Below are positions 1 through 49,109 of a stretch of 49,109 nt of DNA, piece by piece. The stretch is taken from positions 138,037 through 187,145 of the forward strand of contig NW_005434574.1 of NCBI RefSeq assembly GCF_000315625.1. The letters are read 5' to 3'. This stretch comes from Guillardia theta CCMP2712. Taxonomy: Eukaryota > Protista > Cryptophyta. The stretch's first letter is position 1; every line of letters starts with the position of its first letter. The notes below the pieces were generated by a model. That model searched no databases. It was given only the letters and a program-made list of their open reading frames with translations, and was not told the origin of the DNA. The position numbers were made by a program, and so were the translations under genes.

Positions 1-403
1 AGAGAGAGAGAGGGAGGGAGAGAGAGAGAGAGAGGGAGGGAGGGAGGGAGGGAGGGAGGGAGAGAGAGATTGGGAAGGAGCAGGACGAGAGAGAGAGAGA
101 TCAACATTGTTTGTCATACTTTGCCCTTCAGAGTCTGATGGGATTTCAAGTTCAAGTCGTGAGTTGTTTTCTCTGCAATCACGTCAATCTCGATCGTTTT
201 CATTATGTCACAACATTTCTGACCTGTCAGAGTTAAAGTTTTTTCGATCGGAGTCTGTGATGTCTGCAGATGTATGTCACATGTATGAAATCTTTCCATC
301 ACATGGTCAAATAATCGTATGTCGATCATCTTGCCTGATGGTTCTTTGCCAGCTCTTCCTCTCTCTTCCAGAAGTCCTAAAACAAAAACTTCGTCATTAT
401 CAA

Positions 404-442
404 TATCATCATCTCCATCATCATCATCAACAACAACAACAT

Positions 443-479
<37 letters not shown>

Positions 480-500
480 TCCATCATCGTCATCTCCATC
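404..500. repeat. (CAT)n/(CAA)n microsatellite
   Basis: catcatcat run seen directly. Confidence 0.9.
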
Positions 501-564
501 ATCGCCTAAATCAATCCTGTTTCTGTTCTAATCGTTCTCATCATACGTACAAGCATCAACATCA

Positions 565-1127
565 TCATACCATCTCGTTCTCAATCAAGACTCTTGCCGT
601 CTTGTCGTCTTCGGCGCAGCTCTGCAGTTGTACATGACGCCAGAAAGCAACGGTCGTAGGTGACAGCTCGGCTCCTGCTCTTGCTGCCGCTGCTCCTGTT
701 GCCTCTGCTTTGCTTGCTGCTGGAGCTGGAGCTGGAGCTGGAGCTGGAGCTGCTGCTCCGATGTGTTCTCCTGTGAGCTGTACCGCAGCTTTCTCCTCGT
801 CTCCTCCTTCCTCTGTCCGCCCTGCCTCTTGTTCCCCTTGTTTGTCTTGAAGCGCCTTCACCACTATGGCCGCAGGTGTGGGAGGAGGAGGAGGAGCAGG
901 AGCTGCTGCTTCTGCTGCTGCTGCTGCTGCTTCTTCTTCTTCTGCTGCTGCTGCTGTTCCGCGAGGAGCAGCGGGTGGTTTTGTTTGTTCCTGCTCCTCC
1001 TCTTCTGTGCCAAGGGAGATGAGAGACTTTCCCTTCTCCCCTTCTCGGCTCTTCTCGAATGAAGCAGGAATGTTCCGCAAAGCTTGATGAAGAGGAGGAC
1101 GAGGAGGAAGGCAGGTAGCATGTACAT

Positions 1128-1183
<56 letters not shown>

Positions 1184-2760
1184 GATTCAGGTCGTTGCAT
1201 TCTTTCATGAGAAGCAGGGAGGGCAGTAGGAGCAACTTTGAGGACAACAGGAGCTGATCTAGCATCCTTGCGATCATTTGAAGCCTTTCCTCTCTCTTGC
1301 TCTACCATCTTCATTGTTTTCCTTCCATCCCCTTCTTTCATGCTGATCTTCCTTACATCCTTCTCTTCCTTCGTCTTGCCCCCCACATGGCTGTCAGTTG
1401 CTGATGAGATTGTCTCTTGCCGAATCTCGTCCGAGAACCTCAAGTGTCTCACTTCATTTGCAGGTGAACATCTGAAAACAAAACGATGACGTCATCCAAA
1501 GAACAAACAGGGCAGGAACAAGGTATCGCAAACTGACATTTCTTTGTCGTCGATCTCGTCTTCAGTTCTGCTAGTCTTCAGTTCAGGGGAGAGATACAAA
1601 CATCAACAATACATGTCGTGCCCACCTTTCAAATTCATCCTTCCCCCTCCGCAGAATTTTTCCAAACTGAGTGAACTACGCCACGAGTTGGATCAGGCAG
1701 GAGACTTGAATTCTAAACACAGGTCTTACATGTCCCTTCTTGTCGATGACAATCATCGAAGCTGAAGTCAAGAATACGTGTCAACACATCAAGTCTCGTG
1801 ATCTCGATGTCTACCTCTCTTCTTCACGGACCAGTCTTTCCTCTCTGAAAGTTCCAAGGTGAGAGAGCAGGCGAGGAGGTAGGCGATCAGCAGAAGAGAG
1901 AAGGAGGGGAAGGAAACGAGACAGCGAGAAGATTGAGGAAGGGAAACGAAGGAGGAGTCAAGGAGAAGTCAAGGGCAGGACGTGATTCAAGACAACAGGG
2001 GTCGAGAGGAAAGAAATCGAGCACAAAACTTGAAAACCCCAAGTGAAAATCGAAACATGCAGACGGGACATGAAAACAAGTTCACACGGAGAGCAGAAAC
2101 CGAATCTCGCGCACCTGCTTGTTCGAACTTCAACCAATCTTCATAAGATCGCAACTTCAGCCCATGATCGCATGTCTCGTCGTCATCGCAAGGTGTCACA
2201 TCAATCACGTTCCTCGCAGCCTGTACATCGAGCATGCTGTTGATGAGATGGGAGTGCTTCCTAAGGATCTGCTGCCTGTTGTAGCTCCCGTCGCTCTTGA
2301 TCATCCCATCCTCCTGGTTCAGCTTGCTCAGCAGCAGACAGGCTCTCCTGATCTTGAAGTTCTCATCATCACAGTGCTGCTTCAGAGCCACGTTGATCAT
2401 CCTGAAAACATCCCGCATCCCATTGCAGAATTGCGGACAGTTCCTCGCAGTGAAGACCGTGTTTGCCTTGCTGCCGAACTGTTCGCTCATGTGCATTGCG
2501 TCCTCTCCCAAGAGTCTCCCTCCCAGCTCGGGGTCGAGCTTGAGCGTGAAGACAACAACCATGAACGGGCTGTTGTGTCCAAACACCACCGCGTGCTCTA
2601 CTGCCGGTATAACATCTTGAATCAGACACTCGATGTATCTTGCATCTACTGCATGCCCGGAGGTCAACTTGATCATGCAAGCATCGTCGGGGTTCAGCTC
2701 GACGTGATTCATAACGACCAGCTCTCCTCTCACTCCAAACCCTCCACAACACTTCTGGTC
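565..2760 (-). CDS. Multi-exon protein: degenerate long-chain acyl-CoA synthetase (ACSBG/bubblegum-like) C-terminal domain followed by low-complexity Ala/Glu/Pro-rich region; both ends uncertain
   Basis: ORF 1987..2733 'IKLTSGHAVDARYIECLIQDVIPAVEHAVVFGHNSPFMVVVFTLKLD..FGSKANTV..INVALK..KIRRACLL..EDGMIKSDGSYNRQQILRKHSHLINSM' follows the ACSBG C-terminal pattern (GENIPPxxIE..LPxxSNAMLIGDxxxFLSMLLTLK..GSxAxTV..). AG acceptor at 2761. Joining to the low-complexity ORF 565..1452 is inferred. Confidence 0.55.
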
Positions 2761-3139
2761 CTACAACAGGACGTGGGTCAGAGCAGGAATCACAACAGCT
2801 GTGGTTGCAGGCGCGTATCTATCATGATGGTGCGATAGTGAACTCAGAGTTTCATCTCCTTTCTGTCCCCCTACTTTGCCGTCATCGAGTCTTCCCCTAC
2901 AACTATTTGACCCCGTACGTCCTCACACTCTGTACATTATTTACGTTAACACTCAAAATTTCAGCAGTTACCCGTCCTCTTCCTCGAAACTCTTCCTCTA
3001 TCCTTCCCTCTTGACTCGTTCTTAGTTCCTCTCCCTCCTTCCCTCCCTCGACTTTCCTTCTCTCCCTCCTCCCTCCCTCCTCCCTCCTCCATCGTTATTG
3101 TCGTTTCGCACGCCTCCTTGAAAATTTTCAGTTCTACAG

Positions 3140-3600
3140 CTCGAAGGGTAGGGGTAGGGGACGGTCGCAGATGGGGTGATGATGAGGGGGTACTGGGCTA
3201 TAGTGCTCTGGGGCCCGCCGTATCCGGTAGTCCGCTTCCGAGACGGTCCCGGATCGGACCGGACCCGTCCGATACGGTCAGTGCTCACCGTCACGGTCGC
3301 CCGGCCCGGCGGCCCGGGCCCGGCGGCCGCGCTCCGCGGCTCCGATCGGTCCGGATCATTGTCGGCCCCGGTCACGGTTCAAGCCAAGTCTCCGAGGCTC
3401 ACCGGCGTGCGGCGGTGATCGGACGGACCGAGTGACTGTGAACTGGCACGGTCCGACCCGATCTGACAACGGCAAGCCGCAGTGAGCCTCATCCGAACTG
3501 ACTCACTGGGCTCCGTTCTCCTCCCGGAGCCAAGCCGGGCCCGGCGCTCTCCATAGCGTTGCTTTTCCGGCCGGGCGCTCATAGGCAAAATTGGCAATAT
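3140..3600. promoter_or_regulatory. GC-rich CCGG/GATCGGAC island upstream of the minus-strand gene
   Basis: CpG-dense block (ccggcccggcggcccgggcccggcggccgc); GATCGGAC at 3252 and 3417; similar blocks precede other gene starts. Confidence 0.45.
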
Positions 3601-4128
3601 TTTTTTTTTTTCGAAGGACCTGAGGGGTCCCTTCATTCCATGCCAATTGGGAGTACCCTCCTTTGAGAAGTCATGTGGGAGGGTAGTCGCTCTCATGAAA
3701 ATCGTTGCTGTGCAGGGCCAAAGAGGGGTAGGGTGATTTGAATTTGGTGGCGTGGACACCTCACCACGCCAAACCAATGTAAAAGTACGCATTTTAGGAG
3801 TATCTGTGGTACCAACTTAAAATTGCAGCTCTTACATGGTACAAAATGAGGGCCAAACTGGTCGGAACTTCGACTTCCGAGAACCCCTCCATTTGACTGT
3901 TGTTGGGGGGTGGGGTAGGCATGGAGCACCCTCAACCACCCACCTTTGAAACAATTTGAAACTGTGTAATAGGGGGTGGGGGGTAGCCCCCTTTTCTCAT
4001 TCCCCAAGCCCCCTCTCCCTGGACGAGCAAGAGGCGATGAAATGGTGCCTTCCTGACTCGCGAGGATGAACCTTGATATTGAGAGACTTCGAATCCAACC
4101 CAACTGAGATAGGAATGAGATGAAGATC

Positions 4129-5860
4129 TCATATCACATCTGTAAGAGATGATCGAGCTTCTTTCTCAACTCTGCAGGTTGGGCCAAGGTTTGAATCATC
4201 CAGCGTGTAATGTAATATGTGCCCTTGGTTCATACAATCCGCGAGTGTACTTGCAAATATGCTTCGAAGACATGATGACATTTTTATGAACAGGTAAGGA
4301 ACTAATAATGGATACACCATTGAACAGAATCAACTCTGATTGACCCTTCTTTCAAATTGCAGTGCGTTGCACGTTGCGCTCAAATGCATGATTTGTGAGA
4401 AATTTGTATTCAACTGTACCTTGAGCGACTTTTCTGTCTAACAATATGTTCTCATGTCATCGCTCACTTTCAATTCTTCTAGTCTTACGGTCAGGATTCA
4501 TGCACTTCACTTTTCTACAGAGGACAGGCTCACACGCACTCAACAGTTCAACGGTGCATGAAGAGACGTTTGCAAAAAGGATGACTTCACCTGCTCGCAT
4601 AGATTACTGTAGAGAATTGTTGTTGATCATGAATCACTATATCCATGATCAAGTGCATTGACCATTGCATTTCCATGTTTCATGACGTAGGATGATTTTT
4701 CTGCACTTGGATTTCTTCCTCAGTCATGATGTTTCCACAACGCTTCAGAAACCTAGTCAGAAATGAAACAATGTGCAGATAAATTTGAGCATCAATAAAA
4801 ATAAATGAGATGTTCTTCGAATCAATCCTGCCTTGTTTTGACGGTTCGCAATGCTGCCGTGCAGTTGTAGAGTTCTTGTCGCATGTGGCACTACAGAGGA
4901 GTGCCTTGTTCAACAGAACAAGCACTCGGTGATTGTAAAAGGATCACAAACGCTGTGAATCAATAAATAGAATTCCACATCCAGGGTATCACATCTTTAT
5001 TAGAAGAGTTTCAATCAGGGTAAAAGCACAACCGACCTCCTTGTAATCAAGAACACGTTCCATCTTTTGCCTTGCGAAGGTGTATCTATGTGAACCAAGA
5101 AGCATGTGACATGTGGCCACATCATACATGCTCTACGGCCTGGAATATTGGCATCTTCAAAAGTGCTCATGTTTGCGTTGAGATCATCTGCTTGGCAGCG
5201 GCTCATTGATGAACAAAATCCGATGCAAGTTCACACCAGTAATATTCACATGATGCATCATGTGATGAAATGACCTAGGCCTTGGTGATTTGCAAAATGT
5301 TTCATCGTTCAAACACGTCCTTGAAAATCAGATGAAGAATCCTTCACGAACCACGGGACTTGCTTGTCCGACATCATTCGACAGCACTGCGGATCATGGT
5401 TGTTTCAAGCAGTCGAGCAGCTCACTGCTAAAATGCACCGTGCATTATTTATTGGCATCTTCTTGCGAGACTATCAGACATAGTCGTGCAGATATGTGTT
5501 CTTGAGCTCACAGGTGACCGTACAGCTTTTGAACAATCCAGTCACCATCTGATGATGATTCCCTGTCGTCTTGTGTGTAACCTCCATCCATTTACTCCAA
5601 CTCAGTTTCCCTGTCATGCATCACAGATAGCTTAGGGTATTTTACGCTTTGGTTTCGATTGCAATGTAACCCTGTGATGGTGTTTTCACTTGTATTATTC
5701 ATGCTCTTCGCTTACCAAACGATTTTTCGTGAGATTCACGAGCTCTACCAAGCACTCCTCAAGGATCATCATCTCTACACCTCAGGAATTTCCCATGAGT
5801 ATGTTCGGTGAACATCTGACATCTGCACACGCTGCCGCGGGCTTGCTGTTTGCGAGCCAT
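4129..5860 (-). other. Possible multi-exon hypothetical gene (AT-richer region)
   Basis: Short minus-strand ORFs (4129..4320, 4680..4925, 5015..5206) with GT..AG-like boundaries, downstream of an island at ~5860-6500. No family recognised. Confidence 0.2.
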
Positions 5861-6851
5861 CGTTAGGGCAGTACAGAGCGGTGCGACGTGCCCCGTGCAA
5901 GGGGAGGCTCATGGCGTGTAGGGGGAGTTTCAAACTTGTTTATAAATTTGTACCACAAGAAGGCTTTACAACTAAGTTGGTAGACTACCCCACGATCTGA
6001 CTGTAACTTGTGGGGTGTAGCCCTACTTCTCTGTTTATACTCAACCATTACACAATACAGTCTAAAATATCTTATTGGAAAACAAAATGAGAATTATAAA
6101 GCTGAATTCGAACCCTATTTCAGATTCTCAAACACGCCACCCCCAAATCTACCTAGAAAGCAGAACAACCCCCCCACGGGAAAGCATACAGCCCAAAACA
6201 GACCAATCAAAATGTCAGGTCCGGCGGCCCGCTGCCACCGATTACAATCATCCGTCACGGTTCTCGTTCTGATTGATTTAACTTAACTCAAGTTTGAGTA
6301 AACTTTAATGAGACTCTGATGTCGCCACCCGGTGATCTTTACTCGGGGACTCGGTCCCGGCAGGATTAGTATGAGGCTAGTACTACTACTACGGTAGGCT
6401 ACGGAGCTTTCCCAGACGACAGTGGCTGGCGGGCCTAGTGAGTCTTTGCTGTCCCCAGGATTTACTATGTGGAAATTTTAGTCACTGAGTTGACTGAAGG
6501 AATTTGGAATTCGGCGGCCGCCATGGGGAGACAAGCGACCTGAGGGAGGGAGGGAGGTGTACGGAGGATGCGAGGAGGGGTCAGTTGAAGAGTACGACAG
6601 ATATCAGAAGAAGCTGATGAGCATGCATCGCTCTCTTCGATGACGTGCACCCGTAGATCTTTGCAACCTTGAGTCCTTTGCGCTGGAAGGAGCCGATAGT
6701 CCATGTTGACGAAGAGTTCGATCACTTGTGTTCTGTTGGCTCCTTATGAGTTCATGTCAGAGGGCATGTTGGAACTACATTGCTGCTTCATGTCGTTGCC
6801 TGACTTTTTCTTGCGTCTCTCTGTTTGTTTGCAGGAGTTAGCTGGAGAACG

Positions 6852-9555
6852 ATGGGGCGTATTCACCCAATCCTCCTCCTCTTCCCCTTCCTCTGGCAAA
6901 CTGGGGACGGGACGAGAAGCTTCCTCCATGCTGCGGCTTTCTCTCCCGCTCCTTCTCTCCTTCCCTTCCCCCAGGCTCTCCATGGGCATCCTCGCAGCAT
7001 CATCCGTCATGTCGCCAGCCATTCGTGCAGGGTGCCACCTCCTCCCTTAGCAGTTCAGATGGGGCTGAAGCTTCAGTCAGAGCAGAAGGAGGCGCTGAAG
7101 CATAGCAGGTGGTGGGATCCTATCTGGAGATGGGAGCAGATCGAGCAGCTCAAGGACCCGGAGAAGCAGTTTGACAAGGAGGCCCTGGAGATGGCGGCGA
7201 TGCTGGGCATCGAGGTGGAGGAGTACGTAAGGAGTATGAGCGGGACGGCGAAGGTATCGCTGTCCTCCTCCGCCTACGACGCCATGCTGGTCATGTGCGT
7301 GAGAGCAGCGCAGTCCGGGGACCTGCTGGGGATGGTGCATGCGAAGGAGGTGCTGTCAAAGATGGAGCAGGTGGGAATCAGTCCAGACGTGGACTTGTAC
7401 AACCAGGTGCTGTCAGCTTGCTCAGCAGCAGCTGGAGGGGTGATGAGACCTTGCCCGGTGAGGAACGACACAGAGGAGAGGAGAGACTTCATCGACATGG
7501 CAGTGAAGGTCGTGTCCTACAGTGGGGGCAAGGTGGACAGTACGGAGTTCGCGAGCCGATGGAGGACGATGTTCCCAAATGCGTCTATCCACAACTACAC
7601 GTACACTGATGGGAAGAAGCAGTCGACGTGGAAGGCACTTGCACAGTCTGCAAGGTTTGAGGTGGAAGATGGAGAGGAGGGCAAGAAGGTGATCGTGCTG
7701 AGGAGGAAGGATGGTAAGGACAGAAAGAAGTCCACAACTACCATCTCCTCCTCCTCCTCCTCCTCCTCCTCCTCCTCCTCCTCAAGGAATCCATGGATCC
7801 AGGTCGGACTGGATTTCCTAGGGAGCATGAGGAGGAACAAGGTTGAGCCGAACGAGCAGACTTACAACATCCTTATCAGCATGTGCGCGAGAGCAGCGAA
7901 GGAGGGCGATGACGAGATGATTGACCAGTCGTTCAGATTGTTCGATGAGATGAAGAAGCGAGGTCTTCCTGTAAACCAGCAAACGCTCAATGCTCTGATC
8001 AACGTCTGCGCAAAGTCGAACAATCTGGATCGTATGAGGGAGGTCGAGAAGGAGTATGAGACGGGAAGCTTCACTCCTGACGTGTTTGTCTTCTCGGCAA
8101 GGATGAAAGCTGCGAGAAGTTGTCAGGGAGTTATGGAGGTGTTGGAGGAGATGAAGAAGTTTGGCGTCAGTCCAAACCTCGCAAGTCTCAACACAGCTCT
8201 GGTTGCAATCCATTCTCTGCAGGGAGGAGGAGAAGGTTTGAAGTGTGCGAGGGTCGTGATGGAGCAGATGAGCAGTCTGAACTTACAGCCTGACGCGTCA
8301 ACGTACACAACCTTCCTGTCCATCATGGCGGGAGCTGCGAAGAAGGAGGAGGATGGGGAGAAATTTGCAAAGGAGGCGATCGAGATGTTTGGGAGCATCA
8401 AAAAATCCAAGGCTGTGAAGCTTGACGTGCGCATGTACACGACAGTCTTCCATGCTCTCATCGGAATCGGACTGCAGAAGCACGTGTTCAATGAAGAGAT
8501 GAGAGGAGCCAACATGAGCAAGTTTGCACTGAAGCACTTGATGAGCATGAAACAAGATCAGGTCTCCCCTGACCGCCGGGCGTTTCATGCTTGCCTGTCC
8601 GCCATGGCTCTAGCCGCCAAGTTAGGAGGGAAGGAGACGATTGGTCATGGTAAGATGTGTAAAGAGAATGGCGGGAGGAGCGATCAACTGTGATTGAAAA
8701 GTTGTGGCTCCTTGAGACGATGTTGCTGAAGATGATGCCTACAAATGTTTTCTCGTGTCACTGTGAAGATAATCTTGTGGAGGTTTCGAAAGATTCTTAT
8801 GTCTGAATGATCTCGTCGATTCTAAAAATGGCTTCATCACTGTCATGTGACATCTATATGCAGTGAACGAGGTCTGGAAGATGATGGAGAAGGTGATTCA
8901 AGTGCAATCACGATTGAGAAGAACAAACTGACGATGAAAACTCTTTCCTCTCTATTGTTCTTAAACAGTCAAGAACTCCTTTTGACCTGGCATGCTACAA
9001 AACTCTCATGGAGGCGTACTCGAACGCTATTTGTGCAAGGTCCGATGTTTCCTTGCTGTAGAATCTCTTCCTCTCTGATAGAACGATGCAGGAATGGATC
9101 TGTTTATGTCTTGGAGGCAGAGAAGGTGGGATTGAAGAATTCCCCTCCTCTCCTCTCCTCTCCTCTCCTCTCCTCTCCTCTCCTCTCCTCTCCTCTCCTC
9201 TCCTCTCCTCTCCTCTCCTCTCCTCTCCTCTCCTCTCCTCTCCTCTCCTCTCCACTCCTCCTCTCCTCCTCTCCCCTTCCTTCGCCTAATGCCTTATTCA
9301 GGTCCTGGACAGGATGAGAACCGGGGGTCGCATGCCGGACTTTCAGTCCTACATGACAGTCTTGAAGTACATCTCAACAAGAAGCAGAGAGATGCTGAAG
9401 ATGTTTGTTCAGGGCATATGAGAATTCTGCTGTGAGAGGAGGAAAAGTTGTCGACTACCATAGACGTGCCCTCGGACTTGTTGTTCGGATGCAGAGGGAG
9501 ATGGTCAAGTGAGTAGTTTTGAATGATGATAATGACGATGAAGACGATGATGATA

Positions 9556-9607
<52 letters not shown>

Positions 9608-9653
9608 TGATAAGGATGATGAAGACGATGATGATGATGATATGATAATGGGG

Positions 9654-9731
<78 letters not shown>

Positions 9732-10696
9732 GTTTATGTTTGTTTGTTGTTTGTTATTGTTTGTTGTTGCTACGGCTGATGATGATGATGGAGATAACGA
9801 TGTTGATGACGACGACGACGACTGGAATGATTGGCGTACAACAAGATAACAACATGTTTTTCCCAGATCCAACCGGACGAAGAGACTTTCGCCAATCTTC
9901 TTCAATGTGCCCTAACAACTGCGGAGGTCAAAATCATTGAGAAATTGATGGAGAAAGCAGTAAGTTGTTGTTTATCTTTGGTTTGACACAAGACTGGTTC
10001 TTTCTCGATCGTATCTCATCAACCTATCCCTTTCTTGTTCGGTTTTCGTCTTTGGTGCATTTCCTCTATCCCTGTTCTTATTTCCTGTCTATTCCTGTGC
10101 ATCTTCACGATCGTTCCAATTTCTTGTTATTTTTCTATGATTCTTCCCCTTTTTGTCCATCTTCCGTCAGCTCACTGGTCATGAAAGGGGGTCGAGAAAA
10201 CAGGCGTAATCTGCACATCTTGCATCGACACATTGTCAAGAAATCCGATTCAAGAAGACATTGAGCATGTGAGTCCGTTTCAACCTTCGACGCCTCTTCT
10301 TCTTTTGTTGTTACAATCGTTTCAAGTTGTCACAATACTCTCAAACCCACATATCAATATTCCTCCGAATATTGACATTCCATGACATGGTCATAATTCT
10401 ACACATTTTCATATTCCTTCTGATGTTTGAATGCCTTCACATGTTGAAATCTTCTCTCTTCAGGTCTCGCAAACCATCGAAGAGGCCAGGAAAAGAACAT
10501 AGTAACTTCGAACATGATGATGGCTGTCTTCGTAAGCTCCTCGTCCTTCTTCTCTGCCTCGTACCCTGCCGTCTTTTCGTACCTTGTCTTTGTTTCATGC
10601 AGTCTCCTGCTAACTCCTCTACCTCCTGCTCCTCCTGCTAACTCCTCTACCTCCTGCTCCTGCTCCTCTCCTGCTCCTGCTCCCGCTCCTGCTCCC

Positions 10697-10745
<49 letters not shown>

Positions 10746-11428
10746 ATCCTTCTCTTCCTCTCCTCTGCCTCTGACCGTCACTTCAGGACTTCTACAAGGC
10801 TGCGAGAATGAGCGAGGAGGCGCTGAAATTTCTGCAGCAAGCAAAGGAAGATAAAATTCCGCTGAACAAGTTCGTTCTTTCTGCTGCCCTAAAGGTTGCT
10901 TCTTACTCTCTGCTCTTCTCTCCTGGTCTCCTTATCTTCTGTCCTGTCCTGTCCTCTTCTCTCCCCTCCCCTCCCCTCGTCTCCTCCCCTCTCCTCCCCT
11001 CTCCTCTCCTCTCCTCCTGCCCCGTCCTCTCCTCCGTCTCTCGTCCTCGTCTCCTTCACTCTTCTCTTTCCATCCTACCTTTAATCCTCCGCTTTGCCCT
11101 CCATCTCCCCCCCTGCTACTCTGTGGCTCCCCGCCTCCTCCCCCCTCCACAGCTTGTACCTCTTTCTCCTGTCTCGTTCCGTCTTCTCTACTTCTGCTCC
11201 TCACTCCCATCATCGTTCTCCCCACCTTATCAGTTGACTTCCTCCACACAGGCTGCAGTGAGAGCGAGAGACAAAGAGGCTTCGGAAACAATCATTACGG
11301 TAAGACATCCAATCATCACAACTACGAGCTAATGTCGTGCTCTTCAGGACCTTGAAACGAATCACCAACCACTTGGAGATCTTGTACGAGCACAGATAGA
11401 TCATGTGAGAAAAGTTTTCTCAACATAA
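6852..11428 (+). CDS. Pentatricopeptide-repeat (PPR) protein, probably plastid-targeted, multi-exon
   Basis: ATG 6852; large exon to 8649 with P-type PPR motifs (SPDVDLYNQVLSAC, EPNEQTYNILISMCA, VNQQTLNALINVCAK, TPDVFVFSARMKA, SPNLASLNTAL, QPDASTYTTFLS, SPDRRAFHACLSA). Small exons continue the motifs (FDLACYKTLMEAY, MPDFQSYMTVL, PLNKFVLSAALK) to TAA 11426-11428. N-terminus is hydrophobic, then AAAFSPAP. Confidence 0.88.
9143..9275. repeat. (CTCCT)n pentanucleotide microsatellite, intronic
   Basis: seen directly. Confidence 0.95.
9523..9732. repeat. Compound (GAT/GAC)n then (GTT)n microsatellite, intronic
   Basis: seen directly. Confidence 0.95.
10625..10745. repeat. (CCTGCT)n hexamer microsatellite, intronic
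   Basis: seen directly; same unit at ~1128-1182 (coding), ~36655-36725 and ~39412-39440. Confidence 0.9.
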
Positions 11429-11611
11429 ACCCAAAGCAGCAAGAACAACATCATTGTTTCCTGTAGCTCTTCCCTTCCTTCAGTTCCCTCCCAATATCCC
11501 TTATGAAGATCCGTCATTGTCCTTCTGATCTCCTTTCTCTTGCCTTTCTCTCGCCCCTCCTCACTCCCTTCCCCTCTCACTTCCTCCCTCCCCCCGCTCG
11601 CCCGATCCCAC

Positions 11612-12270
11612 TCACATTGTCCGATCAGCGCAAGCCTTGCTCCCTCTTCCTCCTCTTCCTCCGATCAGCGCAAGCCTTGCTTCCTCTTCCTCCTCGACCT
11701 TCCTGTAGTTCCCCGGCCTTTGAACTGTCAAGCAAGCTCTCAGCTTCTGCCCCAAACCCTCGCTCTCCCTCGCTCTTCCTCGCTCTTCCTCTCTCCTGCT
11801 GTCGCCTACACGAGCTTGCTCTGCGCTGTCTAGCACGCCTTCCGCTCGCGGGAGCTGCTGTGACGCCCTGACATGATCGACACACGGGGGCAGGGGAGGG
11901 GGAGGCAGCGGGTAGACAGCAGCAAGCATGTTCTCCTTGCTAGCAAGCATGTACTCCTTGCTAGCAAGCATGTACTCCTTGCTAGCAAGCATGTACTCCT
12001 TGCTAGCAAGCATGTACTCCTTACTAGGCTCTCGATCTGGTCCGCCTTGACCGTACGGAAGAGCGAGACTATGTCGATCTTGTTCTCCGTGCTTGTCTCT
12101 CCTCTCCTCGCTCCACTTATGGGGTTTCCTGGCCTCCAGGGCGGGAGGGCGTGTCGCCGCCATGGAGCAGGATGAGTCGCAGGGGGTGCAGGTCGAGCCG
12201 GGCCCCCGGGGGCTGGCTAGGATGCTCGCCATGCTCGGCGCGGCGGAGTCGCGTTCTGCGGCTCTCCCAT
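11612..12270 (-). CDS. Hypothetical small spliced gene (frame uncertain)
   Basis: Lies just downstream of a GC island (12300-12470). GTAAGG donor near 12024 and CAG acceptor near 11868 bracket the 21-bp repeat. No family recognised. Confidence 0.25.
11921..12025. repeat. 5 x 21-bp tandem minisatellite (agcaagcatgtactccttgct)
   Basis: Copies start at 11921, 11942, 11963, 11984 and 12005, near-identical, with no spacers. Confidence 0.95.
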
Positions 12271-12969
12271 GCGTTGGCAGTCGCTGACTTGAGGCGGCGG
12301 CTGCAACCGTACGATCGGCTGTAACTACGATAGTTACGGTATCACCATAGGCTGCTAGTACTAGGTGACCTGCTACTATCCCAAGGTCCTAGGGCCGCTC
12401 CCTGCCCGCCGCCCACCCCGGCCCGGGGCCCCGGGGCCTCGGGCGGCCGGGATCCTCGGAGTGCACTCGTTGAAGGTTTGACTTGAGTTGACTAATATCT
12501 TTACTCACTTAGTTAGGTGGGAAGAAAGCACCCCTACCTCCTCACCTGTAAGGCCCGGTAACACCCCCACCCCTTCGATCATAGCACACAACCCCATCCC
12601 GCACCCACCCATGCCCCCCTTTACAACTACCCTACCCCCTTTCGTAAAAGTTCTTTTTAGCAAGGAATTCCTTGAGGACGGGTAGTTGGGGTGGCTTTAG
12701 GATGGGTGGTAGGGGTGGTGAATCTCCGAGCTAAACAGTTGGAATGCGGCCGCTAATATAATGCGGCTAGTGCCCAGCGGCAAGTGCCCAGCTGATACCT
12801 ACAAGACAACCAGTGCGACTAGTGTTTGTATGGTGACGATGATGTAGTATTGGTATGACAATGAAGTGTTTACAGTATGCTGATGATGTATTGTTTGATT
12901 TGTTTGTGCACTGCCTTGCAGTGAAGAGAAAAGAATAAAGATACCATAGATGGACGATATTATATGAGA

Positions 12970-13115
12970 GTAGTAGAAGTATCAAGCATGAGAATGTAGT
13001 AGAAGTATCAAATATGAGGATGGAAAGGAAGTATTGTCATGCATTATGATGTAGTAGAAGTATCAAAGTATGAGGATGCAGTACAAGTAACGTGTATGAG
13101 GACGTAGTAGAACTA
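12970..13115. repeat. Degenerate ~26-28-bp AT-rich minisatellite (gtagtagaagtatcaa..atgag.at)
   Basis: Core at 12970, 12996 and 13051, partial at 13104, with decayed copies between. Confidence 0.7.
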
Positions 13116-13434
13116 GTGCAGTGCAGGAGGTCTGAGATTTTTGACAGCTGGGCAACGGTACACTACCAGCTACGGTAGAGAAGCGAGATGGCGCAAGCAC
13201 CTGATGGCAACGGAAACCGTTCAGACCAGGACATATTTCAAACGTATCTGTCAGGGGATGAACCAGATGAAAAAACAATCGAAGAACTGTTGGCGCAGTC
13301 CTCGGAACTTGTAGAAAGTAAGTTTGGAAGTTGCCGAGTGTTGCTGTTTTGACCTCTGACTGACTCACCAACTTGAAGGGGCTTCTCGTACTCGAGGAGG
13401 AAATGGTGCCGCTCCTGTAACTGGAGGACCAGTC

Positions 13435-13860
13435 ATGCGAGGAATCTCTGGTTCGAACGACCAGAAAAGTCCTATGCGATCAGGAGGAGGAGAGAAAGAA
13501 GATACGATGGGAAATCGACGCAAGTCCCTTCTTAAGGCTATCTTCCAGCGCAGCCTCGAGGAGTTGAAGGAGTGGGAGAAGAATGAAGCCAGTACTGAAG
13601 CAAAAGATGTCAACTTCACAGTTGGAGTGCAGAAGTACACTCCCCTGATGCTTGCGGTGGCGCGAGGAAATCTGGACGTGATCAAATACCTCGTGGAGAA
13701 TTTGAACGCGAGGAAAGACGCCAAGGATACCAAAGAGCAAACAGCACAGGACCTGGCGAAGACGCACAATGTTCCCAATGCCGACGAGATCGTCAAGTTC
13801 TTGTCAGGTGATAAAAGTTCACAGCCGTCAGACACTAAGAAGCCCCGGACTACTGAGTGA
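13435..13860 (+). CDS. Small ankyrin-repeat protein, single exon (start codon uncertain)
   Basis: 'YTPLMLAVARGNLDVIKYLVENLNARKDAKDTKEQTAQDLA' matches the ANK consensus TPLHxAxxxGxxxxVxxL..TAL. Confidence 0.85.
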   Translation: MRGISGSNDQKSPMRSGGGEKEDTMGNRRKSLLKAIFQRSLEELKEWEKNEASTEAKDVNFTVGVQKYTPLMLAVARGNLDVIKYLVENLNARKDAKDTKEQTAQDLAKTHNVPNADEIVKFLSGDKSSQPSDTKKPRTTE

Positions 13861-14141
13861 CGGAGGTGGCGCGAATCGAAGCTGAGAAAGGGCACGCACT
13901 GAAGCAGATTGAAGTCTGTGGCCCGGAGCAACCTAAGAGCCTGAGAGTCGGAGCCGCAGCTGGGTCCTCGTGCACCGTGCTTACTGACTAACGGGGGGCT
14001 CAACTAATCATAAGTAATTTAACAGAGTGACTGGTTTGGATGATAGATACACTTCAAGTTGAAACATTGATTGTCTTCGGATAACTTAATCTAAATAGAT
14101 GAGTGGCGTTTGCCACGGCTCATTCATTAAAGTAAATTAAA

Positions 14142-14324
14142 AAACTTGAACCGTCCGATCACGACACTGTGACTTGTCGGAAGGAAGTTACCGTACCCCC
14201 GGTGCCGTGCCACTCAGTGGCTGGCGGCGGTGACCGTCACTGGGCTTAGAGGGAAGTGTTCCCTCTAAGTTGTCGTGATCGGACGGTTCAAGTTTAAATA
14301 ACGAACAACTTAGAGGGAAGTGTT
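14142..14324. repeat. Nested inverted/direct repeat structure
   Basis: 25-bp perfect IR 14142-14166 / 14271-14295; 11-bp hairpin 14245-14269; 16-bp direct repeat 14245-14260 / 14309-14324. Confidence 0.9.
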
Positions 14325-14637
14325 GAACTTCGGAAGTGACTGCTAACTTACCGGGAGGTCATGGCTCGGAGCCGCGGGGCCGGGCACCGCACGCGGCGGG
14401 GCAGTACGGTGACCCCGGCCCGGACACGACCCAGCCTGCAGCCCCGGGCCGGGCCCGGCACGGTAGCCGGCGGCCTGCCAGAGGGGGCCGGGTCCCGGCG
14501 CACCGTGGCCACGCCAGGTGCACAGGCTGAGTGGGCCCGGGCCGCGGCCGCGGCTGCGTGACTCCGAGGCTCGTTGCACTGAGCTGGCCACTCAGTAGTG
14601 AGACTTGGGGAATCGCTTAGAGGACTCATAAAGAAGC

Positions 14638-15551
14638 ATGGCGGGAAAGCGAAAGAGCGCTGGAGGGGAGGGAAAGGCGTCGAAGAAGGCGGCGAAGGTG
14701 GAGAAGGACGAGAAGGTGGAGAAGGTTGAGAAGGGAGAAGAGGCTGCATCCTCCTCTGCTGCTTCTAACTCAGTCATCATCGAGCACTGGTGAGATTTCT
14801 GATCTTTCCTAGTGGACACGGAGATGAAACGTTGTGCAGTAAAAGCTGAGGAGCATTCAAGACAAGAGCGGGTATTTGAGTCATTAACTTCTTGTCCTCT
14901 CTTTCAGTTTCTTCTTCTCTCCTCTCACTCTCTCACTTATCCCCTGTATCCCTCTCTTCTCCTCACCCACGTACCCCCTTTCATTTCTCTCCATTTTCTT
15001 ACCGTGATGTCCAGCCAAACTAGAGAAACTCCTGAAGGAGGCGAAGATCTCTGTTGAAATCAATCCAGAGAAACCGAGGAAGGGATGCTTCGAGGTTCGT
15101 CTGGGCAACGGAGACAAGGTTGTTCTCATTTGACCCCTTCACGACCGAAAATCCGTACCATTGTGATCTCCTTTTTCTCTCCTTGATGTTATCTTGTTCT
15201 TATTCCCGGCATATATCTCCTTCTTGTTCTCTCCTTCTGATTCTCCTCTCCTTATCTTGTCCACATTTTCTCATTCTTTCCTTCTTATCTAGTCTCTCTT
15301 CTACTCTCTCAGCTGTGACACGTATTGCCTCTCCTCCCCTTGCGATTCTTTCTCGCTCATCGTTTCTTCCCATGGCATACCGCACTTCCCTCTCACGACT
15401 GTCTCCCCTCAGATCGTCTCCTTGCTCGACATGCCGAGACCCTTCACCAAGCTCAAGGTGACCCGGAGCTCTGGAGCCAATTGCGTCTTGACGTTAGGAG
15501 CAGGCACTTGACATCGACGAGGTTGCTGAGAAAGTCAAGGCAGCTGTGTAG
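14638..15551 (+). CDS. SELENOH: Selenoprotein H (Rdx/SelWTH family), 5 exons, in-frame TGA read as Sec
   Basis: Exons 14638-14789, 14840-14871, 15015-15118, 15413-15457 and 15504-15551 (all GT-AG) give MAGKRKS..VIIEHCKSUGAFKTRAAKLEKLLKEAKISVEINPEKPRKGCFEVRLGNGDKIVSLLDMPRPFTKLKALDIDEVAEKVKAAV*. CxxU (TGA 14847-14849), PRKGxFEV and the basic N-terminus are SelH hallmarks. Confidence 0.92.
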
Positions 15552-15609
15552 CAGGACTTGAGCTGGAAGTCTGCAGACGACGACGATAACGATGATGTTA
15601 TGGAACGAC

Positions 15610-15680
15610 GGCTCCACCATTGACGTGCAGCATGCATAAAAAGTGCCGAGAGGCGCTTCGCTGCTGACTGAGGAATTCTC
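15610..15680 (+). promoter_or_regulatory. Candidate SECIS element (type II-like) in the SelH 3' UTR
   Basis: TGAC 15621-24; 13 nt to AAA 15638-40; mini-helix aagtgcc-GAGA-ggcgctt; gcagc/gctgc stem; 3' TGAC/TGAG at 15665-72. Confidence 0.65.
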
Positions 15681-15860
15681 TTGCTAATTCAAGAGATTGA
15701 GATGTTCAACAAGCATTGCTGGCCGCAGGTGCTGTTGAGCATCAGAAGCAGTCGTGATAACATTTTCGCTAATCCTTTCAGTCTGCTCAGTAAAGATTGA
15801 GAGATCATGGAACTTGCGGTAAACATATGTACAATCCTCAGTGAAGAAACCGTTGACTTG

Positions 15861-18800
15861 TCATGAAAACCATGACATGAGCCCTTTCGCCTGTCCTTTC
15901 TCAATCCTGTTCATCTCTTCCGGGCTGCAAAGTTGCATCAGCAAACATGCAAAGGTGAGAATGTCGAATTCATCAGTCGGAGATCCTCAGACATGTCGAA
16001 GGAGGAAAAGGGTTGAGCGAGGGGGGGATGTAGGAGGGAGGGAGTGGAGACGTATGAAGGAGGATAAGATTGCCAACACAGGGAACGAAACGAAAGATGT
16101 AGATGATGAGAGGGAGGAGCGGGGTGAGCGGGGGTTGAGAGAGGGAAGAGCGGGAAGGAGGAGGAGGAGGGCTAGGGTACCTTATGCTCAAGGCTGAGCC
16201 AAGAGCTCGGAGCAAGGTGGGATCGTTTGACTCGAGGTATTTGACCGTGATGTTCTTGAGGTATTCAACGTGATGAGACTGCAGGGGCGAGTTAGAAGGA
16301 GGAGGAATCGGGCGAAAGAGTAGGAGGGGGTTAGAGGAAGGCAGCAGCAGAGGGTTCTGAGACATGTGGAGAGGAGAGGAGAGGAGAGAAGAGGAGAGGA
16401 GAGGAGAGGAGAGGAGAGGAGAGGAGAGGAGAGGAGAGGAGAGGAGAGGAGAGGAGTGGAGAGGAGAGGAGAGGAGAGGAGAGGAGTGGAGAAGGGAAGG
16501 GAGGAGGGGAGAGAGAGAAGGGGAGCCATTACAACAGGGACCAGAGGTTGTGGGGTGGATGTGAGGAACACAAAGGAAACAAGAACCGACAAGATCAACA
16601 CCAGGAACAAACTTTCAGGTAGCTGAGAAAGGTAACAAGGACTGGGGGTACACGATTTTGAGATCCTGCTTCACCTGCTTGGACCGTTCAATGGCCAACT
16701 TGCTCTCCCTCAGCTGCTCCTTCAGCAGCTCGGACTGCAAGGAGATCAGCGGGAGGAATATGAAGGAGGGAGCAGAGGCAGAGCGAGGAGAGAAGCTCTG
16801 GCGATGAGGAGATGGACAGAGAGGAGGAAGAGGAGGAAGATGGAAGAGAAGGTACAGAATGGGATGGAGGGGAGGAGAGCCGGGGAGAAGGGAAGGAGAA
16901 GGGAAGGGAGAAGAGAAGTGGTAGTGGGCAGTTGCGATAGAGATGAGGAGATGAGAAGCGAGAGGAGAGGAGGAAGGAGAAGAGAATGACAGCTGGAGGG
17001 AGAAGAATGAAATCCTTCACCTGTCTCATGAGCAAATTTCGGAACTTCTCACTCTCCTGCAACTCTTCTCGCACGTTGTCCAGGTGCTGCCTGTACGCCC
17101 TGGCGGTTGGCAGCATGTCAGAGAGTCAGAGCAGCAACGTTTTTCTCTTGCCTCCTCTCGTCCTCCATCCTCTCCTCAGCTTCCGCCAGTGCCTGCATCA
17201 CCATCACCCCCAGCACAGGAAGGGGAAGCGCAAACTTCAGCTACCTGCTGCACTGCCTGCTGGACGGCGCTCTTCAAGTCCGGAACTGCATTGTTCGTAT
17301 CTTCCCCGCTCTCGCTCAAGATAGACCTCAGCTTGTCAGCCTCGTTGTCCCACTTCTCCACGTGCCCCGAGAACACCGACGTGACCTCCTGGTCCTTCCC
17401 GTCTCCCGCAGCCTCACCCAAGTTCTCCTTGCCCGAGTCTGACGAGGACGCCCGTTTGGTCGCTGGGCTCTTCAGTGTAAAGATCGATTCCTCCATGATT
17501 AGACTTCCAGGCGTCTGAACAGCCTGCCCCTCCTTGGGGTCGGAGACCTCGGTCCTCCTCACCTCCCCCTCCCCATCCTCTTGCTTGCTCGCTCTTGCCC
17601 GGTCCTCCTCCTCCCTCTCCAACGCGGGACCTTCTGCTTGAGCTACGATGACTTGCATCCCCTCCTGCGCCCCGAACCTGTTGGAGAAGCGATACTGCAG
17701 CCAGCCGTCAGCTCGTCGTGTGCGCGAGAGGGACGTACGTCATTGCTGTCCATCGCAGCGTCTCCCCTCCGATAGTCGAACTCGTTCAGTTGCAGGTGTA
17801 ACGACTGCAACGACAAGTGAGCCCGGCGGACTGAGTGGCTCAACCGACAGACCTCGATCTGCTTGCGCAGCAGCCGCTCCTCCTCCCTCAACATGTGCTC
17901 CACATGCTGAGCTTTGTTGAGCGCGTCCTGCGAAAATCATTTACACGGGGATGATCGAGCGGTTGTGGGAAGACCTGCAGGTTTGAAACTTTGTCTCTCA
18001 GGTCGAAGATTTCGCCCTCCATGCTCTATCAGATAGCAAACAACAATCAGGCCTTGTATGCAGAGCAGATTCGACATGGTTCAGGAAAGAGGCGCAAGGG
18101 AGAATATTCATGTCTCCAAACCTTTCTCATCGCACTCTCAGCGTGGGATTTGGCTGTTCGAAGCACCTCAACCTGTCACACGTCACCCCCTCAACTTTCG
18201 TCCTTTCTCTGACCTGTCTCTGAAGTTCTTGGACCTCAGCCGAGTGCAGTTCTTGCTGGTTTTGGATCTGATCTGAAAGCCTCTTGTTCTCTCGTTGAAG
18301 TTCCTCATTCCCTTTCCGCATCACCTGCTCAGCCCCTTCAGTCGCAGCAACGAGACGGACAACCCAAAATTTTCACCTCCATGTCACTTTTCATTCTATC
18401 CAGCTCGTTCGTCCTGGCATCCAGTCGAGCTGTCAGCCTTACCAGCTCCGAGGACCTCTCTTCAACTCCCTCCAGGGCCCCATCCTTCTCCCCGCCTCCT
18501 TGCAAGCTGCTCTGAAACTTTGCGCGCGCTGTTTCAGCACGACCGACGTCCGGACTTTGTATCTCTCAAACTCCTCTTGGACTTGCGCCAGCCTCTCCTG
18601 CGTGTACCTGAGCTCTTCATCGAGAGGCCTGAGCAATGGGTCTCCGGAGGGATTCAAGATCCCCAGACGGATCTGAAGGCCTTGGATGGTGTTCTGCAGT
18701 TCAGTGACCAACGCATCTGAGGCAAGCTGCTTGTCTTTCATCTCCTTGATCTTGTTCTCTAGCACTTTCTTGGAGTCAACAGCCTTCTTAAGAAAATCTT

Positions 18801-21800
18801 TCGACTTCTCCTTGACCTGCTCGATCTCAATGCGAGACGCCGAGTCCGCAGCGTCCTTCTCCATTTGCAGGCGCTGCAGCTCTTGCTTGAGATTACGAAT
18901 CTCTACAATCATTCCCTCAGCACGTGCTTTCCACTTGTCTTTTCGTTCTGTGATGAGGATCCCTTGGCTACCGTCGGATCTGCCTCCGAACTCTTCACCT
19001 TCAGCTCCTCGAGCTGCTCTTTCAGCTTCTCGTGCTCTTCCTGCAGCTTCATCCTTGCCATGTTGAGCTCCTGAAGCTTCTGCACAGCCCGCATCTTATC
19101 CTCCTTCTCCCTCTCCAGCATCATTCCCAGCTGTGAAATCCTCTCCCCATCAACAACAGCAGCTGGAGAGTCTGACCCAGCTGTCGACCCGTCCTGGGAA
19201 CCACCGCCAGCACTGCCTTTCTCAAGTTCCTGAAGGCGATCCTCCAGCCCCCTTTTTGCCTCTCGAAGCTCCTCCGCCTCCTTCTCTAGCCCCGACATCT
19301 TCTCCGCATACTGCGCTTTCATCTGTCGTAGCATGTCCCTGCTCTTCGTCCGCGTCTCCCCAAGCGCAGCCTCCGCCTGCTCTTTCCCTTCCCGTAGCTC
19401 CTGTACCTCCCTCTCCAGCCCCTCGACCTGCCTCCGTAGCTCCTCCGCCGGATCTGCCGAGTCTGTGCCCCAGCCATCCTCGTCTCGTCCTCCCTCCTCC
19501 TTCAAGCGCTNNNNNNNNNNNNNNNNNNNNNNNNNNNNNNNNNNNNNNNNNNNNNNNNNNNNNNNNNNNNNNNNNNNNNNNNNNNNNNNNNNNNNNNNNN
19601 NNNNNNNNNNTTCGACATCTCCATGTACTCCGTTCCCTCCCCAGCCTCCACAACTCCCTCCTCCTTCAAGCGCTTGTACTCTCGAAGCTCCTCCGCCTCC
19701 TTCTCTAGCCCCGACATCTTCTCCGCATACTGCGCTTTCATCTGTCGTAGCATGTCCCTGCTCTTCGTCCGCGTCTCCCCAAGCGCAGCCTCCGCCTGCT
19801 CTTTCCCTTCCCGTAGCTCCTGTACCTCCCTCTCCAGCCCCTCGACCTGCTTCCGTAGCTCCTCCGCCGGATCTGCCGAGTCTGTGCCCCAGCCATCCTC
19901 GTCTCGTCCTCCCTCCTCCTTCAAGCGCTTGTACTCTCGAAGCTCCTCCGCCTCCTTCTCTAGCCCCGACATCTTCTCCGCATACTGCGCTTTCATCTGT
20001 CGTAGCATGTCCCTGCTCTTCGTCCGCGTCTCCCCAAGCGCAGCCTCCGCCTGCTCTTTCCCTTCCCGTAGCTCCTGTACCTCCCTCTCCAGCCCCTCGA
20101 TCTGCCTCCGTAGCTCCTCCGCCGGATCTGCCGAGTCTGTGCCCCAGCCATCCTCGTCTCGTCCTCCCTCCTCCTTCAAGCGCTTGTACTCTCGAAGCTC
20201 CTCCGCCTCCCTCTCCAGCCCCTCGACCTGCCTCCGTAGCTCCTCCGCCTGCTGCGACGCCTGCTCCAGAGCCTCCGCCTGCCCCGCCGACTGCCCGCCC
20301 TCCTCCCGCAGCCTCTCCACCTCCTCCTCTAGAGCCTTGATCTTCTCCGCCGCCTCCCCGGCTGCCTCCTCCTTGCTCTGCTGCAGCTCCTGTACCTCCC
20401 TCTCCAGCCCCTCGACCTGCCTCCGTAGCTCCTCCGCCTGCTGCGACGCCTGCTCCAGAGCCTCCGCCTGCCCTGCCGACTGCCCGCCCTCCTCCCGCAG
20501 CCTCTCCACCTCCTCCTCTAGAGCCTTGATCTTCTCCGCCGCCTCCCCGGCTGCCTCCTCCTTGCTCTGCTGCAGCTCCTGTACCTCCCTCTCCAGCCCC
20601 TCGACCTTGCTACGTAAGTCGTCGTTAGTTTGTATTAGGTTTTCGTGGGATTGTTGCTGAGTTGTATATTGGATATCCTTCACATTCGTTGATTCCGAGT
20701 TGGACTCCTGGACTCCAGTGTTTTGGTCAGCCTGTTGGATTGGTTCATTTTCAGCTGCATCTTCAGTATGGGAAAGCTTGGTTGCTACCATCTTTGGCTC
20801 GATCTGCTGTTTCGATGTATACCGGTCTTTCCCATCACCCTTTGAAACTTCGTTTTCTTCAAAGCGAGATTCACTTCCACTTTCAGAGGCTTCCTGTTTT
20901 GACTTGCCTTCGTTCTCCCCCTGTTTAATCGATTGTTCTCCATTCATTTCCTTTGTCTTTTCCAAGATCAAGTTAATCCCCATGTTCTGAAGCTTTGCAT
21001 AAAGTGCAGACATTTCATCTGACGAATCTCTTCCACTTGCTAAGCTTGGGGATTCATTATCCGAGCAAAGTTTCTTGAGCTCGTGCTTCAGCACAGTATG
21101 GCAGATCTCAACCAAGTAATTCTCTTCTGTGTACGACTTGTCTGCCCAGTTTTCAGTGGATTCATCAACTTCTTCAATGACTTGAAGTTTGCAGACCGGT
21201 TCACTTCCACCACATTCTCCATTAGTGGGCAAGGAATTGTGTGATTTGCGCATCTCAGCGATTTCATCATTGAGATCACTGATGTCGAGCTCGAGCGATT
21301 CGATCCGCCTCTTGAATACAGAATTCTCTTCCTGCAGCAGGGTTAAGTCCTGAGCGCTCGTGTGATCATTCACAATCTTCGACTGAAGGTCCTGGCTTCT
21401 GTGGTTGATCTCAAACAGAAGGGACTCAAAGGTTTCTGCGCTCGTATTCGAAAGGCAGATCGTGGAGGCCATTTCCTCAGCTATGGCATGGTTCTGCACA
21501 ATAGTTTGCTCATAGCTGATCCCAGCCTTTCCGATGAAGGCTTCTATTTCATCGATATGCCTCTCAAGAAGGCTGATGATATCAGCCTGCTTTGAAAAGC
21601 ATTCTTCACTCTCTCCAAGTTTCGATTGCAAAGCGTCCCTCTGTGCTTCAAGATCCTCGATTGTACGTCGCAGTTGCTCGCTTTGCGAATCTGATTGTTC
21701 TTTGAACTTCTTCAGCATTTCCTTGCTCTTCGTGCGGATATTTTCCAACGATGTCTCAGCTGCAATTTTGCCCGTCTGCGCTTCATCCAATTCTCTTTCA

Positions 21801-23196
21801 AGTTGTAAGAGCTTTTCTTTCATCTCAGCTGCTGCAGAAGAAACTTCCAACTGGCTAGCGTTGCTCATTTCATTCTCCTTCTCCCTGAGCTCCTTAACTT
21901 CATCCATCAGACCCTGAATCTGGCTGCCCAGCTTGGATTGAAGTTCCATCATTTCAGTGCTGTGTACGTCTGAATTCTTCTCAAGCTGTTCAAACGCCTC
22001 TCGCTTCTGTTCCTTTCGCTGTCAAGTTCCTCTTGTAAGGCTGACAATCGAAGCTTCATTTGCTCAATTTCTTCACTTGAAGTCGCAGATTGAGACGAAG
22101 AAAGCAACTTGCTGTTGCTCTCCTCCAATTCAGCAAATTTCTCTTTCAAAGCAGACGATTCTTGCTTTGCATATTCCAATTGTTCTTGCAACTCAGCAAC
22201 TTTTGTATCATGACCTGCTTTCAACTTGCGTAGGACCTCTTTTGATTTCTCCTTGATGTTATTGACTGCCTCTTCCGCGGCAGCTTTCTCCTTTTTGAGC
22301 TCTTCTGCTAGCAAATCATCATATGATGCCGATGGGAAATCATTAGCCATTTGATCGATCAGCTCCATGATTCTCTTTCGCTCGGCATTGATAAGCTCAT
22401 TGTCATTGCATGAATGATTTGCAAAGTCATCTTCGAGCCTTTTCTTCAACACAATCAAAACTTTCGCATCGTTCGGACCAGTTTTTCCAGAGTTCTGCTC
22501 CAACTCAAGAACCTGCGATGGATCTTTACAAGGTCCTTCAACCTCTTGTGCATCACTCACTCTTTGTTCTGCTTCCTTCTTCTTCTCCACTGCCTTCTTA
22601 AGGAATTGCCTGGCAATTCGATGTCATGACCCTACTGCATCCAAAAGGATTCTTGCCTTGAATCATCTTTCACTTTTTCAAGCTCCTGTTCCTTCTTTGC
22701 CAAAGCATCTTTGACCTGAAGGCAGCAAATCAATCGATTAGGCTCATTCTCGACAATCTGCAAGTCGCAAGCAGGAACAAAATGATGCAGTGTATACCTC
22801 TTGGAGCTGTGCTTTTAATTCATCGTCGCCACCCCTGAACCAAGCTCTTCAGGATATGCTCAAAGTTTGAACCCCAGATCACTCAAGGAAGAAACGTTAT
22901 ACCTTGACTGAGTAGACCATTCAACCTCTCGACTTCTTTCAACGCATCCTCCGCATTCTTGCGTTCAGTTGCAAGAGCTTCTTCTTGACTCTTCAACTTC
23001 GACTCAACATAAGCCTACACTACAACATCAAAAATCTCAATGCATGAGGCCACGACAAGCAGGACCTTGGTCTTCTTCTTGAAAGCTTGGAATGATTCTT
23101 CCTTTCTTTCAACTCTTCCTCAAGTTGCTTGGCAACTTCCCTCAAGCTTGCTATTTGCATAGCTTGAGGGTCCAAATCCGTTGCCTCCATCGACAT
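15861..23196 (-). CDS. Very large coiled-coil golgin with C-terminal GRIP domain, multi-exon, interrupted by an N gap
   Basis: Long E/K/Q/L heptad exons (21949..22590, 19502..21952, 18909..19505, 18439..18912). GRIP motif 'HVEYLKNITVKYLESNDPTLLRALGSAL' near 16190-16280. Last exon 'PEEMNRIEKGQAKGLMSWFS*' has its stop at 15861-63. The start at 23196 is tentative. Confidence 0.8.
16368..16490. repeat. (GAGAG/GAGGA)n microsatellite, intronic
   Basis: seen directly; reverse complement of the (CTCCT)n type. Confidence 0.95.
19260..20240 (-). repeat. Coding tandem repeat, 255 bp (85 aa), at least 3 copies, broken by gap 19511-19610
   Basis: ctccttcaagcgcttgtactctcgaag recurs at 19661, 19916 and 20171; another copy lies left of the gap. 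Confidence 0.9.
20213..20605 (-). repeat. Coding tandem repeat, 189 bp (63 aa = 9 heptads), 2 copies plus a partial
   Basis: ctccagcccctcgacc recurs at 20213, 20402 and 20591. Confidence 0.9.
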
Positions 23197-24719
23197 GGAG
23201 TTGCGGAAATGGATGAGCACAACGTAAACCTCTCCTCCTGGGCAAATCAAACAACCTACTCAGATCATGACATGTAAAGGAAACAAAATGCAATGACCCC
23301 CACATCAAGTCTCTGCACACCAATCTAACTTCTCAGAATTCATCACTGGATATCACCAGGATTGCAAACAAGGGAACAGCAGTTTTGCTTCTACTTGGAC
23401 TCTAGCCCTCTCTGTATGCCATCAACTCTATCTCATGAGATTGAAATCCTCCATGTTAGTAGAGATCTCGCTAAACACATCTTGGAGACTCTTGAAGAGT
23501 CGGAGACGTAGTTAAACCAGAGGCTATCTCAAATGGCACATGTTGAGAAAACATCACCAATCAACCTTGCTGGATGTGAAATTTCCATGAATTCTTTCAT
23601 ATTCCTTTTTCTTCACACCATTAGTTGTCGTCATTTCTTTCTCGCAGACATCATAGGCTCAACAAGTTTACTTTTATCCTTCTCCCGTCTCCACCACATG
23701 ATCACAATGATACTCTTGAAACTAGTCGCAATACTTCATCATCCTATCTTCTCCACTCTTTTAATCACGTCCTCTAACCAACTCTTCCACAGCCGCACCC
23801 CCTCCTCCATCTTTGCCTGAATCCAATTTTTCCGGGTATCCTCCCTCCGGAGAAGGTCGTTCCCTCCTCTTCTCGTCCTTGCTCTTGTCCTTCATTGTTT
23901 TCTCCAGCACAAAACTTCCTAACTCTCTGCCATTCTTCCTTCTGCATTCTCCTCCTCCCATCGTCGCTCCTTCTCTCCTATCGCCTTCCACTCTTCCCCT
24001 CCATATCGCCATCCTGATAGCTATCCCCACCAACTCACCACCGCCCCTACCCCCACCCGTTTATTCCCCGACGTGTACCCCTACCTAACCACCTACCCTG
24101 CATTCCCCAGCAGTCCCACCCCTTCATCTTATCGTGAATGACCCACCATACAATCTAAAAGCATCACCACCTACCAAATCAAAAGTATATATGACCCCAC
24201 CCACAATATCTATGCTTTTCAATATAACCCCTCCCGACTTATTACTACTATAGCCTCACCCTCACCCCCTCTTGCATCACCCCACCCCCCAAACTTTGAA
24301 AAAAGCTCTACAGAGGTGGCCACGAGATCGGAGGCTTATCTTTGGGTGGGTACTACACAGGCTATGAGGGGGTAGGGGTGTATCGTGGGAGGGCAGCATG
24401 ATCTAATTAACTTTCTTTCTAGCTGCATTACCTTCCTCTGCTGGGGCAGCAACCGGACCCGGCCCGGGCCGAAGCCTAGTTCAGTGTACCGTATGATGAT
24501 AAGTACTGGGCCGGCTCCTCATCGCCGCCCCGGGGCCCGCCATTCATTACGCCGCTATCCTTATAGTAGTCTCTCAACCCCGGCGCCGGAAAATGTCTGG
24601 CCTGACTCAGCCCGGCCGGCATTGGCATCATCGGGAGCGATCGGGTGACCGTCGGACACGGCCCCAGTCACACTGAGGCTTCAAGTTCACTAGTATCATA
24701 GTACACCATTCGATTATCA

Positions 24720-25282
24720 GAGCAAGACAGCAGGGAATATCGTCCTCCGCACTTTCTGCCAAGTTTCTTCCATCTTGAGAAGCAGTCAGAAGCAGTTCGA
24801 ACCAATCAGCAACACCGATCACCTGCTTGTGCAAGTAGATCGCGGATCGATACCACGTAATAGAAGGAGCCTGCGAACTCAAGATTTATCACAACTCGAG
24901 GAGGCTTGGAGGATACCGTCAGAGCCAAGATCATGGCCATGCTCTCCTTGCCAAGGATAGAGTGCGCGTCTGTAGAGCTGGTGAGATTGAGGGAGGGAAG
25001 TTGAGCCAAGACTTACACAAGAGCATCTCGGACTCGTCCAAAAGGTTGTAGTTGGGATCCAATGCACTGGCGATGCTCTCGATGCAGAGGAGATTGACGA
25101 CACTGAACGTAGAGGAAGGGTGAGTCAGGGAAGGGAGGGAGGGAGGGAGGGAGGGAGGGAGGGAGGGAGGGAGGGAGGGAGGGAGGGAGGGAGGGAGGGA
25201 GGGAGGGAGGGAGTGAGGTTATTTGTTTTTTTTTTTTTTTTTTGTTTTTTTTTTTTTTTTTTTTTTGCTTTTTTTTTTTTTG

Positions 25283-25313
<31 letters not shown>

Positions 25314-28300
25314 TTTTTTCTTTCTATATCGGTCATTTGTTGTGTCGTTTTGATTNNNNNNNNNNNNNNNNNNNNNNNNNNNNNNNNNNNNNNNNNNNNN
25401 NNNNNNNNNNNNNNNNNNNNNNNNNNNNNNNNNNNNNNNNNNNNNNNNNNNNNNNNNNNNNNNNNNNNNNNNNNNNNNNNNNNNNNNNNNNNNNNNNNNN
25501 NNNNNNNNNNNNNNNNNNNNNNNNNNNNNNNNNNNNNNNNNNNNNNNNNNNNNNNNNNNNNNNNNNNNNNNNNNNNNNNNNNNNNNNNNNNNNNNNNNNN
25601 NNNNNNNNNNNNNNNNNNNNNNNNNNNNNNNNNNNNNNNNNNNNNNNNNNNNNNNNNNNNNNNNNNNNNNNNNNNNNNNNNNNNNNNNNNNNNNNNNNNN
25701 NNNNNNNNNNNNNNNNNNNNNNNNNNNNNNNNNNNNNNNNNNNNNNNNNNNNNNNNNNNNNNNNNNNNNNNNNNNNNNNNNNNNNNNNNNNNNNNNNNNN
25801 NNNNNNNNNNNNNNNNNNNNNNNNNNNNNNNNNNNNNNNNNNNNNNNNNNNNNNNNNNNNNNNNNNNNNNNNNNNNNNNNNNNNNNNNNNNNNNNNNNNN
25901 NNNNNNNNNNNNNNNNNNNNNNNNNNNNNNNNNNNNNNNNNNNNNNNNNNNNNNNNNNNNNNNNNNNNNNNNNNNNNNNNNNNNNNNNNNNNNNNNNNNN
26001 NNNNNNNNNNNNNNNNNNNNNNNNNNNNNNNNNNNNNNNNNNNNNNNNNNNNNNNNNNNNNNNNNNNNNNNNNNNNNNNNNNNNNNNNNNNNNNNNNNNN
26101 NNNNNNNNNNNNNNNNNNNNNNNNNNNNNNNNNNNNNNNNNNNNNNNNNNNNNNNNNGGAGAGGGAGGGAGGGTTTTGTAGGGCCAGGAAGGAGGGGCGG
26201 ACCTGGTTGCATACTGCGCATCGACGCGAACTTTGTGGCGTCTGAGACCCTCTAAAACGCCTGCAAGGACCGGAGTTGACAGGCGATGAAGCAGGAGCAA
26301 ATCAGGAAACACCTTGTAGGACATCGCCGAGGTCCACATTCGTTCCAAACCCTCTGCACTATCATGGCATTGACAGGGAGAAGGAAGGAAAAGAAGGAGA
26401 AATCTCACTTTCTTCTTGAAGAGTGAGTCCATGTAGATACGAAAACCTTGAGAGATCACATGAGGCGGATTTTCTTGAATGATCGCGTTATCTTCTCACC
26501 TTCAACATCAGCATAAGGTTGCTCGTGAGCAAAGTTGAGGAGATGCGTCGCCGCCCTGCCTTGACATCAGCGCAATGCAATGACAGCAGAAAGGTTCCTA
26601 CCGCAACCCGTCGCCAGCCCCCATGGCCTTGAACAACCCTATGAAGTTGTCCTATTTGACCCGGTCAAACGTCAGTCTCAAGATCGTCCCTTCTTACTTG
26701 CTCTGATGACGTCATGACGTCGACCATCCCCGCGTCGATCAGCACCAGCGTGGGAGGTTCACCACTGTTAGAGTCCCATCAGCAACGAGAGACAGCGAAG
26801 AAACTACTGATCACCTCTTCTCCTTGAGGATTATGTTTCCAGGCTATACCAAGGAAGTGCCGTTAATGTAGACAAGCACGCTTGGCTCACTTACATGCAT
26901 GTCAGCGTGTATGAAGTTATCGGCGAGCAACATCTTGGTTTTGACTCGTCAGCTCATCGCTCGCAACAAGACAAACAAGAAAACCTGCAAATATGTCTCC
27001 TTGCCCGTCTGCACAACGTGAGTCGCATGTTGCTGCGCCAGTGGTTGCAGCTAGGACAACAGTGTGAGTCGATTCCAACCACAACTCGACACTGACTTCA
27101 TGCTTTGTAACTTGTTCCACAACCTGCACAGACCACACGCATCAATCACAGGGCAGACAGGCTGAGCAACTTCACTCACGAGCTCCGTCAAGTCTGGCGT
27201 CTTCTCGGGGAAGTTGCCAGAGACTCTCCTGACAAACTTGCGCGGAGGCAAGTTTACAGTATCGCTCTGTGTAAGGTTGGCAGCCTGAAGGGCGTCAGAG
27301 GGTTGGCAAGGATCCTTGTTGTGCCATCTACCTTGGCTGCTCTCTCTGCAGCTGCTGTCACTGCGGCGACACAGTAGGAAGCGACAGAATGTCCTGGTGA
27401 GAAACTTAAAGGAAAGTGCAGATGATAATGACGATTCCGATTCACTCACCTGATTCAAAGGACTCGATTAGGATTTCTGGACTAGCGTGCAATCCTGTCA
27501 AGGAAGTGAGGTGAGCGTAGAATGCACCAGGTCCCATTCTTACCATCTCGTGGAATCGGGAAGGAGGCTGTGATGTGAGGACACGCTCTGAAGTTTGTCT
27601 GTATGTACAGCTCAGTCTCCACAACTTTGAGAATTGTTCAAGGACTTTGAATCTCTCCAGGTTGATTGCTTCGAAGTCCAACCTGACCTGAAAGCAAGTT
27701 CACAAGACAGCAGAAGACGAGGAAGGGAAGCATCAGTCTTGCAAGAACAACTTTAACAACTTTCCACGGTCAACATGTTACAGCTACAGAAAAGATACCT
27801 GAGCACCCAGCGTGTGACCGAACTGGACAAGAGTCTCTTGTATTCCCATCCACTGGATGCCTGCACCCCCCGTCACAACATTGAAACATCGTTCTGGTCA
27901 GAGCACAGACCAGGGACGTAGTTGAGAAGTGAAGCTGCTGCATTCAGCAGAGCAAAGTCGAGGAGTAACCTCCCTTCCACTTCCGGGTGTCGGACCTGAC
28001 CCAGCCTTGAGTGCTTCCAAGCTCTTTGGAGGGATATCGAGCTTTCACCTTGATCGCAACATACTCCTTGTCACCATGGAAACGAGCCTTGTAAACCTTG
28101 TCGCTCCGTCACGACCAGCGGACCCAGTAGAAACGAGCCTTCTTTACCTGCGCGATGCTGCCGGAGCCAATAGGATGGTCGTCGATTTCAGCAAAGATAG
28201 CCTCCAAGTTGGGAGCATCGAACGCCTGGGAACATCGTCAGTGTTCTAGTGAAATCCAGTGTCCTCGAAAAGATCAGCGTTCAAGCAAGGACAGGAGACA

Positions 28301-28700
28301 TCTCAGTCTGAAGACTCACATCCATGAGAACTTGTCTCGTGTGCTCGAAGGAATGTGGGGGAACTGAAGCATGGAGCGCTTTCAGGTGATCGCACATTTC
28401 CTTTGGGAAGATGTCCGGCCTAGTTGCGGCCCACTGCCCCCACCTTCCCTCAAACATTAGCAACCCTCAACTTGTTGACAAGAGAGCAGACTTGATGAAT
28501 GCAGCTCCAGACAGCTCCAGAGTCTTGCGAAGTAAAGAATACCTTCAGGATCGTGTGAGGATACAGCAAAAAGAAGAAGAATCACAGCGCCAAAAGAAAG
28601 ATGCGTGGAGGAAAACCAGTGGGGACAAGACCGAAGACGTCACCAGAACTCCCTCATCCATTCGAAATAATAAGCTGGGATCGCAAGCGCCCCGACAGGA
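24720..28700 (-). CDS. ABC1/UbiB atypical kinase (ADCK2-like), many short exons; ends uncertain, may extend to ~29800-30170
   Basis: 'WGQWAATRPDIFPKEMCDHLKALHASVPPHSFEHT' (~28330-28440), 'EAINLERF', 'LIESFE', 'MLLADNFIHADMH|PGNIIL' (~26820-26935), 'LVLIDAGMV' and 'ALDPNYNLL' are ABC1 motifs in the expected order. Confidence 0.85.
25128..25325. repeat. (GGGA)n then interrupted poly-T next to gap 25356-26157
   Basis: seen directly; the poly-T is probably a low-quality contig end. Confidence 0.8.
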
Positions 28701-31519
28701 CTGAAGATCAACACAAGCTGAAATACACAAGATCAAGGCCAGTAAAATCAACCATCTCAATCTCCACCTGGAATGCACGAGGGACAAGATCGATCAGAGG
28801 GATGTCCTTGGCATGACGCAGCTGTGAAGGGGTTCTCAACATGATTCAAACTCGCTCTTGTGAAACACACCTCTCGATCAACTTCTTCCCTTGTTATCTC
28901 CCACCTTCTACGGATTTCTGAAGGCAAAGTTTCATTCTCTCTACATATCAACAAGCAACCTACCCTCCGATCTTTGATGTGCCAGGTACGCGTAGCCGAC
29001 ACTGTAAGTCACGCCAGCTCCCAGCACCATCAAAGACGCTTTGAGAGCTGTCTTTGTCATAGACCTGATCCTGCAGGAAGGCATTGATACCATTGAAACA
29101 CACCTCACATACATCTAGTGATCACCTTCCATTCGACTTCGGGCTGACCGTTGAAAGCAGTCTCCTTTGGATTTGACCTTGACATGGCCGACAGCCTGAA
29201 ATCTCTTTCAGTGCTCGTGCACTGAGACGACGCTCAGAGCTGAGTTTGATCACCAATCACGTACAGACGAATCTGACGTTGACTCGCTGGATTTGATGTA
29301 ACATTAAACGCTGCAACCTTGTTAGTTGCCTCTCAAAACCTTCTTACGCTCAGCACCATATCCCGGAAAGAGCTGCACTGTCCGTGGAGCATTATGAAAG
29401 ATCTTGGACGATAACATCCCCCCAAGCATGTTGAGGTAGAGGGGAATGTCGACTTGCACCCAAGATCTCGCTGCTAACGTCCTCCCCTCACTTCGCCGGA
29501 TACCTTAGCTTCGACGAGCTCTGAACTAAGAGCATCTCCACAGCTGCATGAGTCCGGGGTTACACCCACCCTCCCTTGTTTGTTCAGCGCGAAGAAGAAA
29601 CACTGACTGCCAACGATTCGAAATGAGTCCACTCAAGAAAACGCCATCCCATCCAAGGGGTTCGAAATCGCTGTTGCAGCTTCACATAGTCTGGATACAT
29701 GTTCCCCTCCTCTGTGGTACCTGCTCCTGAGAGAACCTCTCTTCTCCCCTGATCTAGTATCTTGTTCCTGGGGTCACCAGTGATCTCCTTGCATCAGCTG
29801 GAGCTTCTTCTCTACTGTACTCAGCTTCCCCTGCACATGAGAACAGCTGCAGTTCAACCTAGTACACCTGCTTCCTTCGCTACTTCACGCGTGCTACTTC
29901 CGATCTCTGAGTTCTTTGTTCAACCTTCCCTTCCTCTTCTTTCCAAGCTTGTCCTGTCTGATTTGTCTTGTGCCTGTCCTGTCCTGTCCTGTCCACTTTG
30001 AATCCTCTGTCCCATTTTCCTCTCCTGCCCTCTTCCCCTCTATCCCGTCTTCTACTGTCCTCCCTCCTGCTGTCCTATCTCCTTCGATCTCCATCGTCTC
30101 ATTCCTGCCTTTCTCCTGCTCCCTCCTGCTCCCTGTCTCTCCTCCCCTCCTTCTGAGTCCCCCATGTAGCACCGATGCGTCCTCACACCTGGGCGGGGTT
30201 TAAAAACTATATGTAAAATCTAATAAGTATTTTTGAAACCCTCACTAATAGTTTTACTCAAGTACTCGTCATACACCGGCGATGCACATGGAGGGAAGCA
30301 GGGGAGGCAGGCGGGCAATGTGAGAATGAGAACGCGCCATGAGGAGAAATTCAAACACGACAATCAGCGGATAACATGCTCTGCATCCGTACAATGAGCA
30401 TGAAGATGGAAGATAGAGATGACTGCCCTATGTGCAGGAGGGGTTCAGTCCAACAGCTTTCGAATGATTCCTCAACACGGCATCAAAGCTTGTTGATGAC
30501 ATGGAATCAAAGCTTTTTCAAGTTGTCGACGATTATTTTTCTGACTCCGATATGAGACCCATGCAAACATCTGCAGTGATCATTGACGCGTTGGCCTTGA
30601 TCTCGTTACATTTTCTTGCAAATTGTATTACACGCTGAAATAGAGATGAACGACGCAGATGATAAATTTGCTACAAGTAGCGGGGAATCATCTGAAGCCC
30701 AGCCTGCATACAATTGACAATCGTCAAAGGGACACAGAGCTATTGCTTCTAGGCAACCTCTTTGGACAGAATGCAGAGGACTTCAAGACATGGTTTTCTT
30801 CATTACCTCACCTCGTTTGAACGAGCAGATTGTGGGAGAATGTATCGAGGTGATTTCTAGTCACACGAAGTCAACTGATGATCCACCAGCACAAGCACAA
30901 GTCATTGTTTGAGTTCATTGCATGTCGAGCAACCTTGCACTATGACGCCGTTGATGAGCTAAAAACAAACATACAAAAACATCACTCAAGGTGACTAGCG
31001 AGCTCTCACGAACCACACTTGTGACTGCTAAAATACCGTCCGTATGCCACCGGGCACGGCAATCGGATCGGACTGAAAAGACTCGTCGATAGTGAGGCTG
31101 CTGCTGGTTGGCGTCGTCGGAACTGACATCTCAAGTCCACGTGACTGCGATTTTTGACCTGACAGAGACGGGCTGAATGGTTTGATATTGTCCATTCACT
31201 GGCCTTACTTTGACTGCCATCTTGTGAGGGGAGTTGTTCGAGTCAGATTCTTGCAGGCGAATGAGTGAAAGGCTGCAAACTTTCTCAACTTGTAGAGCTC
31301 ATCCGAGTGGCCAAGAGCCACAAGGATTTCATACAGCCGGGCTTTATTTTAAACGATACCTGGGAAGTTGAAAACTTTCATCATTCTAAAAGACATCTTT
31401 ATCATATAGCTACGAGGCTCCGGTCATACGACATGCTTGTTAGTAAGGCTCCTCATACACAGGGTTGTGTCGCTGAAGCTACAGTGATCACAACCCAGAC
31501 AGCTCATGATACTCAGTCG

Positions 31520-33981
31520 TCAAGTAAGAGCCGCAAGCAGATCCCGGCACACCTCAAGGTTGTGCTTCTCAACAGCCTTACGAATAATCTCAATGCCTCC
31601 TAAATCCTTGAAGCGCTCAAGGTTGTTAACGTTGCTGGCCGTCATACTCCTCAGCGCCCCGCATGCTGCCTCCTGTACCCCCGCATGCTCCCCGTGCCTC
31701 TCCGTTGCCTTCACCACCGCCTCTACCCCCCTTGCCTCCCCCGCCTTGACCTGGTTGGCAAAATGGTTCGCTGTCATATTCCACAAGGCATTGCATGCTG
31801 CCTCCTGTACCCCCGCGTGCTCCCCGTGCTGCCCCATCGCCCTCACCGCTGCCTCTACTCCTCCTGCCTCCCCTGCCTTGACCTTGTTCGCGGCGTTGCT
31901 GTACGTCATGCTCGTCAGCGCCTTGCATGCTGCCTCCTGTACCCCCGCATGCTCCCCGTGCTGCCCCATCGCCCTCACCGCCGCCTCTACCCCCCCTGCC
32001 TCCCCTGCCTTGACCTTGTTCGCCGCGTTGCTGTACGTCATGCTCGTCAGCGCCTTGCATGCTGCCTCCTGTACGCCCGCATGCTCCCCGTGCTGCCCCA
32101 TCGCCCTCACCGCTGCCTCTACCCCCCCTGCCTCCCCGCCTTGACCTTGTTCGCGGCGTTGCTGGCCGTCATGCTCGTCAGCGCCCCGCATGCTGCCTCC
32201 TGTACGCCCGCATGCTCTCCGTGCTTCCCCATCGCCCTCACCGCTGCCTCTACCCCCCCTGCCTCCCCTGCCTTGACCTTGTTCGCCGCGTTGCTGTACG
32301 TCACGTTCCTGAGCGAAAAGCATGCTGCCTCCTGTACGCCCGCATGCTCCCCGTGCTGCCCCATCGCCCTCACCGCTGCCTCTACTCCTCCTGCCTCCCC
32401 CGCCTTGACCTTGTTCGCCGCGTTGCTGTACGTCATGCTCGTCAGCGCCTTGCATGCTGCCTCCTGTACCCCCGCGTGCTCCCCGTGCTGCCCCATCGCC
32501 CTCACCGCCGCCTCTACCCCCCCTGCCTCCCCTGCCTTGACCTGGTTCGCCGCGTTGCTGGCCGTCATGCTCGTCAGCGCCTTGCATGCTGCCTCCTGTA
32601 CGCCCGCATGCTCTCCGTGCTTCCCCATCGCCCTCACCGCCGCCTCGATCCCTCCTGCCCTTCGTACTCTGACTCCGTTGTCGGATTTGCAATCTATGAT
32701 GTTCCTCAGAGTCCGGTACGCTGCCTGCTGTACTCCGGCATCGTCTTTTCTCTCCTTCATCTCGTGTATCACAGTCTCAATCCTTCCATCGACGTCTTCC
32801 TCTGACAGGTTCGTCACGTTCTCTCCAAGCCTTCTGATTTTGACATGCCTCTCCTCCTCTGTCTCGATCTCTCTCTTTCGCTTTCGTCCATCCTCCGGCC
32901 TCTCTGGCTTATTTTCTCTTATCCTCCCCAGGGCTACCACCAGCTCTGAGAACCGCGGTCGGTCCCCCTCCCTCGTCCTCCAGCAGCTCTCCACCTCACC
33001 CCACAGCCCCTCCTCGCATCCTCCTTCTATCTCCTCTCCTTTCAGTCTACCTCCCCCGCACACGTACACGATCACCCGCTCGTCCTCCGTCATCTGGTAG
33101 TAGGGGATCTTGCCTGACGTGAGGATCTCCCAGCACGTGACCCCGAAGCTCCACACGTCGCTCTTCTCCGAGTACCGTCCTCTCTGCAGTGACTCTGGCG
33201 GCATGTACCGCACTGGCCTCGATTGTCCTGCCGCTACCGTAGCGTGAGTGCGGCGATCGAGCTCCGCTGCCAGCCCGTAGTCCGTCACCTTCACCGACGT
33301 CTTCCGCACGTCCTCCTTGTCGAAGCCGAAGAGCAGCACGTTCCTCGCCGCCAGGTCCCGGTGCACGACCCCGGTCTCTGCCAGGTGCTCCATGCCCTGC
33401 GCGATCTGCTGCATCATCACCACCTGATGCTCTCTTGTCAGCTGTCCTTCCAGCCTTTCAAACGCGTCGCTGAGCGATCCGTGCTCGGCAAACTCCGCCA
33501 GCAGCACCCGGCAGCCACCCTCCTGAGTCTGCCCCATGTACCGCACAAGCCGAGGATGCCGCCCCAGCCTCATCAGCACCCCTGCTTCTCTCTGGCCGTC
33601 TCCTTGCCTCACCTTCAGCACCGCCACCTTCAACCTCCTCGTTTCCTCTCCTCGCACTCGCACTCGGAGGTGACCCGTGTAGACGGTCTTGTTGGAGCCT
33701 GCTGAGATGAGCTGCGGGTCGATCTCCAGGTCTCCTCTGGGGATCATCAGCGCATGCTGCTCCTGCCACTCTTGGATGGCGTTGCGAAGAGCGAGGTTGG
33801 GAACGAGGTCCCTGCGGGGGAGGCGGGAGCCGGTGAGGGGGCTTGTGCGATGCTGCTGGAGCCAGGTCTCGATGAAGGATCTCTCGTACGTGTGGCCGTC
33901 GCAGGTGTTGACAGGGTCGGTCATCAACTGCATGCTGATGGGGCAGAAGAAGGAGGGAAGCGCTTGCTGCTGCTCTGCCAT
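31520..33981 (-). CDS. U-box + tyrosine-kinase-like domain + ARM-repeat protein, intronless; 1-bp frameshift near 32135
   Basis: ATG 33981. U-box 'FFCPISMQLMTDPVNTCDGHTYERSFIETWL..SPLT..LVPNLALRNAIQEW'. Kinase 'HRDLAARNVLL..VKVTDYGL..PVRYMPPE..SDVWSFGVTCWEILTSGKIPY'. Then 44-aa ARM repeats. ORFs 32119..34059 and 31520..32692 join across the frameshift. Confidence 0.9.
31620..32740 (-). repeat. 132-bp coding tandem array: 8 near-identical plus 1 divergent ARM repeats
   Basis: gcatgctgcctcctgtac at 31661, 31793, 31925, 32057, 32188, 32320, 32452 and 32584 (period 132, once 131). Confidence 0.95.
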
Positions 33982-34149
33982 GGGGCTAGCTAGGTAAGAA
34001 CGAGTCAAATTTGAGCAGAGGATGAGTTTGAATTTGAGCAGAGGATGAGCAGAATCCAATTTGAGCAGACAGTGACTGGTTGATGAACCTGAATGGGCAT
34101 ATTTGGAATTGGAGGGAAGAATTACAGGGAGCAGGGAAAACTTCCAAAT

Positions 34150-34450
34150 TTCAGGGAGGAACCCGAAGACTCAGGCTTAGAGCCTGCCTACTCACTAAAT
34201 AAAGAGTCCGGGGGCCTCCCGGGCTGAGCCTCGGACTCACTGTCACCGTTGGGCTGACCGGGCCCGGGGGCCGGTGATGGATCACATGCCAGCCGTGCCA
34301 GTCAGATAGCGCCGAGTTAACAAAACTCTCCTGTAAACCAAGAGATCGGACGTCCTTACGTGTTTGCAGGAGAGTCACTTTTGTGAGAGTTTGGCGTGAC
34401 TCAGTGACTTTGGACTCAGGCTAAGTACAAGTCACTGAGTCTGACAAACT
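34150..34450. promoter_or_regulatory. Putative bidirectional promoter island between the kinase gene and NOC4
   Basis: Divergent ATGs at 33981 and 34731; dense TGACTCAG/GTCACT/ACTCAG motifs; GATCGGAC at 34344. Confidence 0.45.
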
Positions 34451-34730
34451 TGTATTCCGTCAAAGCACGCAGATATCACATCGACCTTAGTTGTAACAAG
34501 ACAGTTTTTGCTCAAGACCGAGTTTAATGCACACAAAACCAGAATTGAGGAGCACATGAGAGATAGACTGTATGCTGGCTATGTAGGTAGTGAAAATTGA
34601 ATTCTTTACTCAAAGTAGTATACCCTTTTTCATGAGTAAAATTTTACTATTGGAAATTTCAAGTCACTATCAGAATGACTCAAGTCGTTCTTCCAACATC
34701 TGCGGTACACATCAGAATAGCACGTGCGCA

Positions 34731-37547
34731 ATGGCTGCAAAGCGTAAAGCAGATGCGAGGGCAGGAGGAGGGGCAGGAGGAGGGGCAGGAGGAGGGGCAG
34801 GAGGAGGAGGAGGAGGGAGGAACACGGGGAAAAAAGATGGGGATATCAAGCCGAAGGACATAACCAGATCGAAGAAGGCTTCCGAGCTCAGAAAAGTTGA
34901 GGAGGAGGACCCGACGGTAGAGGGCAGCGAAGAGGAGGAAGAGGATGGAGATGGGAGCTTGCCGATCAGAGACGTGAGCGAGGTAAAGAGACTGGAAGCA
35001 GAGATGAAAGAAAGCAAGAAGAACCTCAACAACGCCATGACCTTGATCGTCACCTGCGAGCGGATCATGAAGCAGAAGCTCGAGGGAGAGCAGCAAGCGG
35101 GAGCCTTGTTGAGCAGCAGTCTCCTCGCGCTGTGCAGATCCTGCTCACGTCTGATGGATACGGGAGATCTTGTGCCGCAAGGGGCTGGGCAAGACAGCAA
35201 GACTGCAAGCAGCGACGGGAAGGCAAATGGTGATGATAATGGAGAAGAGGAGAAGGGGGAGGGGAAGTCGGCAAGGGAAGTTTTCCACTCGTGGGTTCGT
35301 GGAGTGTACAGGAGGCTGGTGAAGAGGATCATTGCGTGTACGTCGCACCAGTCACCGTCCTTGCAAGCTCTTGGAATGCGAGCTGGGATGGGGCTGGTAG
35401 CAAGGGAGGCGGAGACGGCGATTAGGAATGGGTTACCGCCGCACTCGTTAACGGAAGGGCTCTTCCATGTGTTGCTGGGAAGCATGATCAGCAATGAGCA
35501 TCTGTCTTATGACGTTGTGCTGAAGTTCGAAGAGAACTACTTGGACAAGTATGGAGATGTCAGGTGCTACACGTGGCGAGCCATCGGGGCGTTTGTTCGC
35601 AGCAAGGTGCTGAAGCAGAGCGAGCAAGATGCGATTGCGAAGATGGACGTGTATGCTAAGAATATTCTGGACTTCCTCAATGCTTGCAAGGTCCCCGAGG
35701 CTGACGACAAGACGAAGGTAGTCTCCCTCCCGAGCCTGGTAGGAGAGAAGCCCAGGAAGGAGGAGGACGTGGGAGGAAAGAGGAAGCGGGGTCAGGCGTC
35801 AAAGTTGGATTTCTCGCACCTGTCCACGTTTTCTAAGTCCTTCTCCGATGCCTGGCTGAGTTTCATGCGCTGCCACCTCCCCGACTCGACTTTCAAGAAG
35901 ATCCTAGCTCGCCTCCACCTCCACATCCTCCCTCACCTCCACCAGCCCCTCCTGCTGGCAGATGTGCTTACAGAGTGTTATTCGCGAGGAGGGATAATCT
36001 CAGTCCTTGCCCTCCATGGCATCTTTCATCTGATCCAGGTGAGTGGGTCGTCATGTCTGTTAGAAGAGTTGTGTTCTTTTCTTGATGTTGTGGTTTTCTT
36101 GTTCATATTGGACTTTTTGTGTGTCCGAGTTTGTTAGTTTGACTTGTTGCTTTCTTGTCTGCAGAACAACAACTTGGAATACCCTGAATTCTACATCAAG
36201 CTGTATGCTTTGCTCGAACCGTCTATCTTCTATGTGAAATACAGGAATCTTGAAACATGTCTTCTTCTTGTAAAATGACGTGAAAGTGCAGGGCCAGAGT
36301 GTTGAGATTGACAGAAGATTGTCTTAAAACACCTCTTCTTCCTGCCTACGTCATCGCTGCTTTTGTAAAGAGGTGAGGAGAGGAGGAGCAAGAGGCGAAG
36401 GAGGAGCAGGAGGAGCAGATGCCGAGGAGAAGCAGGGAGCAGCAGCAGAGGAGGAGCAGGAGGAGCAGGAGGGTCACTGGAGCTGGACGGGAGGAGGAGG
36501 AGGAGGAGGAGGCGGGGGGCGACGAGCAGAGTAACGAGGAGCAGGATGATTAAGATTTCAATTTGTGCAGACTTGCTCGACTTGCATGTTGGAGTCCGAC
36601 AACAGGAGCTTCAATCGCTCTGCCGATGATCTACAACTTACTAAGGTCTGATCCTGCTGCTCCTACACCTGCTCCTGCACCTGCTCCTGCACCTGCACCT
36701 GCACCTGCTCCTGCTCCTGCCCCTGCTTCCCATGGTCATCTTTCCCCTTATCCTCTTCCCCCTCCTCCTACTTCATTCCTGCTCCAGCTTCACAACCTCC
36801 AGCTGTTGTTCTCGCTACACCTTTCCTTCCTCCTTCCCTCGCTCGCCCACTCCCCTTCCTTCCCCTTCCTCCTCCTCTTCTCCTCAATCTTGCTGCAGGA
36901 AGCACCAGACTTGTCTCTTCCTCGTTCAGAGCGTCGGGGATGCGAAGAAAGCAGAAGACGCAGAGGAAGAAGAAAACTCTCCTCCCTCTCCCCACAACTT
37001 CACCAACGATCCTTATGACGTCCACGAACCTGATCCCAGCAAATGCAAAGCGATGCAGTCTTCGTTGTGGGAATTGCAGGTGATAGAGAGGATGATGTTG
37101 ATGTTGATGTTGATGTTGATGTTGATGCTGATGCTGATGCTGATGTTGATGATGGAGATACAGATGATGGAGATGATGATGATGGGGATGAATTTCATGA
37201 TTATCATTTCGATTTCTTCTGACACCTCGGCAGTTGTTGAAGAGACATTTCGTCCCAGACGTCTCCAAACTTGCTGGTGCGGTTCAGCTTTACGAGAGAT
37301 GTCAATGTTGATATTGTTCACAGGAGTTTTTGATGATCCAATCACAAGGCAAAGGCCAGAGCTGTCACTCAGTGAAGTTNNNNNNNNNNNNNNNNNNNNN
37401 NNNNNNNNNNNNNNNNNNNNNNNNNNNNNNNNNNNNNNNNNNNNNNNNNNNNNNNNNNNNNNNNNNNNNNNNNNNNNNNTTTTTCGGGCTAGTCTCCTCC
37501 CCATGGTTTTATCATTACCCCCCCCCCTCCCCCTTTCTTTCCTACCC

Positions 37548-37606
<59 letters not shown>

Positions 37607-37960
37607 CCCTCCCCCCCCCCCCCCCCCCCCCTTCCGTCTCCTCCCCATTGTTCTGTTCTCCCCTCCCTTACCTCTCGCGCTCACTCCTCCCTCCCTCCCT
37701 CCCTCCCTCCCTCCCTCCCTTCCTCTCCCTCTCTTTCTCTCTCCTCCTCCCTCCCTCCCCCTCTCTGTCCTCTCTCTCTCTCCTTCTTCCTCCCTTACTC
37801 TCTCTGTCCTCTCTCATCGTCTCCTCAGGTCACTTATCGAGACATGATGGACAAGCACGCGAGCAAAAAGTCCAAGAACGCGATTCCTCTCACCTTCCAA
37901 GAGACAAGCTCCATGCTCGGGGACGATGCCGTGCTGCCCTCCTGCTTCGATCTGACATGA
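34731..37960 (+). CDS. NOC4: Nucleolar complex protein 4 homolog (CBF/Mak21 domain), multi-exon
   Basis: 'FSDAWLSF..ILPHLHQPLLLADVLTECY..GGIISVLALHGIFHLIQ|NNNLEYPEFYIKLYALL..LPAYVIAAFVKRLARL..MIYNLLRKH..DPYDVHEPDPSKCKAMQSSLWEL' is the NOC4/NOC4L signature; stop TGA 37958-60. Confidence 0.92.
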
Positions 37961-38067
37961 TACATGAATGAAGGATGAACATGAGATGATGGAGGTTTTC
38001 GATGTTGATCATTGTGATGGTAGCCTTGAAGACGATGATAGAGGAGATGATGGAGATGATGGAGTTG

Positions 38068-38118
<51 letters not shown>
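38068..38118. repeat. (AAC)n microsatellite between convergent 3' ends
   Basis: seen directly. Confidence 0.95.
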
Positions 38119-38121
<3 letters not shown>

Positions 38122-38165
38122 GCGGGGGCAACGATCAAGACTCTGCTCAGGGGATCTCCTGTCCT

Positions 38166-39411
38166 TTACTTTTTGAACGTCGTCGTCCTTGACAGAACCA
38201 CCACCACATCTTCTTTCCTCCACCGTCGCTTCCTCATCTTCTCAGGCGGGTTAACATTGGTGCAATTCTCCTCCTCCTCCTCGCTCATCTCCACTATGGA
38301 CTTGAACTCCTCCTCCTTCCTCTTGTACCCAACAAGCACATGCCCCTTGCTCAGTGCCCGGTCAGCCAGCTCCCAGAAGCTCATCTCCTCCTCCTCCTCC
38401 TCCTCCTCCTCCAGGTACTCCGTCACCGGCTTGATCGACAGCTCGTTCCCAGCTGGGGAAAGGAGCTCAGCAAGCACCGAGCTCATCTGCCCGTTCATGA
38501 GCAGCTGCCCCATAGCGCTGCTGACGATCCTGTTGGACATCACGTACCCCCGGCAGTCGAGCTCCCGCAGCAGCATGCGCGAGGAAGAAGCATGCAGCAT
38601 TTCGCAGATGATTCGATCTTTTCCCTCGTCCTCCCTGGGCCGTGAAAAGAAGCCCTGCTTCCCTGCCAGCAGCAAGCGGCGGATGTCACGGAGGAGGAGG
38701 AAGGAGGCGAGGGACCTCCCGTCTGCGCTCTTCTTCGATGAGCCTGTCTGCATCGCAAACTCATCCGCTAACACCATGATTGTGTCGAAGTGCAGCAGGT
38801 TTACAACCTGACCTGTCGGATCACCGAACATGTCAAGGCAGGAGAGGGAAGTGAGGTCTTTGCGGATGGTCGGGTTGCCGTACACGTGCTTGATCTTCAA
38901 GTTGACAAGCTGAAGGTTCTCCCGCTGACCGACGTCCTCCAGTAGCCCTCGTCGTTGGTAGACGGGGATGCTGCTCAGGAGCCAGAGCTCGCTGCCCTTG
39001 GGGACGATATGGTCGAGATGAGAGATCATATCTGCCAGGTCTCTTCTCCATCCGCAGAACAAAATCCTCTCTGGTTTTTCTTCACTCTCTTGGACTTCCG
39101 TGCTGATGACGACTTGGCTTGTTGAGCTTGCAGCTCACGGTAGAAAGAACCGTCGTTGACAGTGTAGGAGTCGTCGTCCCTTGCTATGGATAGAAGGACG
39201 TCAAACGATTGAGGACAGTGAAGTGAAAGTTTGATAACCATAAGTTGCCCGACTATGTCGTTGACGACCAGGATCTTTGAATCATTTGACGCGAGCGCGA
39301 CAATCTGCTTGTTATCAACGTCCTGCTCGATTGTCAACATTTCTCCTCCTCCTCCTCGTCCATCCTCCCTCTTCGTCCACCTCGTCCTGGCCCTCCTCAA
39401 TAGTCGTCACC

Positions 39412-39442
<31 letters not shown>

Positions 39443-41120
39443 TTTCTATTCTCTTCAATCTCTACAACATTCACATCACCTGAATCTCAACAACAACATT
39501 AGCGTTTCTCTTAGTCTTCCCCCTCAAAGCCAAGACCTGCGTCATCGACCGTCAAACTTCTTCCTCCTCCCCTTGTCAAACTCATTCACCGTACGAAGAG
39601 CGTCGGAATCAGCTTCGTTGACGTCCTGCTCGTCTCCAGCTAGCACGAGTATCGATTTCGCGTACTCGATCCGAACTTTCTCTAGCTCGCTGGCATACTG
39701 CGGATTCCCACTCCTGAATGTCACCTGCAACACAACAAATCACTTCTCCTCCTACGTTTACTTCTGGTGGTGGTGGTGGTGGTGGTGGTGGTGGTGGTGG
39801 TGGCGGCGGCGGCTTGCTGCCTGCTGCCTTCTGCTGCTCCATATCCTCCCTCTCGTTCTCTTTCTCGTCCTCCTCTCCTTCCATCCTCCTTCCCACCACC
39901 TCCCCGTGCCCGCCAACCAGCTCCTCCTCCTCTTCTCTCCTCACCTGCGATCCCCTGAGCTTCAGGTTCCAAGGGTCTGACATGGCAGTGTTGAGACACT
40001 CCTCCATCTCCTCCTTGGGCTTGTCAGCCAGCACGACGATCTCCCCCCTCCCTCGCTCTCCATCGCCATCGCCAGCTGCTCTATTACATCAAGACACTTC
40101 TCCGAGAACCCTAGGATCAGCACGTGATCGCGAGCGAAGATCCTGTTCTTTCCTTTCTTGAACTCATCTACCTTCTCCGAGACTGTCTCCGTGATCAGAC
40201 CTATCATGACAGCAAACACAAGCAGCCCAGCAACCGTGATCGACAGCGCGATCACCCGCTCCGAAGGGTTCTGAACATTAGCCTGAGTCCCAGGGTTTGC
40301 AACAAACGTCCAGGACTCCCACAGTGCTGTTCCGAAGTCCTCTCCTTGGAAGAGCACCAGGAGCAAGCTTCCGCCGAGGATGGCAAGCATGGTGATGTTC
40401 AGCAGGAGCATGAGCTTGGCGTAGGGGCTCGAGGACAGGAAGTAGTCCAACCTGTACAGCAAGAGCTCTGTAAAGGTAGAGTCTGTCCCCATTACTTTGT
40501 TCATGTCTAACATGAGCATCCGGCGGAAGAAAAGAACTGGAAAGAAAGAAGGCCCACGACTGAACCTAGAGGAACGAGAGGAGGAGTCGGATCGGGAGCG
40601 TCTTTCTTCCCATCTGAGAGAGTCTTTGACAGCTCCTCGACCTCCTTCTTCACCATCCTCGTCGTCTCCATCTCCTCCTCCAGACTCTGCTCCAGCCCGT
40701 CCGCCTCTGCTGTCGATCGCCCTGACGTCGACCCTCCTTGACCTTCTGCCTCCTCTCGGCAGGCTTGAAGAAGAATCCAGCGCAAGTCCCGACCACGAAG
40801 TAGAAGACAGCTGCGAGCATCTGCATGAACTCTCTCCTATCAAGATCCTTCTCCGTTCCCAGTGACGGCTGACCTGCCCTCCCCCGAGCCTCGCTGTCCC
40901 CCCTCCGCTCCAGCTTCGCATACTCCGGCTTTTCTTTCACACTGCGGGTAACCAGGAGCGGAGGGCCTGAGTGAGCTGGTTTCGTGACATGCCGGGCAAG
41001 ACTTTTGCGAAAGATGGCAGGGGGGACCAGACCCAAACAAGGCTGAACGTAGAAAGTGTACAGCAAGGCTATCAAAGTGAGTGAAACGAGTTCCTTCCAT
41101 GCGCGCTCCCTTTGTGCCAT
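38166..41120 (-). CDS. CASTOR/POLLUX (DMI1)-family cation channel with RCK domains and N-terminal signal peptide; apparent frameshift(s)
   Basis: 'YRLDYFLSSSPYAKLMLLL..ALWESWTFVANPGTQA..GLLVFAVMIGLITETVSEKVDEFKKGK..DHVLILGFSEK', 'RSGNP..ELEKV..AKSILVLA..EADSDALRT', 'CGWRRDLADMI..GSELWLL' and 'YVMSNRIVSSAMGQ..ELLSPAGNELSIKP..FWEL..VLVGY' all follow CASTOR/POLLUX. Confidence 0.88.
39765..39810. repeat. (GGT)n microsatellite, intronic
   Basis: seen directly. Confidence 0.95.
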
Positions 41121-41779
41121 GGCGCCTCGGAGCGGGCAGCAGCTCTGCTCAAGGTAGAGTCCAGCTCAGCTCGTTATGACTGTCTCAGAAGCATTCCTGG
41201 AGGAAAACTCTCGAGCACTGCGATCATATCATACCGAGTACCGACATGGTAGAAGGAGGCTAGGGTATTTTCAGCAACTCGGCCTATCGTCGCACAACGT
41301 CAGATCCACCGAATGTAAAGTTATCCATCTTTACTGCATCATCTTTCCCGTCCTCTTCTTCTCCCTTCTTCTTCCTTCATCCCTTGTCTACGGTTCTCCT
41401 CTCCATTCCTCCACTCGGCTCATCCTTTCCTCACCTCCTCCCCTCTCCCCATCCTTCCTCCTACCTTCTAGCTGTTCTGCCTTCCTCATACGCCCCCTGT
41501 TTCTCCCCCGCCTCTCCCTCCTCCTTTCTCTCCCCCTTCCCCCAAATGCCCTCCTCATCCCTTCCTCCTCCTCCTCCTTCAAACATCACTGCGGCCATTT
41601 TAGCAACTCCCAATTCTCGATACAGCCCTCGCTTTCTTCCGCTTCTTCCGCAAGCTCTCATGCCATCCATGAGCTCTGTCTTCACCCATCGTCTGATCTC
41701 TCACATACCTGCCCTCTCCTCCTCTCTCCTCTCCCTCCCTCCCTCCCTCCCTCTCCTCCTCCTCCACAAGCGCCTGGCC

Positions 41780-42240
41780 TCCGTACGGATCGGACATTTT
41801 TACATGTCTGCCCTGCCCGACCAGGCCCGGCGGCTGGTTTCCGAAGTTGCGGAACTCAGTGAGTCCGATCGGCGCGAGGCCGGGCCCGGCCGAGGTAAGC
41901 CCCGGGCACTGCGGTGATGGCAAAAGTCACTTGTTAGTAAGTCACTTGTTAGTTTCTCGCCGTTTGGCCTGTGCGACAGAGTGTCAGCTTAACTTTGAGT
42001 TACTTGAAAGGTCAAGCCTCCTCGACTCTCCTGATTGTATAGTACTCGTACTCTCCTGATTGTCCTCGTACTGACTGAGCATCGGGGCCGCTGTGCCGGC
42101 CGGGGAGGGGGCACTCAGGGCCTGCCAGCGGCCGCCGGCGACTCATCACTGCCCGGGCCGGCTGCGGCCCGCCCGGCCGGCCCGGCCCGGGCAGTACGGT
42201 ACACGCCTGTACGAAATACTGACTAGTAAAACCTTACGAA
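41780..42240. promoter_or_regulatory. GC-rich island between divergent genes
   Basis: CCGG-dense; GATCGGAC at 41788 and 41863 (reverse complement); duplicated aagtcacttgttagt near 41924/41939. Confidence 0.45.
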
Positions 42241-42269
42241 GTTCCGACTGCTGGAAGACGGGGAGCTTC

Positions 42270-45200
42270 ATGGAAGAGCGCGGTACCGTCTGCGTCCTCG
42301 TGCTCTCGCTAGCAGTGCTGGTAGGAGGAGGGAGAGGAGAGAGGGAGATGGGGATGAGAGCTTGGACAGCGACAGAGGAAGCGCGCATGCCTCCTATGGC
42401 AGGACGAGTCTTGTCGGGGGGTTTCAGAGCTGCGATCCACGGGGGTTGGCTGGCAGGGGGGGCCCTGCTGCTGAAGGAGGAGAGAATATTGCGACTGAGA
42501 GGTGGGAAGGAGGAGGAGGAGGAGGAGGAGGAGGGTCGAGGGAGGAAGGGACTGAGAGTGTCATCTCCGCGCAAGAAGGCCAGGAATGCAGGAAAATCGT
42601 CAGGACGAGAGGTCGTGGCTGAGAAAGTCGCACCACAGGGGATATCGTGCGATGTGATGCTTCTTTGAAAGTGTTGTTGATGTTTGCTGATGGTTGTTTT
42701 TGCAGGACATGTTCTTGAGCGCTCCGATCATGGATGATCTTGTAGAGCAGATGGGCAAACTTACTTTCTCCTTTAGGGTCAACGACAAGGCTGAGGTGAA
42801 TGAACATGTTGATGATAGTGATTGAGAGTTTGATGTGTGCAAGGTGTTCCAAGCAAACATCACTGAGGATTTCAATGAGACGTTTGTCCAGAAAATGCTT
42901 GACAGCACAAACTGTGTAAACCCAGACAACGAGGATGAAGTGAAAATCGTCGAATCGTTGGACGTCTTTGTTTTCAGATCTGGCTGTTTCCGGTTATGTT
43001 CGAGGGGAGGATCATTCCGTGAAGATTGTTCCAAGTTACAACATGAGAGCATACAGGCGTTGAAATCTACTGAGATCCTACTCTTCATCTCGGTCTCGGA
43101 GAACCTCACAGAAAAAGATGGAGAGACTAGTTTCAAAGTCTTTTCCTGTGATTCGGAGGGAAATGCGAAAGATGTCGGTAAGATTTGAATGATTCGCCCG
43201 GGTTTTCCTGATAATTTTGATTTCTTATCAAGTATTTCAACGCGTCCCGCAATCAGGGATGGCGATTTTCCTTGCAAACTCTTCAAGAATGTTCTGGGAA
43301 ATGTCAGAAATCCCTGGTGCTGTTGAGAGACGAGTATCAACACAACCCACGGCTGTTGTAGAGGATAACACGAAAGGAATTCTTGTTGCGCATGCAGTGA
43401 TAAGACATTCTGCCAAGGAAGATCGTTTGAGATCCATCAGAGATGAGATAAGAAATGTATCCGGGCATTCGCACCAAGACATGTCATGTCAGGTCGACAC
43501 TGTTCAGGATTGTTCAAAAGAACTTGAAAAGTTTGTTCATCCCTCATACTTGGCTGCAAACAGTCAGACGAATATCAAGAAATTGTGAGAAGAAACGAGA
43601 TGTTCTGATTACATCTGATCATTGAACAGTTTTGCGAGAGATTCTGCTGTTCAGTTGCATGACTTCCTGACAACTTCACTGTATGACGAAATATGGAAGG
43701 TGAACAAGAAAGTATGAGAAAATACCTGTAAAGTTTCCACAAGGGATGGGAGCTTCTACCTTGGAGAAAAGCAGGTCCGAGGAATAAGAAGAATCATCAT
43801 CAGATAGACAACGAAGAATTGCAAGGAATGTTGATGTCGAAAGAGGTAAAACTGACGTCTTGCTTGACTGTCTCTGTGCTTGTTCTCTTCTACTTCTGCT
43901 CTTTCGATTTCTCTCCAGCCCCCGTTGTCTTGTATGTAATCGTTCCCATTATCTGCTATGCGATGAATAAGATGAAAATGATACTGAAAATACAGGTTAT
44001 TGGATCATCGGATGGAAAGAATGGTCAGGATATTGAGATCCGTGCTCTCATTCGAACGTTTGCTTCTCAAGATTTCCGTCAATTTCTGCAAGTGAAACAA
44101 TTTTCTTTGGCATGTTTCCATCTTTTAAACCTCACTTTTCCTTAAGAACATCACAGGAACTCGACTGGAGAAGAAATTTGGTACATATACTACAATTGAA
44201 TGCGATCCGATATCTTCCTCTCTCATCCCAGAATTTTTATTCAGACGTGTTGAATGTGAGACGATTCGGTCAGGGTTGTTATGCGATGAACCATCCGTCC
44301 GATGACAGTAAGAAACTTTGAAATTTCTCTGTGTTTGTCGATTCTGTTCACGATTGTCAGGCAATGCTGTCGGTGTATTGGAAGTTGTATTCGTATCGGC
44401 TGATCGAGGCAGAACAAGTTCAACTCAAGGAGGCTATGATTACAAGGTGAAACATTACACAAGACAGAATTCTCATTTGCTAGTATCGAAAACCTTCAAA
44501 ACATGTTGCTCCTGGCTTCTCCATCCTCTTTAACACTTGTTTCACCGCTCGACTTCATTCAGTTCTTTCTGTTCTTCTCTCCCGCTTATCATCTTTTCAG
44601 GGTTGGCTACAAGGACATGGTGGAGATTTAATCTACACGACCAAAGACGTGGAAGAGACAAACATCTTTGAATCAGAGATTGAAGTTTGCAGCATCCCGC
44701 CACATGGAAATACTCTCTCAGTCGTGATGATGGAGGTGATCGTGCAGTCTCCTCCTTCTCTTCCATCTCCTCCTCTCCTTCATCTCCTCCTCCTCCGTCT
44801 CTTTCTCCTGCTCCTCCTGCTCCTCCTGCTCCTCCTGCTCCTCCTGCTCCTCCTCAATATCTTACTTCTCCATCTAGTTCCCAACCTTCCTCCTGCTGTC
44901 ACTGCACGTCTTTCCTCATCTTTCATATCCTCTTGCCTTCACTTCTGCTGTCGATCCTCATCCTCTGTCCTCGTCCTCTGTCCTCACACAGACCGAGCAG
45001 GAGGCATCACAAGCCAGCAGTCACGTCCGCTACATCAACCAGATGGCAGGGGACAAGTGTCGGCACGATATCCTTGTGCGCTACAAGATCGTTGAGTCGG
45101 GGGACGAGATGAGCTTCGAGTCGAGCGAGGACAGGGAGATCGAGTCAGGTGCTGACGACTCGTTTCGAACTCATCACATCTCTGCTTCCTCTCTCACTTC

Positions 45201-45522
45201 CTGTGATCTCATCGTTGCACCTGTTCTCTTTCCTTCCATCTTGTTTTGTCTCAGTCTTTTCCTTCCCATCTTTCCTTGCCTCCATCATCTCCTTCTCTCC
45301 CTTCTTCCCACGTCCTCCCCTACTCCTCTCCTACCCTCTCTCACTTCTTCTCTTCCATTTTCCTCCACAGTCTTCTCCCATTCCATACCTGAAGCTTGTC
45401 CTGACTGCATTCTCTTCGAATCTCATTTCTGCAGAAGAAGAATCTTTTGTGCCTGAAGATGCAACTATTGTTCACTTCCGCCCTGCTCTCGACGGTTCTC
45501 ACAACATAACTCGATCGAGTTA
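42270..45522 (+). CDS. Hypothetical multi-exon protein with signal peptide and LRLRGG presequence motif
   Basis: ATG 42270 'MEERGTVCVLVLSLAVLVGG..ERILRLRGG'. A chain of plus-strand exons with GT-AG boundaries (e.g. 42845-43177, 44601-44735, 44992-45148) ends '..LDGSHNITRSS*'. No domain recognised. Confidence 0.55.
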
Positions 45523-45598
45523 AGACCGACAAGGAGCATGAAACTCACTTCTGAAACATGACTGCAAACGTTTCTTGCAAACACACACGAGCAACCCT

Positions 45599-48500
45599 TT
45601 AGATTCCGACAATGGACTTGAACACCGGTATTTTACTGATCAAAGATCGCTTGTGAACTGCATTTCTTTGTTTCAACACACACACTACTTCATACCTCCG
45701 TATTTCCTCGTACATCCGGGATATCCTGATTTACCTCTCCATTGATTGCATCACAGTTCATCCAAAGACTGCTGTCCATCTTGTTCAAGCATGCATGATC
45801 GCGTCTGATACCCCGTTGCAAGGTGAATTCATTTCCCCCATCATGGTTGGCAATATGCAACGCATTCATTTCTCCTTCTACTTATGCTCTTTATCTCCTC
45901 CCGCGATGTTTCATCTTATCAGTGATTTTCTTGCCATACTCGTCCATTCATTCCCCTATCATCAACACAAGAACATTCGGAAGAAGCAGATGAGCAGGGC
46001 TGATAGTCTTCTTCCTCGCCAGCATGTCTCTTCCTCGAACAAGCATGCTTTTCTGTTCTTGGCGCTCATCGTTATGTAACCCGACATCGCTCTGGGNNNN
46101 NNNNNNNNNNNNNNNNNNNNNNNNNNNNNNNNNNNNNNNNNNNNNNNNNNNNNNNNNNNNNNNNNNNNNNNNNNNNNNNNNNNNNNNNNNNNNNNNCAGT
46201 GAATGCGATTGGAAGCATGTGTGGATGAGGTCGGACCTGATAGGAAAGGAAAGGCAACAGGCTGCAAGGTTTCATCGGGTGATCTTGTTGAGATTTTGAA
46301 GACCTGCAGTTGCTGTACAGTATGTTGATATGAGATCGAGCATGAAAGTAACTTCTCTCCTTGACATCATTCCAAATCAGCCTCACTGCAAACTCTCCGG
46401 CCCCACCATCGCGGCGCTTGAAAACATTCGAGCTCCCTGTCTGCATGAACAACAGCAAATCTTGGTGCAGCTGCTGAAATGAATGCTGTCGACTCTTTTG
46501 CGGCTCTTCGTTTCTGGGCATGAGGAGATTGCAATCAACCAGCTCACGTAGCAACAAGTAAGATCTCAGGTACAAGAGGTCCACTGACAGAGACAACCAA
46601 CACATCGCATCATCTTGTCCAGTATGCAAGCAAGCTGGAAATGTGATGCTGCTTTCAAACACGAGCACCTTCAGAGAGTTTTCGAGAGGGAGGGAGGGAG
46701 GGAGGGAGGGAGTGAGAGGAGAGGGATGGTGGAGGGAGATTCAGGGACGTTGAGCCACGAGGGAAGAGGGAAGGAGAAGCTCTGTTGACCCACCAGCAGA
46801 TCGAGAGCGCGCACCATCAAGACGAGGAGCTGGACGATGAAGAAACTCTCCCAGTCCAAAGGAGAAAGTCCAGGCTGGGGAGGAAAGGGAGTGTGTTCTT
46901 GGTATTGGCTGGGCTTGCTGCTGTGATTGCGAGGAGGCGATCGAAAAGATTCCGAAGTCTTTGTTCAGGTTGATTGTCGGAGGGATCTTGTGTGATAGGA
47001 TGGTGACACGTGCTGTAGAGATATCTGAACATAGCAGCGGCTTCTTGCAATGGGCGGGAGAATATTTCCTTGAGGGCATCCAGGTGAAAGGCGGCAGGGT
47101 CGTGATGAACACGGTGATTGACTGAGTTGGCAGGATCACCTATCGACGAAAATGTTTGTTGATTGCTCACCAACCCTGTTACACTGACATGTTTTACTTG
47201 GGTTACTCTCAGATTCTGCTTGGTTGTGTCGTTTGTGATGTCGTTCTTGCCAACCCGGCACACCAGACTGCTGGAGTGGTTGGTAGATTGATCATGGCCT
47301 CCAGGCAGGAGCAGGAGGGATTTCAGAAGCATTTTTGATGCCGAGGAACTGAAAACAAGAGATAAACAACATGATTGGAGAGAGAAAGTGAATGAGCAGG
47401 GAGAATAAGATATCAATATTACATGTTGACAACTGGACAAAACTTACCTCTGCTGCGCTGATGTGCGGTCGAACATGTGCTGAACTGATATGACTGGCGG
47501 TTACCTGTAGTTGTTGGTTATTGCCATGTGTCTGAACGATCTTGATATACCTGCGGATCTCTCGTGATGTTATACCGTATGCGATCAAACAACTGTAACA
47601 TGCAAGCATTAGTTCAAGTTGACGTCAGGCCATAGTGATAGTTTGGTGCTATTAGAGATGATGATGGAGATGATGATGGAGACGATGATGAGTTGAAGGA
47701 ATTACATTGAAATTCATCTCTGACACGTTGTAGCCTGCAAACTAGCATTACATGTCCCATATCTTGATCGCTCTCTCTACCTGTCGTTCCTTTCGGCAAA
47801 TTTCCCTTCGCTTCCTCAAGGCAGAGCTTGTATGAAGCTACCTGAGAGGAATTGAGGAAAGCAAGAGGCACGCTTGAAGGAGGAGGAGGAGGAGGAGGAG
47901 GAGGAGGAGGAGGCACTCTTGAAAGAGGAGGAGGAGAGGGGGGAGGGGGAGGAGGAAGGAAGAAGAAACGAGGATAAGAAGGATTGAAGGCAACAAGAGG
48001 AGACTAGGATAGAGATGGAGGACGAGGATGAGGAGGAGACGGAGAGGAGAGGTAAAAGCAGAGGGGAAGAGGAGGATAAGGAGGAGGAAGCGGTAGAGGC
48101 AAAGGGAGGATGATGATAGAGGGAGGGGTAAGGAGGAGGAGGTAGGGAAGGAGGGGGAGGCAGCAGGGTAAACCGGAGTGATGTTTTTGATTCCGTTGTA
48201 TTCGAACTCATGCAAACCAAAACCTGCAAGACAAGTCAGAGGAAGGCAGCAGATGTTAGGAGAGGGAGGGAGGGAGGGAGGGAGGGAGGGAGGGGGAGAG
48301 CAGGGGAAGAGGTGGGGAGGGCGAGGAAGGAGGAAGAAGAAGCAGCTGTTGCAATGGGGAAAAGGAAAAGGGAAAGGGAAAAGGAAAAGGATGGTGGAGA
48401 GTTTTGCCTCTATATCTCAGGTCATCAATGCAAGTAATGGGAGGAGCCTTCCCAATCCCAACGCCTTTCCCTTTCTTCGATCCTGAGGGGAGGGTAAGAA

Positions 48501-48913
48501 TGGCAGCAGCCGGGAACAATCTTGTGAATGTTGTGTTCCTCTTGCGCTTGCTCCTGCCCCTCCAGGATCCTGCTCCTGCTCCTGTTGCTGCTCCTGCTCC
48601 TGTTGCTGCTCCTCGTGCTGCTGCCGCTGCTACTCCTTCTCCTCCTTGTCCTGCTGCTGCTGCTACTGAAACTCCTGCTCCTCAGCCATTTCCCCATCGC
48701 AACTGCTGCTTTCAAAGTTTTCCCCTCTCAATCCCCTCCACCCTTGTCTTTATCTCCTTCACCTCTTCCCTCAAAGTCTCCAAGACCTGTTCTCCGTCCT
48801 TTCTCATGATTTTCCCCCTTACCTGGTACCAGCCCCATCATGCTGGGGGTAAAAACCTGTGTCATTCGCTCCTCGATGGTTGCTGGTGCTCTTTTCCTCC
48901 GTTCTCCTGCCAT
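45599..48913 (-). CDS. Hypothetical multi-exon gene, probably continuing beyond the window end
   Basis: Purine-rich tracts on + (pyrimidine-rich introns on -), minus-strand donors/acceptors and protein-like segments (e.g. 46900-47140, 47710-47843). No family recognised. Confidence 0.4.
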
Positions 48914-49027
48914 AGGTAGTTAGAGCGAGGTGGAGGAGAAAGGGGAAGAGGAGGATGAGGAGGAGGTGGAGGTGGAGGAGGTGGGGGAGAAGGGGAAGAG
49001 GAGGAGGAGGAGGGGGAGAAAGGGGAA

Positions 49028-49059
<32 letters not shown>

Positions 49060-49075
49060 CGACGACGACGACGAC

Positions 49076-49109
<34 letters not shown>
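49028..49109. repeat. (GAT/GAC)n microsatellite
   Basis: seen directly. Confidence 0.95.

What the first reader, a model, noticed from the sequence alone, without database searches (positions are those of the whole stretch)
33600..33715. Tyrosine-kinase-like domain with a WNK-style relocated catalytic lysine
Seen: the glycine loop reads ISAGSNKTVYTG, with Lys at the third Gly of GxGxxG. Beta-3 reads KVAVLKV, with Leu where VAVK has its catalytic Lys. Known: this swap defines WNK kinases (GRGSFKTVYKG / VAWC). The rest of the domain is not WNK-like but TK-like (HRDLAARN, PVRYMPPE, SDVWSFGV..WE); the alphaC Glu and both catalytic Asp residues appear retained, and DFG is DYG. Inference: an independent origin of the 'with-no-lysine' active site on a tyrosine-kinase scaffold.
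Basis: partly seen in the sequence, partly recalled or inferred. Interest (0 to 1): 0.85.

Follow-up and report, generated by a model that had tools for sequence, protein, structure and literature searches.

The report
Algal tyrosine-type kinase with relocated lysine
A cryptophyte-alga gene joins a ubiquitin-ligase U-box, a tyrosine-kinase-type domain and armadillo repeats, and its ATP-anchoring lysine sits in the glycine loop as in human WNK kinases; this swap is fixed across a large protist family unrelated to WNK that I did not find described, so the family probably evolved the same active-site trick independently, though no activity has been measured.

Summary
Observation confirmed. The motifs lie in a single-exon minus-strand gene (33981-32119) of Guillardia theta: U-box, tyrosine-kinase-type domain, ARM repeats. 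Lys98 occupies the third glycine-loop Gly (start of beta-2), Leu122 the beta-3 Lys position; Glu132, Asp209 and Asp234 are intact. The swap is a family trait: of 120 homologous domains assigned by C-lobe alone, 118 have the loop Lys and none has the beta-3 Lys; none of 207 other kinase domains has the loop Lys. The Lys of VAVLK is not conserved (27/120), which rejects a register shift. With both columns masked, the family is one clade (100/99) among HRDLAARN kinases; its N-lobe matches Src/Abl/ITK/Tie2, not WNK, and the genome has a separate true WNK. Named members: cryptophytes, a haptophyte, Telonema, Tetraselmis and, tentatively, bdelloid rotifers; most carry a U-box or RING. Only 2 of about 25 close paralogs keep every catalytic residue. 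Activity and Tyr specificity are untested. This copy has a private Phe-to-Asn loop change, an ARM-array frameshift and no RNA support. Precedents for a beta-2 Lys exist (WNK, POMK), none found on a TK scaffold. The scan reported this family earlier at at least seven other loci of this genome.

The parts
32119..33981 (-). Single-exon ORF, 620 aa: U-box, TK-type kinase, ARM repeats (ends early at the frameshift in the ARM array)
33754..33954 (-). U-box E3 ubiquitin-ligase domain (aa 10-76)
   Evidence: Pfam PF04564 E 3.1e-19
32920..33738 (-). Tyrosine-kinase-type domain
   Evidence: PF07714 E 3.5e-57 versus PF00069 2.3e-31; best solved matches are all TKs
33688..33708 (-). Glycine loop ISAGSNK; Lys98 (33688-33690) at the third Gly position, start of beta-2; Asn97 replaces the family's Phe
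33610..33630 (-). Beta-3 KVAVLKV; Leu122 (33616-33618) at the canonical catalytic-Lys position; Lys123 variable in the family
33586..33588 (-). alphaC Glu132, conserved in 117/120 family domains
33340..33363 (-). Catalytic loop HRDLAARN (Asp209; TK-type AAR)
33274..33282 (-). DYG (Mg-binding Asp234); DYG is the commonest form in the family (85 Y, 51 F)
33193..33216 (-). P+1 loop PVRYMPPE (TK-type Pro; Tyr where most TKs and 88/143 family members have Trp)
31630..32659 (-). ARM-repeat array, 132-nt unit, 7.8 copies; one unit is 131 nt (one base missing in a C-run near 32133-32146), giving a stop at 32119; the ARM frame continues to a stop at 31520

Best explanation
The gene is a member of an ancient protist family of tyrosine-kinase-type (HRDLAARN) kinases, usually fused to a U-box or RING E3 ligase, in which the beta-3 catalytic Lys was replaced by a hydrophobic residue and a Lys at the third glycine-loop position (beta-2) took over anchoring of the ATP phosphates, convergently with WNK and POMK. 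Shown: the residues, their register, family-wide co-occurrence, one origin inside TK-type kinases, a non-WNK N-lobe. Inferred: Lys98 contacts ATP with Glu132, Asp209 and Asp234 completing the site; intact members are active kinases; in this protein the ARM repeats bind a target, the kinase phosphorylates it or itself, and the U-box ubiquitinates it. The many catalytically dead paralogs would act as sensors or partners.
For: 118/120 C-lobe-defined family domains have the loop Lys, 0/120 the beta-3 Lys, 117/120 the alphaC Glu; 0/207 other domains have the loop Lys. No domain among the 690 aligned has both lysines. HRD-Asp 135/143, Asn 140/143, DFG-Asp 134/143 are kept, as expected of working enzymes, at about 30-60% identity. 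In the G. theta dead subclade the loop Lys and alphaC Glu are both Gln, together with loss of the DFG Asp, in 11 of 11 copies (one inherited event). One clade 100/99 with both columns masked (99 under the mixture model). N-lobe profile: Src-Abl ancestor 55 bits, ITK 53, Tie2 52, no WNK among the best 60. Fold: Eph/FGFR/RET TM about 0.85, Fes Z 32.8. U-box or RING found in 97 of 142 non-genome family proteins, many of them fragments. WNK's beta-2 Lys is required for activity (PMC10211241).
Against: No enzymatic data. The model has no ATP and gave no coordinates, so the Lys-phosphate distance was not measured. This copy has G-to-S and F-to-N changes in the loop (the nearest paralog reads GSFK), a frameshift in the ARM array and no RNA coverage in three runs. 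Most close paralogs are pseudokinases, so the family tolerates loss of catalysis.
Confidence: 0.72

Rival explanations
1. The family consists of ATP-binding pseudokinases: the loop Lys holds nucleotide as a conformational switch for the fused E3 ligase, without phosphotransfer.
For: No canonical beta-3 Lys; about 23 of 25 close G. theta paralogs have lost other catalytic residues yet keep open frames; frequent E3 fusion offers a non-kinase output.
Against: Outside the G. theta expansion the catalytic base Asp, Asn, Mg-binding Asp and alphaC Glu are all kept in about 94-98% of members; a pure ATP-binding switch would not need the catalytic base.
Confidence: 0.14
2. The family is active as described, but this copy is a decaying or silent duplicate.
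For: Private Asn97 in place of Phe, frameshift in the ARM array, no RNA reads over 32630-34000 in runs X5, X6, X7, and an 89%-identical paralog (G000:C369) with the family-type loop.
Against: All six catalytic positions are intact while most paralogs lost them; the missing base is in a C-run, a common assembly error; even the short frame keeps U-box, kinase and about four ARM units; the RNA test had no positive control (the neighbouring gene's first bases had no reads either). This rival concerns the copy and is compatible with the family claim.
Confidence: 0.3
3. Lys123 (VAVLK) is the catalytic Lys, shifted one residue by a beta-bulge; the loop Lys is incidental.
For: A Lys lies one residue after the canonical position in this protein and its closest relatives.
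Against: That position is K in 27, V 24, R 20, Q 17, E 14 of 120; 86 of 110 otherwise intact members have no Lys within two residues of the beta-3 site, yet keep the loop Lys. The model shows an unbroken strand.
Confidence: 0.03
4. The N-lobe or the loop came from a WNK gene (chimera or gene conversion), so the Lys is homologous rather than convergent.
For: The family consensus IGxGSFKTVYxG is nearly the WNK loop; the N-lobe profile aligns to the G. theta WNK exon (hhalign probability 96%, 22% identity).
Against: The N-lobe profile ranks TKs and TKLs above all 15 WNK chains in the PDB. EGFR already reads GSGAFGTVYKG, so one G-to-K change gives the motif. Beta-3 (VAVL versus VAWN/VAWC) and the alphaC-beta4 loop (LGRHPRL, as Tie2 LGHHPNI) are not WNK-like.
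Confidence: 0.04

Closest known systems
WNK kinases (WNK1-4, plant and protist WNKs)
   Same: Lys at the third glycine-loop Gly position on beta-2, no beta-3 Lys, alphaC Glu kept; loop GSFKTVY.
   Different: WNK has VAWC/VAWN, HRDLKCDN, DLG and GTPEFMAPE (G. theta WNK, L058) and is a Ser/Thr kinase on its own branch. This family has VAVL, HRDLAARN, DYG/DFG, PxRW/Y, falls among TK-type kinases and is fused to U-box or RING.
POMK/SgK196 and the CAK-chloro subfamily
   Same: Independent shifts of the positive charge from beta-3 to the glycine loop (PMC13519141; PMC1821047).
   Different: POMK is a sugar kinase lacking HRD, DFG and the alphaC Glu; CAK-chloro is a small-molecule-kinase type with Arg55/Met72 and Phe at alphaC. 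Neither is a TK-type protein kinase.
Tyrosine kinases, including the divergent non-holozoan 'Group B' TKs (PMC8662651) and Phytophthora TKs (PMC3019232)
   Same: AAR catalytic loop, Pro in the P+1 loop, fold and best matches (Eph, FGFR, Fes, ITK); placement in the tree.
   Different: The TK-type rows sampled here keep GxGxxG and VAxK; the Phytophthora TKs are stated to keep the subdomain II Lys. This copy has Tyr for the TK-specific Trp and no activation-loop Tyr.
Plant U-box kinase and U-box/ARM (PUB) proteins (from own knowledge, not tested)
   Same: Same three module types: E3 U-box, kinase, ARM repeats.
   Different: Plant PUB kinases are RLK/Pelle-type Ser/Thr kinases with a canonical Lys; here the three modules share one chain and the kinase is TK-type.

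Membership tests
WNK kinases | Lys at the third glycine-loop Gly (beta-2) with no beta-3 Lys | tested here: met
   Lys98/Leu122
WNK kinases | Catalytic loop HRDLKCDN, DLG, GTPEFMAPE, beta-3 VAW[CN] | tested here: not met
   HRDLAARN, DYG, PVRYMPPE, VAVL versus the genome's WNK
WNK kinases | Kinase domain closest to WNK1-4 by sequence or fold | tested here: not met
   No WNK among the best 60 (whole domain; N-lobe profile) or the best 50 folds
WNK kinases | Beta-2 Lys required for activity; chloride inhibition | not testable with these tools
   needs an assay
Tyrosine kinases (TK group) | Catalytic-loop AAR motif | tested here: met
   HRDLAARN; Arg in 142/143 family members; feature from PMC8662651
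Tyrosine kinases (TK group) | P+1 loop Pro in place of the Ser/Thr-kinase Thr | tested here: met
   Pro256; 127/143; feature from PMC3019232
Tyrosine kinases (TK group) | TK-specific Trp after the activation loop | tested here: not met
   Tyr in this copy; Trp in 88 and Tyr in 39 of 143 family members
Tyrosine kinases (TK group) | Groups with TK-type kinases against TKL/other kinases | tested here: met
   TKL/other set separated at 99/96; family inside the HRDLAARN set; exact sister group unresolved
Tyrosine kinases (TK group) | Canonical beta-3 Lys (VAxK) | tested here: not met
   0/120 family domains
Tyrosine kinases (TK group) | Phosphorylates tyrosine | not testable with these tools
   needs an assay; LMTK is a TK-clade Ser/Thr kinase (PMC8662651)
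U-box E3 ligases | U-box domain above the Pfam gathering score | tested here: met
   69.3 bits versus 21.4; E3 activity not tested

The most novel reading that the evidence does not exclude
A second, independently evolved and undescribed family of active 'with-no-lysine' eukaryotic protein kinases, built on the tyrosine-kinase scaffold, phosphorylating tyrosine, spread over cryptophytes, haptophytes, telonemids and green algae (perhaps transferred to bdelloid rotifers), and wired to U-box/RING ligases as active-kinase plus pseudokinase sensor arrays.
Probability: 0.45. Interest if true: 0.8.

Novelty: new variant of a known kind. Interest (0 to 1): 0.62.

Why it matters
WNKs have been called the only functional eukaryotic protein kinase family lacking the beta-3 Lys (PMC1821047), and the Lys position is tied to their chloride sensing (PMC13686953). 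A second family on a TK scaffold gives a natural experiment: does moving the Lys by itself open an anion or inhibitor pocket, and can a tyrosine kinase work this way? It would also mean that VAIK-based pseudokinase catalogues misfile hundreds of protist kinases as dead, and it points to an unstudied phospho-ubiquitin signalling family in abundant plankton.

Tried and rejected
Register shift onto Lys123: rejected by conservation. WNK membership or a WNK-derived N-lobe: rejected. Viral source: no glycine-loop Lys among about 100 kinase domains from 68 viral-contig loci; the best ESM Atlas feature hit was a Nucleocytoviricota cluster, but all kinase clusters scored 0.98-0.99, so it is uninformative. 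The invariance of the Lys in alignment A1 was not used as evidence because A1 was selected on it; searches are the counts made without selecting on the Lys (the C-lobe profile was trained on Lys-bearing members but scores only C-lobe columns). The 41 'G3=Gly, no beta-3 Lys' rows are off-by-one alignments of VAAK-type strands or dead halves of unrelated tandem kinases. A metagenome scan for more WNK loci found nothing; the G. theta WNK is spliced, so I used its exons separately by reference and left out any joined model, which is why WNK is not in the trees. The careful mixture-model tree did not finish; the LG+G4 bootstrap had not fully settled. Twenty weaker genome hits could not be fetched. 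Kwon et al. 2019 (pseudokinase census) and Manning et al. 2008 were not held, so prior mention there is unchecked. Eight literature searches found no description of the family. The ARM frameshift was not tested with reads, as the single read-laying run avoided the repeat.

Full report
Locus. The finding lies in a single-exon minus-strand ORF, 33981-32119, 620 aa. Pfam gives U-box at aa 10-76 (E 3e-19), PK_Tyr_Ser-Thr at 92-350 (E 3.5e-57, against 2e-31 for Pkinase) and ARM repeats. The genome is 87.1 Mb in 669 contigs and the nearest named homologs are GUITHDRAFT proteins, one 89% identical; I take the source to be Guillardia theta CCMP2712. The ARM array is 7.8 copies of 132 nt; one spacing is 131 nt, so a base is missing in a C-run near 32133-32146 and the frame stops at 32119, while ARM repeats continue in another frame to 31520. 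Whether this is real or an assembly error was not tested.

Observation. All motifs are present as stated. Lys98 aligns with the third Gly of GxGxxG and Leu122 with the Lys of VAVK/VAIK in the Src-Abl ancestor and EGFR. An AlphaFold2 model (pLDDT 90.8, pTM 0.89) puts Lys98 at the start of beta-2 and shows beta-3 unbroken, with Glu132 in helix C. The tools returned no coordinates and no ATP, so contact of Lys98 with phosphates is inferred.

More than chance. In the first homolog set, which was not selected on the Lys, 63 of 64 database proteins lacking the beta-3 Lys had Lys at the loop position, and all 23 with Gly there had the beta-3 Lys. After profile searches, I assigned domains to the family by C-lobe score only: 118 of 120 have the loop Lys, none has the beta-3 Lys (L 93, M 6, Q 6, I 5, S 5, A 3, V 2), 117 have the alphaC Glu; none of the other 207 domains has the loop Lys. 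The residue after Leu122 is Lys in only 27 of 120, and 86 of 110 otherwise intact members have no Lys near the site, which rejects the register-shift reading. HRD-Asp, Asn and DFG-Asp are kept in 135, 140 and 134 of 143.

Origin. The best solved relatives by sequence and fold are tyrosine kinases: EphA8, ITK, FGFR, RET, Fes, JAK1, Csk. With the two diagnostic columns masked, 33 diverse family domains form one clade (bootstrap/SH-aLRT 100/99 under LG+G4; SH-aLRT 99 under LG+C20) inside the HRDLAARN kinases and apart from the HRDLKxxN set (99/96). The sister group is unresolved. The family N-lobe alone ranks the Src-Abl ancestor, ITK, Tie2, MLK4, CTR1, Abl and Trk first, with no WNK among the best 60, although 15 WNK chains are in that library. 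The genome has its own spliced WNK on another contig (GQGAYKTVY, VAWN, HRDLKCDN, DLG, GTPEFMAPE). I used its exons separately and left the joined model out, so WNK is not in the trees. Since EGFR reads GSGAFGTVYKG, one Gly-to-Lys change explains the likeness to WNK's loop. Convergence is the simplest reading.

Range and architecture. Named members with the loop Lys: Guillardia, Rhodomonas salina, Hanusia phi (cryptophytes), Chrysochromulina parva (haptophyte), Telonema subtile, Tetraselmis sp. GSL018. Several come from transcriptome assemblies, so the family is expressed. Most hits are unnamed metagenome proteins. Tandem kinases of the bdelloid Rotaria sordida also show loop Lys, no beta-3 Lys and alphaC Glu, and nest in the clade on a long branch; this is tentative. 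Of 142 non-genome family proteins 68 carry a U-box and 29 a RING pattern; ubiquitin-like, UBA, WD40 and ARM domains also occur. No viral-contig kinase had the loop Lys.

Paralogs. G. theta holds at least 34 distinct domains with the loop Lys and 10-11 with Gln. Of the about 25 closest, mostly intronless U-box-kinase-ARM genes, only this gene and the 89%-identical copy on C369 keep Lys, Glu, HRDLAARN and DYG together. Eleven copies have Lys-to-Gln, Glu-to-Gln, Asn-to-His and Asp-to-Gly together: the loop Lys was lost along with the other catalytic residues, as expected if it is one of them, though this is one inherited event. The C369 copy's N-lobe is in an assembly gap; a contig of run X1 matches C369 at all 8 comparable variant sites and reads GSFK with Lys, VAVLK and Glu unchanged. 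Asn97 is therefore private to this copy.

Expression. No RNA reads or contigs covered the gene in runs X5, X6 and X7. X5 has reads of at most 60 nt, 6% was sampled, and no unique sequence in the laid stretch was covered, so this does not show silence.

Mechanism. Most likely (0.72): intact members are active kinases in which the beta-2 Lys anchors the ATP phosphates as in WNK, where mutating it abolishes activity (PMC10211241). The AAR loop and P+1 Pro point to tyrosine substrates, but this copy lacks the TK Trp and has no activation-loop Tyr, so specificity is open. The U-box/kinase/ARM layout suggests target binding, phosphorylation and ubiquitination in one chain, and the excess of dead paralogs with variable repeats suggests sensor or decoy partners; both are inference. 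Rivals: ATP-binding pseudokinase family (0.14), register shift (0.03), WNK chimera (0.04); separately, this copy may be decaying (0.3).

Known and new. A beta-2 Lys is known in WNK and POMK (PMC13519141) and a similar charge shift in CAK-chloro; WNKs were called the only functional ePK family lacking K72 (PMC1821047). Divergent non-holozoan TKs are known (PMC8662651, PMC3019232). Eight searches found no description of this family, but Kwon 2019 and Manning 2008 could not be read. It works like WNK at the ATP site by inference, is not a WNK, and is TK-type rather than a proven TK. The scan's earlier notes describe the same family at at least seven other loci of this genome; they are not independent support, and I reached this reading before consulting them. 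What this locus adds is the U-box-ARM branch, the 2-active-of-25 pattern, the coupled Lys/Glu loss and the bdelloid lead.

Verdict. Real feature, new variant of a known kind, interest 0.62.

Noticed in passing
window 34275-34345 and 34448-34576: Dispersed repeat between this gene and its divergent neighbour: at least 40 genomic copies at about 95% identity, the two pieces in opposite relative orientation elsewhere, often in pairs 1.2 kb apart; very deep in RNA runs on opposite strands, with poly(T/A) loose ends at 34505. Possibly ends of a transcribed mobile element or a small-RNA family.
   Followed up: partly
P0290, P0384, P0278 (P0290 named Rotaria sordida): Bdelloid rotifer tandem kinases with glycine-loop Lys, no beta-3 Lys and HGDLGCRN-type loops nest inside the family on a long branch; possible horizontal transfer into animals.
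   Followed up: partly
L003-L025 (G000 C74, C38, C192, C62, C207, C122, C361, C337, C67, C300, C363, C239 and others): Recent expansion of U-box-pseudokinase-ARM genes with intact long frames; several lie near a second family member of the kinase-RING type with HRELAARS (C122, C239, C67, C300, C409), suggesting a duplicated two-gene unit.
   Followed up: partly
L058 = G000:C123:123017-126036: A true, spliced WNK kinase gene of this genome (E 2e-20 to WNK3).
   Followed up: yes
window about 5920-5945 (G000:C100:143959): A sequence repeated identically at seven loci in the pattern search, another dispersed repeat.
   Followed up: no
window 34728-36400 (+): Divergent, spliced neighbouring gene; first exon has no Pfam hit; by eye it resembles NOC4/CBF ribosome-biogenesis proteins (unverified).
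   Followed up: no
P0277 (Tetraselmis sp. GSL018): Tandem kinase in which both domains carry the loop Lys; annotated 'Janus kinase 2' by its source.
   Followed up: partly
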